The notes beneath the pieces are model-generated. The model was not told the DNA's origin and did not search any database. It saw nothing but the letters and a program-made list of their open reading frames with translations. A stretch of 64,000 nt of DNA from Bdellovibrionales bacterium (GTDB lineage Bacteria > Bdellovibrionota > Bdellovibrionia > Bdellovibrionales > UBA1609). Location of the stretch: NCBI GenBank assembly GCA_965203095.1, contig OZ241877.1, positions 768,001-832,000 on the forward strand. Reading direction: 5' to 3'. Of this stretch, positions 1 to 64,000 are shown piece after piece. Numbering within the stretch: position 1 is the first letter of the stretch; each line of letters begins with the position of its first letter. Both the position numbers and the translations under genes were made by a program.

Positions 1-262
1 TTATGTAATTCATCAAAAATAATGTATTTTTTCCCTCGATCCCATGATCTATTCATAAAAATTTTATGATTTTCCCGATCATCATAGCTCAAATAATCAA
101 AAGAAGGACCTAAGTTTTTTGAAAGAGTGGTTTTGCCACTTTGCCGAGGGCCTGAAACAAGTAAAATTTTATGCCTCAAATCCTTTAACAAATAAGGCAA
201 AAGGTATCGTTTAAAAGGAGCTTTCATAATGCAATTTTAGCTGAGCCTTCTTATAAAATCAA

Positions 263-292
263 GACTAAAATGACCTATAAGTCATTTTAGTC
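263..292. repeat. Perfect 12-bp inverted repeat GACTAAAATGAC-N6-GTCATTTTAGTC
   Basis: Read directly; intergenic, upstream of the AAA ATPase. Confidence 0.85.
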
Positions 293-392
293 ACGACTTT
301 TTGGCTTTTTCTGCCATTATGGCCGGACGGCCTTCTGAATGTGGGAAAGCGGGCCGGAGGATAAAACTCAAATGTTGATTTTGAAGGATAAA

Positions 393-439
393 TTCCAAAA
401 TAGTCTTGACTTTTTTGGAATCTGATCCAAAATAGTCTT
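393..439 (+). promoter_or_regulatory. Putative promoter/operator: 14-bp direct repeat TCCAAAATAGTCTT (394-407, 426-439), inverted TTCCAAAA/TTTTGGAA, TTGACT-N16-CAAAAT; possibly leaderless transcript
   Basis: Repeats seen directly; promoter role inferred from sigma70-like hexamers ending 6 nt before ATG 440. Confidence 0.45.
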
Positions 440-1582
440 ATGAAGAAAAAACTTTTTTATCGCTTAAATCAGGCTGTTTTGCTTAAGGATCTCAAACAAA
501 AAATGGTCTTTCTGACAGGTCCTCGGCAAGTCGGAAAAACATGGCTATCTAAAAAAATAATGAAATATTATAAAAATCCAGTTTATTTAAACTACGACTC
601 TTTTAAAGACAGAGAAATTATTGACAAGCAATCTTGGTTGAAATCCTCAGATCTTATTGTTTTTGATGAGATTCATAAAATGGATCAATGGAAAAACTAT
701 CTCAAAGGAGTTTTTGACTCCCGCCCCCAGCACCAGCACATTTTAGTCACAGGGAGTGCCCGGCTAAAGCATATTGCACAATCAGGGGATTCTCTTGCAG
801 GGCGGTTTTTTTCTCATACTCTGTTGCCTTTTTCTTTTTTTGAGTTAAGCCAAATTGGCAAAGTCTCTTTTAACAAACTTTTTAGCAGAGGAGGATTCCC
901 TGAGCCTCTGTTAATTTCAAAGTCAGCTGATTCAGCTGAAAGATGGAGAGAGCAGTATATCTTTTCTTTATTAAGGGAGGATATTCCTGATTTTAAGAGC
1001 TTTCAAAATTATAAAAAGTTGGAAACTCTTTTACATCTTATAAGAGGAAGTGTTGGTTCTCCAATTTCTTTTAACTCCCTTTCTCAAGCTTTGAAGGTGG
1101 ATCATAAAACAATTTCAAAATATATATCTGTTTTAGAAGATCTGTTTATTGTGTTTCAAATACCGGCTTTTTCAAAAAATATTTCCCGCTCTCTCTCTAA
1201 GCCAAAGAAAATTTATTTTTACGATTTTGCTTTTATTGAAGGCAAAGGCGGGAGGCTGGAAAATTTAACAGCCTTACATTTGTTAAAACACTGTCTTTAT
1301 TTAAAGGAGAATAAGCCCTCTAAAGCTCTGAGCTTAACTTACCTCAGAACCAAAGAGAAAAAAGAAGTAGATTTCCTTTTGATAAAAAAAGGCACTCCTC
1401 ATCTTATGATTGAAGTCAAAACAAAGCCCACAGGCTTTAGCAAAAATCTTTTGTTTTTTTATGATCGGTATGAGATTGAAGGCAAGCAAGTTTGTCTCAA
1501 TTTGAGACAACCACAACAAATGAAAGGGAAAAAAGTGTTTATTGAAGATTTAGAAGGTTTTTTATTGAATTTAAAAACTTAA
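440..1582 (+). CDS. AAA_14 family ATPase with C-terminal DUF4143 (PD-(D/E)xK-like) domain
   Basis: Walker A GPRQVGKT, Walker B IVFDEIH, TGS, LAGR, GGFPE, KKIYFYD, EVDF..IEVK motifs. Confidence 0.9.
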   Translation: MKKKLFYRLNQAVLLKDLKQKMVFLTGPRQVGKTWLSKKIMKYYKNPVYLNYDSFKDREIIDKQSWLKSSDLIVFDEIHKMDQWKNYLKGVFDSRPQHQHILVTGSARLKHIAQSGDSLAGRFFSHTLLPFSFFELSQIGKVSFNKLFSRGGFPEPLLISKSADSAERWREQYIFSLLREDIPDFKSFQNYKKLETLLHLIRGSVGSPISFNSLSQALKVDHKTISKYISVLEDLFIVFQIPAFSKNISRSLSKPKKIYFYDFAFIEGKGGRLENLTALHLLKHCLYLKENKPSKALSLTYLRTKEKKEVDFLLIKKGTPHLMIEVKTKPTGFSKNLLFFYDRYEIEGKQVCLNLRQPQQMKGKKVFIEDLEGFLLNLKT

Positions 1583-1672
1583 TGAAAGAAGTTTATTATA
1601 GTGATCTGTGAAAAAGTTTGACCAAAAGCCAGCTCTCATGAAATGGGTGTTTTTCCTGCAAGCAAGTTTTCT

Positions 1673-1697
1673 GGATTCCCGTTTTCACGGGAATGAC
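1673..1697 (-). repeat. dRS3/CGTC-like palindromic element (GTCATTCCCGTGAAAACGGGAATCC)
   Basis: ATTCCC-N8-GGGAAT core; identical to copy at 61305-61329. Confidence 0.9.
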
Positions 1698-1952
1698 TAA
1701 CAGACGACTATTTAACCGAAAATTTTTATTGAGCTTAATGTATTTCATAAATAATAAGGGGATGGCTTTTTTTGTCCTAAAAAAGCTTATCAAAAACTTT
1801 GGCTTGAGTCCAGACTGTAGGACATCCTTTTTAAAAAACCTGATTCCTCTAAAAGCCTTATAATAACAGGGGGATTTTAAGCTTGATAAATATGTAAAAA
1901 TGAGCTAAAAACTTTTGTAAGTGGAAAAAACAAAACAACAGGAAGGCTGATC

Positions 1953-3401
1953 ATGGCTGTCCAAATTTTTATCAATGTTCGTCCCTATCAAACCCGTGTG
2001 GCTTGTGTGGAAAGGGGCCGGCTCAAACATATCTTTTACCATCGAAGCAAATCTCCCTCCCTTGTAGGGGCTTTATATAAGGGACGTGTGGTTAAAATTG
2101 TTCGAACACTGAATCATGCCTTTGTGGATTTGGGCTTAGAGCGATCGGGTTTTCTCTACGGAAAAGACCTCTTAGGGCCTAATAAAGAGGTGTCCTCACT
2201 TTTAAAGCCAGGTAAGGAGATCTTGGTTCAAATCAAAGCGGATCCTATAAGGAGCAAAGGGGTTCGATTGAGCATGGAGATTGGCTTAGCAGGGCTTTAT
2301 GTGGTTTATTTGCCGGGGCAAAGGGCCAAAACCACTTTATCACGACAAATTATCTCTTTAAAGGAACGGGAAAGATTGGAAAACATTGTTAAAAAATTTA
2401 AAGAGCGAGGGGCTTTAATTGTCCGGACTTTTGCACAAAAACAGCCAGCAAAAGCTATTGAAAAGGATCTCTCCCAGTTAAAAGGACAATGGAAGGAGAT
2501 ACAAAAAAGATTTCAAAAACAAAAAGAGTTAGGGCAAATTTATAAAGGGGAAGATTCTCTTTTAGCCTTTTTAAGAGATGCTTTGAGTTTTAATGTTCAG
2601 CGATTTGTTGTGGACGAAAAGGAGACTTTTAAAAAAGTCACCAACTGGCTTAAAACCTTTCGCCCAGATCTGGCTGAAAAAACAGAGTTAGACAAAATGT
2701 CTAAAGGGCTTTTCTCAAGGTTTGGCTTAGAGGATCAAGCTCAAAAAAGCCGGCAAAAAAAACTGCCTCTGAGGAGTGGAGGTTTTTTGATTTTTGAGGA
2801 GCTGGAGGCTTTTTCAGTAATTGATGTCAATTCCGGCCGTTTTTCTGGCACTGGTAGAAACCTATCAAAAAGCTTTTTGCGATTGAATTTAGAAGCCGCC
2901 AAGCAAATTGCAGAGCAAGTCCAACTCCGGAACTTAGGAGGGATCATCCTTATAGATTTTATTGATATGGAATATCCAGAAGATGGGGAAAAAGTCATCT
3001 CTTGCTTAGAGCGAGGTTTTAGAGGCGACAAATCTCACACCAGGGTTTTTCCTATGGGAGAATTAGGACTGGCACAAATCACCAGAAAAAGAAGTGCCAA
3101 CTCCCTTTCTCACTTTATGACAGAAGTTTGCCTCTCTTGCCAGGGAGCAGGCAGAAAAAAAACTCTTCTTAGCCTTGTAGCCGATCTGTTTTTAAAAATT
3201 GAAAAAATGGCCCCTCCTGTTCGCCGGCTGATAGGTAAAAAACAGAAAATCCGTATCACTTGCCATCCTCAAATTAAAACTTATGTTCAAAAAGAGGAGG
3301 AAGAGACATTGAAGTTTTTTAACAAGCAATTATCCCTTTCGCTGTTGTGGAAAGAGGATCCTCAGCTACCTTTGGAAAACTTTAGGATAGAAAAGCTCTA
3401 A
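1953..3401 (+). CDS. rng: Ribonuclease G (Rne/Rng family)
   Basis: S1 domain (YKGRV..AFVDLG), IDVNSG, LRNLGGIILIDFIDM, TRKR, CxxCxG; length typical of RNase G. Confidence 0.9.
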   Translation: MAVQIFINVRPYQTRVACVERGRLKHIFYHRSKSPSLVGALYKGRVVKIVRTLNHAFVDLGLERSGFLYGKDLLGPNKEVSSLLKPGKEILVQIKADPIRSKGVRLSMEIGLAGLYVVYLPGQRAKTTLSRQIISLKERERLENIVKKFKERGALIVRTFAQKQPAKAIEKDLSQLKGQWKEIQKRFQKQKELGQIYKGEDSLLAFLRDALSFNVQRFVVDEKETFKKVTNWLKTFRPDLAEKTELDKMSKGLFSRFGLEDQAQKSRQKKLPLRSGGFLIFEELEAFSVIDVNSGRFSGTGRNLSKSFLRLNLEAAKQIAEQVQLRNLGGIILIDFIDMEYPEDGEKVISCLERGFRGDKSHTRVFPMGELGLAQITRKRSANSLSHFMTEVCLSCQGAGRKKTLLSLVADLFLKIEKMAPPVRRLIGKKQKIRITCHPQIKTYVQKEEEETLKFFNKQLSLSLLWKEDPQLPLENFRIEKL

Positions 3402-3403
3402 TT

Positions 3404-3796
3404 TTAAAGATCCAACTCAGCAGAAAGCCATAACCTTTCTTTTTCCAGATTTTCTCTTTCCGCCGGCTTTATGTCTTCCCGCTTTAATTGCTCTAAAATG
3501 CTTTTCAACTCCTTTTCCACTGTCAGCCGGTCCAGAGTTTTTTTAGTGGCGGCAGACTCTGCTAAAATTCTCACATCCCCAGAATGCACTTCTAAATAAC
3601 CCCAACCTAAGGCCAACTTTTCCCAAGAAGAAGATTTCTCTGGTAAATATTTTAAAACTCCAGCCTCTAATAGAGTCACAAGTGAGGCGTGACCGGGAAG
3701 AATGCCCAAATAGCCTTTGACAGAGGGGGCAAGAACTTCTTGAACCGACAGGTTTTTTAAAAGCGGTTGTTCAGGAGTAAAAAGGCTGAGTTTCAT
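3404..3796 (-). CDS. atpC: ATP synthase F1 epsilon subunit
   Basis: TPE..GYLGILPGHA motif; last gene of atp operon. Confidence 0.93.
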   Translation of the reverse strand: MKLSLFTPEQPLLKNLSVQEVLAPSVKGYLGILPGHASLVTLLEAGVLKYLPEKSSSWEKLALGWGYLEVHSGDVRILAESAATKKTLDRLTVEKELKSILEQLKREDIKPAERENLEKERLWLSAELDL

Positions 3797-3805
3797 TTTT
3801 GCTTT

Positions 3806-5200
<1,395 letters not shown>

Positions 5201-6079
5201 TTATTTTAAAGATTCTGACCCAGCAATAATCTCCGTCAGCTCTGTTGTGATAGAGCTTTGCCGGAGTTTGTTATATTGTAAACTAAGGACATTTACAGCC
5301 TCTTTAGCATTTTTTGTTGCACTCTCCATAGCCGTCATTCGAGAGCCATGTTCCGCCGCCACATTCTCACAAAGGCAACGATAAATTTGAATGCTAAAGT
5401 ATCTTTCTAAAAGGTTTTCCATAAGTTTTTTTGGAGAGATCTCAAATAAAATATCTTTTGAAAATAGATTTTCCCTTGATGAAGACAACCTTTCTGAAGA
5501 TAAATCAAAAGGTAAAAATCTCTCGCAAACAATCCGCGGAGCTATTACAGACTTAAACTCATTGTAAATCATAAAAACCCCATGGTAATCTTTATGTAAA
5601 ACTTTATCCATAAACTCTTTTGCTATTCGAGAGGATAAAGGATAACTGGCCTCTTTAACAACATTTAAAATTAAGCCTTGAGAAGTAAAACCCCGGAATT
5701 TAAAATAATCAAAGCCTTTTTTGCCGATAAAAAACAGATCTTGAGTTTCAAACTCTTCCCGTTTTAAAAGCTCTTCTGTAAAACGACAAATATTCCCATT
5801 AAAAGCACCACAAAGCCCTCGGTCGCTTGTCATTACAACAAACAAAACCCTTTTAAAGTGCTTTTGCGATTTTTGCTCTAAAAAAGGGTGATGGACTCTC
5901 CCACTTAAAGTCACATCCTTTAAAAGCCTCTCTAAGGCTTGAGCATAATCCCTTAAATTTAAAATCCGGCTTTGAGCCGATCGCAAACGGACTGTGGAAA
6001 CCATTTTCATAGCTTGAGTCATCTGCTGAGTGTTTTTCACACTCCCTATCCGATTTTTAATTTCTTTTAACCCGGACAT
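5201..6079 (-). CDS. atpG: ATP synthase F1 gamma subunit
   Basis: SDRGLCG, RMTAM, RQSSITTEL. Confidence 0.98.
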   Translation of the reverse strand: MSGLKEIKNRIGSVKNTQQMTQAMKMVSTVRLRSAQSRILNLRDYAQALERLLKDVTLSGRVHHPFLEQKSQKHFKRVLFVVMTSDRGLCGAFNGNICRFTEELLKREEFETQDLFFIGKKGFDYFKFRGFTSQGLILNVVKEASYPLSSRIAKEFMDKVLHKDYHGVFMIYNEFKSVIAPRIVCERFLPFDLSSERLSSSRENLFSKDILFEISPKKLMENLLERYFSIQIYRCLCENVAAEHGSRMTAMESATKNAKEAVNVLSLQYNKLRQSSITTELTEIIAGSESLK

Positions 6080-6099
6080 AATTTTAATTTAAAAAAGGT

Positions 6100-7617
6100 T
6101 TATGCCTGCTCTTTAAAAACTGCTTGAAACTCTTGCAAGATTTCTTTGAGTTGCTTTTCTAAAGATTCGCTCAGCTTTTTTTCTTTTTTTAAAGTGGACA
6201 ACCAAAGGGAATAGCGATTTTGGACAAATTCCAAAAGCTCTTTTTCAAACTGCCCCACTTTTGAGCTGGGAATATCATCTAAATAGCCTTTTGTTCCCAC
6301 AAATATTACAAGGATTTGCTTTTCAACAGGTAATGGAGAACTTTCTAACTGTTTTAAGATCTCCACCAATCGCTCTCCGCGGGCCAACTGTTTTTTAGAG
6401 GCAGGATCCAAGTCGGAGGCAAAAGCAGAAAAAGATTCCAAAGCTCGAAATTGGGCCAAATCCAATTTTAAAGTTCCGGCCACTTGTTTCATGGCTTTAA
6501 TTTGAGCTGACCCCCCCACACGGGAGACGGACTTGCCTACATTTATAGCCGGCCGGATATTTTTATAAAACAAATCGGATTCCAAAAAAATTTGCCCGTC
6601 TGTGATGGATATGACATTTGTAGGGATGTAAGCAGAAATATCGCCAGCTTGTGTCTCCACAATGGGCAAAGCAGTTAAAGAACCTCCTCCCTTAGAGGAA
6701 TTGAGCTTAGCGGCTCTCTCCAACAAACGGGAATGAATATAAAAAATATCCCCTGGAAAAGCCTCTCGCCCTGGGGGCCTTCGTAAAAGAAGGGAGACCT
6801 GCCTATAAGCCTGGGCTTGTTTTGTCAAATCGTCATAGATGATAAGGGCATGTTGTTTTTTATCGCGAAAATACTCCGCCATAGTGACTCCACTGTAAGG
6901 AGCTAAAAATTGCAGAGGGGCTGGATCAGAGGCTGTGGCACAAATCACCGTGCTGTATTCCATAGCTCCTGCCTGCCTTAGTTTTTCCACCACTTGAGCC
7001 ACAGTGGATTTTTTTTGCCCTATGGCCACATAAAAGCACTTCACCCCCTGTCCCTTTTGATTGATAATGCTGTCTACAGCAATAGCTGTTTTTCCAGTTT
7101 GCCGATCACCAATAATAAGCTCCCTTTGCCCTCTTCCAATAGGGATCATGGAGTCAATGGCTTTTATTCCGGTTTGTAAAGGCTCGCTCACTGGCTCTCT
7201 ACTGATAATGCCAGGGGCTTTTTTTTCTAAAGGCTCAAAAGTTGTGCTTTGAATAGCACCTAAGCCGTCTATGGCTTGGCCTAAAGTATTAACCACTCGG
7301 CCCAACAGAGCCTCCCCCACAGGGACTTCAATGATCTTTTTCGTCCTATAAACTTTATCCCCCTCTTTCACATCCCTTTCTGAGCCTAAAAGTGCCAGGC
7401 TCACACTATCTCTTTCTAAATTTAAAGCTAAGGCTTTAGCCCCGCCTTCAAAAGAGACAATCTCCCCCATCATCACATTTTGTAGCCCTACAGCTCGCGA
7501 GACACCGTCCCCTACAGAGACAATTTGCCCCCACTCCGCCAGATCTAAAGATTTTTCATAGTTTTGGATTTGCTCTTTTAAAAGCCGACTGATCTCATCA
7601 GGTTGAAATAAAGACAT
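6100..7617 (-). CDS. atpA: ATP synthase F1 alpha subunit
   Basis: [18 protein letters not shown]. Confidence 0.99.
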
Positions 7618-7621
7618 AATT

Positions 7622-8131
7622 TTATCCTTTCCAATTAAAGCGATTCAAATGGTGCTTGACCGTGCTGTCAAAAATAAAGCCTCCCGCTTGAACACGAAAA
7701 CCACCTATAAGGCTTTTATCCTCTTTGAGTTTTAAATCAAGTTTTTTATTAAAAAATCGCCCTAAAACCTCTTTTATTTTTTGTTGGTTCTCTAAAGGAA
7801 CAGGATGGGCACTAAACAAAAAACCCCTTATAATCCCGTTTTTTTCATCCTGCAAATCCCGATAAACCGACACAATCTGTGGGAGAAGAGGGAAGGTTTT
7901 GTTGTCCATTAAAATAAAAAAAAAGTTTTTTATCACAGGAGAGCAAAATTCCATTGCCTGAGATAATACCTGCCGTTGGGCTTTATGAGGAATAGCTGGG
8001 GAGAGAAAAAACTCTAAAACCTCTTTTTGGGAGAAAATGCGAGCAAGAGACTCTAATTGAGGAGTCAGATCTTTAGAAGGATCCATTTCAAAAAGAGACT
8101 GAGCATAAATTTGAACTTTTTTATAACTCAA
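7622..8131 (-). CDS. atpH: ATP synthase F1 delta subunit
   Basis: YAQSLF, DKSLIGG..DST OSCP-like motifs; operon position. Confidence 0.92.
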
Positions 8132-8685
8132 AGCCGGCCCTCCATTTGATTTAAAAATTCTTGAATTTGTTGGGCTTTCAGCTCAGGTGAGAGGGCCTGC
8201 TCTCCTAATTCTTGCCTAACAGATTGAGCCAAGCGGGCTTTCCATTTTTTAAGCAGTTCTTTTTTGGCCTTTTCCCTTTCTCTGTTGAGCAAAAAATCAG
8301 CCTCCCTTGTTAACTGAACTTTTAAGCTTTTAAGCTGTTCTTTTTTTTGAAGATCCAGCCTTTCCCCTTCGGCCTGAGCCTTTTGCTGGATATGGCTCTC
8401 CTGCTTTTCTAATTCAGAGAGTTTTTTGCCCCAAGAGGCTAACTCTGTTTTTCTCTTTTTTTCCACTTCGGCCGTTTGTTTTTCAAAAGAAAAAAACTCT
8501 TCTTGTCTTTTATGGAAAAAAATCTGGACTGGTTTCCGGATTAAAAAAAACAAGGCCAAAGCAAAAAGGGAAAAATTAAAAGCTTGAATCCACACTCCTT
8601 TTGCCAGAGATCCCTCCTCCGTAGCGGATAAGCTTTCCGGACAAAATAAAAACAAAGCACAAATCAAGACAATATGAAAGGGCAT
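8128..8685 (-). CDS. atpF: ATP synthase F0 subunit b (start reassigned to ATG 8685)
   Basis: QAFNF + TM + KP + coiled coil; the ORF-track extension to 9135 overlaps the b' gene. Confidence 0.85.
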   Translation of the reverse strand: MPFHIVLICALFLFCPESLSATEEGSLAKGVWIQAFNFSLFALALFFLIRKPVQIFFHKRQEEFFSFEKQTAEVEKKRKTELASWGKKLSELEKQESHIQQKAQAEGERLDLQKKEQLKSLKVQLTREADFLLNREREKAKKELLKKWKARLAQSVRQELGEQALSPELKAQQIQEFLNQMEGRL

Positions 8686-8687
8686 GG

Positions 8688-9125
8688 TCAACTCTGTATC
8701 TTTTCCTTTAAAAGCTGAAGAAGAGTGGGAAAATCTTTTTTTAGGTTTTCCTCTTGCTTTTCCATCTCTATTTTGAGATTTTGCCGTTCTTTTTTTATCC
8801 GTTCCTTTTGAGCTGTCTTTATCTTGAGAGTCTCTTTGAGGTAATGCTCCTCCGCCTTTTGTTTGATCCTGCCAAAAAACTGCTGAAAACTCCGGTGAAT
8901 CTGTCGGGCTTTTTGTTCGTAAAGATTCTTTTTCTTTTCGATCTCCTCTTCTAAAGCCTTGTTGCTTTGCAGTCTTCCTTTGGTAAGCTCCTCCCTCCGG
9001 CGAAAAGCCTCCAAATAAGGCTGAAAAAGCCATTTTTTTAAGGCAAAATACAAGCCTATAGCCAATGCTATTTGGTAAAAAAGGCTTTTGTCCAAACCTA
9101 AGGTAATAATAAGATCGTTTAACAT
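8688..9125 (-). CDS. ATP synthase F0 subunit b'
   Basis: N-terminal TM, LFQPY..RR, coiled coil; first gene of operon. Confidence 0.82.
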   Translation of the reverse strand: MLNDLIITLGLDKSLFYQIALAIGLYFALKKWLFQPYLEAFRRREELTKGRLQSNKALEEEIEKKKNLYEQKARQIHRSFQQFFGRIKQKAEEHYLKETLKIKTAQKERIKKERQNLKIEMEKQEENLKKDFPTLLQLLKEKIQS

Positions 9126-9294
9126 TGTCCCTCATTTAATTTTTTTCAATTTTTCAAAACAAAATACAAAAGTCAAGGAAAAAATTCAAATAAATATATA
9201 TTATTTTACCATAAAGCCATCTCTTGAAATCTCTCAAAAAATGAACTTAGTTTGAACTATAAAAGTTGTATTTTGCTTGTCTTTTCATTCTCTT

Positions 9295-11259
9295 TTAATA
9301 GTTTGTAATCAACACCTCTGTAATTTGTTTTTTTTGGTTGTTATGGTAGTTGATATAATTACTTTCTATTTTATGAACATTATATTTTTTCATCCATTTA
9401 ATCAATAGATTATTTTTATCCCCATTATAATGAGTCACATTTGACAGAGCAAATTTAATATTCTTTTCATTCAAATTATCAACCAAAGATAACAAATCAA
9501 CTTCCAGTTTTTCACTCCAAAGTTTATTGTATTCACTGCTTGTTATTAAATAAGGTGGATCTAAATAGATAAAGTCATCTTTTAAATAGTTTATTTTATT
9601 TAGAAATTGTTTAAAATCTTTTGCTGTGAGATTTATATTTTTATCCTGAACAAAAGAGAAATAAGAATTAAGAGCATTGACAACATTTTTATTAAAATCT
9701 ACATTTCCAACCGGGAGATTGAATTTCCCTCTTCCATTAAATCTAAGCATTCTATTAAAACCATATATTAACAAAACATAGAGAATTAGAGGGTCATTTT
9801 CTTTATTCTTATTAACTTGTTTCCTTAACTTTTCATAACCTGTTTTATTAAATTTTGCATAATATGTTTTTTTAAAAGTTTTTTTTAAAAAATCTGGAAC
9901 AATATCCTTTTTATATGAATGAGACAGCTTATATTTGTATATTATCTTTTCAAGATCTATAAAAAAATCATTTTTTATAGAAGCATTTTTTATTAAAATC
10001 TTGTGTATGTTTATCAAATTTTTATCTATATCGTTTAAAAAATATTTTTTTGCTTGAATGTTTAAAAAAACTGTTCCTCCTCCAACAAATGGTTCATAAA
10101 AATTATTTATTTTTTTTGGAAATAATCTACCTAATTGACTCATCAATTTATATTTATCTCCGACATAAAAAAAGGGAGACCTTTTGATTTTTCTATTACT
10201 GCCAACTTCAGTTATAAACAAATATTCTTTGTGATTATTGAAATCAGTGTTTCCTGTATTAAAATAACGGTAATCTTTTCTAAAAGTTTTCGTCTGGCCT
10301 TTTTTATTTAAAATATTTTTTATTTCCTCAAGTGTAATTTTGTTTTGTGATGAACTGCTTTTTGAATTGTAAGTATTATTATATGATACAACTAAATATT
10401 TTGTGTTTATATCATTGATCAATTCAGCAAATTTAGATTTTGCACTTTCTCTACAATAATCACTCATATTTTCTCGCTCTGGTTTTAATGCGACTCCATA
10501 AAGTTTTGGATTGTCCCATTTTGTAAGTGTTTCTAAAATATGATAAAACCTACTATACTGTCTTGAATTGTAAGGAGGATCAATATAAACAATATCAGCT
10601 TTAATTTTTTTAGCTAATAAATTTGTATCTTCTCTAAAAATTGACAGTTTGTCTATATTTAAAGGGTGTATTGAACGCATATAAAAATTATCTTTAATAG
10701 ATTGTTTTTTAAAATAAGCATCATAGTGCCCCACTGTATTAGCGATTTTATCTGTTGAATAAAGCAATCCTGCTATTAAAATATAATATTCTTTTTTAGT
10801 GAATTTCCTTTTATTATCTTCAATATTTTGTCTAATAAATCCAATAATTTTTGATGAGCTTTTAGAAAAATATCTCTTACCAAAATTTTTAGAAAAATAG
10901 TTTTCATTCAAACTATTTGCATTGATATTATTATAACTATTTATAATAGATTTTATTTTATTTTGATTCCAGGATCCTTTTTCAAAAAAAGCTTTATAAA
11001 TGATATAATTGGAATAAAGAAAATCATTTAAAATAATTTTATTAAAGTATTTACTTGCAATAGCCCCTACTACCCCTGTGCCAGCAAAAATATCAGCGAA
11101 AGAATCGCCTGAACATTCTTTATTTAGGATGGAGAAAATCCAATCTGTTAATTTGTGTTTATTGCCAATATATCTACGATTTTGTAATTGAAAAAAGTCA
11201 TTTTCAATGAAAGAAGATTTATCAAAATTTGTGCTAAAAAAACTTGTTTGAACTTCCAT
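9295..11259 (-). CDS. Fused two-domain N6-adenine DNA methyltransferase (D12 class, M.FokI-like architecture)
   Basis: Two FxGxG (FAGTG, FVGGG) and two DPPY motifs; markedly AT-rich; start could be 11259 or 11292. Confidence 0.9.
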   Translation of the reverse strand: MEVQTSFFSTNFDKSSFIENDFFQLQNRRYIGNKHKLTDWIFSILNKECSGDSFADIFAGTGVVGAIASKYFNKIILNDFLYSNYIIYKAFFEKGSWNQNKIKSIINSYNNINANSLNENYFSKNFGKRYFSKSSSKIIGFIRQNIEDNKRKFTKKEYYILIAGLLYSTDKIANTVGHYDAYFKKQSIKDNFYMRSIHPLNIDKLSIFREDTNLLAKKIKADIVYIDPPYNSRQYSRFYHILETLTKWDNPKLYGVALKPERENMSDYCRESAKSKFAELINDINTKYLVVSYNNTYNSKSSSSQNKITLEEIKNILNKKGQTKTFRKDYRYFNTGNTDFNNHKEYLFITEVGSNRKIKRSPFFYVGDKYKLMSQLGRLFPKKINNFYEPFVGGGTVFLNIQAKKYFLNDIDKNLINIHKILIKNASIKNDFFIDLEKIIYKYKLSHSYKKDIVPDFLKKTFKKTYYAKFNKTGYEKLRKQVNKNKENDPLILYVLLIYGFNRMLRFNGRGKFNLPVGNVDFNKNVVNALNSYFSFVQDKNINLTAKDFKQFLNKINYLKDDFIYLDPPYLITSSEYNKLWSEKLEVDLLSLVDNLNEKNIKFALSNVTHYNGDKNNLLIKWMKKYNVHKIESNYINYHNNQKKQITEVLITNY

Positions 11260-11519
11260 AGTGTAAGTTGTTAAGCAATACGGCATTGCCAAATATTTTA
11301 AATATATATTATATAAAATATTATATAAAAATTGTTAAGCAGTAGAATGACGCAATCAAGAATAAAGTCTGGTTTTATATTGAATTCTTTGAATGTTTTA
11401 GCTTATACTCGATAAATTATCTTGTGTTTTCCCAGTTAAAGGGTAGGATTTTTTGAAAGATCTTAACGGGAAAGCTTTTTTCGCTTTCCACTAATGGAGA
11501 TTATGCACATGAATACCCG

Positions 11520-11846
11520 TCAAAGTTTTTTTGAAGAGCCTTCAAAAAAGACCCCTTCTTTTATTGTCAAAGAAGGGGTAGCCACTTCCCCCATAAATCG
11601 AGCGGGAGGCTCCATCCGCACACTTTTGCGGGCCAAAATCTTGCCTTTAAACTCCCCTAACAAAATCAGATGATCTACCTCTGCCTTATCTGCTGATACT
11701 TTTGCAGAGGCTGATATAATTAAACTGCCAGCCCCTTTTATAGAGCCTTTGAGTTGGCCTGCCACACGAGCTGTCCCTTTAAACCTAAGCTCCCCCTCAA
11801 AAACAGCTGATTCTGCTAATATGACTTGTAAAGATTCTTTTTCCAT
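11520..11846 (-). CDS. Bactofilin (polymer-forming cytoskeletal protein)
   Basis: FEGELRF..G..G..G repeats, IKEGVFFEG C-terminus. Confidence 0.88.
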   Translation of the reverse strand: MEKESLQVILAESAVFEGELRFKGTARVAGQLKGSIKGAGSLIISASAKVSADKAEVDHLILLGEFKGKILARKSVRMEPPARFMGEVATPSLTIKEGVFFEGSSKKL

Positions 11847-11925
11847 AAACTGCCCCTTCTTCATTTTGTATATCATTAAATTTTGAGACAGGCCAACTGT
11901 ATATTTAGTTGCCTGTAAAAAAGCT

Positions 11926-11984
11926 CTCACCGCTGGGCCCTCCTTTACCTATGCGATAAAGGGACAAAGGTTTTTTACGGGGGA
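11926..11984 (+). repeat. Partial (right-arm) copy of hairpin family B
   Basis: CTCACCGCTGG...ATGCGATAAAGGGACA...TTTTTACG matches 60850-60897. Confidence 0.65.
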
Positions 11985-12740
11985 CTATCTAATGGGAGGG
12001 CTATGATGGCATTGGTTTTCCTCACTATAAGTCCAACCCATTTGGCCAGCTCCCGACTCAGAAGTATAATGTTCTATCAAATAAGATTTGCTGGGTAGCT
12101 CTATCTCTCCATTCCAAGAACTCAAAACAATTTCTTGTTCCCCCTTTAGCCGGACAATGCGAATTTCATGCCCTTCTGGATGATAAGGGAGATAGGCATC
12201 CACATGGCGATAATCTAAAATCCCATCCTCAGGTTTTATTTTCCAAGATTCTGGAGCCCAAGGTTCCTCAGCATCTAAGAGCCATGGTTTTTCAGCATAT
12301 TCCCTCGCTATATAAGCCTCAGAGTATCTTCCCTCCTCATCGTAATTCTCTGGAGAATCCAACCTTAAAAAATCTTCTGCCAACAAATTGCCATTTTTAT
12401 CATAAAGCCTAATCCTTAAATCCTCCCTATAAATAGCTTTCTTATTTTTTTCCTTATTATAACAATAAGATCTGCCGGAAAAATTAAACTTCTCATCTCC
12501 ATAGTCTAAGTAGTGAGGATATTTTTTCTCAAAAATCTCACCTTCCTTGAGGTCTCTACCTTCAATCATTTGTTGTTTTAGCTTCTCTAATCTTCTCGGA
12601 TCTTCAGGCCAATACCAACCATAAGTAATGATCTCCTCTAAGTCCTTCTTAGGAAAATCAGGCAGTTGTTTTTTCCTCAAACAACTGCATGAAAAAAGCA
12701 AAATCGCAAACAAAACACTATAAAGAAAACTTTTTGGCAT
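11985..12740 (-). CDS. Hypothetical lipoprotein
   Basis: Signal peptide with lipobox-like LFSC; GGAGG RBS upstream. Confidence 0.7.
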   Translation of the reverse strand: MPKSFLYSVLFAILLFSCSCLRKKQLPDFPKKDLEEIITYGWYWPEDPRRLEKLKQQMIEGRDLKEGEIFEKKYPHYLDYGDEKFNFSGRSYCYNKEKNKKAIYREDLRIRLYDKNGNLLAEDFLRLDSPENYDEEGRYSEAYIAREYAEKPWLLDAEEPWAPESWKIKPEDGILDYRHVDAYLPYHPEGHEIRIVRLKGEQEIVLSSWNGEIELPSKSYLIEHYTSESGAGQMGWTYSEENQCHHSPPIR

Positions 12741-12770
12741 TCATCCCTCCTTTTTTATCTTTTCTGCAAA

Positions 12771-12792
12771 GCTCCCGTGAAAACGGGAATCC
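12771..12792 (+). repeat. dRS3/CGTC-like palindromic element (5' eroded)
   Basis: GCTCCCGTGAAAACGGGAATCC followed by AGAAAAGCTTGC, similar to the flank of the 1673 copy. Confidence 0.85.
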
Positions 12793-12857
12793 AGAAAAGC
12801 TTGCCTCTACTGAAATACAGAGGACGAAAACAATCATCACAAAAAATTACTATAGCC

Positions 12858-15800
12858 TTATTCTTGGTTTTTGTCCATACTCTTTTGTGTTATTTCCCTT
12901 TTTTGACTTTTTTTCCGCTTTTTCTTTTTCTTCTTAGGGATTGTAGTAGTCAAAATAAGCTTTTTTTGAGGGCTTAAAACCACAAGCCTTAACTTATCTC
13001 TTTCTACTCCCTCCGGTAAATCAAAAACAGCTCTCAAAGGGGAAAAATCAAAAGGTCGCTTTTCTGACCGGCCATTCTCATAAAAAAGCTCCATCTCCAT
13101 TTTTAAAATCGGCCTTTTGATCTCCTTTAAAAGGCTCTGCTCCCTCCATAACTGGAAAAACAATGTGGGAAGTTTAGTGTTTTTGGTCCTGGGGTAAAAA
13201 GAGGGAGTTTTAAGAGCTGTTCTCCTAAGCCTGATTTTAGGCACAACAAAAGCATTTTCATTAGGGTTATAAAAACCAGATATGATAATGGCCTTTCTTT
13301 TCTGATCTTCTCTGTGAAAAGAGTCGGTTTAGCCAAATAAATTTATTCTGGGATCTATCACTGTTCCGTATTTACGCGATGTCCAAAAGATCTTTTGATG
13401 AGTGTCACGGTCTATCCATTGATCTTTAATTGTTTCCCCCTTATTATTCATAATGCTCCAGCGATCTTTGACAAACTCCCAAAGTTGCTTGCCATCCTCC
13501 TGCCAAACCCTTAAACCCTGAGGGATTTTGTATTTAAAACAAGCCTTGACAGACCTCCCCTTAAACTCGCGACAATACTCTACTACCGGCCCTTTTTCTG
13601 GTTTGTAAAATTCTCTTCCTTGGCCTAAGGTATGAGCCAGCTCATGGGCTACTGTTCCCTGATCTACCTGATCTTCCCTCACAAAAGCCACATTCCAACT
13701 CCCACCAAAAAAATCTCTTATCCAGTTGAATGTAAGAATATCCCTCATATTCAAAATCTCCCAAGAAGGGCGAATCACCAGCCCTGCTGAGCCAGGCTTA
13801 TTATTAAAAATAAAAAAATCTTCAGAAACAATGGCAAAAATCTTGTGATAATGAAAACGAGAGCGAATATTCTCCACATTCCCAACAGCCCACAACAAAG
13901 TCTTAGTAATGTCCCCTCTATACTGTGCCGGCTCCGCATTGCAGGAACCTTTAATAAAACTATAACTTTTCTCTCCTGATTTATACCTCAAAATAGAAGA
14001 TTGGATTCCTGAAATGGGAAACATGGAAAGGATATAATCTATCTCATCAGAACGAGCAAAATCCCTTACTCTTTGAAGAGAAACTATGTCATAACCTGTC
14101 TTTTTATCAGGGCTTGCATAGCAGTTTTTTCCACCATATATCCGGGTAAAAGCCAATTTTAAACTATGGGTTTTAATAATTTTTATTTGAAAACTCTGTT
14201 TCCTGTGGCAAAATTCATTATCTGCATGCTCACCCATAGGAAAAAGAGTGAATTGAACATGATGATTGAAATTGGCTCTTTTTAACCAAGCCTCCTGCAT
14301 AGGAAGAGGGAAAAACTTATAAGATCCTTCGGCTTTTAGATCATCTCTTGTAAAAGAGCAAATATCCTCCTCCCCCTCTTTCATTACCCCTTTCTGGGGT
14401 TCATGAAAACATGTTTTGTAATATTCCTTCTTATTGCCAGAAATCAATAAATCAATGGCAAATTCTTTTTGCCTGTTCATCCCACCCCTCCTCAACTTCA
14501 GTAAAACTCCAGCAGGTTTTCCCCTTACCAAATCATAGTTGTTGTAAGGTTTTTTTGCTTGGCTTTTCATAGGCTCTATTTGAGGAGCTTTTACACTTTG
14601 ATAAAGGATAGCCGATCTAATCCTTGGCATAGAGACAGGGCATTTTTTTGAGTTGGTATCCGCTTGAGCCAGCACAATGGGGTTTTCCTCTAACTCACTT
14701 GTGCGACTTCCCTTTAAATTTTCAGAAGAATTAGCCTCAATCTCACCATAGCTTTTATGGGATATTTTAGAAAAGCTGACTTGACCTGCCACCTTCCTAT
14801 TTCTATTCCTTCTCCGGGATGGGAAACTTCGGCGACTTCTTATTCTCATAGAAGATCTATTTTCCTTGTTAGAAACTCTTAACTTTTGAGAAAGCTTTTT
14901 TTTGGAACTCTTTTTTGATTTTAAACTTTGCCTGGTCTTGCTGGTCTTTTTCCCCTTCTTTTTAAACTTATGGGAAACCAAGTCTTTATTTTTTTGAGCT
15001 GGTTTAGAGTTTTTTGACTTAGAGGCAGAATGAGTCTTTGAAGTAGAGGCTTTTTGAGCTGGCTTAGAGTGTTTTACTTGATCTTCTTTTTTTTGCCTTT
15101 CAGCCAGTATTTTCTCTAACCGATCCTGCTCCTCAGCCTCCTTTGCCCTCAAACTCTCCTCTTTTTGCTTCCTCAACCTCTCTTCTTCCTCTTCTTTTGC
15201 TCTCCTCTCCTCATCCATTTTCTGACTTTGAGCCTGACGGCACATACTCAAAGCAAAATTGTTGAGGTAATGAGCTGTCTTTAAACTCCTAATCCCCTCA
15301 CAACGAACAATATCCTTTGCCTTAAGATCTTCTCTCAAAAGGGATTTTTTATCTAAACTCTGTTTTTTGTATTTTTCCGCTAAACGGATCATGGCCTCAT
15401 TACAAAACTTCTGATTAGAATTTTGATTAGGGGCTGGGTTTTTTGCCTTCTCTAAAACTTCATCAATAGAGTATTTATTGGGAATGGAAAAACACATCCT
15501 AAAATAATTTTTAAAAGTCTCTAATCTGTTTTCACAATCCATCTCGCAATTTTCCACCCCAAGATTGCAAACATTAGATTGAATATCGGATAAAGAGCTT
15601 ATAAGGCCAGAAAGCTGGTTTAACTGGCAGGAGAGAACATCCCCGCCCGATTCCTCCACACGGCTTAAGCTTTCAGTTTTTAACTGTTGGGCTAAATCCG
15701 AACCATAAGGTTCCTCACAATCAGAAGGATCCCTGCAACAAAATTTAATGTTCTCATAAGTGTTCTCACAGTATTGATAAATCCCCTTACTCTCTTTTTT

Positions 15801-15860
15801 GCAAAGCTTTGCAGACAGAACAAAAAATCCTGGATCCTCACTTTCGCAGGAGACAAAAAG
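12858..15860 (-). pseudogene. Large probably secreted zincin-like metallopeptidase gene interrupted by an in-frame TAA (13329-13331); 5' end also broken
   Basis: HELAHTLG motif; ORFs 13329..15659 and 12858..13244 share one frame separated by a single stop; frame stays open upstream to TGA at 15861-15863. Confidence 0.65.
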
Positions 15861-16082
15861 TCAGGGGGATTATTTAAAATGGGTGGCTACCTCTCCGGAT
15901 GGGTAGATGAGCAAAAAACTGCCGGATACCGGCACTTTTCATAAAAAAAAGGCAAAACTCATAAAAAAAAGTAGTTTTTTCAAGAATATTTTTTGCAAGT
16001 TTTAAAGATAAATAAGGAGGCTTTTAGCCAGAACATGGCAGGAAAATAAAGCCATTCAAAAATCAATAAGAAGGAGGAAAAC

Positions 16083-16511
16083 ATGAAACAAGATAATAAA
16101 CAGAGGGGGCTTAACGGCCACTCACAAACAAAGCCCTTCCGGCCTTTCACTTTTAAAAGGGAAACAACAGTGCCGGGAAAAGTTTGGGCCCAAAATTCAT
16201 CAGGCAAAAAAAACTCTAAATGGTTTTTTTGGCCTAACAAAAAGGGGCAAGGCTTGGTGGAGTATTTAATTCTCATTGCCTTGATGGGAGTGGCAACTAT
16301 TGGCATTGTCCGAACTCTCAATCAGACAGTGAAATCTCGTTTCGCCAATGCCATCTATGCCCTTCAAGGCCGAAACCAAAAAGCCACAACCCATACTCTT
16401 AAAAAAGAGGAATACCAAAGAAGTGACCTTAGCAACTTTATGGCAGGTTCTGCCAGTTCTGACAAAAAAAAGGGAAAAGGCAGTAAGAAACAAACAGACA
16501 AAAGGAGATAA
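16083..16511 (+). CDS. Flp family type IVb pilin with long leader
   Basis: KKG|QGLVEYLILIAL prepilin motif; AAGGAGG RBS. Confidence 0.88.
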   Translation: MKQDNKQRGLNGHSQTKPFRPFTFKRETTVPGKVWAQNSSGKKNSKWFFWPNKKGQGLVEYLILIALMGVATIGIVRTLNQTVKSRFANAIYALQGRNQKATTHTLKKEEYQRSDLSNFMAGSASSDKKKGKGSKKQTDKRR

Positions 16512-16560
16512 GCCCACTGAAAAACCTTTAGCTCTCGTAAAATTAAGGAGTGTCTCATAA

Positions 16561-16917
16561 ATGAGTTTTTTAAAAAAGAAAATTCGATCATCAAAAGGGC
16601 AAAGCCTTGTAGAGGTTTTAGTGCTTTCTCTTATTTTAACAACTCTTATTCCAATGCTAATGGCGTTTTTTTGGATAGGGACAAATATTTTGTGGATAGA
16701 GCATCAGCTTTATCAAGGGCTTTTTTGCACAGCTCAACAAAAACCCATAGAGTTTTGTCGCTCAGTTGTTTTAAAGCAAATTAAAAAGCTGAGCCTTTTA
16801 GGGTCTTTAGGGGACTTAAAAATAAGCCAGTTTCAAAACGAATGGAAAGGAGAAATACGATGGCATTTTTACAAAAAAGATTTTGTAATAAGGCAGAAGT
16901 TAAGCCTCCCAAAGTGA
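16561..16917 (+). CDS. TadE-like pseudopilin
   Basis: SKG|QSLVE + hydrophobic helix. Confidence 0.75.
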   Translation: MSFLKKKIRSSKGQSLVEVLVLSLILTTLIPMLMAFFWIGTNILWIEHQLYQGLFCTAQQKPIEFCRSVVLKQIKKLSLLGSLGDLKISQFQNEWKGEIRWHFYKKDFVIRQKLSLPK

Positions 16918-17642
16918 GCTGTTCAGTTCAAGAACCAGATGGAGGGATAATTTTTAAAAACTCTGGTTTTGTGAGCCTTTTATTTTTGCCTCTTACAGCC
17001 CTAATGATGACAGGCTTTTTAGGCATAGCCAGTTTAAGCTTAGGAATAAAAAATATCACAAGGGCACAATCGGAATGTGCCCGAGTCAACCTTAAGGGGC
17101 AAAAAGAGTTAGGGCTTATGTTGGCAAAAATTTTAAAGCTCAATAGCCGTTCTAAAACCTTGCAAAAATCTCGACAAGTGGTGGAAACAGCTTTACTAAG
17201 TGCTTTGCTTGTTGGCCAAATCTCTTTAGCTAACAATTTAAGAAAAAAGCGAGAGTTTATCAAAAAAGCACAAAAGCTTTTAATAATCCAACAAAAACAA
17301 GTTGTGATTCAGAGTGAAATGCTTAAAAGGAAAACTTTAGCCTATCTTAAAAACCGTTTAAAGAAACTTAAAATTAGCAATGTTCAAGAAAAAACTTTTT
17401 ATAAAAAAGCTTTGGCGATTCAAAGGCAAAAAATAGGGGATCAAGCTTATATTTATAAGCCAGTTCCAGATTTTGTAAATAATCAAAAAACAAGATTTGA
17501 TTGGGAAATGCGACCTTTCGCCTCTTTAGAAAAAGCTCTTTTGTGGTTTTTGCCTACCTCAGCCAAGCTCTCTTCAAACTACACTTGTTCAGCCTCACTT
17601 CAAAAAAAAGGAAAAAAATGGAGCAGTATTCTCTATCATTAA
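16914..17642 (+). CDS. TadG-like minor pilin (GTG start overlapping upstream stop)
   Basis: NSG|FVSLLFL hydrophobic helix; Cys pair; operon context. Confidence 0.6.
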   Translation: MSCSVQEPDGGIIFKNSGFVSLLFLPLTALMMTGFLGIASLSLGIKNITRAQSECARVNLKGQKELGLMLAKILKLNSRSKTLQKSRQVVETALLSALLVGQISLANNLRKKREFIKKAQKLLIIQQKQVVIQSEMLKRKTLAYLKNRLKKLKISNVQEKTFYKKALAIQRQKIGDQAYIYKPVPDFVNNQKTRFDWEMRPFASLEKALLWFLPTSAKLSSNYTCSASLQKKGKKWSSILYH

Positions 17643-17851
17643 AGTTTTTAGAAAAAAGACGGAAAGTGAGAGGGCAAATTTTAATGGAGGCTTTGATTTT
17701 TATTATCTGCACTTTGTCTTTTTTGGTTTTAATCCAGCTCTTCCATTCCCTGGCTCGCCATGAGATACAAAAAGAGAGGCTCTCTCAACAAAAAGCCCAT
17801 AAAGTCAAAAAGGCTCGATGGCTTAGGATAAAAAAAGAGGAAAGGCTGTGA
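17618..17851 (+). CDS. Small pseudopilin-like protein
   Basis: VRG|QILMEALIF motif. Confidence 0.6.
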   Translation: MEQYSLSLKFLEKRRKVRGQILMEALIFIICTLSFLVLIQLFHSLARHEIQKERLSQQKAHKVKKARWLRIKKEERL

Positions 17852-18411
17852 GGAAGGGGTTTAAAAAAATGGCAGGATATTTTTTTCACTATCAAAAAAA
17901 ACTTAAGCAAAGTTTTTTTAAAAAAGTCCCTTTTGTCCAAGGGAGTGCTTTAGAGTTTATTTTTAAAAAATATACTGGGCATTTTTTTATCATTTTAACT
18001 TTGATTTTTTTATCTTTTATAGCTCAATTTTTGCCACTCATGTTTACGGAAAAGCCTCAGCCCCTGTCCATAGATAAGCTCATTCCAAAAGGATTTGTTT
18101 TGCTTCCTATAGAAATTAGCAATGGACAAGACATTATCTCCCTCATAAGTTCTTACGGAGTAGTGGATCTTTATGTCTATTCAGCAAACTCAGGTTTGCC
18201 AGAACAACAGGCCGCAGGATCTGTTAAAATCTTGCCTCCGGATAGGGAAGAAGGTTATTTTTCTGCTTTGATTCCAGAAAAAGAGGCGATTCGTTTATTT
18301 TCGTATTCTGAGCCTTTTTATGCAGTGGTGCAAAATCCAGACAAAAAAGGAGCTAAAGTATATAAAAAAAAGAAAACAAAATCTCTTATTATTGTTGAAG
18401 AGGATTTTTAA
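17848..18411 (+). CDS. RcpC/CpaB-like Flp pilus assembly protein (divergent)
   Basis: TM followed by IPKGFVLLPI...VVDLY resembling the RcpC domain; context. Confidence 0.5.
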   Translation: MRKGFKKMAGYFFHYQKKLKQSFFKKVPFVQGSALEFIFKKYTGHFFIILTLIFLSFIAQFLPLMFTEKPQPLSIDKLIPKGFVLLPIEISNGQDIISLISSYGVVDLYVYSANSGLPEQQAAGSVKILPPDREEGYFSALIPEKEAIRLFSYSEPFYAVVQNPDKKGAKVYKKKKTKSLIIVEEDF

Positions 18412-18463
18412 AATGACTAAAATAGTCGCCTGTAAAAAAGTCTACTTTTAAAGGGAGTAGTGG

Positions 18464-19711
18464 ATGAAGTTTAAGGTATGCTTACCTTTTCAAAAATTCA
18501 GTTGGAAGCTGGTTGATTTTCGTGTTTTTTTATTTGTTTTTTTGCCTTTCCCGCAGGTTTTATTTGCTCAAAATATAAAAGGGCCGGTTTGGTTCAGGGC
18601 TTATCAAACTCCTGTTAAAGAATTTGATGTGCATATAAAAGCTTTGGCTGGGTCCCATATAAATTATGCTCAATATCTTCTTTCTCAAAAAAGGAAACAG
18701 GCTCAATCTTTCCGTTTGCAAGATAAACTGATTACGGCTCAAGAGCATTATCTTTCTGGAGAGGGGCCTCAGGCTATGGAGGTCTTTCAGCAAATCAGCC
18801 AACAGGCTCTTTCAGCCGATTGGGATGAAAAAAACAGACGAATCATTTTGTATTCTTTTTTGCGAATGGCCCAAAGTGAGGAAGATCTAGAAAAAAGAAA
18901 AGCCCTTTTGCTTTCTGTTAGTGCTTTTTCTACTTTCAAAATCAGTCCATCAAGTTATTCTGATTACAACTTATTTCCCCCACCATTGATGGAAGAGTTG
19001 GAGCAAATCCAGAAAAACACAAACACTTTACTTGTGAATTGGGAAAAGCTTTTCCCCCACCATGAAATCATTTTAATCAATGGCCGGCAGATCCAAAAAG
19101 GGCAGAAAGAGGTTTTGCCTCAAGCTTTTTACCGGATCAGTGCTTTTAGCTCAGCTTATCAGCCATGGACACAAAATTTAAATTTGTCGGATTTATCGAG
19201 CCAAACCATAAAAACCAAAAGTCTAACTAAAGGCCCTTGTGGAAAAGAGCAAATCCAGTTGGAAAAAGAAGATCTCTGCCCTTCCCGCGAAACCAGTCAT
19301 TCCCGCGAAAGCGGGAATCCAGAAACCTCTATTCTTCCCACAAAGCTTGCCAAAAATTCTCGCAGACTTTCTGGCTCCCGTGCAAACGGGAATCTATATA
19401 CTTGCGGAAAAGAAGAAGTGGATTTTCAAGTTTTGTCTCCTGTAAATTGTGCAAAGCCCGCGGTTCTATTTAACAAAAACCATCGGGAAGATCCCTCTTC
19501 TTCTATTAAAGCCGATTTGGCTTTGCAAAAAGGTTTGAGCACAGTCAGTTTAGAGGAGTTTTCTGAAGAGAAGAAAGAACAACCGAACACATTTTCTCAA
19601 TTTATGCCTTGGATAGCCTTGGGCACGGGGGTAATTGTGTTTTCTTTAGCTCTTTCCTTAAGCCATGGGAAGAAATCCCAATCCAACAAACAGGGTGATT
19701 ATGTCTATTGA
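18464..19711 (+). CDS. Hypothetical exported protein with C-terminal TM; carries in-frame palindromic-element insertion
   Basis: Signal-like N-terminus, C-terminal hydrophobic helix, SHSRESGNP repeat-derived peptide. Confidence 0.7.
   Translation: MKFKVCLPFQKFSWKLVDFRVFLFVFLPFPQVLFAQNIKGPVWFRAYQTPVKEFDVHIKALAGSHINYAQYLLSQKRKQAQSFRLQDKLITAQEHYLSGEGPQAMEVFQQISQQALSADWDEKNRRIILYSFLRMAQSEEDLEKRKALLLSVSAFSTFKISPSSYSDYNLFPPPLMEELEQIQKNTNTLLVNWEKLFPHHEIILINGRQIQKGQKEVLPQAFYRISAFSSAYQPWTQNLNLSDLSSQTIKTKSLTKGPCGKEQIQLEKEDLCPSRETSHSRESGNPETSILPTKLAKNSRRLSGSRANGNLYTCGKEEVDFQVLSPVNCAKPAVLFNKNHREDPSSSIKADLALQKGLSTVSLEEFSEEKKEQPNTFSQFMPWIALGTGVIVFSLALSLSHGKKSQSNKQGDYVY
19296..19395 (+). repeat. Composite dRS3/CGTC-like element (two palindromes plus conserved spacer) inside a CDS
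   Basis: GTCATTCCCGCGAAAGCGGGAATCC...GCTCCCGTGCAAACGGGAATCT; spacer similar to those after 49717 and 61329. Confidence 0.88.
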
Positions 19712-19775
19712 GCCTAAAGGAATAAAAAACCGCATAAGGCTTTTTCAGAAAAGACGGAAGTAATTTTTATTTATT

Positions 19776-20939
19776 CTATTGTTTTAATTCTGTCCCTTGG
19801 TCAAGAATATCAATGTAATTTTTATAAATAAAAATTTTGTTGTTATGTTTACCTGTTAGTTCTTTTACTAAACCTATTTCCTCCAAAGCTCTTAAAGACC
19901 GTAAGACTGTTTGTAAAGAAGATTGTGAAGATTGCACAATCTTCTTAGTGTTGGATATAGGGTGCTTTTTCAAAGAGTTATATGTTTTTAAAACACCAGC
20001 CGTATCTTTATTCCGATTTTTAATTTGTTCCTCATCGTTTTTAAAGAGGGATACTATCTTTTGAGCTGTATAGAATGCCTGATGAGATGTATCATAAACA
20101 CCTGTTAAAAAAAATTCTATCCATGATTCCCAGTCTCCAGTTTTTCGGACATTTTGAAGTAAAGTATAATACTTTTCTCTGTGATGTTTGAAATACAAAC
20201 TCAAATAAAGTAAAGGTTCTTTTAAAAGATTATTTATACAAAGCATAAAGGTAATGAGTAGTCGCCCAAGTCTTCCGTTACCATCTAAAAAGGGATGGAT
20301 GGTTTCAAATTGCACATGAGCTACAGCTACTTTTATTAAGGTAGGAAGTAAAACCTTTTCATCATGTAAGAATTTTTCAAAATCTCCAAAACAAGTAGCA
20401 ATATGTTCCGGTGGCGGGGGAACAAATATTGCATTCCCTGGGCGAGTCCCTCCTATCCAATTTTGCGAAGTTCTAAATTCTCCTGGACATTTTTCCGTTC
20501 CGCGACCACTGGAAAGAAGTTCCTTGTGAATTTCACAAAGAAGTCTCCTTGATAAAGGAAGTTTTTTAATTCTCTTTAAGCCATAATTCATAGCAGAAAT
20601 ATAGTTGGCCACTTCTATATCATCATTATTTGTTTTATGGTTTCCTTCATTATTTTCAAACAGAAGAAAATCAGAAAGAGAAGATTGAGTCCCTTCTATT
20701 TGGGAAGATAAAATAGCTTCTTTTCTTGTAAACATCTGTAAAAATAACGAAGCATTTGGGAGGTTTGTTCTTATCCCGTTTAACTCTCCTAAAGAAACAT
20801 TGGCCTTGTCTAAGAGCTTGTAAAATTTTTCTGGTTGAATGGGCGGATTAGGAGGTAATGGTTGAGGAATATAGCACTGATAAGTTTCCCCACCTTCTGA
20901 TTTTTTAATAAGCCGGCCGATCCGTTGGTTTTTGTTCAT
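19776..20939 (-). CDS. Fic family protein with N-terminal inhibitory motif and C-terminal winged HTH (start reassigned to ATG 20939)
   Basis: HPFLDGNGRLGR Fic motif; SSQIEG; C-terminal HTH-like LQTVLRSLRALEEIGLV; ORF-track extension is repeat-derived. Confidence 0.92.
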   Translation of the reverse strand: MNKNQRIGRLIKKSEGGETYQCYIPQPLPPNPPIQPEKFYKLLDKANVSLGELNGIRTNLPNASLFLQMFTRKEAILSSQIEGTQSSLSDFLLFENNEGNHKTNNDDIEVANYISAMNYGLKRIKKLPLSRRLLCEIHKELLSSGRGTEKCPGEFRTSQNWIGGTRPGNAIFVPPPPEHIATCFGDFEKFLHDEKVLLPTLIKVAVAHVQFETIHPFLDGNGRLGRLLITFMLCINNLLKEPLLYLSLYFKHHREKYYTLLQNVRKTGDWESWIEFFLTGVYDTSHQAFYTAQKIVSLFKNDEEQIKNRNKDTAGVLKTYNSLKKHPISNTKKIVQSSQSSLQTVLRSLRALEEIGLVKELTGKHNNKIFIYKNYIDILDQGTELKQ

Positions 20940-20943
20940 AATC

Positions 20944-21413
20944 CCATTACTTCCAAAAATACCTAATTTTGGAAGTTCTATAAAAATAACTGACAATTTT
21001 GGAAGTTGCAAGCCTAATACTTCCAAAAATACCTAATTTTGGAAGTTCTATAAAAATAACTGACAATTTTGGAAGTTGAAAGCCTAATACTTCCAAAAAT
21101 ATATAAATATGGAAGTTCTATAAAAATAACTGACAATTTTGGAAGTTAAAAGCCTAATACTTCCAAAAATATCTAATTTTGGAAGTTCTATAAAATAACT
21201 GACAATTTTGGAAGTTGCAAGCCTAATACTTCCAAAAATAGCCAATTGTGGAAGTTCTATAAAAATAACTGACAATTTTGGAAGTTGAAAGCCTAATACT
21301 TCCAAAAATATATAAATATGGAAGTTCTATAAAAATAACTGACAATTATGGAAGTTGCAAGCTCATTACTTCCAAAAATACCCAATTATGGAAGTTCTAA
21401 AAAAATAATGACA
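20944..21413. repeat. Tandem array of ~6.7 x 70-bp units with internal palindrome ACTTCCAAAA...TTTTGGAAGT
   Basis: TACTTCCAAAAAT recurs at 20948, 21018, 21088, 21158, 21227, 21297, 21367. Confidence 0.97.
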
Positions 21414-21463
21414 GTCAATAAAAATTTCAATAAAGTCAAAATAAAATAGAAAGGTGGTCCTTT

Positions 21464-21826
21464 ATGTTCCCCATTATCATACTCATTTTGTCAAGCCTTT
21501 TGCTCTGCCTTATTCTCCTTCTCATCCCTCGCCTTTTTGCCCCTAAAAGCCCAGCCTCTCCTTCTCACAGTGAAGATTATGAGTGTGGGATCGCCAGCCC
21601 GGTTAGAAAAAGTTCTAAAGCTCCTGTTCGGTTTTTCCTGACAGCTATCTTGTTCATTTTGTTTGATATAGAGATTGTTTTTTTGTATCCTTTCGCTCTG
21701 GCCTATAGGGATTTTTTACAAAGCGATCAAGGTCTTGCTGTTTTATTGGCTATGGGTCTTTTCCTTCTGCTTTTTATTTTTGGACTTTGGTGGGAGATCA
21801 AGACTAAAGCCTTGGATTGGAAGTGA
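21464..21826 (+). CDS. nuoA: NADH-quinone oxidoreductase subunit A
   Basis: YECG, FILFDIEIVFLYP, ALDW. Confidence 0.95.
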   Translation: MFPIIILILSSLLLCLILLLIPRLFAPKSPASPSHSEDYECGIASPVRKSSKAPVRFFLTAILFILFDIEIVFLYPFALAYRDFLQSDQGLAVLLAMGLFLLLFIFGLWWEIKTKALDWK

Positions 21827-21828
21827 AT

Positions 21829-22959
21829 ATGGGGCAAGATGGGTTTGAATTTTTTATCAATTTCATAAAAATCCATGTCATTTTATTTTCTTTGATTGGC
21901 CTTGTGCCTCTTTTGGTTTGGGCCGAGAGGCGAATCTCTGCTCTCATGCAAAATCGCTTAGGCCCTAACCGTTATGGGCCTTTGGGCTTGTCTCAAATTG
22001 TAGCTGATCTGATAAAACCTCTGATGAAGGAGGATTTTGCTAAAGGGAAAAGCCATAAGGGCCTTTATCTTATAGCTCCTCTTTTAGCAGTTGTTCCCCC
22101 AGTTGTGGTTTTTGGTGCTCTGCCTTTTTCCAGCCCTTTCACCTGGCCTGCTTTTGAGTTATGGGGTTGGGACTTAGGGCCTTACACTTTTCATTTTCAA
22201 GCTTTTCAGCTCAATACTGCTGTGGTTTTTGTATTGGGAGTTTCTTCATTGGCCTCTTACTCCATGCTTATTGCGGGTTGGAGTTCCGGGAGCAAGTATC
22301 CTCTTTTTGGAGCTTTGAGGGCCGCGGCACAAAATATTAGTTATGAACTGGCTTTAAGCCTCTCACTTGTGGGGGTTCTTCTTTTATTTAACTCCTTGGA
22401 TTTTTTAGAGATCATCAAGGCCCAAAGTGGCCCTTTGAGCTTTTCTTTTTTTGGAAAAAACCTGACTTACTCTTTTTTGCCCAACTGGGGGATTTTTTAT
22501 CAACCTTTAGGTGCTTTGATATTTTTTTCAGCTCTTCTTGCAGAATGCAATCGGATCCCTTTTGATCTTCCCGAAGCCGAGGCGGAGTTGGTGGCCGGCT
22601 ATCATACGGAATACGGCGGGATAAAACTAATTTTATTTTACATTGGGGAGTATGCTCATCTAATGGTCTCTTCCGCCCTTATGGTGATCTTTTATTTTGG
22701 GGGCTATAATCTTCCTTGGGGTTCGGAAGAAAGCTTGTTGAATTTTTTAGGCAGTGAATTTATGTTGTCTTTGTTTTTGTTTTTTGTTTTTATTCTTAAG
22801 TTTTTCTTTTTTATCTTTGTTTTTATGTGGATTAGGTGGTCTTTACCTCGTTTTCGCTACGATCAGCTGATGGATTTAGGCTGGAAAAAGCTTTTGCCCT
22901 GGGCTTTATTTAACACTGTTCTAACTGCTGTTTTGATTTTCTTTTCTCAAGCAGGATAG
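21829..22959 (+). CDS. nuoH: NADH-quinone oxidoreductase subunit H
   Basis: ERR..Q.R.GPN, PFDLPEAEAELVAGYHTEY, PRFRYDQLM. Confidence 0.96.
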   Translation: MGQDGFEFFINFIKIHVILFSLIGLVPLLVWAERRISALMQNRLGPNRYGPLGLSQIVADLIKPLMKEDFAKGKSHKGLYLIAPLLAVVPPVVVFGALPFSSPFTWPAFELWGWDLGPYTFHFQAFQLNTAVVFVLGVSSLASYSMLIAGWSSGSKYPLFGALRAAAQNISYELALSLSLVGVLLLFNSLDFLEIIKAQSGPLSFSFFGKNLTYSFLPNWGIFYQPLGALIFFSALLAECNRIPFDLPEAEAELVAGYHTEYGGIKLILFYIGEYAHLMVSSALMVIFYFGGYNLPWGSEESLLNFLGSEFMLSLFLFFVFILKFFFFIFVFMWIRWSLPRFRYDQLMDLGWKKLLPWALFNTVLTAVLIFFSQAG

Positions 22960-22970
22960 GGAGTTTTGTA

Positions 22971-23453
22971 ATGGATCAAATTCTCTTTTATGTATTTTCA
23001 GCCCTTTTGCTATGGACGGCATTTAAAACTATCTCTCATCCTCATCCCGCTTATTCTGCTCTCTATTTGGCTGTGAGCATGATTTTATTGGCCGGAGTGT
23101 TTTTCCTTATGGGTGCTCCTTTTTTAGCAGGTCTTCAACTGATCATATATGCCGGAGCGGTAATTGTTTTATTTGTAATGGTCCTTATGCTTTTTGATTT
23201 TAAACCTCTTAAGCTTTCTAAAAAAAGTTTGTGGATCGGGCCAGCTTTTTTGTTTGGCATGCTTTCTGGAGTGATTGGCCTTATGGCCTTCTCCAGTCTT
23301 CCTGTAGATAAAGGGAGTGAGGCTTTTTTCTCCGGTTCTGCTATCGCCGGAAAGCTTTTTTCTAAATATGTTTTGATTTTTGAAATTATTGGGCTTTTTC
23401 TTCTTGTTATTGCCATTGGTGCTGTGGCTTTGATTCGTTTAGATGAGGATTAA
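22971..23453 (+). CDS. nuoJ: NADH-quinone oxidoreductase subunit J
   Basis: QLIIYAGAVIVLFVMVLML. Confidence 0.93.
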   Translation: MDQILFYVFSALLLWTAFKTISHPHPAYSALYLAVSMILLAGVFFLMGAPFLAGLQLIIYAGAVIVLFVMVLMLFDFKPLKLSKKSLWIGPAFLFGMLSGVIGLMAFSSLPVDKGSEAFFSGSAIAGKLFSKYVLIFEIIGLFLLVIAIGAVALIRLDED

Positions 23454-23455
23454 AA

Positions 23456-23779
23456 ATGCTGTTTGATCCCTTGTCCTCTTTGCAGCCCTTTTCCCCTATA
23501 TTTTTAGCCGGAGCTTTGTTTTTTATTGGCTTGACCGGTGTTTTAACAAGAAGAAATATTTTGGTTATTTTAATGAGTTTAGAATTGATGCTCAATGCGG
23601 TGAATCTCAATTTATTGGCTTTTTCTAAAATTTATGGATTGGAGTCTGCCCCCGCTTTGATTTTTTTTATTATCTGTGTTGCTGGGGCGGAAGCAGGGGT
23701 GGGTTTAGCCCTTGCTGTTCGTGTTTATAAAAAATTTAAGAGCATTGATGTCTCTTCCTTAAGGCTTTTAAAGGATTAA
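23456..23779 (+). CDS. nuoK: NADH-quinone oxidoreductase subunit K
   Basis: RRN..LMSLELMLN, AEAGVGLA. Confidence 0.95.
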   Translation: MLFDPLSSLQPFSPIFLAGALFFIGLTGVLTRRNILVILMSLELMLNAVNLNLLAFSKIYGLESAPALIFFIICVAGAEAGVGLALAVRVYKKFKSIDVSSLRLLKD

Positions 23780-23780
23780 C

Positions 23781-25631
23781 ATGATTTTGCCAGTTCTTTT
23801 ATTCCCTTTACTGGGTTTTGTGCTCAACCTCTGCCTTTGGAAGAGCGCTAATAAAAAGCTTTCCGGAGCCATCGGAGCGGGCACTGTGGGACTGGTTTTT
23901 TTATTTGTTGTGGGGCAAATTTTACAGAAAGGTTTTGAAAGCCAAACTTTCTCCTTAGGCTCTTGGTTAAAAGTGGGAGATATGGCCTTAAACTTTTCCT
24001 TTATAATAGACCCTTTAAGCTTGTTGATGTGTCTCCTTATTACAGGAGTGGCTTTTCTCATTCATATTTACAGCTTGGGCTATATGCAAAAAGATCCTGC
24101 CTTTGCCCGTTATTTTGCTTACCTTAATCTTTTTGTTTTTTTTCAGCTCATTTTGGTTTTGGCGGGCAATCTCCCTCTTTTATTTGTGGGTTGGGAGGGG
24201 GTGGGCCTTTGTTCGTATCTTCTGATCGGTTTTTGGATCCAGGAAGAAAAAAAGGTGCAAGCGGGAATGTTGGCTTTTGTGGTGAACCGTATAGCAGACG
24301 CTTGTTTTTTGTTGGGGATTTTTTGCCTGTTTTCTCAGTTAGGCACAGTGGAGTTTTTCGAAATTCAACAGAAGGAAGACATTCCCTTATCCGTTTTAGG
24401 GCCTTTTTTGTTATTCTTAGGGGCAATAGGGAAGTCCGCTCAAATCCCTTTTTATTTTTGGTTGCCTCGGGCTATGGCAGGGCCCACTCCGGTATCGGCT
24501 CTCATTCACGCGGCCACTATGGTGACTGCCGGAGTTTATCTTTTAGTTCGAATGTCCGGCCTTTACAGCCTCTTTCCCAACCTGTTGCATATCATAGCTT
24601 GGCTGGGGGCTTTTACTGCCTTAGGATCTGCCCTTATTGCTACAAGGAAGTGGGATTTAAAAGCGGTTTTGGCTTACTCCACAATTTCCCAACTGGCTTA
24701 TTTGTTTATAGCTATAGGGGTTAAGGCTTTTTCTGCCAGCATCTTTCATCTGCTCACCCATGGCTTTTTTAAGGCTCTGCTTTTTTTGTGTGCCGGCTCA
24801 GTTATTCATGCATTAAAAGGTGAGCAGGACATTCGCTTTATGGGAAAACTCAAAAAAACTATGCCCATCACTTTTGTTTGTTATTTGATGGGGGCTTTGG
24901 CTTTAATAGCTATGCCTCCCTTTTCTGGTTTTTTCAGTAAGGATGAAATTTTATGGTCGCTTTTTTCCAGCGGGAATTACAGTTTGTTTTTTATGGCTTT
25001 TTTGACAGGCCTGATCACAGTTTTTTATATGACCCGGCTGACTGTTCTTGTGTTTTTCGGATATAATCGATCATTAGTTGTTCCTCACGAAAGTGGAGCG
25101 TTGATGAAATTCCCTATGATAGCATTGGCTATTTTGTCTGTATTTGGTGGGGCTATGGGGATCCCTCACCTGTTATCAGAATGGCTCCCTGGCCATCCTC
25201 CTCATATTTTGCATGAGCTGTTAAAAAACTTTTCTTCTTTAGATTTTACTGGTTCAAAATGGCTTGAAGCTCTGTTAATGTTTTTATCCACCACTACCGG
25301 GCTGACAGTTATGGTTGCTGTTGCGATGTTTTACTTGCAAAAGGCTAAGGGAAAGCCGGCCAATTATTTTTGGATGAGGTGGCTTGAAGAGGGCTTTTAT
25401 GTTGATCATGGGATTCAAAAATACGCTTTGCCATTTTTTAAACAAGGAGCTTTTCAAATATATAAACGGTTGGAAAAAGGAGGATTCCATCAAGGAGTTT
25501 TCTTTTTGACAAATCAAATTTTGCTTGTGAGAAATGTTCTCTCCCGCTTGCAGAGTGGGAACCTACAGTCTTACGCATTTTATTTCACAATGGGTTTAAC
25601 TGTTTTAATGTTTCTTATTTTTTTAAGGTGA
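23781..25631 (+). CDS. nuoL: NADH-quinone oxidoreductase subunit L
   Basis: GWEGVGLCSYLLIGFW, KSAQIP..WLPRAMAGPTPVSALIHAATMV. Confidence 0.96.
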   Translation: MILPVLLFPLLGFVLNLCLWKSANKKLSGAIGAGTVGLVFLFVVGQILQKGFESQTFSLGSWLKVGDMALNFSFIIDPLSLLMCLLITGVAFLIHIYSLGYMQKDPAFARYFAYLNLFVFFQLILVLAGNLPLLFVGWEGVGLCSYLLIGFWIQEEKKVQAGMLAFVVNRIADACFLLGIFCLFSQLGTVEFFEIQQKEDIPLSVLGPFLLFLGAIGKSAQIPFYFWLPRAMAGPTPVSALIHAATMVTAGVYLLVRMSGLYSLFPNLLHIIAWLGAFTALGSALIATRKWDLKAVLAYSTISQLAYLFIAIGVKAFSASIFHLLTHGFFKALLFLCAGSVIHALKGEQDIRFMGKLKKTMPITFVCYLMGALALIAMPPFSGFFSKDEILWSLFSSGNYSLFFMAFLTGLITVFYMTRLTVLVFFGYNRSLVVPHESGALMKFPMIALAILSVFGGAMGIPHLLSEWLPGHPPHILHELLKNFSSLDFTGSKWLEALLMFLSTTTGLTVMVAVAMFYLQKAKGKPANYFWMRWLEEGFYVDHGIQKYALPFFKQGAFQIYKRLEKGGFHQGVFFLTNQILLVRNVLSRLQSGNLQSYAFYFTMGLTVLMFLIFLR

Positions 25632-25632
25632 G

Positions 25633-27141
25633 GTGCTTGTGCTGAGTTTAATTGTTTTTTTTCCTTTTCTTTTCGGCTTGCTTTTGTTTTTCTTCCCCGT
25701 CCGGTCTCTTGCCTTTACAGCTTTAACAGGATCACTTCTGCAATTTTTTTTAGCTATTAGTTTGTTTTTTCTTTTTGATCCCTCTTCGCATGGTCTTCAG
25801 TTAGCAGAAAGCTTTGACCTGGTCCCCTTCTTTGGTGTCCAATACTTTTTAGCAATAGACGGCCTGTCTTTTTGGTATATTTTGCTGTCCGGGCTTTTAT
25901 TGCCTCTATCGGTTTTGTTTTCTTTTCAGGTTAAAAGCCCTCTTTATTTTTTCCTCTTATTCAGTTTAGCCACTCTCAGCAATGGGGTGTTTTTAAGTTT
26001 TGACGGCATTTTATTTTACATTTTTTTTGAATTGGCCCTTATCCCTCTGTTTTTTTTGATTTTCCTTTGGGGAGGCAAAAATCGGGTTTATGCCAGCTTT
26101 AAATTTTTGATTTACACTTTTTTTGCTTCTTTGTTTTTATTGGGGGGGCTGATTACTATTATGCTGATGAATAAAAGTGCAACAGGAGAAATATCCTCCA
26201 ACCTGCTGGATTTTTATTTGTTGGATTTTGTTTTTATCCAAGACAATCCCTTAAGTGCACAAGCTCTGCTGTTTTTTTGTTTTGCCTTGGCCTTTGCGGT
26301 TAAAACCCCTTTAGCTCCTTTTCATACTTGGCTCCCTTTAGCTCATGTTGAGGCCCCCACTTCCGCATCGGTTTTTTTAGCTGGCCTCACCTTAAAGATG
26401 GGGACTTATGGTTGGTTCCGGTGGGTTTTGCCACTGTTTCCGGAGGCAGTGTCTTACTACTCTCCTTTACTTTTGGCTTTGGCGGTTTTTTCTCTTATTT
26501 ATTCTTCTATCTTGGCTTTTGCTCAAACTGACATCAAAAACACAATCGCTTACTCCTCTATAGCTCACATGGCTTATGTTTTAATAGGGGTTTTTGCCTT
26601 TAACATTTATGGCCTTTACGGTGCTTTTTACCAAACTCTCACCCATGGGCTTTCCTCCGCCGGCTTGTTTTTTATGGCGGGGCTTATTCACAAAAAAGCC
26701 GGCACCCGGGAGATGGGGGATTTGGGCGGGCTTTCTAAAAACATGCCGATTTTGGCTTTTATTTTTTTCCTTATCAGTTTGTCGGCCATAGCTTTTCCTT
26801 TAACTGGGGGTTTTGTGTCTGAGTTTTTGGTTCTTTTAGGTTCTTATCTTTCAGGGGAGCTTTGGGTGTGGCCGGCGGTGTCCGGTGTGGTTTTGAGTGC
26901 GGTTTACATGCTCAATATGTTTCAAAAAATATTTTTATTTAAATCAAAGCCAACTAAAAAAATAAAAGATCTTCAGCTCAGGGAGTTTTTGTGTTTAAGC
27001 CCTTTGGCTTTTCTTTTAATTTTTATGGGGCTTTTCCCTAATTTCTTTTTCAATTATTCTAAAGCCTCTTTAAAGCATTTGAGCAAAAATCAATTCAATT
27101 ACTCTTTAACTCTCCATAAAGAACCATCGGAAAAGCCATGA
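25633..27141 (+). CDS. nuoM: NADH-quinone oxidoreductase subunit M
   Basis: PFHTWLPLAHVEAP, LKMGTYG. Confidence 0.96.
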   Translation: MLVLSLIVFFPFLFGLLLFFFPVRSLAFTALTGSLLQFFLAISLFFLFDPSSHGLQLAESFDLVPFFGVQYFLAIDGLSFWYILLSGLLLPLSVLFSFQVKSPLYFFLLFSLATLSNGVFLSFDGILFYIFFELALIPLFFLIFLWGGKNRVYASFKFLIYTFFASLFLLGGLITIMLMNKSATGEISSNLLDFYLLDFVFIQDNPLSAQALLFFCFALAFAVKTPLAPFHTWLPLAHVEAPTSASVFLAGLTLKMGTYGWFRWVLPLFPEAVSYYSPLLLALAVFSLIYSSILAFAQTDIKNTIAYSSIAHMAYVLIGVFAFNIYGLYGAFYQTLTHGLSSAGLFFMAGLIHKKAGTREMGDLGGLSKNMPILAFIFFLISLSAIAFPLTGGFVSEFLVLLGSYLSGELWVWPAVSGVVLSAVYMLNMFQKIFLFKSKPTKKIKDLQLREFLCLSPLAFLLIFMGLFPNFFFNYSKASLKHLSKNQFNYSLTLHKEPSEKP

Positions 27142-28565
27142 CCCAGCTATTAAAAGATCTGATTCAACTCTCTCCAATTTGGTCTCTTTCTTTAATGGCC
27201 TTTATCCCTTTGTCGGCTAAGGTTTTAAACAACAATAAGGAACTAAAAGCAGGTTCTGTTTCCGGGATTTATGGCTTGGCTATTTTTAGCTCATTATTTT
27301 TGTTTGTTTTTCTTGGTTTTAATGATCAAGAGATCCTGGGCCTTCGTTTTGATAACTATTCCAGTGGGGCTTGTGCTTTGTCTGGCTTTTCCGCCCTGAT
27401 CAGCTTGGGCTTGTTTCATCTTAACCCTTGGGTGGATGAGAGGCAGAGAACAGAGATTTTATTTTTCCTCAGCCAGGGCCTCACAGGGCTTTATGTTTTT
27501 TGTTTAGCTCAAGATCTGATGACAGCCTTTATTGGTTTGGAGTTAGCTTCTCTGAGCTTATATATCAATTTGGCTATGAGCCGGAAAGATCGCTTGTGTT
27601 TAGAGGCGAGCATAAAATATTTTGTTTTGAGTGCATTGGCTGGGGTGGTTTTCCTCTATGGCTTATCTTTTTTATTTGGCTCAGCGGGAACTTTAGATTT
27701 GAAATCCATTTTTCAAACAGAAAACCAAGCCCTTTTTTACAACCGCTTTTTCTTTTTAGGCTGGATTTTGATTTTTACAGGCTTGTTTTTTAAAACTGCT
27801 CTGTTCCCTTTCCATTTCTGGTTGGCTGATGTTTACCAAGGGGCTTTAACTTATATGACTGCTTTTATGGCGATGGCGGTTAAAAGTGCTCTGATTCTTT
27901 TTTTAGGAAAAATTTTTGCTTTTTCTTTTTTTGAAAAGAGCGGGCATGGCTCTGTTTTTCTCTCAGGGCTGGCCTGGGCCAGTGTTTTGACTGTGATGTT
28001 TGGCAATGTAATGGCTTTAAAGCAGAAGCAAATCAAACGGATAGTGGCTTTCTCCAGCTTAGCTCATTCCGGCTATTTGATGATGGCTCTGTTTGGGATT
28101 TTGAGCTTGAGTGGCAGTTCTAAAGACTTCTCCGCTCTTTTTTATTATCTTTTGGCTTATATTTCTCTTACAGGAGGGCTTTTGCTTGGGGTTCAATCTT
28201 TAGAAAAACAAAATTCTCAACCTCAACTCAAGGATTTGCAGTCCCTATTCCACAGCAACCCTCTTTTTGCTTTAGCTTTGAGTGTATTTCTCTTGGGACT
28301 TGCGGGAATGCCCCCCACTTTTGGCTTTTTTGCGAAAATTGGGATTTTTCAACCTTTGATTTTAAGTGCTAACTGGTGGGTTTTGCTTTGGGCTTTTGTA
28401 GGCTCAGCAATAGGTCTTTTTTACTATATAAAGCCTATCAGCCTGATGGCCATCCCCTCAAGTCGCTCACCAGTGGAATGGCCCCGGCTCGCACAAGCTT
28501 TGACATTGATTTTAGCCCTGATCGGCTTGTTAGGGGCTTTCTTTTTTGGAGTTCTTTTTTACTGA
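27138..28565 (+). CDS. nuoN: NADH-quinone oxidoreductase subunit N
   Basis: EASIKYF, PFHFWLADVYQG, LAGMPP..GF..K. Confidence 0.95.
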   Translation: MTQLLKDLIQLSPIWSLSLMAFIPLSAKVLNNNKELKAGSVSGIYGLAIFSSLFLFVFLGFNDQEILGLRFDNYSSGACALSGFSALISLGLFHLNPWVDERQRTEILFFLSQGLTGLYVFCLAQDLMTAFIGLELASLSLYINLAMSRKDRLCLEASIKYFVLSALAGVVFLYGLSFLFGSAGTLDLKSIFQTENQALFYNRFFFLGWILIFTGLFFKTALFPFHFWLADVYQGALTYMTAFMAMAVKSALILFLGKIFAFSFFEKSGHGSVFLSGLAWASVLTVMFGNVMALKQKQIKRIVAFSSLAHSGYLMMALFGILSLSGSSKDFSALFYYLLAYISLTGGLLLGVQSLEKQNSQPQLKDLQSLFHSNPLFALALSVFLLGLAGMPPTFGFFAKIGIFQPLILSANWWVLLWAFVGSAIGLFYYIKPISLMAIPSSRSPVEWPRLAQALTLILALIGLLGAFFFGVLFY

Positions 28566-28671
28566 CATAGCCTAAAGACTGGTTTAGTGAGCAGGGAAAA
28601 GCTTTGTCCGCCTTATTTTATTTGATTCTCTTTTTATGTTGTGATAATTTTCCTGAAAAGGAGGTTTTGCT

Positions 28672-29541
28672 ATGAGATTTTTATTTATTTTCCTTTTTGT
28701 TTGTGCAGTCCCTTTAGCTGAAGCCAAGGTGATGGCTCATTATACTTACTTGAAAGCTAAAAAACCAGTCAAAAAAAGCATTCAATATGAAGAGGTCAAA
28801 AGGGCTTATGAAATCACTAAGGAATCTGTAGCCAACGACCCTGCACCAGAAGTCTTTTTTAAAGAGTATCTCCGGTTCAAAATGGGGGTCGAAGTGGGCT
28901 TAAATGAAAAAAAACTTGTAAAAAGCCCAGATATTGAAAACCAAATTACCGATCCTTACCTTAGAGCGGCCTTTCACGATTCCCTCTACAAGTCTTTAGC
29001 AGAGCTTAAACTTAAAAAATCGATGGAAGGCTTAGATAAACGCTCGGCCAACCTATCCCCTGCCTTTTTAAAAAAACTTTATGCTAAAGAGCCGGAGTTC
29101 AATATTTTTTTTATAGCCATTCAACATCCTATAAATCCCACCGCAAAACAAATTCAAGAGGCCAAAACCCGGGCAAACAAAATTTACTCCAAAGTGATTC
29201 AATCTAAAAAACCTTTTTTAGAGCTTGTAGCCCTTTACTCTGATGATAAAAGCAATGGGGTTTTAGGGATCAATCGTTCGCGAGCTGTGATCTGGCCAGA
29301 GGTTTATCAAAAATTAAAAAGCATGAAAAATAACTCGATCAGTCGCCCCATTCGCTATCCCCATGGCTATATGATTGTTAAACTGAATCAGAAAATCCCT
29401 TTTTCCTCAGCCAATAAGGTGTCCATTAAAGCCAATTACTTTAATAAAGAGCGGGCGGACATATTTAACAAATACTTTGACGGTCTGAAAAAAGATTTCA
29501 AAGTCACTATTGTTAATCGTGCACTCGTTAAAAAGCTTTGA
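28672..29541 (+). CDS. Exported parvulin-type (PpiC-like) PPIase/chaperone
   Basis: Signal peptide; F.ELV..YSDD..NG.LG and HGY.IVK rotamase-like motifs. Confidence 0.7.
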   Translation: MRFLFIFLFVCAVPLAEAKVMAHYTYLKAKKPVKKSIQYEEVKRAYEITKESVANDPAPEVFFKEYLRFKMGVEVGLNEKKLVKSPDIENQITDPYLRAAFHDSLYKSLAELKLKKSMEGLDKRSANLSPAFLKKLYAKEPEFNIFFIAIQHPINPTAKQIQEAKTRANKIYSKVIQSKKPFLELVALYSDDKSNGVLGINRSRAVIWPEVYQKLKSMKNNSISRPIRYPHGYMIVKLNQKIPFSSANKVSIKANYFNKERADIFNKYFDGLKKDFKVTIVNRALVKKL

Positions 29542-30415
29542 GTGGCTTTGGCTTTTTTGTCTTCTTCTTACTCTAACCTCCTGTGAAAAATTAAGAGGCC
29601 AAGCTACCGTTATAAAAGTAGGGGAACGGGTTTGGAGCTTTCAAGAACTTCAGGATTACACACATTTTAGGTTGAACTTGGATTTTGGGGAGAATCCTGA
29701 TCCGAAAAAGCTCAAAAAACAGATTTTAAATGAAATTATTTTTCGGTCTCTTGTGGAGAATTGGGCTGAAGAAAATAAAAGCCAAAGTCAAAAAAGCTCT
29801 CTAACTGAAGAGGAAAAAAAAAGATTTTCAAGATTCAATCCCTTACGAAAAGCTCTTCAAGATCATAAAAATTATTCTTCCCTTTATCGTGTGTGGTTAA
29901 GGGCTTTTTTAAAAAACATCCCCAGCCCCTCCCTCAAAGAGCAAAAGAGTTTTTATAACCAAAATAAAAGCCGTTTTTTTGAACCGGCCCGTTGCTATTT
30001 AAAACAAATTTTAGTTCGAGAACAACCATTAGCCCAAGCTCTTCACAAAAGATTAAAGCAGGGGGAGGATTTTGATGAGTTGAGCGGGCAGTATTCCCTT
30101 CAAAAAAACCCCGGTTGGGTGGAAAAGGGCTGGCTCAAAGTTTTTGATTCCGCCTGTTTTGAGATAGAAAAGCCTCTCAGCCCTGTTTTAAAAAGCTCTT
30201 ATGGATACCATGTCTTTCTTGTAAAAGGAAAAAAACCCGCCCGGCAAAGGGCTTTTCGCTCAGTTCAACAGGCCATTATTCAAATTTTAAAGGAAAAGCA
30301 GGCCAAAGAGCACTTTCCCGAATGGCTAAAGCAGGAAATTTTTAAAACTCCTGTATTTATTGATAAAAAACTCTTGGATCAGATCCGCATTCAATATAAA
30401 AACAATGAAACATGA
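29510..30415 (+). CDS. Parvulin-type peptidyl-prolyl isomerase (lipoprotein)
   Basis: QILV, FDELS..YS, KSSYGYHVF; lipobox LTSC. Confidence 0.82.
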   Translation: MLIVHSLKSFEWLWLFCLLLTLTSCEKLRGQATVIKVGERVWSFQELQDYTHFRLNLDFGENPDPKKLKKQILNEIIFRSLVENWAEENKSQSQKSSLTEEEKKRFSRFNPLRKALQDHKNYSSLYRVWLRAFLKNIPSPSLKEQKSFYNQNKSRFFEPARCYLKQILVREQPLAQALHKRLKQGEDFDELSGQYSLQKNPGWVEKGWLKVFDSACFEIEKPLSPVLKSSYGYHVFLVKGKKPARQRAFRSVQQAIIQILKEKQAKEHFPEWLKQEIFKTPVFIDKKLLDQIRIQYKNNET

Positions 30416-31314
30416 AACTTCTCACTTTATTGTTTTTTTGTGCCCCTCTTCAGGCAGAGTTAGTGGAGAGGGTTCAAGCTCATGTTGGAGAAGAGATGAT
30501 CTCTTTAAGAGATCTCAACCAATTTCAAAGGCAGTTAAAGGCGGGCCTTGTTCCCTCTCTCCTCCTTTTAGAGGAAGTTTATGAAAAGCCCCTTCTTCTA
30601 AAAAACAAAACTCAGCTTTTAAATTTTATGATTGATCGCAGTATGCTTTTTCAAATAGCCCAAAAGGAAAAGATAGGGGAAATTTCAAAAAGTGAGTGGG
30701 AGAAAAGGCGAAATCAGCTCCCGGGATCTTCTCGTAAAAACTTTGCTCAAAAATTAAAGTTTGTGGGTTTAAATGAGGCAAAGTTAAAAGAGCAAATACT
30801 CCGTGATTTAAAAATTGAAAGTCTTCTCCGTCAGTTTGTGATCTCAACTATCACTGTTTCTGAACAGGATATAGAGAGCTATCATTTTAATAAATATGGG
30901 CAAGGGCTTTTTAAAAGCTTTATGTATGAGTTTTTATCTCTTTCTTTTTCGGAAAGCCAAAAGCCTCTGGTTTTAAAAAAATTAGAATCCTCTACAACAG
31001 AAGATTTAAACCAGCTGGCTCGCAGTTTGGGATCGGAGACAAAAAGTTGGAAACTGCCAGAAAAAGACATTCATCCTCTTTTTGAAACAGAATTAAAAAA
31101 ACTGTCAGTTTCGCAAATGTCACCCATTATTCTTATGGGAGGAGATTATTATATTCTCCAACTGAAATGGAAACAGGCTCAAATCCAGCCTAAGGATCAA
31201 GAGAAAAAACAGCGAATAGAAAAAGAGTTAACCAAAAAAAAATTAAAAGAAGAGATAAAAAAATGGATAGAGGAAAAACGAACCGGCTTTTCCATAGTCA
31301 TTCATTCCCTTTAA
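30412..31314 (+). CDS. surA: SurA-like periplasmic chaperone
   Basis: ELVERVQAHVGEEMIS SurA N-terminal pattern; upstream of pdxA. Confidence 0.7.
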   Translation: MKLLTLLFFCAPLQAELVERVQAHVGEEMISLRDLNQFQRQLKAGLVPSLLLLEEVYEKPLLLKNKTQLLNFMIDRSMLFQIAQKEKIGEISKSEWEKRRNQLPGSSRKNFAQKLKFVGLNEAKLKEQILRDLKIESLLRQFVISTITVSEQDIESYHFNKYGQGLFKSFMYEFLSLSFSESQKPLVLKKLESSTTEDLNQLARSLGSETKSWKLPEKDIHPLFETELKKLSVSQMSPIILMGGDYYILQLKWKQAQIQPKDQEKKQRIEKELTKKKLKEEIKKWIEEKRTGFSIVIHSL

Positions 31315-32246
31315 AAAATCGCTTGGCTTTGACAACAGGAGAAGGCTTAGGCTTTCATATAGCTTGTCAGGCTTTAAAAAAATTAGGGCCTAAAAAAAAC
31401 ATTCAATTCCTGATATGGACCCATGAAGAGGAATTGAACATTCCCCCTTTTCAAACTTTGGTTTTTAAAAATGCCCGCTCTGCTTTAAAAAGCCCTTTTA
31501 AAGAAGAAGAACTTTTGCAAATCAAAAGCTCTTCAACGGCTATGGATTGGTTAAAAGAGGCCGGGGAGATCTGCCTTAAGAGGGAGGCGAGTGCCTTGCT
31601 CACAGGGCCTATGAGCAAAAAGCCTTTAGGAAGATTTTTAGCTGGTGGGCAAACAGACATTTTAAAAAAGCTTTGCCGGATCAAACAGGCTTTTATGTGT
31701 TTTCGTGGGGCTAATTTTAATGTTATTCTATGGACAGATCATATCCCTTTAAAAAAGATTTCTTTCCCAAAAAAAGATTTTAAGGATTTTTTAGCTTTGT
31801 GCTTGTCGGCCAGAGCTTTATTGCCCAAAGGCCAGCAGGACAAGCCCTTGGGCTTATTAGGTTTAAACCCTCATGCGGGAGAGGGGGGAAGGATGGGGGA
31901 TGAAGAGGAGATGTTTTTAAAGCCGGTTTTAAAACAGTTCTCTTTAAAAAATATTTGTGGGCCTCTTCCGCCAGACACTGCTTTTTTGAAAAAAAATTGG
32001 AAGCATTACAGTTTTTATGTGGCCCTCTATCATGATCAAGGGCTTATCCCTTTTAAAATGGCACACTCCCATAAAGGCTTTGCTCAAACATTAGGTCTTC
32101 CTTTTTTGAGGTTAGGAGTGAGTCACGGAACAGGTGCAGATTTATTAAAGGAGAAAAACATTTCCAGCTTTTCTTTTTTGAGTGCGATTCAAGAGGCTTT
32201 AAGGCTTATCCAGCAAAAAACCATTCTTAAGAGAAATTTTTATTGA
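31263..32246 (+). CDS. pdxA: 4-hydroxythreonine-4-phosphate dehydrogenase (PdxA family)
   Basis: GLNPHAGE, GPLPPDT, YHDQGLIPFK, HGT. Confidence 0.9.
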   Translation: MDRGKTNRLFHSHSFPLKNRLALTTGEGLGFHIACQALKKLGPKKNIQFLIWTHEEELNIPPFQTLVFKNARSALKSPFKEEELLQIKSSSTAMDWLKEAGEICLKREASALLTGPMSKKPLGRFLAGGQTDILKKLCRIKQAFMCFRGANFNVILWTDHIPLKKISFPKKDFKDFLALCLSARALLPKGQQDKPLGLLGLNPHAGEGGRMGDEEEMFLKPVLKQFSLKNICGPLPPDTAFLKKNWKHYSFYVALYHDQGLIPFKMAHSHKGFAQTLGLPFLRLGVSHGTGADLLKEKNISSFSFLSAIQEALRLIQQKTILKRNFY

Positions 32247-32874
32247 TCGTGCTTAAGGATTCTCTTAAAGAAGAAATCTCTTGGTCTTTTTCCAGAGGAG
32301 CGGAGGGAGATTCTAATGGTTCTTTAGGAGGATTATGTTCTGTTTTGGGAATGGCCGAAGAACTTTTTTTGTGCTCAGAGGGTTTTTCTAAAAAGTTCTC
32401 TATATCCCCTCCAAGATGAGGGCTAAAAATGGGGTCTTGCTCTAAAAGATCCATCTGAACTTGAAGGGCAGCCTTTAAGCCCGTTTTAAATTGCAACTGC
32501 AATCTTTTTAAGTCAGCAATATCGTTATAAACGCTCTGAAGGGAATGGCGAGCGGATTGGACTAAAGCAGAGGATTTGCTTTGAGCCTTTTCTAAAACTA
32601 AAGCACTGTGGCTTTCGGCATCTTTTCGGATCTTTTCCGCCCATTTTTCTGCCGAAGTGATGGATTGTTTCAAAATATGCTCCCTATCCCGATAGTCTTT
32701 AATAAGCAGTTCTTGCTCATCTAACTGCTTTTTCATCATTTCGTTTTTTTTGTTGAGATGCCTGATCTCCTCTGCCAGAACATGGAGAAAGTCCCGAACT
32801 TCAAACTCACTTAAGCCCCCTACTATTTTTTTAGAAAACCTTTTGGAGACGATATTGTCTTTAGAAAATTCCAT
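32227..32874 (-). CDS. divIVA: DivIVA domain protein
   Basis: KRFSKK..GG...EVRDFL DivIVA signature plus coiled coil. Confidence 0.85.
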   Translation of the reverse strand: MEFSKDNIVSKRFSKKIVGGLSEFEVRDFLHVLAEEIRHLNKKNEMMKKQLDEQELLIKDYRDREHILKQSITSAEKWAEKIRKDAESHSALVLEKAQSKSSALVQSARHSLQSVYNDIADLKRLQLQFKTGLKAALQVQMDLLEQDPIFSPHLGGDIENFLEKPSEHKKSSSAIPKTEHNPPKEPLESPSAPLEKDQEISSLRESLSTINKNFS

Positions 32875-33071
32875 AAACAAAATTCTATCAGAAAAAGGCG
32901 AAAAAGAAAAATTTTAAACAAGCCTTTTGCTTAGCATTATAAACAATTTTCGCCCTTTGGCTAAGAACCAGCTAAAAGAAGGCAAAAAAATTCCCTTCTC
33001 TCAAGTATTTTTGCCATAAAAACTTATGTTGAGGCTAAAAAAATCCGATAATTCCAACAAGAGGAGTATTT

Positions 33072-33974
33072 ATGTCTTTAAGCTTTTTAACCCTTATTGC
33101 TGGCCTTGTCCTGTCCGCCAGCTCCGTTTATATGCTGGTTTCTGTAATATTAAGGCAATCGGACGATAAAAATGCTCTTTCTTGGATGGATGGAAAGGAA
33201 CCGGAAAAATCCAAAGTCCCTTTAATCCAGTTTTCCCGACCTTTAGTCCATAATTTCACTTTGAGCTATGTCAAAAAGGTCAAAAGCCAAAAATACAGAA
33301 AAAAATTGGAGAAAAAAATCATCACTGCCGGTTTGACAAGAGAGCTGAATGTGGATGAATTTATCGGCCTTCAACTTTTATGGGGCATTGCCTTCCCCAT
33401 TTTGTTTTTTATTTTCAACATAACCCTGAATTTAGATTTTCCACCAGTGACCACTGTTTTTGTTAGTGGAGTGGGCTTTTACTTCCCTCACGCTTACTGC
33501 AACAGCTGTAAGAAAAAAAGAAGAAGCTCTATCCTTGGGGATCTTCCCGCCTTTATTGACATTTTAGCCCTCAGCACAGAGGCAGGTTTGGATTTTATGG
33601 GAGCTATACAAAAAATTGTAGACAAAGCCCCTAAAGGCAGTGTTTTAGCCGAAGAGCTTTACACAGTTTTAAAAGACAGCAAATTGGGTCAAACCCGATC
33701 TCAGGCACTGGCCAACTTAGAGCAAAGAATTGATATACCGGAAGTCACCAGTGTGGTCTCTGTAATTAGAGACGCAGATGAAACAGGAGCCAGCATTTCT
33801 AAAGCTCTAAAGGCCAAGGCCGAACAGATCCGTTTTGAAAGATTTGCCCGGGCAGAAGAGGCCGGAGCTAAAGCCTCGCAAAAAATCCTCATCCCCATGA
33901 TGATTTTTATTATCCCCGCCGTTTTTATTGTGATTTTTGCCCCAGCCGCTTTTCAATTTATGGGAGGAAAGTAA
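33072..33974 (+). CDS. tadC: Tad pilus platform protein TadC (T2SS F family)
   Basis: DLPAFIDIL..EAGLDF, R..RAEE.GAK..KILIPM. Confidence 0.9.
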   Translation: MSLSFLTLIAGLVLSASSVYMLVSVILRQSDDKNALSWMDGKEPEKSKVPLIQFSRPLVHNFTLSYVKKVKSQKYRKKLEKKIITAGLTRELNVDEFIGLQLLWGIAFPILFFIFNITLNLDFPPVTTVFVSGVGFYFPHAYCNSCKKKRRSSILGDLPAFIDILALSTEAGLDFMGAIQKIVDKAPKGSVLAEELYTVLKDSKLGQTRSQALANLEQRIDIPEVTSVVSVIRDADETGASISKALKAKAEQIRFERFARAEEAGAKASQKILIPMMIFIIPAVFIVIFAPAAFQFMGGK

Positions 33975-33978
33975 AAGT

Positions 33979-34326
33979 ATGCCTCAACTCATTCATAAAA
34001 AAGAAGGACATCCGCCTATTGCTCGCATTATTCCCGCAAAAACATGGAGACAGCGGATCCAGGGCCTTATAGGCCACCCTGGCCTTAAGGAAAAAGAGGC
34101 CTTTTGGATCCCCAAATGCCCCAGCATTCACACTTTTTTTATGAAATTTCCTATTGATGTGATCTTTACTGATAAAAAATTTCAAATTCAAAACCTGTTT
34201 GAAAATATCCCCTCTAACAAATTGATTTTTGGAGGTTTAAAAAGCCGAAATGCCTTTGAGATGAAGGCCGGACAAATTCAAACTCATCAACTCAAGAAAG
34301 GAGATTTTTTATATGTGGAGTCTTAA
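33979..34326 (+). CDS. DUF192 family protein
   Basis: SIHTFFMKFPIDVIF, E..AG motifs. Confidence 0.88.
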   Translation: MPQLIHKKEGHPPIARIIPAKTWRQRIQGLIGHPGLKEKEAFWIPKCPSIHTFFMKFPIDVIFTDKKFQIQNLFENIPSNKLIFGGLKSRNAFEMKAGQIQTHQLKKGDFLYVES

Positions 34327-35908
34327 ATTTTTATCAGGTCCCAAAGCAGGGAAAGAGATAATTCTTCAGCCCGGATTAGTGGTTGTAGGTAGGGAGAGTT
34401 CTTGTCAAATTCCGGTTCCAGCACAAAGCCTCTCCAAAAAACATGCACAAATTTTAGTTAAAGAAACAGAAGTTGTGATTGAAGATCTGGATTCCCGCAA
34501 CGGCACTTTTATTGATGGCCAGCAAATTAAAAAACGGGAACTGAAGGCAGGGGATCGGGTGGCTCTCTCGGATGTGATTTTTGAATTGAGGAAAAAAGCC
34601 TCTCCTCAACAATTCTTCCCCATGTATAATATGCCTCAGGGTCAGCCTCATTTTCCTCCTACATCAGCCCCCTCTCCGGCAAACTTAGCCAATGCACCGG
34701 AGGTTGTTAGCACCAAAGGTCCTTTAGTTAAAAACATTCAAAAACTGTTAAGCTCTTATAAAGACAATGTGGTTTTGCCAGGGGTTTATAAGTTGGCAGA
34801 ATGGATGGAGTTTAAAGCTGTTGTAGGGGCTTTTGTTTTGGCTTTTGCAGTTGTAGTTATGGTTTTTTCCTCTTTCCCGCTCATTTCCATTTTAAAATCC
34901 AGTGTTCAGCAAGAGAGCCGAAACAATGCAGAAAACATTGCCCTCACTTTAGCTCAAGCCAACAGGACTCATTTAAAAAAGGGTTTACAGTCGGCAATGA
35001 CAGTAGAGTATGCTTTGAGACGACCCGGAGTGGAGAAAGCCTTTATTATCTCAGCCATTGACGGGCGGATTTTAGCTCCAGCAGAGATAGCTCATACTTA
35101 TCCTAAAAGTGCACTCATTCATAAAGCCAGAAAACAGAACCGAAAAACAGTGGAAAAGATAGGTTCTTCATCTATTGCCGCCATAGTTCCCATTAGCTTT
35201 TACAATCCAGAAACTGGCGAAAACAGCCCCAAAGCTTACTCTGTAGTAATTTATGATATGAGCCAACTGGCTGTAGGCTCAAAAAAAATACTCAGCCTTT
35301 TGGTTCAAACTTTTTTTATTGTTTTTGTTTTTGGAGTTTGTTTGTTTTTCTTTCTCATTCATTTAATAGAGTTCCCCATTAAAAGCATTAACAGCCAAGT
35401 GGACAAAGCCTTAAAGGATGATAAAGCCCCTTCTATTTCCGTTAATTATCAGTCTCAGATTTTAACAGAGCTTTGTAGCCATATTAACAGTGCTTTAAAT
35501 CAAATTTCTTTAAGCCGAATGCTCAACACAAAAAAAGAAGATGATGGCTCAGGAGAGATTAACCGCCAAAATGAAATGAACAATTTAGTAGAGATTGTGG
35601 GTTTTCCTTCTCTGTCTATCAATATGGAGGATGAGACCATTGCCTCTTTAAACTCTAACTGGAGTGATCAGATTGGTTTTGCAGAGATCCTTCATCAGCC
35701 AGTTTCTGAAATATCAGACAGCCAATTAAAAGATCATTTAGAGCAGTTGATCCAAAAGGGTAAAGATCAACCTCAGGAAATTATTTTTGGTGAGATCAGT
35801 TTAAAGCAAATGAGTTTACAAAGTGCTTGTCAATTTATTATGGGAAAAAGCACTCCTGCTTATGCTATTGTGACTTTTATGCCTTCAGAGACAGAGGAGG
35901 CGGCTTAG
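34313..35908 (+). CDS. FHA-domain membrane protein with periplasmic domain and HAMP-like C-terminal region
   Basis: GR..SKKHA..DLDSRNGT FHA motif; two TM helices. Confidence 0.85.
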   Translation: MWSLKFLSGPKAGKEIILQPGLVVVGRESSCQIPVPAQSLSKKHAQILVKETEVVIEDLDSRNGTFIDGQQIKKRELKAGDRVALSDVIFELRKKASPQQFFPMYNMPQGQPHFPPTSAPSPANLANAPEVVSTKGPLVKNIQKLLSSYKDNVVLPGVYKLAEWMEFKAVVGAFVLAFAVVVMVFSSFPLISILKSSVQQESRNNAENIALTLAQANRTHLKKGLQSAMTVEYALRRPGVEKAFIISAIDGRILAPAEIAHTYPKSALIHKARKQNRKTVEKIGSSSIAAIVPISFYNPETGENSPKAYSVVIYDMSQLAVGSKKILSLLVQTFFIVFVFGVCLFFFLIHLIEFPIKSINSQVDKALKDDKAPSISVNYQSQILTELCSHINSALNQISLSRMLNTKKEDDGSGEINRQNEMNNLVEIVGFPSLSINMEDETIASLNSNWSDQIGFAEILHQPVSEISDSQLKDHLEQLIQKGKDQPQEIIFGEISLKQMSLQSACQFIMGKSTPAYAIVTFMPSETEEAA

Positions 35909-35909
35909 G

Positions 35910-36884
35910 ATGAGCAGTTTTCGAAGTTCTGTTTCTTCAACAAAGCATGCTCCTTCAGTTTTAAAAGGCTCATCGGCACTCACTCGCCCCTCTTCGGCTC
36001 CCGTTTTAAAAATTTTGACGGGATCTTATAAGGGAAAGCAGTTTCGCCTCTTAAGTGAGAAAATCGTTATTGGCCGGTCTCCGGAATGTGATGTGATTTT
36101 TAAAGATGACCTCTCTTGCTCTAAACGTCATGCAGGTATCATAAGGGAAAATAACTCCTATTTGATAGAAAGCCTTAGCCCAAAAAACCCAGTGAAGGTC
36201 AATGGGAGAGCCATTTCATCAAAAGCTTTAGAAAACAAAGACAAAATCACTATTGGATCTATAGAGCTGTTGTTTTTGAAAGACAGCCCAATGGTTGCCC
36301 CTCAGCCCTCCGCGGGAGCGACCGGCCCTCGCCCTCCAGCAAAACCTAAAAAACAAGCTCTCACTCCTCCTCGTTTAATTTTTATTGTTCTTGTGATTGG
36401 AGGTTTTTTTTTATTGATGTCTAAGAACGAAACCAAAGAAGAGGAAAAAAAATGGAATTTGAAAACAGAATCAGACATTTTAGAGGAAGTTCAAGCCATT
36501 AAAAAATTAAATGAAGAAGAATTTAAAAAAAAGGATCTGACTTTTAAAGAAAAAGGGGCCAAATCCGCTTTTATCAAAGGTTTTAGAGATTACAGAAAGG
36601 GTTATTTTGATAGAGCTTTAAAGCAGTTTCAACATTGCCTCACTTTGAACACAACGCATCCTCTTTGCCAAAGTTATGCCCGGAAGTCACAAACACAAAT
36701 TGAAAGGCTAATTCAAAAAAAAATTCGGTTAGGCAACGCTTATAAAAAAAACAGGCAATACTCTGCTTGCCGGGCTGTTTTTAAAAGTGTGGAGATTATG
36801 ATTCAAGATTCCCAAAACGCAATTTATAAAGAGGCTAAAGCTAACAGGCAGTTGTGTGAAACCTATTTAAAAAATCAAATTTGA
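35910..36884 (+). CDS. FHA-domain membrane protein with TPR-like C-terminus
   Basis: IGRS..SKRHA; single TM; helical repeats. Confidence 0.82.
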   Translation: MSSFRSSVSSTKHAPSVLKGSSALTRPSSAPVLKILTGSYKGKQFRLLSEKIVIGRSPECDVIFKDDLSCSKRHAGIIRENNSYLIESLSPKNPVKVNGRAISSKALENKDKITIGSIELLFLKDSPMVAPQPSAGATGPRPPAKPKKQALTPPRLIFIVLVIGGFFLLMSKNETKEEEKKWNLKTESDILEEVQAIKKLNEEEFKKKDLTFKEKGAKSAFIKGFRDYRKGYFDRALKQFQHCLTLNTTHPLCQSYARKSQTQIERLIQKKIRLGNAYKKNRQYSACRAVFKSVEIMIQDSQNAIYKEAKANRQLCETYLKNQI

Positions 36885-36895
36885 GATAAAAATTA

Positions 36896-38797
36896 ATGAA
36901 GTTCATTTTTAAACATTTTGGCAAAGTTATAAAGGAGATCCAATTAGAAGAGGGTCAAGAGTATTTTATTGGCCGGCAAAAAGACTGTGACTTTATTTTA
37001 GGGGAGGAGACTGGTCTTTCCCGAAAGCATATTCGCATTTATACTTCACCAGAAACGGGAAATTGGATTGTAGAATCCATCTCTGAATGGGGAGGGCTTT
37101 ATTTGGCTGGGGAGGAGGTGGAGTCTGTAGAGGTAGAGAGAGCCGGCATTTTGTCATTAAAAAATTACACTTTAGAGTTTGTTAAAGAGAAGGAAGAAAG
37201 CGAGAAAGAAAAAGTTTCTACAGGTGACCTCACTAAAATTCCGGATAGTCAGCCCAGTTTTGATCCTCATGCAGGCACAAAGGTTCTTGTTTCCTCCGAT
37301 TTGGTTCACTCTCTTTATATTTATATTTCTGGAGAGTTTTCTGATCATATAAATTTAAATGAAAGGCCAAAATGGATTGTGGGCCGATCGGAAGAGTGTG
37401 ATATATCTATTGATTATAGCATTTTGACAAGAAAGCATTTTCAAATTTCCAATCGGGAGGGTAAATTTTATATTACAGATTTAGGAAGTGCTAATAAGAC
37501 TTTTTTAAATGATCAAGAGATATCACCTCATAAAGAGATTCTTTTAAAAGCTAATGATCAAATTTCTATTTCTGATCTCAAACTGGTTTTTGAAGTGAGA
37601 AATAAAAAATATGAGGAAATGATGAATCAGCTACCAGCAGTGTCAGAAGAGGATTCGGGTGAGGGAGAGAATCTTCCGGAAATGGCTCTCCCCAAAGTGG
37701 TTTTAGAAACCGCTCCTGTAGAGGAGTCTGCCCCCTCCTCTAAAGCCAAACTCTTAAACCCCAAAAGAATAGTTCTTCTAATTTTAGTTGTTTGTGCCGG
37801 AGTTGCTTTTTATTTTAAGCAGGAAATAGATAAGAAGGAGGCTAAAAGAAAAGCTTTGGAAAAACAACAAAAGGAAAAAGAATATAGAACTAAGTTAGAG
37901 GTATTTTATAAAGAGGCTGTAGATAGATTAGAAGAGAAAAAATATCTTCTTTGTATTAACCAGTTAGAAGAGTTGCACAGAGAATCTGCTGAAGGTTATT
38001 TTAAAGATTCCCAACAGCTCCTCTCACGGTGCCAAAATGCTTTGCTGAATCAACGCAAAAAAGATGAATTTGTAGCTCAAGAAAAAGCAAAAAAAGAAAC
38101 TGAAGCTAAAATCAAAAAAATTGTTGATAAATGTAAAAAAATGTATGCAGAAAAGAAAATTCAAACCATCATGGAGTTGAATGAATGTGCAAGAGATTTG
38201 GCCAATTTGGATCCTGACAATTCAGATGTTTCTGCTATGCGAAGGGAAATAGAGGAGAGGGAAAATTTAAAACAGATGGAAGAACAAAAAAAATCAGCTT
38301 ATAAAAAAACTCTTCAATCTAAGAGATATCTTTATAACAAAGCTAAAAAACTGAAAGATCAAGGGAAAGTTTTAAAAGCAGTATCAGCTTATAATGTGTT
38401 TTTAAAATCAGTAAAAGGTTTTTCCGGATTAAAATCTTTGGCAAAACAAGCGGTGGCAGAGAGGGATGAGATTCAAAAAAACTATGATGATGAATTAAAC
38501 GATCTATATCAGTCTTGTGAAAAGCTGATACAACAAAAAAAAATGAAAGAGGCTTACTCCGATTGTAAAAAAATTCTTGCTTTTAAGAGTGATGATAAAA
38601 AAGCCTTGCAATATATTCAGCAAGCCCTGCAAACTCTTCAAAAAGAGCTGAAACCTCTTTACGAGCAGAGCATGTCAGAGGAGAGTTTTTCCAGAATTGA
38701 GCCAGCTATTGAAATTTGGAAGGAAATTTTAAAAAGAGATATCTCTGATGGTTATTACTATAAAAAAGCCCAACATCAAATAAACAAATATAAATAA
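36896..38797 (+). CDS. Double FHA-domain membrane protein with TPR/coiled-coil C-terminus
   Basis: IGRQ..SRKH and VGRS..TRKH..DLGSANKT; TM. Confidence 0.85.
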   Translation: MKFIFKHFGKVIKEIQLEEGQEYFIGRQKDCDFILGEETGLSRKHIRIYTSPETGNWIVESISEWGGLYLAGEEVESVEVERAGILSLKNYTLEFVKEKEESEKEKVSTGDLTKIPDSQPSFDPHAGTKVLVSSDLVHSLYIYISGEFSDHINLNERPKWIVGRSEECDISIDYSILTRKHFQISNREGKFYITDLGSANKTFLNDQEISPHKEILLKANDQISISDLKLVFEVRNKKYEEMMNQLPAVSEEDSGEGENLPEMALPKVVLETAPVEESAPSSKAKLLNPKRIVLLILVVCAGVAFYFKQEIDKKEAKRKALEKQQKEKEYRTKLEVFYKEAVDRLEEKKYLLCINQLEELHRESAEGYFKDSQQLLSRCQNALLNQRKKDEFVAQEKAKKETEAKIKKIVDKCKKMYAEKKIQTIMELNECARDLANLDPDNSDVSAMRREIEERENLKQMEEQKKSAYKKTLQSKRYLYNKAKKLKDQGKVLKAVSAYNVFLKSVKGFSGLKSLAKQAVAERDEIQKNYDDELNDLYQSCEKLIQQKKMKEAYSDCKKILAFKSDDKKALQYIQQALQTLQKELKPLYEQSMSEESFSRIEPAIEIWKEILKRDISDGYYYKKAQHQINKYK

Positions 38798-38826
38798 TCA
38801 TCCGTGAAAAATCTGGACAAAAAGCT

Positions 38827-38854
38827 TTGACTTTTACCACTTTTTGTTTATAAT
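38827..38854 (+). promoter_or_regulatory. Sigma70-like promoter TTGACT-N16-TATAAT
   Basis: Near-consensus hexamers upstream of ATG 38867. Confidence 0.55.
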
Positions 38855-38866
38855 TGTTTTCAGTTT

Positions 38867-39550
38867 ATGAAGTTGGATCAAAGAAGTTTTGTAGGAAAAT
38901 CCTTTAGGCCCCAGCCAGAAGTTTTAATTAGTGAAAGCTTACAAATGTTTGCTTTGGTGACTCCTTGGGGGCCACGCGAGCAAAGTCAAAAGGTGTTGGA
39001 GTTTCTTTCTCAAAACTATGAAAGCTTTTGCTCTGATGAGGAAAAAACAAATATTTATTCTCATTTAGAAAGTTTATCTGAGGAGGAAAACATATTAAGG
39101 TCTCTTGTTTTAGCCTGTAATGAATGGATTTTTAATGAACAAAATAAGGGAAAAGAGTATAACTTTGGTTATGAGTTAGTTTGTGGCAATTTTAAAAATG
39201 GGAAACTTGTTTTTCTTCAAGCAGGGCATCCTTCTGTTTATTTGGATCGCCCGGATATCCCTTTACAATCCTTAGGTCCCGTTTTGGATTTTTCTGCTAT
39301 GTTTGCCCATAGTGGGCAGAGACTGCCTCCTCTTCCATCGGTATTGGTGGGGCTTTACCCTGACACGCATTTTTCGGTTTTTAGTTTCCCTGTTCTTCCA
39401 AAAGATCGATTGATTTTCATCAGTCGGGATGTGGCTTCTGGCTCCATTTTGGACTTAGGAAGAGATCATCGAGGCTTAGATCAGCTCTTATCTGCCTTAG
39501 TAAAGGAAAATGAACAAAGCCCTCTTTGGCTGGGCAGGCTCTCCTTTTAA
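38867..39550 (+). CDS. Degenerate PP2C/SpoIIE-fold protein
   Basis: AGHP, DRLIFIS and length match PPM layout but DG motifs are absent. Confidence 0.5.
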   Translation: MKLDQRSFVGKSFRPQPEVLISESLQMFALVTPWGPREQSQKVLEFLSQNYESFCSDEEKTNIYSHLESLSEEENILRSLVLACNEWIFNEQNKGKEYNFGYELVCGNFKNGKLVFLQAGHPSVYLDRPDIPLQSLGPVLDFSAMFAHSGQRLPPLPSVLVGLYPDTHFSVFSFPVLPKDRLIFISRDVASGSILDLGRDHRGLDQLLSALVKENEQSPLWLGRLSF

Positions 39551-39632
39551 TCCTACAACATATATTTTTAAGTTCGGCCTTAAAGTGTCGTGGCCAGGCT
39601 AAAACTCTTTTTTGAGAAGACTACTTGAGAGA

Positions 39633-39821
39633 CTATTGCTTTGCTAAAAGCTTATCCAGCTTTTCATTAAGCTTAGCTTGTCCAACCTCAAGTTTAGCTT
39701 GTCCAACCTCAAGCTTATCTATGGATTTTCTGATTGGCCATAGTGAAAGTTGAATAATCCCAAACAGGACTGTCATAAGAGCACAAACTGCTATAACTGT
39801 GCCAGAATCTAAACTTTCCAT
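39633..39821 (-). CDS. Small TM + coiled-coil hypothetical protein with a tandem 21-bp (KLEVGQA) duplication
   Basis: AGGAG RBS, own promoter, repeat at 39673-39713. Confidence 0.7.
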   Translation of the reverse strand: MESLDSGTVIAVCALMTVLFGIIQLSLWPIRKSIDKLEVGQAKLEVGQAKLNEKLDKLLAKQ

Positions 39822-39857
39822 GATTAACTCCTAAAGGTATAGTTTATGCCTTTATCC

Positions 39858-39887
39858 ACTATATGGACAATTGGCCGGGAATGTCAA
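39858..39887 (-). promoter_or_regulatory. Sigma70-like promoter TTGACA-N18-TATAGT
   Basis: Near-consensus hexamers upstream of the small ORF. Confidence 0.5.
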
Positions 39888-40020
39888 GCCATTTGTAAAT
39901 TTTTTCACAAAAACGCTCAAAAGCCCTTACCGGGGGCCAGCTAAAAGCTTTTATGGGAACCAAAAAAGGCTCAAAAAGCTCAAGTAGGCTTTTGGGCAAA
40001 TCTGGTTTTTTCATAAGCAA

Positions 40021-40368
40021 CTACTTAAAACTTTTATCTTTTAAAGTAGAGGAAGAGGACAAACTCTCCAATTTGTCAGAAGATCTTAAACCAGTATATA
40101 GTTCCATTTGTCGAATGCGGGTTTTCAGCTCATTCAATTCCTTTTCCATATAAAACATTCTGGAATTGACTTTGCCATTCCCATAGACATCCTCTGATAT
40201 CTTTTCAACCGACATTCTCAAAGTGTCCATAAAATTGGCGATATGTTCATTTTGCTTCTTCAAACTCAGCATGTGTTTTTGCCTTGAAGAATCGCGTTTT
40301 TGAAAAAACCTCCATATCAAATAGAGAAAAGGAACTTGTATGGTTAAGAGAAAAATAATGTATTCCAT
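40021..40368 (-). CDS. Hypothetical membrane-anchored coiled-coil protein
   Basis: N-terminal TM; AGGGGG RBS. Confidence 0.6.
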   Translation of the reverse strand: MEYIIFLLTIQVPFLYLIWRFFQKRDSSRQKHMLSLKKQNEHIANFMDTLRMSVEKISEDVYGNGKVNSRMFYMEKELNELKTRIRQMELYTGLRSSDKLESLSSSSTLKDKSFK

Positions 40369-40480
40369 AGCACTACCCCCTAAAAAATTTTGGACTTGGC
40401 CTCCTTGGAGCCCCCGTTAGAGACAAGCCACTTACTGCCATTATAAAAGACTTGCCTTATAAAAGAAAGGCTTTAACAAG

Positions 40481-41677
40481 CTATGTCAATTCTGAAAAAA
40501 AGCTTTTAAATCGGGAAATGGCTTTTTTTATATCCTCCTCATCCCCCGCATAACTTAATCTCAAATAGCCCGGACAACCAAACTCCTCTCCAGATATGCA
40601 AAGGAGTTTTTTTTCAGATAAAAGTTGTTTCATTATATCCTGAGAGCTGTTTAAAAGTTGGCCTTTATGCCTTTTGCCTAAAAAGTTTTGAACACCTATC
40701 CAAAGGTAAAAAGCTCCTTCTGGTGGAAAAATTTTTAGTCCGGGAATACCACTTAAGCCCTGGATCAAGTTGTCTCTAAGGGATTTGAGTTTTTGAACAG
40801 TGCTTTTTATGTCTTCCTCACAAAGTGCAAAGCCATCTTCAAACGCTTTTTGAGCAATGGTGTTGGCACAACCAGCAGATTGACTTTGAAAGGCGGAAAG
40901 AGTTTGAACAAATCCTTTCGGGCCTATTAGCCAACCCAAACGCCAACCTGTCATCAGGTAATTTTTAGAAGCCCCATTAAAAGCTAAAACCTGATCTTTT
41001 AAATCCGGACAAACAGATAAAAGGTGCGGGGCTGGCCTACCGGAATACACAATACGATCATAAATGGCATCCACCATCACTGTTAAATGAGGAAAAGCTC
41101 GCACAGCCTCTCCAATAGATTCCCACTCCTTTTTTGAATAAATAGCCCCGGTGGGATTGTTTGGGGAATTGAGCAAAAGCACTTTGGTTTTAGGAGAAAG
41201 GCTTTTTTTCAGATCCTCTGATGTGATTTTAAAGCCTTGCTTTTCATTTGTAGGGAGAATTGTAATTTTTGCACCACTCAACTGGATAAGGGGCGGATAG
41301 CTCATCCAATAAGGAGATGGGAGTAGGACCTCATCCTCAGCCTCGCACAAGCTTTGAAATGCCGAAAACAAAACATATTTACAACCATTTCCAATAAAAA
41401 TATTTTCAGCGGAAAGAGGAAAGCCAAACTCCTGACTGGCCCGCTCACTCAATTTTTGCCTTAGAGGCTCCCTACCGGCGGAAGGAGAGTATTTTGTCCA
41501 GCCCTCATCTATTGCTTTCTTCCCAGCCGACCGGAGGGGGGGATAACTGTTCCACTTCAATTCCCCAATGGCCAAACTGACTACATCATCCCCTTGGGCT
41601 TTTAAAACCTTTGCTAATTTTAAAAGCTCAAAACCTACGGAGGCTTTAATCCCCTGCACTCGCTTTGCTGTTTTCAT
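40481..41677 (-). CDS. PLP-dependent aminotransferase class I/II (aspartate aminotransferase-like)
   Basis: NSPNNPTG, SKNYLMTGWRLG. Confidence 0.93.
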   Translation of the reverse strand: MKTAKRVQGIKASVGFELLKLAKVLKAQGDDVVSLAIGELKWNSYPPLRSAGKKAIDEGWTKYSPSAGREPLRQKLSERASQEFGFPLSAENIFIGNGCKYVLFSAFQSLCEAEDEVLLPSPYWMSYPPLIQLSGAKITILPTNEKQGFKITSEDLKKSLSPKTKVLLLNSPNNPTGAIYSKKEWESIGEAVRAFPHLTVMVDAIYDRIVYSGRPAPHLLSVCPDLKDQVLAFNGASKNYLMTGWRLGWLIGPKGFVQTLSAFQSQSAGCANTIAQKAFEDGFALCEEDIKSTVQKLKSLRDNLIQGLSGIPGLKIFPPEGAFYLWIGVQNFLGKRHKGQLLNSSQDIMKQLLSEKKLLCISGEEFGCPGYLRLSYAGDEEDIKKAISRFKSFFSELT

Positions 41678-41720
41678 AATTTCTCCTTATTTGTTATTCC
41701 TGCTTTGTTTTTTGATACTT

Positions 41721-42239
41721 TCATATTTCCTCCTTTTTTGAGAGTTTTCTCTCAATCTCTTTTTGAACCTCTAAGGGGACTAAACCCTTCAAATCCCCTT
41801 TGTGAAATGCAATCTCTTTGATCCACTTGGCACTAACCATTTCTGTCTCTGTCCCTGAGAAAAGAAAAAGAGTCTCCATCTCTGGAAAAATTTTTTTATT
41901 GTTCACAGCCAAATCCCTCTCATAAGGAAAGTCTGTCACCGATCGGATCCCTCTTAAAACAATGGAAATATTATGTTTTTTTAAATAATCTGTGGTTAAA
42001 CCCTCATGCTTTTCCACTTGAACATTGGGAATATGTTTAACAGCAGACCGAGCCATTTGTGCTCTTTCATCTAAAGAAAACCAGTATTTTTTATGAATGG
42101 AAGAGGCCACTAATAAAGTCACTTTTTCAAACAAAAGGGCAAAGCGACTAACCATATCTATATGGGCACAAGTGATAGGGTCAAAACTGCCCGGATAAAG
42201 ACCTTGATAAAATTTACTATTTTTTCCGCCGGCAAACAT
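41721..42239 (-). CDS. coaD: Phosphopantetheine adenylyltransferase
   Basis: YPGSFDPIT..H, RGIR...DF.YE; follows rsmD. Confidence 0.93.
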   Translation of the reverse strand: MFAGGKNSKFYQGLYPGSFDPITCAHIDMVSRFALLFEKVTLLVASSIHKKYWFSLDERAQMARSAVKHIPNVQVEKHEGLTTDYLKKHNISIVLRGIRSVTDFPYERDLAVNNKKIFPEMETLFLFSGTETEMVSAKWIKEIAFHKGDLKGLVPLEVQKEIERKLSKKEEI

Positions 42240-42792
42240 AAAACCATATCTTTTTATCACTAAAGGCTTTTTGAGAAAAGAGATAAAAATGGCCATAATT
42301 GATTTTTAAAGACTCTTTAGCAGAGGTTTCAATAGCCACAACAGAACCAGGAGCTGGTAAAGGGCTGTTTTTCAGGATCTGCATGAGGCTTTCTCCGGCC
42401 TGAAGACGAAAAGGAGGGTCTGCTATAATTATATGGAAAAGAACCAGCTTAGGGGATTTTGGAACGGATTTCTGTTTTAAAAAAGAAAAGACATTGGCTT
42501 TATGCAGTAAAAGTTTTTCAGGATGAGGCAAAATGAGGGCGTTTTTTTTTATTATCTTAAGACATGCAGGATCTTTTTCCACAGCATGGGATGCTTTAGC
42601 CCCACGGGATAAAGCCTCTATGGCCAACTGGCCTGTCCCGGAAAACAGATCTAAAAAGAAACAACCTTCAAAAAAGAAGGGTGAAAGCACATTAAAGATC
42701 ATCTCCTTAGCCTGATTAGTCATGGGCCTTAAAGATGGTGGGCCTTTTAGACTGAGTTTTCTCCCCTTGCATGTTCCGCTAATAATTCTCAT
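42217..42792 (-). CDS. rsmD: 16S rRNA m2G966 methyltransferase RsmD
   Basis: MRIISG, LDLFSGTG, EALSRGA, DPPF. Confidence 0.92.
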   Translation of the reverse strand: MRIISGTCKGRKLSLKGPPSLRPMTNQAKEMIFNVLSPFFFEGCFFLDLFSGTGQLAIEALSRGAKASHAVEKDPACLKIIKKNALILPHPEKLLLHKANVFSFLKQKSVPKSPKLVLFHIIIADPPFRLQAGESLMQILKNSPLPAPGSVVAIETSAKESLKINYGHFYLFSQKAFSDKKIWFYVCRRKK

Positions 42793-43169
42793 TTTTCGCT
42801 CTGGCAAAGTTGTTCGGCCTTTTCAATCAGTTGAAAAATATCCGCAAAAGGTTTAGGAATGAAAAGGTCAGCCCCTTTGTTTTTTATATCCTTTGCACTC
42901 ATTTCATCATGGGCGGAGATCATAATGGTTTTAGCCTTTGAGCCTTCCGGAATTTTTTTTAATAGATCCCACCCGCTCATTTGTGGAAGTAAAATATCTA
43001 TAAAAGCCAGATCCGGATCAAAAGAGGGCCATAAAGATAAAGCCTCCATAGCTCCGCCAACAGATCGCACCTTATGCCCTCGGCTTTTTCCTGCCAATTC
43101 AATAGCTCGCCGGATCAAAAGCTCGTCATCTACGACTAAAATTTTGAGATTTTTTTTAAAAGCCGGCAT
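42789..43169 (-). CDS. Single-domain response regulator receiver
   Basis: ILVVDDE, D..LP..SG, SA, KPF. Confidence 0.9.
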   Translation of the reverse strand: MPAFKKNLKILVVDDELLIRRAIELAGKSRGHKVRSVGGAMEALSLWPSFDPDLAFIDILLPQMSGWDLLKKIPEGSKAKTIMISAHDEMSAKDIKNKGADLFIPKPFADIFQLIEKAEQLCQSEK

Positions 43170-43245
43170 AATCACCCCAGGTTAGATATGGATTCCCGTT
43201 TGCACGGGAATGACAGGTTTTTTTAAAAGCTGGCATAATCACCCC
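43151..43245. repeat. dRS3/CGTC-like palindrome (43190-43214) flanked by 28-bp direct repeats (43151-43178, 43218-43245)
   Basis: TTTTTTTAAAAGCYGGCATAATCACCCC twice with one mismatch. Confidence 0.92.
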
Positions 43246-44165
43246 GTGCTGGAGACAAAAACAATATAAAAAAAATAAGAGACAATAAAAAAACCAAACA
43301 GAATTTTAGGAATTTTTTTAAAAAAGAAAAGGCTCAAAGCCAGCAGTCCAGTCACAAAGATCATAAAAAAGTAATCATAATAAAGCTCTTTTGAAAAATG
43401 AAGAGGTTTAAATAATCCAGCAGATCCCAGGACAAACAAAGTGTTAAAAATGTTAGACCCTACAATGTTTCCTAAGGCCATCCCTCCTTCTTTTTTAAGG
43501 ACAGATTGCAAAGAGGCGGCCAATTCCGGAAGACTTGTGCTCAAAGACAAAATAAAAACCCCAGCAAATCTCTCAGATAAAGAAAAAGTCTCAACTAAAT
43601 TTAAAGAAGAGTCCACTGATAGAGAGGAACCTGCAAACAAAAGCACAAAACCAACAGCTAATGCTAAAAAAGATTTTTTAATAGAAAAATGTTTATCTAA
43701 AGGAAGAACCTCCTGTGAGGGTTTTTTCCTTTTTTGAAATAAAAGAACAAGATATAAGGTGAAAATCCCTATCAAAAATAAAGCCTCTAAAAAGTTAATT
43801 TTTTGGTCTATAGAAAATAAAGCTAAAATAAGGCTGGAACCTATAAGAACAGGCATATCTAACTGAAGGATCTGCTTTTCTCTCTGAAAACTGTAAAAAA
43901 GCCCTGTCAAAGCCAAAACCAAAAGAATATTGATCACATTGGAGCCTATAATATTCCCTAAAGCCGCGTCCGGCCGATCTTTAAGCCCAGCAGTCATTGT
44001 CACAAACCATTCCGGAGCGGAAGAAACAAAACCCAAAACCACAATGCTTAAAAATAAAGGCTTAACTTTAAAACGAATGGAAAAGGATTTTAAAGAACCC
44101 ACTAACCAATGACTTCCTAAAGCCAAACAACTCAAACCCAGAAAAAGCCAGAGGAGATCTTTCAT
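43239..44165 (-). CDS. Calcium/sodium antiporter (YrbG/CaCA family)
   Basis: SSAPE..GNIIGSN and TSLPE..GNIVGSN alpha repeats. Confidence 0.92.
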   Translation of the reverse strand: MKDLLWLFLGLSCLALGSHWLVGSLKSFSIRFKVKPLFLSIVVLGFVSSAPEWFVTMTAGLKDRPDAALGNIIGSNVINILLVLALTGLFYSFQREKQILQLDMPVLIGSSLILALFSIDQKINFLEALFLIGIFTLYLVLLFQKRKKPSQEVLPLDKHFSIKKSFLALAVGFVLLFAGSSLSVDSSLNLVETFSLSERFAGVFILSLSTSLPELAASLQSVLKKEGGMALGNIVGSNIFNTLFVLGSAGLFKPLHFSKELYYDYFFMIFVTGLLALSLFFFKKIPKILFGFFIVSYFFYIVFVSSTG

Positions 44166-44438
44166 AAGCTCAGCCTTGAGTGGGATCTATAAAATATTAC
44201 ATACATAATTCTAATAGTGCCTATACAATTTTTATCTTGTTTCATTTAAGAAAATAATCAAAAACCGGACTTTAGGCTATTGTTTATTTTAAAAATAGCA
44301 ACTTTTTAAGCAGATATTGGTATTTTCTTTAAATTGCAATGGAGCCGGTTGGTTTATTGTCTCTGTCCCTATTATAAGTTTGCTTTTCACACAAGTCAGG
44401 ACAGGTTGCAGTGTTTCAACATGAACAGGAGCTTAAAC

Positions 44439-44867
44439 ATGCCTAAAAATCACCCTATCAATCAAAATATCCCTATCCATAAAGATGTGATCAAACGATT
44501 TTCAAAAAAAGTAGCTTTAGAATTATATGAAAAGCTTATTAACAAGAAAGCAGAAGTTCAAAATCGACCTTATGATTCTAAATCTGCACTTTCGCTTTTA
44601 GGTGGTGAAAAAGGAGGAGATCAGGCCGATCAAGTGAGCCGACTGCAAGAGGAGGCCCGCCACACAGGGCAAATACAAAGGGATCGTTTTTTGTTAGAGC
44701 AGGTGTTTCTGGCCTTAAAGCGAATGGAGTCTGGGGAATATGGCTTATGCCGGCAGACCGGAGATGTGATTGAACTCAACCGTCTGCAATCCTTACCATG
44801 GACCACTTTAAGCCTTGAAGGTGCAGAGATAGAAGAAAGTGAACGCGGTCATTTCAAACAGATTTGA
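44439..44867 (+). CDS. DksA/TraR family protein, single-Cys type
   Basis: DQAD tip, GEYGLCRQTG..I...RL...PW; AGGAG RBS. Confidence 0.85.
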   Translation: MPKNHPINQNIPIHKDVIKRFSKKVALELYEKLINKKAEVQNRPYDSKSALSLLGGEKGGDQADQVSRLQEEARHTGQIQRDRFLLEQVFLALKRMESGEYGLCRQTGDVIELNRLQSLPWTTLSLEGAEIEESERGHFKQI

Positions 44868-45912
44868 GCTTTTTTTGCGAAAGCAGAGCTAAACCTGAAA
44901 GATAATAAATCAACCGAGCAGAGACATTTCCATTCCATTCAGCAAATGAAGTCTTCCCAAGTGTAGTTTTCCCAAGTAAAATTTTCCCAGGAGAAGTTTC
45001 TACCACATCAAAAGCCATCAGTTTTTTGTTTTGCCTCTGAATTTCAGAAAATAAATAAATGACTTGGTTGAAAGAAAGCCCACCAGGGACAGGAGTTCCT
45101 ACCCCTGGAGCCTCAGTCCAAGAGAGGCCATCCACATCCAAGGAGATATAAATTTCAGAAGGCAATAGGCCAATGATATGCCGGCACAAGTCGGCCCATT
45201 TTCCTCCAGAAAAAAGCTGAGAAGATATATCCCCATCAAAAAAACAGTGAATGCGGGAATCCTGTTGAATTTGCTGATATTCTTCTTCACAAAAATCTCT
45301 CACCCCCACTTGAACCATCTTTAAAGGAGAAAAATCTAAATTTAAAACATTGTGCATTATAGAGGCATGAGATCGCTTAAAGCCCTGATAAGCTGGCCGT
45401 AAATCCGCATGAGCGTCAATCACTAAAAGGCCGTATTGCCCCTTTAGATTTTCCCCTACGGCCCGAATCAAAGCCTCGCTTACAGAATGTTCCCCACCCA
45501 CCAGAGCAGGGATTTTCCCTTTTTGAAGGACTCTCACAGATCTTTCATAAAGCCAATCGATCAAGCTCTCACTGGCCTGATTGACTTTTTCGCTTAAAGC
45601 CTTCTCTTTCTGGTTTAAAATTTTGTCTTCCTCCCATTTTTTTTGAATGCCTTTGGCCCAATCGCTGGCCTGTTTGTTGAGGGAAATGATCAGAGGATCT
45701 TCAGCAGAAAAATGAATCTGCCGGTGATAGGCCCTACCAAAAAAAGGGTTGAAAAAATCCAACTGAGAAGAAGCCTCCCGAATCAGCTGAGGCCCTTTGC
45801 CAGTCCCTTTAAGATAAGAAGCGGTGGCCTGCCAAGGAGCAGGGATCAAAATCACATCCGCCTCTTGAAAAGAGGTTTTGACTCCAAAAGCTTTTGTTTT
45901 TTGATTTTTCAT
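44854..45912 (-). CDS. Agmatinase/ureohydrolase family protein
   Basis: GGEHS, DAHAD, SLDVDGL, GTPVPGG. Confidence 0.92.
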   Translation of the reverse strand: MKNQKTKAFGVKTSFQEADVILIPAPWQATASYLKGTGKGPQLIREASSQLDFFNPFFGRAYHRQIHFSAEDPLIISLNKQASDWAKGIQKKWEEDKILNQKEKALSEKVNQASESLIDWLYERSVRVLQKGKIPALVGGEHSVSEALIRAVGENLKGQYGLLVIDAHADLRPAYQGFKRSHASIMHNVLNLDFSPLKMVQVGVRDFCEEEYQQIQQDSRIHCFFDGDISSQLFSGGKWADLCRHIIGLLPSEIYISLDVDGLSWTEAPGVGTPVPGGLSFNQVIYLFSEIQRQNKKLMAFDVVETSPGKILLGKTTLGKTSFAEWNGNVSARLIYYLSGLALLSQKKLKSV

Positions 45913-46014
45913 ATTTTTTAACTTGAGCTATTGCAGAGTTTTATGCTACATTGTTTTTGTTGAAAAAAAAAGCCTTGTTTAAAAGCAATTTCTAAAAAAA
46001 CCAGCTTATCTAAA

Positions 46015-47645
46015 ATGATCCTTTGGCCTCAACATGCTCTTTCCTGTTTTTTTGCCTCTGTCTTTTTTATATGGCTTTGTTCCTGTTCCGGGCCTGAGCT
46101 GAGGATCCTTCGGGAAGAAACTTTTTTTAACAATTTAGATGGCCAGCCGGAAAACCTGCACCCTATCCGAAGCACAGACACCTACTCTTCTATTGTTCAA
46201 TCGCATATTTTGGAATCTCTACTGCAAAGGAATAGCAACACTTACCAATGGGAGCCTCAACTGGCCCGGCACTGGAGTATCAGTCCAGATGGCCAAACCT
46301 TCACCTTTGAGTTATATGACAATTTAAAATGGTCTGACGGTCAGGACCTGACAACAAAAGACATCGAATTTTCTTTTTTAGCTTACAAAAATCCAAAGTA
46401 TGGGGGGATTAGATATTTATCTTATTTTGAAAAAATGGATTCAGTTAAAATTTTAAGCCGAACAAAAATTCAGTTTAAGGTCAAATCCCCTTATTTTAAA
46501 AATTTTCAAATCATTGCCGGAATGGACATTTTACCAGAGCATATTTATAAAGACCCTCAACTCAAACTGTCAAAAACTGTTATAGGTTCTGGCCCTTATG
46601 TTTTAGATCAATACATCCGGGGGAAAATTTTAGTTTTAAGAAAAAACCCCCTCTGGAGGGGAAAAACACTCCCAGAAAATAAAAACAAATGGCAGTTTGA
46701 GACTATAGCTTTTCGTTTTGTAGGTGGAGAGGCCGACATTATCTTAAGGATGGAAAAAAATCATATTGATTTCTCCTACCTCTCACCTGCGACTTTCTTT
46801 GAAAAAACAACTAAAGCCCCTTGGGGGACAAAAATTAAAAAGTTCAATTCAGCAATAAAGAACCAAGAGGCTATAGTTTTATTGGTTTCAATTTAAAAAA
46901 ACCTATTTTTCAAGATAGAAAAGTGAGAAAAGCTCTGGCTCATCTTATGAATCGAGAGCTAATGAATAAAAAATTTAGTTATGGACAAAGGGAAGTGGCC
47001 AGAGGGCCTTGGTATTTTTGGAGTGATTATGCCGACCCCTCAATTCCAGCTATAGAGTTTAACCCTAAAAAAGCCATAAAAATTTTAAAATCTTCTGGTT
47101 GGAATGACCAGGATCAAAACGGCATTTTAGAAAAGACAATCAAAGGCCAAATTAGGGAGCTTTCCTGGACTCTTATTTTCTCTAATCCTGAGAGCACAAA
47201 ACATCTCACTATCTATCAAGAGGATTTAAAAAAAGCAGGAGTTAAACTCAGTTTGAAAATTTTAGATTGGGCCAGCTTTTTACGGTTAATAGATGACAAA
47301 AATTTTGATGCGGTTATGTTGGGATGGGGGGCAGGAAGTATTGATTTTGATCCCAAACAGATTTGGCATTCAGAAAGTGCTCAAAAAAATGGATCTAATT
47401 TTATCAGCTATTCTAACCCTCAAGTGGACAGATTAATAGATCAGGGGCGATCTCATTTAGACAAAAAAAAGAGGGTTAAAGCTTTTAAAGAAGTTTATCG
47501 CCTTATTGCTGAAGACAGCCCTTATATTTTCATGTTTCACTCCCGCAAAAGGTTTTATGGCCTTCAAAAAAGGGTTAAGAGTCCGGCACCAGCTCTTAAC
47601 TATGGTTTGGGAATGCACTATTGGAGCTTAAGGCCATCGCATTGA
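46015..47645 (+). pseudogene. Peptide ABC transporter substrate-binding protein (family 5) split by a 1-bp frameshift in the A-run at 46837-46841
   Basis: WSDG, GSGPY in ORF1; alternative frame reads KVQFSNKEPRGYSFIGFNLKKPIFQDRKVRKAL into ORF2. Confidence 0.85.
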
Positions 47646-47670
47646 TTTTTTTACAGAGAGTTAAATAAAG

Positions 47671-47762
47671 TGTCCCATTTTAAAACAAGGCTGTTCAATT
47701 TGAATACAGTGGATCAAAGTGCCGGGATTTTTTTCTTCAAAAAACTGTCTCAATTTGAGATT
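47671..47762. promoter_or_regulatory. Three TGT-N11-ACA-like dyad sites
   Basis: TGTCCCATTTTAAAACA, TGTTCAATTTGAATACA, TGTCTCAATTTGAGATT. Confidence 0.35.
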
Positions 47763-47943
47763 CTTTAGCAAAAAGCTATTGATTTAAAAAAAAATGCCGA
47801 TGAGTTTTATAGAGGACTAAAATGATATTATCAAAAAAATTATTTTCAGCCCTCAAAAAGGAAATAGAGTGAGGTTCTTCTAAAAAACTTTATAACAAGC
47901 CCTCATTCTACACATTAAATAAAAGAGGTAAAAAAGGAGAAAC

Positions 47944-48264
47944 ATGCTGAAACATAACATTTCCACAGAAATCTTATCCCTCAGAACAAAGGAACTTGTC
48001 TCTCGTCAAAATTTTTTGTCTTCTGCTACAAAAAGAGGTTTAACAGTTTGTATTAAAAAAAAGTCTTTTCTTATCCCAGAACAAGATCTTCCAAAAATTT
48101 TAAATCATCCTGTCCAGCTTTTTTTAGATCAATATGAAATCGCTGTTTATGGGGTGATCACAAAAATTCGCGTTATAAAAGAAGATCTTTTTGAAATTTC
48201 TATTGGTTTTACAAAAGAGACTCCTTTATACTACAGAGAATGCGTGGGCGATCTATTAAATTAA
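47944..48264 (+). CDS. Hypothetical protein, possibly a degenerate PilZ-like barrel
   Basis: AAGGAG RBS; beta-rich C-terminus ending ISIGF. Confidence 0.55.
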   Translation: MLKHNISTEILSLRTKELVSRQNFLSSATKRGLTVCIKKKSFLIPEQDLPKILNHPVQLFLDQYEIAVYGVITKIRVIKEDLFEISIGFTKETPLYYRECVGDLLN

Positions 48265-48734
48265 AATCTAAAAAAACCAATACAAGCTATCGGAGGAGCT
48301 TATCTCCGGCTTGGCCTAAAGAGGTTTTTATTTGGACAGACGGAGCTTGTAGAGGAAATCCCGGACCTTGCTCCTTAGGTCTTCAAGTTTTAAACCGTGA
48401 TGGGCAGATCTTGCATGAGGAAGCCCTCTATTTAGAAAACAACAACACCAACAATTTTGCTGAGTATAGGGCAGTTATTCGAGCTCTTGAACTGGCGGTT
48501 CAACAAGCTGTTCAAAAACTGTCCCTATTTTCTGACAGCCAACTGATCATCCGCCAATTAGAGAAAAAATATAAAGTCAAATCCTCTAACCTAAAACCTC
48601 TTTTTAAACAATGTCAGAAGTTTTTAAAAAAAATTCCCGAAGTTCATCTCAAATATATTAGTAGAGAACAAAATAAACCAGCCGATGCTTTAGCCAATCA
48701 GGCTTTAGATGAAAAATTCAAAAAAAGGAAATAA
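48240..48734 (+). CDS. rnhA: Ribonuclease HI
   Basis: DGACRGNPG, TNNFAEY, SDSQL, N..ADALAN. Confidence 0.92.
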   Translation: MRGRSIKLKSKKTNTSYRRSLSPAWPKEVFIWTDGACRGNPGPCSLGLQVLNRDGQILHEEALYLENNNTNNFAEYRAVIRALELAVQQAVQKLSLFSDSQLIIRQLEKKYKVKSSNLKPLFKQCQKFLKKIPEVHLKYISREQNKPADALANQALDEKFKKRK

Positions 48735-48736
48735 AA

Positions 48737-49705
48737 ATGAGTTTTCTTATTCGTCCAGCAGATTTTCAAGATAAAGAAGATCTTTTGGAGTTATCTCATT
48801 TTTTCCCACTTTGCAGTTTGCCTAAAAACTCTCTTAAGCTTAAAAAAAAGCTGGAGGTGAGCCAAGAGTCTTTCAAAGGGATCCGGCCTAAAGAGGAAAG
48901 AAATTATATTTTCGTCTTAGAAGATCAAAAGGCAAAAAAAGTCATCGGCTCCAGTCAAATTTTATCTTATTTTGGCCCTCATCAGTCCTTATGTTATTTT
49001 CTTAAAACATACAAAAAAAATATTTTTTTAGAATTGAAAAAGATCTCTACAGGGCAAAATCAAATAGGGGGCTTGATTGTGCATCCTGCATATCGCAAAA
49101 AGCCCTCCCTGTTAGGCTTGCAAATTGGTCTAACTCGTTTTTTATATATAAAAAGTTTTCCAAAAGATTTTTCTTCTCTTATAGAAGTGAGCCTCACTGC
49201 TCCTTTTACTGGATCAAAAAATGAATTTTGGAAAGAAACGGGGCAAAAGCAGTTAAAAATAAGCTATTCTTCTGCTTTAAAAAAGCTCCAAACGGATCGC
49301 CTTTCTTTTTATTCTCTTTTTCCAAAAAAATTAAAAATTCCTTTATCCCAGCTGAGTGAAAAAGCTCAAAATTGCCTTCAGGAAGTTCATCCGCAAACCT
49401 ATCCTGCCTTAACTGGTCTTTTAAAAAGAGGGTTTCAAGCAAGTTCTCGTCGTCACATACTGGACGGAGGGATTTATTTAGAAGCTTTTTGGAGGGATCT
49501 GCCCTTTCTTAAAAAAGCCAAAAGTCTTTTTTTAAAAAAAGACAAAAAAATAAAAGGTTCTGCCTTTCTTTTATCACAAAACAGCCCACAGGGTTTTAAC
49601 TGTCAAAAAGTTTTAGGCCAGCTGAGTGGAAACCGGTTTTTAATTCAAGCTATTCCCAGGGTTTTTTCCGATAAAAAAAAGGTTTTGGCATTAAAATTCC
49701 CTTGA
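48737..49705 (+). CDS. astA: Arginine N-succinyltransferase (AstA family)
   Basis: IRP, SLP, YIFVLED, GGL..HPAYR, FW, VH..T.PA, DGG. Confidence 0.75.
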   Translation: MSFLIRPADFQDKEDLLELSHFFPLCSLPKNSLKLKKKLEVSQESFKGIRPKEERNYIFVLEDQKAKKVIGSSQILSYFGPHQSLCYFLKTYKKNIFLELKKISTGQNQIGGLIVHPAYRKKPSLLGLQIGLTRFLYIKSFPKDFSSLIEVSLTAPFTGSKNEFWKETGQKQLKISYSSALKKLQTDRLSFYSLFPKKLKIPLSQLSEKAQNCLQEVHPQTYPALTGLLKRGFQASSRRHILDGGIYLEAFWRDLPFLKKAKSLFLKKDKKIKGSAFLLSQNSPQGFNCQKVLGQLSGNRFLIQAIPRVFSDKKKVLALKFP

Positions 49706-49902
49706 AAACGGGAATCCAGGAGTCTCAATCTTTTCCACAAAAATTTATTGAAAAACCTTATTCCCTAGCTTTTTCTCCAAAGGCCGTTCCATTTCGGGAC
49801 GGCAATACCTTGGACCCTCATGAAACGGCCTTTGGACAAAAACAGTTGAAAAGGTTAAAAAATGATTCTGTCAGCGAAATACTGAACATTTACAGGAATG
49901 AC
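49696..49902 (+). repeat. Composite element: dRS3-like palindrome + spacer + family B hairpin (49771-49841) + GGAATGAC end
   Basis: Matches 61125-61195 and 61304-61406; overlaps the astA stop codon. Confidence 0.88.
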
Positions 49903-49907
49903 TCAGC

Positions 49908-50291
49908 CTAAACAGCTTTCTCTTTTTTCCACCTTGTTTTAAACATGTTTTGTAAAACATAAAAAAGTAAAAAAGTTAAAATGGAACTCAAACCTATCAA
50001 AAAGGCTTTGCCATCAAGAAACCATAAAACAGCGATCAAAACAACAAGCAAACTCAACCATTTAAGAGAGAGGATAAGGAAAGCTAAGGCTCGTCTTTTT
50101 TTCTTAAAAAGCAAGGAGGCCGAGTAAAAAAACAAAAGCATATAAAAATTAGCAAAAACAAATCCAGTAAAAAAAGCTATCCGGCTCAAACCAAAAAAAT
50201 AAACCAAAATGAACAAGAGCAAACCATAAAGAACTTGAAAGGCAAAACCTTTTAAGCCTAACGGAAATGTCTGTAAAAATTTAAAAACCAT
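49908..50291 (-). CDS. atpI: ATP synthase protein I-like 4-TM membrane protein
   Basis: Four hydrophobic helices, G...AN and LK motifs; follows an AtpZ-like gene. Confidence 0.6.
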   Translation of the reverse strand: MVFKFLQTFPLGLKGFAFQVLYGLLLFILVYFFGLSRIAFFTGFVFANFYMLLFFYSASLLFKKKRRALAFLILSLKWLSLLVVLIAVLWFLDGKAFLIGLSSILTFLLFYVLQNMFKTRWKKEKAV

Positions 50292-50428
50292 AAGATATAA
50301 GCCAGAATGAGACAAAAAATTGTGGCCCAGCCCCCCATTAAAAATTTGTTATCTAAAAATCGACCTAAAAAAAATCCAATTGCAATAAAAGATAAAAGCT
50401 CCGAGCTGACAATAAAAAGCTTTTTCAC
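50258..50428 (-). CDS. AtpZ/AtpI (ATPase gene 1) family small membrane protein, absent from the ORF track
   Basis: Manual translation MKKLFIVSSELLSFIAIGFFLGRFLDNKFLMGGWATIFCLILAYILWFLNFYRHFR; G..LD..F motif. Confidence 0.7.
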   Translation of the reverse strand: MKKLFIVSSELLSFIAIGFFLGRFLDNKFLMGGWATIFCLILAYILWFLNFYRHFR

Positions 50429-50432
50429 AATC

Positions 50433-51194
50433 TCAAAACCCCGGCTGATGGCTCCGTCTTTCCATAAGGCGGTTAATCTTTCCCCTAATAAAAGGGTTGG
50501 AGGGGTGGATCTTCTCTAACTCCTTTATAGCAGACGAAAAATCTTTTTGGGACTCATAAATAAAAGCCAAATACTCTCTTAAAAAAGCTGATTCTTCGGG
50601 AAATTGCTCTATTTGCCTCTCAAAAAGCTCTTTTGCTAAATCAAATCGCCCTTCTGCCATCAGGCTCCGGCCCTTTAAGTTGAGTGCCTGTTTTCTTTTT
50701 TCCTGGGAGATTCCATCAAAAAAACATTTGTCTGCCTCTCTTAAAGCCTGTGAATATTTTTTTAAATAAAAAAAACTCTCCGCTATATGATATTGAACAA
50801 AAAACCTTTCCTCTGTCCCTAAAACTTGCCGGGACAAGTCAGTATAATGTTTTAAAGCCTTTTCATAATCTTTAATTTTATAAAAAGAAAGATCGGCCAA
50901 CTGCCTCTGCCATTTTTTAGAGGAAGGCGAAGGGTTCCGCTCAATTTTTAAAAGCTTTTCTAAAATAAAAATCGCCTTTTTTGTTTTTTCCTTTTTTATG
51001 CAAGCCTCTGCCCCACGAGTCAGACGAGAGGTCAGACGAGCTTTTTTCCTATAATGGAGTTGAGGCTGATGGGCCAATTTATAAGCCCTTTCACAACCGG
51101 ACCATGCCTTTAAAAAAGCTATGCCCTGGCCCCAACCCCAAGCTTCTATGGGCAAAGCAGATAAAGACATAAAAAATAAAGAGAGGATTCTCAT
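50433..51194 (-). CDS. TPR-repeat protein
   Basis: Helical TPR-like repeats; signal-like N-terminus. Confidence 0.75.
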   Translation of the reverse strand: MRILSLFFMSLSALPIEAWGWGQGIAFLKAWSGCERAYKLAHQPQLHYRKKARLTSRLTRGAEACIKKEKTKKAIFILEKLLKIERNPSPSSKKWQRQLADLSFYKIKDYEKALKHYTDLSRQVLGTEERFFVQYHIAESFFYLKKYSQALREADKCFFDGISQEKRKQALNLKGRSLMAEGRFDLAKELFERQIEQFPEESAFLREYLAFIYESQKDFSSAIKELEKIHPSNPFIRGKINRLMERRSHQPGF

Positions 51195-51221
51195 CTCATA
51201 GATGTTTGGCTTTTAACTCTT

Positions 51222-56164
<4,943 letters not shown>

Positions 56165-56226
56165 TTATTATCTCATTTTTTTATCTAAAAAGAAAGCCCT
56201 TTATAGATTATTTCACGGGCAAGTAT

Positions 56227-57726
56227 TTATGGGGGAAAGGGGCTTCTCAGCTCTTTTAAAAAGCAAAAACAGGCCAAAGCAATAAGCAGTAAAAGAGGGA
56301 AAGCTGAGACAATAAGTAAGAGTTCAAGAGCTTTTATCCCACCGAGATAGAGCAGAGCTATGGCCAGCAATCCCTCTAAAGAGGCCCAATAGAGCTTGCC
56401 CCACAGGGGGAATCTCCCTTTTCGGGAGGAAATTTGATGAATAACATAAGAGGCCGAATCGGAAGATGTGACGAAAAAAACAACAATAGCCAAAAGAGCC
56501 GTTATACATAAGGTTTTTGAAAAGGGGAAATGCTTTAAAAACTCAAACAACAAAAGGGAATACTCTGTTTTTAAAAGAGGCTGAAGGTTCATTTCCCCGG
56601 TGAGATGATATTCAATAGCCGAACCGCCAAAAACAGCAAACCAAAAACAAGAAAGTCCGGCAGGGGCCAATAGGCTGGCCAACACAATTTGCCGGACACT
56701 TCGCCCTTTAGAAATACGAGCAATAAACAGCCCTGTAAAAGGGGTCCAAGCCACCCACCAGGCCAAATAGAGCAATGTCCATTGGGATCGCCACTCGACA
56801 GAACCTAAAGAGTTAACTCGAGTCATATTTTTGATCAGATCCAGTAAATAATGCATAGAATGCTCCACAAAGGAGCTGAGCACAAAAACTGTAGGGCCAG
56901 CGGAAAAGACAAATAAAAGTAAAAACAAGCAGATCAAAAGGTTCAATTCACTCAAACGGCGAATCCCCTTGTTCAGCCCAGAAATTAAAGATAAGGCTGA
57001 GCCTACAGTGATAGCAAAAATGATCAGGGTTTGAGTTGTTGAAGAATAAGAGATCCCCCATAACTCCTTAAGGCCGGAATTGATTTGCATACTTCCACGC
57101 CCTAAGGTGACCGCCATACCAATCAAAATCACCACTACCGATACAATATCAATAAGAGATTTTAAAAAACCAGCTGATCTTCCTTTTAAAAAAGGAGAAA
57201 ATATAGAGGATATTTTTAAAGATTTTCCTCTGCAAAAAGAGAAATAGGCCATAATGATCCCTGTCAGGGTATAAATAGCCCAGCCAGAAAATCCCCAATG
57301 AAGAAAAGTGAGTTGAAAGGCCTGAGGCAGTGGCTCTACCCCCGTGGTAGGCCCTGAAGGAGGGTAAAAATAATGATACAGTGGCTCATAAACGCCGGAG
57401 AACAAAAGCCCGGTGCCCATGCCTGCACTAAAAATCATGGCTATCCATGTTCCATTATTGTATTTTGGGGGGCCGGCCCCCATTTTCAGCCGGCCATAAG
57501 GGCTAAGGGCCAGGTAAATACAAAGGCAGAAAAATAAAAAAAATAAAAAAACATAAAACCAAGAAGTATAGAGGATAAAAACATTTTGCCCTCTCGACAA
57601 AACATTGAAAAAACCATTAGGAAATAAAAAAGCCAGTGCTAAAATAAAAAAAATGAGACCACCAGCCCCTATAAAAACAGGATTGCCATTTTTTTTAAAG
57701 AGGATGGGTAGGAGTTGATTTTTCAT
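56227..57726 (-). CDS. BCCT family transporter
   Basis: MIFSAGMG, HWG, WW.AWTPF.G.FIARISKGR. Confidence 0.92.
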   Translation of the reverse strand: MKNQLLPILFKKNGNPVFIGAGGLIFFILALAFLFPNGFFNVLSRGQNVFILYTSWFYVFLFFLFFCLCIYLALSPYGRLKMGAGPPKYNNGTWIAMIFSAGMGTGLLFSGVYEPLYHYFYPPSGPTTGVEPLPQAFQLTFLHWGFSGWAIYTLTGIIMAYFSFCRGKSLKISSIFSPFLKGRSAGFLKSLIDIVSVVVILIGMAVTLGRGSMQINSGLKELWGISYSSTTQTLIIFAITVGSALSLISGLNKGIRRLSELNLLICLFLLLFVFSAGPTVFVLSSFVEHSMHYLLDLIKNMTRVNSLGSVEWRSQWTLLYLAWWVAWTPFTGLFIARISKGRSVRQIVLASLLAPAGLSCFWFAVFGGSAIEYHLTGEMNLQPLLKTEYSLLLFEFLKHFPFSKTLCITALLAIVVFFVTSSDSASYVIHQISSRKGRFPLWGKLYWASLEGLLAIALLYLGGIKALELLLIVSAFPLLLLIALACFCFLKELRSPFPP

Positions 57727-57757
57727 AAAAGTTTCCCCTGAGATAAAAAGACTATTC

Positions 57758-58348
57758 CTACACCCCCATAGAACACAATACTTCCTTAACCTGCCTTTTG
57801 AGGCTTTGCAAGTGGCCACTGTTGTCAATAATGAAGTCCGCATGGCCCTGAGCTTGGGATTCGGGAATTTGTGCCCTCCATCTCTGTTTAATTTCTATAG
57901 AGGTCCAGCCTTTTTTTATCAACCTTTGTCTTTTGATACTTTTAGGACAGACAAGCAAAATTTTTTTGTCAAAAGAATCAAACATTTTTAAAGATATGAG
58001 AGGGGCTTCATAAAAAACCCAGCTTTCCCCAGAGTTTTTTTGATGATCCCGCCATTTTTTAAAAGACTCCCTGATCAAAGGGTAAATAATGGCGGAAAGG
58101 GCCTTTCGCTTATCTGCATTTTGGAAAATATCCTTTGCCAGCTGTTTTCTATCCCACTCGCCATTAGATTTAAAAAATCGATCCTCATTAAAAATCTGCT
58201 TTAAACGGGAATAACAGGGGCTTTTAATGCTCATAAGCTCTCTCGCCTTTGTGTCCGCTTTAAAAACAGGGTAGGATTGAGCCTCTAAACAAGCAATTAC
58301 AGTGCTTTTCCCCGATCCCATAGAACCCGTCACTAAAACCGTTGTCAT
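57758..58348 (-). CDS. coaE: Dephospho-CoA kinase
   Basis: TGSMGSGKST, DRKQLA..IF, ADFIIDN. Confidence 0.93.
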   Translation of the reverse strand: MTTVLVTGSMGSGKSTVIACLEAQSYPVFKADTKARELMSIKSPCYSRLKQIFNEDRFFKSNGEWDRKQLAKDIFQNADKRKALSAIIYPLIRESFKKWRDHQKNSGESWVFYEAPLISLKMFDSFDKKILLVCPKSIKRQRLIKKGWTSIEIKQRWRAQIPESQAQGHADFIIDNSGHLQSLKRQVKEVLCSMGV

Positions 58349-58457
58349 ATTGTTGATGAGAATACTGGTAGTTAAAGGATTTTTTTAGTCCCAAACCAAT
58401 GAAAAAGCCTTTAAAGGCTATTTTTTTCAAAAAAAAGGCTCACTCACAGGCAAACTT

Positions 58458-58485
58458 TAAAGTCTATAGCCAAAAAAGCCGATAA
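58458..58485 (+). promoter_or_regulatory. Sigma28 (FliA)-like promoter TAAAGTCT-N12-GCCGATAA
   Basis: Exact -10 consensus GCCGATAA; spacing 1 nt longer than canonical. Confidence 0.5.
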
Positions 58486-58494
58486 TTTTATTAG

Positions 58495-60441
58495 ATGAAA
58501 TTTACAGAATTTGGAAAATACACCATCATTAAGAAACTGGCCTCTGGGGGCATGGCTGACATTTTGTTGGCCTGTGATTTAAGCCCCGCGGGTTTTGGCC
58601 GATTTGTGGTCATTAAACGAGCTTTGTCAAAGTTTTCTGAAAATGAAGAATTTAAGGACATGTTCAAAAATGAGGGGAAGGTGGCCAATAGCCTCAAACA
58701 CAGCAACATTACCCCCATTTATGAATTTGGGATCCAAAAAGACCAATTTTTTCTCTGTATGGAATATATTTCCGGAAGAAATGTCCGAGAGCTTATTAAA
58801 AAATTACAACTTTACAAAAGCTCTATCAGTATTCCCAACGCGGTTTACATTATTAAAGAGGTGGCCTCTGGTTTGAATTACGCCCACAATGCAGTGGATC
58901 CCAACACGGGACGACCTTTAAACCTTATCCATAGGGACATCAGCCCCCAAAATATCATGTTGAGCTTTGACGGAGAGGTAAAACTTATTGACTTTGGAAT
59001 TGCCAAAATAGCCGACACCAATTTGACTCGAGTAGGCCATCTGAAGGGAAAGTTCAGCTACATGAGTCCAGAGCAGGCCAAGGGCGAACCATTGGACGCT
59101 CGGACAGATATTTTCTGCATGGGGATCATTTTGTGGGAGCTCTTGACTGGCAAAAGGCTTTTTGCTTCGTCAAATGACCTCAACTCTTTAAAAAAAGTTA
59201 AAGTTTGCGATGTTCCTTCAGCACAAAAAATCAATCCGGAGATCCCTACCGCACTCAATCATGTGATTCAAAAGGCTTTAAGCAAAAATAAAAATTCAAG
59301 ATACAAATCGGCCGCAAATATGGAGCAAGATCTGACAGTATTTTTAAATAAAAACTATCCAGAATATTCTCGCTATGAGTTTATTTCCCTAATAAAAAAA
59401 GTTTATCGAAAAGAAATAATGAAAGAGCGGGAAGACTTGAAAACCTATTCCTCTAAATTTAACATATATAAAAATGAACGAAACAAAGAAGAGGGCTTAA
59501 GCCCACAAACACAACACTTGAGTATTCCCGATATATCTATATTAGACCCGGCCCCTAAAGCACCAACAGAAACAAAAAGTTGGTTAAATGAAGAAGAGAA
59601 CAGGTCTTACAACAGCCAGTTTATCACACAAACCAAAAAGACGAAATCATTTACAAACAGTCAAGAAAAAGAGGAGAATAGTTCCACCTTAATCCAAAGG
59701 CAAGACTTCAAAACAGAGACTTCAGCAAATGACCAGACATTGAGTCGCTCATTGACTGATGAGACTCGTCAGCCCCAACTTGTTGCAAAAAATAATGACT
59801 CGATCCAGTTGAAAATGGAAAGCCAATACAAAATGGCTAAAACTCAAAGTCCTCCTTTTAATCAGGGGACTTTAAACACTGATCTGTCTTTTAAAAAAGC
59901 CACAGCTCTTTACGATAAGAAAAAATTTATAGAACAAATTGCAGAAAACAAGGATGAAAACCAAACCTCTTTGTTTTTTTTGATTATGGCGAGTGTTTTA
60001 TTTTTAGGGGGTGGTTCTTTTGCTATTTTTTGGTTGATAAAAAATGACAATGTGATGGAATGGTTAGGGGCAGGAGGCGGAACATCCCCTCCCTCTGTTC
60101 AGCAAGGTTTGCCTAAATCCATTCCGGCCCCGCATTCTGCTGAAAAGGCTTTTGCTAATAAGCAGATAACTAACCCACCGGCTCAGAGAAAAATATTTAT
60201 CAACTCCAAACCCTCAGGTGCGGCCATTTTTGTAAATGGTCAATTTTTGTCTAAATATACCCCTTCTGTAGTCAGTTTGAGTGCCAAAAGCATATCACAT
60301 ATCACTATTAAAAAAGAGGGCTACTTCCCTAAAAAAACTGTATTTAATCCACAAAATCAAAGCCAAAGCTCTTTAAGTGTCAGTTTAAGAGCTGATCCTC
60401 AAAGGGATCTCTCTTCGGAAAAAACCTATATTAGACAATAA
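58495..60441 (+). CDS. Hanks-type Ser/Thr protein kinase with TM and C-terminal PEGA domain
   Basis: GGMA, HRDISPQN, DFG, YMSPEQ; NSKPSGAAIFVNG..TP..KEGY. Confidence 0.95.
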   Translation: MKFTEFGKYTIIKKLASGGMADILLACDLSPAGFGRFVVIKRALSKFSENEEFKDMFKNEGKVANSLKHSNITPIYEFGIQKDQFFLCMEYISGRNVRELIKKLQLYKSSISIPNAVYIIKEVASGLNYAHNAVDPNTGRPLNLIHRDISPQNIMLSFDGEVKLIDFGIAKIADTNLTRVGHLKGKFSYMSPEQAKGEPLDARTDIFCMGIILWELLTGKRLFASSNDLNSLKKVKVCDVPSAQKINPEIPTALNHVIQKALSKNKNSRYKSAANMEQDLTVFLNKNYPEYSRYEFISLIKKVYRKEIMKEREDLKTYSSKFNIYKNERNKEEGLSPQTQHLSIPDISILDPAPKAPTETKSWLNEEENRSYNSQFITQTKKTKSFTNSQEKEENSSTLIQRQDFKTETSANDQTLSRSLTDETRQPQLVAKNNDSIQLKMESQYKMAKTQSPPFNQGTLNTDLSFKKATALYDKKKFIEQIAENKDENQTSLFFLIMASVLFLGGGSFAIFWLIKNDNVMEWLGAGGGTSPPSVQQGLPKSIPAPHSAEKAFANKQITNPPAQRKIFINSKPSGAAIFVNGQFLSKYTPSVVSLSAKSISHITIKKEGYFPKKTVFNPQNQSQSSLSVSLRADPQRDLSSEKTYIRQ

Positions 60442-60767
60442 TGAGGGACATAATGTTTTTTTTGAGAAAAAAGCCCAGCACCTCCTCTCAAAATAAAGGC
60501 TTAAAAAGAGCTTTTTTAAAAAGTCGTTCCGGACAGGTCACAGTGGAGTATATCCTTTTAGGAGCTGTTTTGGCCTTCCTATTTAAATTGGTGACAACTT
60601 CTAACCCGTTAAAAGACTCATTACAAAATTTTCAAGAGACACCTTATAAAGTATTTAATAATTTGTTGGAGACCGGAAACTTAATCTCTGATGGACCAAC
60701 TGGACCAACCGCCACAGAACAGCATCCCAATAATCATAAATTGCATTACACTTCTGATGGAGAATAA
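60441..60767 (+). CDS. Flp/Tad pilin-like protein, translationally coupled to the kinase
   Basis: SG|QVTVEYILL; TAATG overlap. Confidence 0.8.
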   Translation: MRDIMFFLRKKPSTSSQNKGLKRAFLKSRSGQVTVEYILLGAVLAFLFKLVTTSNPLKDSLQNFQETPYKVFNNLLETGNLISDGPTGPTATEQHPNNHKLHYTSDGE

Positions 60768-60776
60768 ATATCGCTT

Positions 60777-62096
60777 ATGAAAAAGTCTACATTTAATAGA
60801 TCGCATAAGCAAAAGTCCAGCTTGTTCGGGACGGCAATACCTTGGACCCTCACCGCTGGCTTTTGCTCATGCGATAAAGGACAGATCTTTTTTACGAAAG
60901 GATTAAGAGTCGCCTATGAAAAGCCTTGTTCTTTAATTTCTTTATCCAAAGGCCCTGCCCTTTCGGGCTCCCGCCAAGTCTTTACCCAAAATCCCGTCAT
61001 TCCCGCCTTGAGCGGGAATCCATTCCTCTCAGACCCTCACCATTCGTTATTCCCGCTTAGCTTTTCGGATTGCCCCCGGCAATTCTCAATCCCACGAAAG
61101 CGGGAATCCATATTTAGTTTATCTTTTTGTCCAAAGTCCGTTCCATTTCGGGACGGGAATACCTTGGACCCTCATGGAACGGACTTTGGACAAAAGCACT
61201 TAAGCAAGCTCTTCCCAGGATTAGTCTTTCCAAAAAAGCCAGTTGCTCCCGTGAAGAACCTTTTCGGCTTGCCCCCGGCAAGTCTCAATCCCGTGAAAAA
61301 CTTCGTCATTCCCGTGAAAACGGGAATCCAGAAATCTCTATCTTTCCTGCAAAATTTATTAAAAAGTCTCAGGTCTTTTCGGATTCCTGCTCAAGGAAGG
61401 AATGACTATTCTTGTCGTGGGAAAATACCTTCCCGGGAAAAAGGTTTTGTGACGATTCCTTTTCTTTTGGTTTCAATTATTATTTTATTTTTGATTCTCT
61501 CTTTTTTTAGGCTCACTTTCACTTTGGTTCATGCCAGTGTGGCTCAGTATATCGCCTATTCCACCTCCCGAAAACTGGCTTTGGGAGGGAAAAATAAGAA
61601 TGGGTTTATTAAGGCAGATGGCCATTATGTCAAACTCCATAAAAAGTTTTTTAATAATGCTTTTAAAGCTAATAGTAGTGATTGTAGTGAGGGAGGGCTT
61701 GATATGTTTACAATCTGCTCTACTAAAGACGGTCTTATTGGAAAAGGAGACTCGATAGGAAAAAAGAGTGAACGTGAGCGTGATTATAAAAGTAATCATC
61801 CTAATAAAACTTTATTTTATGGGGTAGGAGTTCTTTTTGATTATAATAAGGCACTGAGATTTAAAATCCCTTTCTTATCGAAAAACTCAAACATCTCGCC
61901 ACCGGAATATGCCATTATCAATTCTTTTTTAGGACGAGAGATTTCTCAAGATGAGTGTGATGATTATAGTAATAGTTTTTTCAAACAAAGGAATACATTT
62001 ATCTATAGTATGATAAAGGAAAATAGAAATTCACAAATTCTTGATGGCTTTGAAGCTAATAAGATAAAAATAAATGGAGGTGACAATGGCTGTTAA
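60777..62096 (+). CDS. TadE-like pseudopilin with a ~220-aa repeat-derived N-terminal leader
   Basis: EKG|FVTIPFLL..TM..AQYIAYSTSR; lies between two pilin-like genes. Confidence 0.7.
   Translation: MKKSTFNRSHKQKSSLFGTAIPWTLTAGFCSCDKGQIFFTKGLRVAYEKPCSLISLSKGPALSGSRQVFTQNPVIPALSGNPFLSDPHHSLFPLSFSDCPRQFSIPRKRESIFSLSFCPKSVPFRDGNTLDPHGTDFGQKHLSKLFPGLVFPKKPVAPVKNLFGLPPASLNPVKNFVIPVKTGIQKSLSFLQNLLKSLRSFRIPAQGRNDYSCRGKIPSREKGFVTIPFLLVSIIILFLILSFFRLTFTLVHASVAQYIAYSTSRKLALGGKNKNGFIKADGHYVKLHKKFFNNAFKANSSDCSEGGLDMFTICSTKDGLIGKGDSIGKKSERERDYKSNHPNKTLFYGVGVLFDYNKALRFKIPFLSKNSNISPPEYAIINSFLGREISQDECDDYSNSFFKQRNTFIYSMIKENRNSQILDGFEANKIKINGGDNGC
60800..61406 (+). repeat. Cluster of palindromic elements: family B hairpins (60800-60875, 61125-61195), dRS3/CGTC-like copies (60995, 61088, 61304, 61381 inverted) and a 32-bp direct repeat (61062, 61261)
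   Basis: Read directly; matches to 1673, 11926, 12771, 19296, 43190, 49696. Confidence 0.92.
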
Positions 62097-62559
62097 TAAA
62101 AAGAAACGAAAAGCTAAGCAAAAACATTTTTTGCGATCTTCCCGTGGGGTGGCGGTGGTGGAAATGTTGCCACTGTTATTTATTTTTGTCATGTTTTTTG
62201 GCATTACTTTTGGCTTTTGGTCAGCTATTCACAAAGCCACTTTGCACAGCATAGCCGCTCGTCATTACGGCTTTGAAGTGATCCATAATCGCTCCGATTT
62301 GTATTATCATAGAGATACGGATACGGGAAAACCAAATAAAAATTATTATGGAAAACCTAATAAAGGTCTCCGTTATTTTGCTATTGTTGAACATCAAACC
62401 GTCGATCCAGAATTAAAACCAAGAATTAATAAATTAAATTTATTTGACAAAGGAGAACTGACAATAAATTCAATACAAGATCCAACTCTAGAAGTTAATC
62501 CCATTAAGCTTAAAATAGGTTATGGTATCTGTATAGATTATGAATGTGGCGGGTTATGA
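62086..62559 (+). CDS. TadE-like pseudopilin
   Basis: SRG|VAVVEMLPLL..AAR; GGAGGTG RBS. Confidence 0.82.
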   Translation: MAVNKKKRKAKQKHFLRSSRGVAVVEMLPLLFIFVMFFGITFGFWSAIHKATLHSIAARHYGFEVIHNRSDLYYHRDTDTGKPNKNYYGKPNKGLRYFAIVEHQTVDPELKPRINKLNLFDKGELTINSIQDPTLEVNPIKLKIGYGICIDYECGGL

Positions 62560-62665
62560 CGGTGTTGTCTTCTCTTCCATAAACTCAGCAAGAATCCCCC
62601 TCATTTTTTTGGGCTTGCCCAAAAGCCTTCTTCTTTGGTATAGAGTAAACACTTCATGAGGATAG

Positions 62666-63124
62666 ATGATGACACGAGGCATAATTTATAAAACCTATAA
62701 AAAAGTGGAACAACTGCATAAAAAACACTTAAAAAGACATGGAGTAAATCTCCCAAAATTGAAAAATAACAAAGGATCATACACCAGAGATGCGTTGGTA
62801 TTAATATACCTAAGTCAAGGCTATCCTCATACTAAAAAAGCAACAAAAAAGGAATTAACCCAATTTATAAGAAAATATTATCCTGACACAAGTGATGTTC
62901 AACAAGGAAGGCATTTAGGAGCACAAAAAGGATGGTGGATTTTAGCAGGAGGAAGAGACAATATTGTCTTATCCTTAAAACGAGGAGAATATCAGCTTTA
63001 CACATTAGAAAAACCCTACCCTGGGTTTAAGCAAAGCAGGAGACAAATAAAATCCCTTAAAAGGCAAGCCCCCTGGCCAACTGAGATAGAAAATGAAAAA
63101 ATACATAAACAAAATTATTCATGA
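62666..63124 (+). CDS. Putative restriction-endonuclease-related protein, apparently C-terminally truncated
   Basis: Overlaps the MTase start; AT-rich; no nuclease motif visible. Confidence 0.45.
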   Translation: MMTRGIIYKTYKKVEQLHKKHLKRHGVNLPKLKNNKGSYTRDALVLIYLSQGYPHTKKATKKELTQFIRKYYPDTSDVQQGRHLGAQKGWWILAGGRDNIVLSLKRGEYQLYTLEKPYPGFKQSRRQIKSLKRQAPWPTEIENEKIHKQNYS

Positions 63125-64000
63125 TGATGCTCTTAATTTTTTGCCAAAATTAAAAAGCAATTCCATAGATATTATACTGACAGATCCTCCCTATTTCTTA
63201 GATAAAATGGATCATACTTGGAGTGCTAAAAAGGTAATCAGCCCTAAAAAACCTTATGCTATAAAACACCTGCCAGCAGGTATGAAGTTTGACAGAGAGC
63301 AAGGAAAAACCTTTTATTCATGGTATTTAAAAGTATCAGAAAATCTTTTTAGGGTTTTAAAACCAGGAGGATTTTTCTTTTCTTTTTCCAGCCCCAGATT
63401 GTATCACAGGATGACTTGTGCTATTGATGATGCAGGATTTGAAATAAGAGACTGTTTTATATGGCTTTATACACAAAATCAGCCCAAAGCAATGAGCCTT
63501 CATCATTTTATTAACAAAACAAATAAACCTGAAGAAGAAAAACAGAAACTCAATAGCAAATTTAAGGAATGGAAAACTCCACAGGTAAAATCCTGTTATG
63601 AACCGATTGCAATGGCTCAAAAACCTATAGAGGGAACTTATTTAGAAAACTCAATAAAATACAATGTTTCTTTAATCAATACAAAAATAAAGCAAGGGCA
63701 GAATAAAGATATGTTTGCATCAAATATCATGACAAGTGAATACATTAACCACAAAATAGATAAGGTTTTTTTAGTAGATAAACCAAAAGAAAATGAAAAA
63801 GGCTCTTTTAATAATCATAAAACAGTAAAACCCTTATCATTATTTAGATACTTAATTAGTCTAACTACAAAACCTAAAAGTATAGTATTGGATCCATTTA
63901 TAGGTAGTGGCACAACAGCTATAGCTTGTAGGGAGCTTAACAGGAAATTTATAGGAGTGGAAATCAATAAACAATATATTGATATTTCCACTACAAGATT
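63093..64000 (+). CDS. Beta-class N4/N6 site-specific DNA methyltransferase (runs off window end)
   Basis: Manual translation: MKKYINKII..TDPPY..RVLKPGG..HKTVKP..VLDPFIGSGTT. Confidence 0.92.
   Translation, partial: MKKYINKIIHDDALNFLPKLKSNSIDIILTDPPYFLDKMDHTWSAKKVISPKKPYAIKHLPAGMKFDREQGKTFYSWYLKVSENLFRVLKPGGFFFSFSSPRLYHRMTCAIDDAGFEIRDCFIWLYTQNQPKAMSLHHFINKTNKPEEEKQKLNSKFKEWKTPQVKSCYEPIAMAQKPIEGTYLENSIKYNVSLINTKIKQGQNKDMFASNIMTSEYINHKIDKVFLVDKPKENEKGSFNNHKTVKPLSLFRYLISLTTKPKSIVLDPFIGSGTTAIACRELNRKFIGVEINKQYIDISTTR

Follow-up and report, generated by a model that had tools for sequence, protein, structure and literature searches.

Three hairpins in the window, as we call the whole 64,000-nucleotide stretch of DNA analysed here, appear to be worn copies of a repeat family of about 120 members in this genome, and most of those members appear to be MITEs derived from IS5. 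This assignment is drawn from their inverted ends, their target duplications, a donor element with the same ends and an alignment to its right end. With moderate confidence we suggest that the hairpins are an internal module of elements with IS5 ends, probably copied in trans by an IS5 transposase, and that their core probably serves as a putative recognition site on single-stranded DNA (ssDNA). Copying in trans in this genome is suggested by the combination of the inverted ends, the 6-7-bp duplications and the right-end match. The first-pass annotation had proposed a structure-selected mobile module of ssDNA or RNA. Non-autonomous mobility and selection on structure hold up, while the proposed HUH or GIY-YIG partner and the plain loop do not.

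The 28-mer described earlier is present on the plus strand at 49793, 60825 and 61147 with 0 mismatches, and it was matched in 0 of 100 shuffles. The ~22-bp stems claimed around it are found as 23 bp with 2 mismatches (49771 copy), a perfect 22 bp (61125 copy) and a stem with one bulge and one mismatch (60800 copy). The compensatory pair change between the 49771 and 61125 stems (AAGGCCG/CGGCCTT vs AAGTCCG/CGGACTT) is also there. The sequence of the supposed 28-nt loop is correct and its size is not: 27 nt are unpaired in the 49771 and 61125 copies, where the last A of the 28-mer is paired, and 33 nt in the 60800 copy. All three hairpins fold far better than shuffles, with z of -4.5 to -9.2 as RNA and -3.9 to -9.5 as DNA.

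The first copy (49770..49842, minus strand) is a class I module with a 27-nt structured core and an outer stem P1 with arms 49770-49792 and 49820-49842, where one mismatch is a T-G wobble on the minus strand. It reaches 47.3 bits with the covariance model, and its alignment to the right end of IS5 sub-lineage 'B' (IS5-B) scores 70.5 (shuffle maximum 44.5). An inner remnant of an IS5-type right inverted repeat (49749..49757) lies at a MITE-like distance from the hairpin, with no intact end scored, and a dRS3/NTS hairpin (49696..49715; motif as defined in the excerpted part of PMC11893778) adjoins it. The second copy lies within a decayed 134-bp MITE (60770..60903, minus strand), which has worn inverted repeats at 60770-60784 and 60889-60903 (right end 6.2, left 0.8, threshold 7.4), the length of the 133-134-bp MITE class and an IS5-B right-end score of 85 (shuffle maximum 46). 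Its class II module (60800..60875, minus strand; arms 60800-60821 and 60855-60875; 65.5 bits) consists of P1, a G/AA loop, 2 bp, GA/GA, the GGG/CCC helix P2, a TCCAA/GT loop and the tip hairpin P3. The third is a class I module (61125..61195, minus strand; arms 61125-61146 and 61174-61195; 51.2 bits), with outer ends replaced by NTS-type repeats and a right-end score of 61 (shuffle maximum 42). None of the three has an intact end, and all are located in dRS3/NTS mosaics.

A second tandem element (60909..61041, minus strand) keeps a single stem arm, a left-type inverted repeat (60909-60923) and a core into which an NTS repeat (60995-61021) has been inserted; direct reading finds P2 halves on both sides, and the covariance model gives no match. 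It holds a fourth, split copy of the hairpin (~60942-61041) with a dRS3/NTS repeat within the loop, so nesting runs both ways. The whole array (60768..61440, ~670 bp), which includes a further NTS/dRS3 repeat at 61304..61331, stands between two genes that we read as pilin-like and TadE-like, with no Pfam or NCBIfam match. The orthologous gap measures ~10-75 bp in 6 of 6 same-genus loci examined, each from another species (9 genomes with the gene). The recurrence of the 60800 right arm claimed at 11926-11984 dissolves on inspection into a match at the two ends only. That region is the interior of an 82-bp remnant bounded by inverted repeats (11906..11987), which contains only a worn stem arm and whose end provides the stop codon of ORF 11985-12740.

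Across the genome the 28-mer occurs 49 times exactly, while near-exact occurrences (up to 2 mismatches) number 81; its 3' 17-mer has 121 vs 2 for the reversed control. The element tally gives 122 copies, 3 of them in the window, and 110 lie outside ORFs of at least 100 aa although the genome is 87% coding. The search of other genomes that had been proposed found covariance model matches in 7 of 109 genomes of the host's family, namely this one and 6 of 15 of another genus. As claimed, the family is new to Rfam: in the window nothing matched at the gathering score, and the sub-threshold matches were to generic hairpins. The open-access full-text literature yielded nothing on this repeat family, on insertion sequences of Bdellovibrionota sponge symbionts or on an IS5 transposase with a covarying downstream structured RNA. 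The 21-nt core had 0 matches in a wider genome-contig collection. A wider scan with the 17-mer gave at least 75 loci; among the listed matches 56 came from two Bdellovibrionales records and the 19 others had no hairpin. Matches in metagenomes (14) and viruses (15) without the family hairpin were dropped as chance, and neither the sense motif nor the right end of the IS had a match in viruses or plasmids. Compared genomes are denoted below as G206, G229, G244, G017, G202, G196, G026, G224 and G002, and this genome as G000.

Both 15-bp inverted ends are present in 56 of the 122 copies, one in 26 and none in 40, that is, at least one in 82. Element length is 130-201 bp for 54 elements. Perfect 6-7-bp target duplications flank 23 of 56 elements (permutation mean 4.5, maximum 12, 2000 permutations); in relatives the figures are 33 of 61 (G229) and 1 of 7 (G244). 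Empty sites were found neither among paralogues in this genome nor in 4 sequencing runs, whose contigs break at repeats.

The MITE ends also bound full-length NF033578 (transpos_IS5_1) elements in G206 and G244, the full-length IS5 copies of G017 and, on the Leptospira plasmid NZ_CP039260, an annotated IS5. The donor transposase (L247) scores 467.6 bits against a cut-off of 275 for NF033578, and 7 of 7 full-length IS5 copies read in G017 have clean 6-7-bp duplications. IS5-B (G206; fragments in G229) carries the hairpin across the transposase stop codon, ~25 bp inside the right end, in 6 copies in G206 and 1 in G229. By BLAST, the last 140 bases of this IS match the repeats of G229 (80% over 137 nt, E 3e-25) and also those of G244 and this genome (E 1.6e-5). 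One G229 copy even retains the last codons of the transposase. The partner of the hairpin traced here is a DDE transposase of the IS5 family, not the HUH or GIY-YIG enzyme suggested before. IS5 relatives without the hairpin (G017, type A) are active or intact, so the hairpin is unnecessary for IS5 transposition in general; the sole intact IS5 of G244 also has none. This genome has no match to NF033578 or IS5-B and no direct sign of mobility, and it appears to have lost the transposase. The IS5-B protein was found at no viral locus and had only 2 distant matches in 401 genomes of the phylum. IS630 (8 copies) and IS1634 (4 copies) were rejected as movers because their ends differ from the MITE ends.

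Cores with few IS5 ends occur in G202 (31 cores, 0 ends), G196 (22 and 2) and G026 (5 and 0), none of which matches the IS5-B protein; IS5 is thus not the sole vehicle. It is possible, though we would not expect it, that the core is an undescribed ssDNA recognition structure that gives any carrier a copying advantage, has moved between the IS5 right end, MITEs, NTS mosaics and stand-alone repeats, and is read by the DDE transposase or by an unnamed ssDNA enzyme that in addition splices other hairpins in at TCCAAG. Also unlikely, in our view, is a REP-like replicator, in which a dedicated HUH or GIY-YIG enzyme mobilises the hairpin itself on ssDNA; IS5-B and the MITEs would then have captured it, and the link to IS5 would not account for its spread. 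The stand-alone copies in G202, G196 and G026 speak for it, as do a six-unit hairpin array with NTS repeats in G196, the insertion of other hairpins just after TCCAAG in the core (also within 60909-61041), and the way in which TnpA-REP sees E. coli REPs through a protein-read bulge in the stem, according to the excerpted part of PMC8266576. However, most young copies in this genome and G229 carry IS5 ends and duplications, MITE flanks match IS5-B on both sides of the hairpin, and the inner remnant of the right end survives in 21 of the 55 copies in which that end is no longer intact (7.4% at random). Enzyme searches point the same way: Y1 (PF01797) is absent from G000, G229 and G202, this genome has no Y1/RAYT or Ssn-like gene (tblastn with the G224 Ssn-like protein also found nothing here), and no gene type recurs between close pairs of copies. 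IS200-like matches in G244, G206, G224 and G002 are never flanked by the hairpin motif. The three GIY-YIG matches here are a UvrC-like protein and two proteins of 263-270 aa; an IS91-type search of this genome gave no match, though its positive control also gave none.

Returning to the IS5-derived module, we model its conserved 'loop' as an irregular helix, formed not by the strand read before but by its complement, i.e., minus in the window and transposase-sense. The claim of a conserved loop with a free stem stands as to conservation (core 93-100% identical, stem arms 52-54%), and the loop is not unstructured, its fold lying on the minus strand. Within the core, tandem GA/GA is accompanied by the 3-bp helix P2, which covaries, by the internal loop TCCAA/GT, which is fixed, and by the tip P3, which varies. 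By a hand tally of the 100 of 157 G229 matches listed, P2 is GGG/CCC in 47, GTG/CAC in 20, GAG/CTC in 15, AGG/CCT in 14 and not fully Watson-Crick in 4; in this genome alone P2 barely covaries, and each variant may have arisen once and then been shuffled. Double changes occur in 14 of 19 pairs, and 98.6% of cells pair in rows pre-selected for outer-stem pairing. Nearest-sibling copies bear out the claimed stem covariation, with 20 compensated double changes vs 15 one-arm changes in G229 and 11 vs 38 here. Among isolated stem mismatches on the sense strand G-T exceeds A-C (26 vs 9, unique contexts, p=0.006); within this genome alone the excess is weak (11 vs 7). P1b, P2 and P3, which spans 2 to ~13 bp, change in pairs. 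Well-paired copies have near-identical siblings in 67 of 93 cases and poorly paired ones in 2 of 28, a difference confounded with copy age. We suggest that a candidate protein probably recognises this fixed core on folded single-stranded DNA.

Other accounts of the fold were rejected. A whole-element fold would need covariation between the ends of an element, which is supported neither in this genome (276 vs 270.6 expected) nor in G229 (301 vs 284.5 expected, maximum 308). A helical periodicity of element length is weak and vanishes when distinct lengths are used. Loss of mismatch repair was rejected, as MutS is present in 5 of 5 genomes checked. A terminator does not fit, since the class I stem is followed by A-runs and not T-runs on both strands. 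A kink-turn has a 3-nt bulge 5' of tandem GA and a hammerhead a CUGANGA three-way junction; the family has tandem GA/GA in a two-way junction, with neither the bulge nor CUGANGA. SECIS and rolling-circle nick motifs are unsupported. Replichore counts of 70 vs 52, based on an unreliable origin, show no bias in favour of lagging-strand exposure.

RNA often contains tandem GA pairs and mismatches compatible with G-U, and both occur here. They would fit a fold that acts as RNA, namely a structure at the 3' end of the IS5-B transposase mRNA, serving stability, RNase III cleavage or the binding of a protein, that was later retained in read-through transcripts of MITEs. This reading, which we consider quite improbable, also draws on the overlap of the fold with the stop codon on the transposase-sense strand, on the G206 tip GTAA, which is compatible with a GNRA loop too, and on MITE transcripts reported in the excerpted part of PMC3733652 to influence mRNA stability. 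However, the folded strand is not enriched in the direction of host mRNAs (25 vs 21 in this genome), and in relatives this orientation is the rarer one (14 vs 34). Copies that carry no gene are also under selection, Rfam has no match, and the GNA triloop tips favour DNA. Of 8 G026 units read, 7 have GCGNAGC as P3, and the intact G206 IS has GCGNNAGC; such mini-hairpins are far more stable in DNA than in RNA (PMC13037366, as excerpted). Only the tips in G026 and G206 have these exact sequences, unlike this genome, G229 and G244, which have another tip, and G196 and G202, which have a long stem as P3. Very unlikely is a functionless hairpin, a neutral passenger of an IS5 MITE with arms kept by template switching or fold-back repair and core by gene conversion. 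Siblings often differ by double changes at a single pair, as expected if one arm is copied from the other; some copies are chimeras with a crossover in the core, and there are IS5 elements that lack the hairpin and MITEs that carry other cargo. Yet the GA/GA and TCCAA/GT mismatches, which such copying would erase, persist across 7 genomes, the strand-specific G-T excess is not predicted, and MutS is present.

For the favoured IS5 origin we propose the following sequence of events. Step 1: The hairpin spanning the stop codon near the right end of IS5-B would be the starting point. Step 2: Internal deletion would give 133-190-bp MITEs that retain both ends and the hairpin. Step 3: The DDE transposase, since lost here, would have dispersed them to TANN(N)TA sites, in many cases adjoining each other's ends. 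Step 4: The transposase-sense strand can fold into a long P1 of free sequence, GA/GA, P2, the TCCAA/GT loop and P3. Step 5: Pairing alone would matter in P1, P2 and P3, and base identity in the non-paired parts, which may act like the bulge that a protein reads in E. coli REPs. G-T intermediates and arm-to-arm repair would give rise to new stems, and copies no longer paired would stop multiplying. The transposase of IS5-B is a first candidate for the reader, as is an ssDNA nuclease or HUH enzyme. Step 6: Older copies, the window's included, would have lost their ends and been absorbed into the NTS/dRS3 mosaics where they now lie.

Bacterial MITEs are defined in the excerpted part of PMC3733652 as non-coding, mostly intergenic elements of 70-300 bp that share ends with a transposase-bearing IS and make target duplications. 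The family resembles the IS5-derived ones in being short, non-coding and mostly intergenic, with 15-bp inverted ends shared with an IS and target duplication. Unlike them, it has a strand-specific covarying fold inside, with fast stem turnover and a fixed non-paired core, the fold also occurs without IS ends in three relatives, and the donor is absent from this genome. The family offers a traceable origin for a repeat of the 'fixed loop, free stem' kind. The analysis recovered the donor IS and its deletion derivatives as well as decayed copies and relatives without ends, which makes a direct test of an ssDNA-reading enzyme possible. If the DDE transposase reads the core, this would be an IS5 using a folded single strand; if the core is dispensable, these would be ordinary IS5 MITEs whose hairpin is unusually well kept.

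In E. coli group 2 REP/BIME, TnpA-REP (RAYT) reads an imperfect hairpin with a conserved mismatch in the stem on folded ssDNA (PMC8266576, as excerpted). The family shares the imperfect hairpin with a conserved in-stem mismatch and the mosaic arrays with other repeats, ssDNA reading being putative here. However, its stem is much longer (~20 bp), and it has a multi-part core, inverted ends and target duplication, no RAYT gene in this genome and, on inspection of the flanks, no GTAG or CGTC tetranucleotide at the stem foot. At NTS repeats the GIY-YIG nuclease Ssn reads the stem and loop identity is dispensable (PMC11893778, as excerpted). In our family, which lacks the ATTCCC-N8-GGGAAT stem and an Ssn-like gene in this genome, the stem is free and the core fixed. 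NTS/dRS3/SRM repeats and the hairpin family share mosaic arrays and nest mutually. The nesting in dRS3-like units claimed before holds for end-less copies only, as 21 of 40 lie within 200 bp of an NTS half-site; for intact copies the figure is 4 of 56, and for random sites 4.3%.

A strand-specific fold under selection, common to the IS end, the MITEs and the end-less repeats, is the new part of the system described here. The motif that the first-pass annotation placed in hairpin loops at 49793, 60825 and 61147 is present at all three positions, each time enclosed by a stem of 21-23 bp, with a chance expectation of none, and the compensatory pair change named there is real. The source genome (1.80 Mb, 38% GC) contains 49 exact and 81 near-exact copies of the 28-mer, and the 3' core is found 121-122 times versus 2 for the reversed control. 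The hairpin family is a real feature. It has no match in Rfam, and searches of open-access full text gave no description of it.

Many hairpin copies are enclosed by 15-bp inverted repeats with the consensus GTCGYCCGTGAAAAA. With the threshold for calling ends set from the reversed genome, 56 of the 122 copies have both ends, 26 have one and 40 have none. Perfect 6-7-bp duplications occur at 23 of the 56 two-ended copies (permutation mean 4.5, maximum 12). The main element lengths are 133-134, 153-154 and 187-189 bp, and 110/122 copies lie outside ORFs. Compared with MITEs as described in PMC3733652, the elements show every defining property save a demonstrated empty site. The end motif is matched 123 times in this genome, 230 in the related genome G229, 136 in G206 and 87 in G224, and occurs also in G244, G005 and G017. 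In G229, positions 3-10 of the inverted repeat are highly variable (33-37 distinct 8-mers among 61 elements); the G017 copies that were read are nearly uniform. MITEs with the same IS5 ends in G224 and G206 (loci L156-L163) hold other cargo, consisting of NTS hairpins as well as a short hairpin that covaries.

Searching from the end motif leads to IS5-family transposases. Full-length IS5 elements bounded by MITE-type ends are found in G244 and G206, clean TANN(N)TA-type duplications occur at seven full-length G017 copies, and an annotated IS5 on a plasmid of Leptospira shares these ends. A search of the present genome found no IS5 transposase of the matching kind. The carrier is of an ordinary kind, and it is highly probable that the end-bearing copies derive from IS5. 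The IS630 and IS1634 elements of this genome were rejected as a source of the MITE ends, since their own ends differ; IS1634 copies lie between directly repeated segments (1371 bp and 3350 bp) on contig C1, at 173889-178550 and 1224243-1232868.

The hairpin belongs to the right end of a single IS5 sub-lineage (type B). In six type B copies of G206 and an internally deleted one of G229 it follows the last transposase codons, with the stop codon within its 5' arm and the right end ~25 bp away. The window copies align to this right end with scores of 85 (copy at 60800; shuffle maximum 46), 61 (61125; 42) and 70.5 (49771; 44.5), and BLAST with the IS end picks up repeats in this genome as well as in G229 and G244. 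The annotated motif is the antisense of the type B hairpin. The sequence immediately 5' of the hairpin recurs in the MITEs and is similar to the C-terminal codons of the G017 element, which lacks the hairpin; from this we infer a probable descent from IS to MITE. The hairpin is absent from type A, G017 and plasmid relatives, and is thus a gain specific to the type B lineage. The left 75 bp of the type B element are also matched by many G224 repeats.

On the transposase-sense strand, stem P1 (~20 bp) is followed by a small internal loop, then by 1-2 pairs and tandem GA/GA, the 3-bp helix P2, a TCCAA/GT internal loop and the tip hairpin P3; the "loop" is a fold. Among the 100 of 157 G229 matches listed, P2 is fully Watson-Crick in 96, and a hand tally gives 49 of these 96 with one of three double changes. 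These P2 variants are combined with several different outer stems in fetched G229 DNA. The 27 class II sequences (the type at 60800), selected because their outer stem pairs, have double changes at 14/19 pairs, a count inflated by kinship. A covariance model built from these 27 rows scores all three window copies, in each case on the minus strand, and matches 7/109 family genomes, which are this one and 6/15 of genus g18 (52 candidates scored per genome), and 0/9 other same-genus genomes. In the newly matched genomes the 2-bp step covaries further and P3 varies from 2 to ~13 bp, with TCCAA, GT and the 3' GA retained. Identity between copies is 52-54% in the stem arms and 93-100% in the core, the latter inflated by the way copies were found. 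Counting against the fold, P2 covariation is slight in this genome and one worn subtype breaks P2.

A near-identical sibling exists for 67/93 well-paired but 2/28 poorly paired copies (48/67 vs 0/4 in G229), a comparison confounded by copy age. Nearest-sibling differences are compensated rather than one-arm in 20 vs 15 cases in G229 and 11 vs 38 in this genome, and some of the compensated ones may stem from arm-to-arm repair. Neither copy age nor such repair explains the survival of the unpaired core.

The fold could act in host mRNA or as single-stranded DNA. Isolated stem mismatches in unique contexts, read on the sense strand, are G-T in 26 cases vs A-C in 9 (p=0.006; this genome by itself gives 11 vs 7). 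Of 8 G026 units, 7 carry the tip GCGNAGC, and the G206 IS that is intact has GCGNNAGC; mini-hairpins of both kinds are, according to PMC13037366, extraordinarily stable as DNA and far less so as RNA. Where both neighbouring genes point the same way, the folded strand of the intergenic copies runs with the genes in 25 cases and against them in 21 in this genome, and 14 with, 34 against in fetched DNA of five relatives (crude gene calls). Together these lines favour folded ssDNA over a host-mRNA role, short of proof; no supporting replication-strand bias was seen in this genome.

Core matches number 31 in G202, 22 in G196 and 5 in G026, genomes with almost no IS5 ends and no type B match, and these copies are a second vehicle for the hairpin. 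Core copies stand beside NTS repeats in 11/13 cases in G196 and 2/14 in G202. In this genome 21/40 end-less copies vs 4/56 intact ones lie near NTS half-sites, and 21/55 copies that lack an intact right end still carry its inner part as a remnant. The window copies belong to the worn, end-less kind: a MITE-length element with worn ends (60770-60903) is followed by one with an NTS inside its core (60909-61041), and the hairpins at 49771 and 61125 both adjoin NTS repeats. Six tandem hairpin and NTS units, spaced 235-260 bp, lie in G196 (contig C5, 105179-106478) upstream of a gene that is presumably an aspartokinase.

With moderate confidence, we suggest as the best mechanism that the MITE copies would be moved in trans by an IS5 transposase, and that the core would be an ssDNA structure read by a protein. 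A search of this genome for ssDNA enzymes yielded no candidate. The likeness to E. coli-type REP, as described in PMC8266576, is a conserved irregularity within the stem; however, the hairpin family does not qualify as REP. In NTS, according to PMC11893778, loop identity is dispensable, whereas the hairpin family is the reverse.

A 439-codon ORF (60777-62096, plus strand) crosses the repeat array for ~220 codons before it enters a TadE-like gene, whose same-genus orthologues are open frames of 197-254 aa with a short native start, absent in the window; either the repeats encode an N-terminal extension of the protein, or the gene has lost its start. The stop codon of ORF 11985-12740 (minus strand) is provided by a MITE end; its two paralogues at C1 ~267,900 and ~868,900 carry that end at the corresponding position but differ in the sequence inside, which suggests cargo exchange between repeats. 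Single host genes between facing IS5-type ends at C1 248801-249494 and 1674213-1674912, one of which we take to be YraN-like, resemble small composite transposons. An Rpn/YhgA-like family is expanded in C1 (15 tblastn matches, e.g. 65471, 1437219 and 1679105), with several copies close to a MITE end and one stem arm. Contig C2 (17,191 bp) repeats a 1109-bp unit in tandem; it does not match C1, its first 2.5 kb contain no ORF that reaches 80 aa, and it is possibly foreign to the source organism. Two GIY-YIG genes (263-270 aa; C1 374250-379711) adjoin a DNA-methylase-like gene and a large restriction-modification-like gene, as labelled by reading the sequence.

Follow-up and report, generated by a model that had tools for sequence, protein, structure and literature searches.

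A minor-pilin-like gene of a Bdellovibrionales bacterium with a long predicted leader built from palindromic and MITE-type repeats

Can repetitive DNA replace the start codon and the cleavable leader of a pilin gene while the gene stays in use? The question arises in a 1.80-Mb Bdellovibrionales genome (two contigs, 38.3% G+C, 90% complete), within a window of 64,000 nucleotides, by which we mean the whole stretch of DNA analyzed. The gene for a Ser/Thr kinase-PEGA membrane protein (58495..60441, + strand; Pfam Pkinase E 8e-39, PEGA E 1e-4) is followed by a run of three pilin-like genes, and the focal gene is the middle one. The small pilin-like gene upstream (60441..60767, +; RSG/QVTVE, the slash marking the cut) is found in 10/10 genus genomes and is read in the same frame as the focal leader. 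The pilin-like gene downstream (62074..62559, +; SRG/VAVVE) has a short leader. The focal ORF comprises 439 codons from ATG 60777, which lies 9 nt (10 nt in the initial annotation) past the in-frame TAA of the upstream gene (60765-60767). As the initial annotation stated, the frame stays open for about 220 codons: from 60777 to 61445 (669 nt), 0 stops occur over 222 codons up to the Gly codon at 61443-61445, and the other five frames contain 10, 8, 13, 5, and 11. Directly after the pilin run, at 62666-64000, a 152-aa ORF without a family match overlaps an ORF that we take to be DNA methyltransferase-like from its DPPY motif; the two look like an inserted restriction-modification (R-M) pair.

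Short-read contigs are identical to the window over 60300-60807, 60998-61330, and 61308-62200, and these matching runs may be the source sample itself. Positions 60868-60979 are without short-read cover at 99% likeness, and the sequence there rests on the assembly. An assembly slip near 61440, which would put an ATG at 61402 in frame, is ruled out because contigs from two samples equal 61310-61524 exactly. The four sequencing runs that contain the locus come from two samples of a single study, with no RNA run among those listed. Scans of metagenomes and genomes revealed no second strain at the focal locus, and a promoter and terminator scan gave nothing on the + strand inside the leader.

Of the 669 leader bases, 559 match repeats elsewhere in the genome. 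Where at least six palindromes of two families had been counted initially, we find three kinds of hairpin, about eight modules in total, and a truncated MITE end. Family B combines stems of variable sequence length with a loop fixed at 28 nt and occurs in 81 copies (up to 4 mismatches) in this genome and in 0/40 relatives searched; among the genomes compared, it is species-specific. Short terminal inverted repeats flank most copies, along with 6-bp target duplications of the TANNTA type, features by which we class the family as a MITE. The paired ends are 107-178 nt apart and enclose no coding capacity, and copies are many. Family B is mostly intergenic, with 5/81 cores in ORFs of at least 150 codons, two of these five in the focal leader. 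Family A is a dRS3/NTS-type (CGTC) palindrome with 62 copies, compared to 3 in the shuffled genome. The dRS3/NTS core has been defined as ATTCCC-N8-GGGAAT (PMC11893778), and the genome contains 27 perfect cores of this form. Family C is a hairpin with 10 copies. Searches for two transposase families gave no NF033578 (IS5) or PF01797 (Y1) match in this 90% complete genome, and Rfam yielded weak hairpin matches only, none close to the gathering score.

The leader opens with a complete family B MITE (60771..60908, +) comprising a hairpin (60800-60875), the fixed 28-nt loop (60825-60852), and the right end. Its target site TAAATA (60765-60770) includes the TAA of the upstream gene, and its degenerate left terminal repeat supplies ATG 60777. 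The right target-site copy is an in-frame TTA at 60903, which is TAA in 4/9 aligned copies. It is followed by a truncated second MITE (60909..60969, +; direct repeat D7), composed of a left terminal repeat and half a B stem with 86% match to another copy, and by a family A palindrome of the dRS3/NTS type (60988..61025, +). A family C hairpin is then fused to a degenerate A palindrome (61045..61112, +; direct repeats D1 and D5), and this module matches a copy in a lipoprotein leader (C1:1396785-1396849) at 88%. The second family B hairpin (61113..61207, +), with a 22-bp perfect stem (61125-61195) and its loop at 61147-61174, is read in another frame than the first. A second C hairpin and an A palindrome with the usual tail (61305-61330) make up 61258..61375 (+), a module that contains TTG 61269, GTG 61293, and GTG 61314. 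Family A palindromes with GTC flank and CCA tail thus occupy 60996-61022 and 61305-61331. The last module is an inverted A palindrome (61376..61408, -; inverted repeat I1), which is predicted to base-pair with 60996-61021 and carries the out-of-frame ATG 61402. With a purine run just upstream, this element-derived ATG starts a frame of 16 codons that spans the cleavage site (61402-61452); ribosomes slipping by -1 at G AAA AAG would pass into the pilin frame, and there is no sign of use.

Might a run of this length be open by chance? The leader DNA is not AT-rich, as had been supposed at first, since its G+C content of 45.9% is above that of the genome (38.3% for the contig). The further claim that so long an open run is improbable holds up, with nulls of 0.0002-0.01 that have to be read in light of the locus having been picked for being extreme; because of this choice, a chance origin is unlikely rather than impossible. 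Intergenic element clusters of the genome have 0.037 stops per codon. Random 669-nt mosaics of these clusters were open in the set frame in 40/200,000 cases (2e-4), and a stricter null, which keeps module order and orientation and randomizes phase, gives an open-frame chance of 0.0098. Among intergenic clusters of at least 300 nt, 1/72 frames is open, and 122 off-frame upstream walks reached 87 codons at most. Every repeat module is read in a frame that is naturally open for it. From the sister copies, 2.25 stops would be expected in the leader frame vs 8.3 and 6.2 in the other two, and the stops seen are 0 in the leader frame and 8 and 7 in the others. The difference between 2.25 expected stops and 0 is a weak signal of stop avoidance within the leader.

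ATG 60777 is the only in-frame ATG ahead of the cleavage site, in agreement with the initial annotation. At the corresponding position of 39 MITE left ends, GTG is found in 22 and ATG in 5; on this comparison of copies, the start is not ancestral and belongs to the MITE terminal repeat. Other in-frame candidates are GTG 61251, 61293, and 61314, TTG 60822, 61008, 61164, and 61269, and CTG 61347. Between the last element and the Gly codon there is no ATG, GTG, or TTG, hence the leader is repeat-derived under any start. The reference for scoring start features was a set of 213 orthologue-confirmed starts. On this scale, ATG 60777 has a Shine-Dalgarno (SD) energy of -6.4 (top quartile) and open local folding (70th percentile). 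A GGAG at 60759-60762, within the 3' end of the upstream pilin-like gene, ends 14 nt upstream of this ATG; the usual SD spacing is 5-10 nt, and the excess counts against ATG 60777. TTG 61269 and GTG 61314 rank below the 1st percentile for local folding and are buried in hairpins, and GTG 61251 and GTG 61293 are without a usable SD match. A GTG or TTG start near 61290-61320, considered at the outset as a challenge to the long leader, does have codons at its disposal (GTG 61293 and 61314), one lacking an SD and the other buried in a hairpin, so that an internal GTG start is disfavored.

The predicted class III cleavage site (REKG/FVTIPF) has its Gly-1 at 61443..61445 (+), and 90% or more of the 32 homologues aligned share this Gly. 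The leader contains 33 K/R, 10 D/E, and 23 Pro and no hydrophobic segment. As it is basic and has no membrane segment, it would remain cytoplasmic, which is the side on which the hydrophilic basic leader of class III signal peptides is located (PMC10191384). Instead of Glu5, the focal pilin has Pro at +5, and distant homologues have Asp. A S. sanguinis pilin with Pro4 and without Glu5 is cleaved (PMC6497953). The mature pilin-like domain (61446..62096, +; 216 aa, ending GDNGC) has a predicted N-terminal helix over residues 3-47, with pLDDT of about 90 over residues 1-40. It keeps 20/24 family-conserved columns, as does the paralogue in the same genome, and comparison with this paralogue yields dN 0.38 and dS 1.22 (dN/dS about 0.3); by these substitution rates, the mature domain is constrained. 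For this domain, Pfam gave nothing significant, NCBIfam and PDB gave no match, and structure searches returned no clear fold match (FimA Z 2.9). Since Glu5 and a family or fold match are missing, only the motif, the helix, and the context speak for a pilin. The genome encodes two A24 prepilin peptidases. In B. bacteriovorus, PilD processes the Tad pilin (10.64898/2026.07.08.737194), so the predicted cleaving enzyme need not be TadV. SRP54-family proteins (Ffh/FtsY) were found in none of 3/3 genus genomes searched (G000, G002, G007; controls 14/14 positive), and it is speculation that their absence relaxes leader length.

Homologues have short leaders, as the initial annotation had anticipated. 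At 29 orthologue loci, the distance from a start codon to the Gly is generally no more than about 30 codons. Leaders of most homologues are about 4-30 aa long, the 223 aa of the focal leader being about ten times the typical length, and the focal protein is the only one of 107 homologues that exceeds 298 aa. Some homologues have open runs of 72-112 codons upstream that are due to overlap with the previous gene. Three long homologues (P0010, P0030, P0103) were dropped as parallels because each has a Met closer to the Gly and the extension looks like the upstream pilin in another frame. The paralogue within the same genome (C1:1411575) is 53% identical and has a short leader; it could substitute for the focal pilin. 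It lies behind a large prepilin-like gene, within C1:1411575-1414734, and its 5' end recurs as two broken copies (C1:970891-970998 and 973973-974080) within a cassette-like region where secreted genes are duplicated.

Repeats also occupy other prepilin leaders. Four fibre-type prepilin paralogues (C1:191317, 472811, 980950, 1223242) hold A elements in their leaders ahead of a poly-C tract, and three of the four also hold B fragments. Their ATG-to-poly-C distances (190, 163, 271, and 139 nt) share one phase and are all stop-free. The poly-C tracts measure 22, 18, 14, and 17, two in frame and two out, and the one paralogue scanned for domains has a Peptidase_S74 domain. Indels among the three alignable fibre leaders are multiples of 3 in 7/7 cases vs 8/87 between MITE copies, pairs that are not independent, and the fourth leader aligns poorly with mixed gap lengths. 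The sister genome G007 has a minor pilin with a 102-aa leader that contains a 69-bp x3.3 array, and two of its fibre genes have a roughly 140-nt in-frame leader insert carrying a dispersed repeat. The array (L175:873-1103) makes up most of its leader and is found in a single place in G007. Leaders are mostly short or phase-variable in a set of 40 regions taken from G007, G008, and G009 for their prepilin motifs; 7 of these regions yielded no motif under the search pattern. G009 prepilin leaders (L150, L155-L159, L163-L167) contain Leu-Ser runs of varying length, likely dinucleotide tracts, and others poly-C or poly-G.

Elements are not confined to leaders. Alignment to G002 reveals in-frame inserts of up to about 75 aa in AlaRS, RseP, CinA, and two R-M proteins. 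Elements at these places would be translated with their host protein, a point in favor of a translated leader. The idea of the leader as a safe harbor for palindromic elements therefore needs qualification: leaders are the roomiest harbor and not the sole one. ResB and a phosphopantetheinyl transferase have short element-built N-termini in which no cleavable leader is seen. Among 30 ORFs with an element ahead of the conserved part, a start codon follows the element in 21 and is lacking in 9, three of which have no homologue and look like element-only frames. A DnaJ-domain gene (C1:1484 kb) was rejected as a second forced case, since a TTG preceded by an SD is available to it downstream of the element. 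Two of three long element-built N-termini belong to prepilins (about 0.001, of little weight because the length cut was set post hoc). In a lipoprotein gene (C1:1396197-1396955, L192), a GTG in a MITE end begins about 100 open codons that run across C and A elements to the lipobox, and its orthologues in 3/9 genus genomes have short signal peptides. A secreted protein (C1:737515-738093, L193) takes its ATG and first residues from a MITE end. The Cas12a (Cpf1) gene (C1:753844-758079, L188) has an in-frame family A palindrome near residue 130-144, and the 1441-codon ORF after it (C1:758096-762421, L189), without a Pfam match, contains in-frame elements.

Taken together, we consider it probable that the focal pilin is made from ATG 60777 as a 439-aa precursor whose 223-aa leader is cut at Gly223, as predicted from the motif. 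Translation might instead start inside the last elements (GTG 61251, 61293, or 61314, TTG 61269, or CTG 61347), giving a leader of 32-64 aa and leaving the upstream repeats as untranslated mRNA. In-frame alternative codons are available for this, the L192 lipoprotein (C1:1396.7 kb) has an ATG at the A-element position equivalent to GTG 61314 that would yield a signal peptide of normal length (30 aa), and REPs at the 5' ends of ORFs are often extragenic, which calls for caution (PMC3733652). Such a start is nevertheless unlikely, as it leaves 158-179 open codons to luck (about 0.001-0.003 at 0.037 stops per codon) and has to use codons that lack an SD or lie within stable hairpins.

The insertions might also have silenced the gene, with the short-leader paralogue at C1:1411575 doing the job and the open frame being luck. 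This lineage-specific paralogue is present, the mature frame remains open in 23-55% of simulations at 3-8% neutral divergence, and the focal branch is longer than that of the paralogue (0.55 vs 0.35). The focal copy is, however, a member of a conserved three-pilin run and keeps conserved columns as the paralogue does (20/24; 35/41), and the reading requires a coincidence of 0.0002-0.01; we regard it as improbable. We give slightly less credence yet to a translated leader recruited as a control, whose hairpins would gate or slow translation and set the pilin dose, or whose 24.6-kDa peptide would have a role of its own. The predicted fold of the whole leader mRNA is strong (z -6.1), but palindromes alone produce strong folding. 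Genus prepilin leaders carry frame-switching poly-C and dinucleotide tracts, whereas the focal leader has no slippery tract; homologues lack the leader, and the 40 relatives lack family B. A broader proposal seems to us doubtful: that mobile elements took over the start entirely in a conserved pilus gene, whose basic 24.6-kDa leader peptide, derived from non-coding DNA, is produced and clipped; that prepilin leaders in this lineage, for which no SRP54-family gene was recovered, are a nursery for new protein and switches in the form of MITE mosaics, tandem arrays, and poly-C tracts; and that the focal leader already tunes minor-pilin supply.

The preferred reading is a 223-aa leader translated from ATG 60777. 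A MITE sits at the site TAAATA, which overlaps the upstream stop, and repeats have replaced the short native leader that homologues retain, its start codon included. We propose that ribosomes leaving the upstream pilin restart 9 nt downstream at ATG 60777 and that later indels survived only where the frame was kept. Prepilin peptidase would clip the leader at Gly223, and a leader that stays in the cytoplasm might cost little whatever its length. The leader would then be tolerated passenger DNA, with selection acting on the frame and not on the peptide sequence. The initial annotation had likewise proposed that insertions are tolerated as long as the frame is kept. The nulls and the 3n indels in paralogue leaders support this, with the amendment that the repeats replaced the leader, start included, rather than expanding it. 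Its giant disposable leader is similarly favored by the nulls, the start features, and long leaders in the sister species, while translation and cleavage are predictions.

Should the long leader indeed be made, both prepilin peptidase and membrane insertion would cope with a leader that equals the pilin in size, which would raise the upper limit of the range. Selfish DNA could thereby replace a start codon and signal leader with the gene surviving. For annotation, the case advises against routine trimming of long, repeat-rich N-termini on pilins; gene finders that look for the pilin motif close to the N-terminus will overlook genes of this kind.

How does the locus compare with known systems? 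In the largely open-access literature searched, we found no publication on repeat-built prepilin leaders. In class III signal peptides, a hydrophilic basic leader ending in Gly likewise precedes a long hydrophobic helix, and leader length is known to vary (PMC10191384, PMC6497953). The focal leader has 223 aa compared to 8-18 aa in S. sanguinis (PMC6497953), and unlike usual class III pilins, the focal protein lacks Glu5 and its mature domain matches no family model. Family B shares terminal inverted repeats, an inner hairpin, and the absence of an encoded transposase with bacterial MITEs such as Correia/NEMIS and RUP, and likewise resembles them in its 110-180-bp size and 6-bp target duplication (PMC10969869). 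It differs from the MITEs described in the passages of that work considered here by a fixed 28-nt loop on variable stems, by being species-specific, and by an end that donates a start codon. Neisseria dRS3/NTS elements have the same ATTCCC-N8-GGGAAT core, CGTC/GTC flank, and CCA tail as family A, and form intergenic arrays, in contrast to the few copies within a reading frame here (PMC11893778).

The closest parallel is provided by the Rickettsia RPEs and intragenic CGTC/GTAG REPs, which are likewise in-frame palindromes in coding genes, and family A has the CGTC-1/RPE-6 form (PMC3733652, PMC10969869). RPE-1 at N-termini has been reported as expressed, and the passages of both sources considered here do not link RPEs to prepilin leaders (PMC3733652, PMC10969869). 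In-frame insertion relative to orthologues, by which RPEs are recognized, is seen in AlaRS, RseP, CinA, and the two R-M proteins relative to G002 and in the focal gene relative to the 29 loci. The largest Rickettsia-type REP clusters reported encode 43-82 aa (PMC3733652), whereas about 200 aa derive from three families here. Unlike the Rickettsia RPEs as presented in these passages, the elements here supply the start codon and would replace the whole cleavable leader. Our verdict by analogy is that the focal leader would be an extreme variant of the Rickettsia-type intragenic palindromes, new in its size, its three-family mosaic, its element-donated start, and the concentration of elements in leaders that are cut off.
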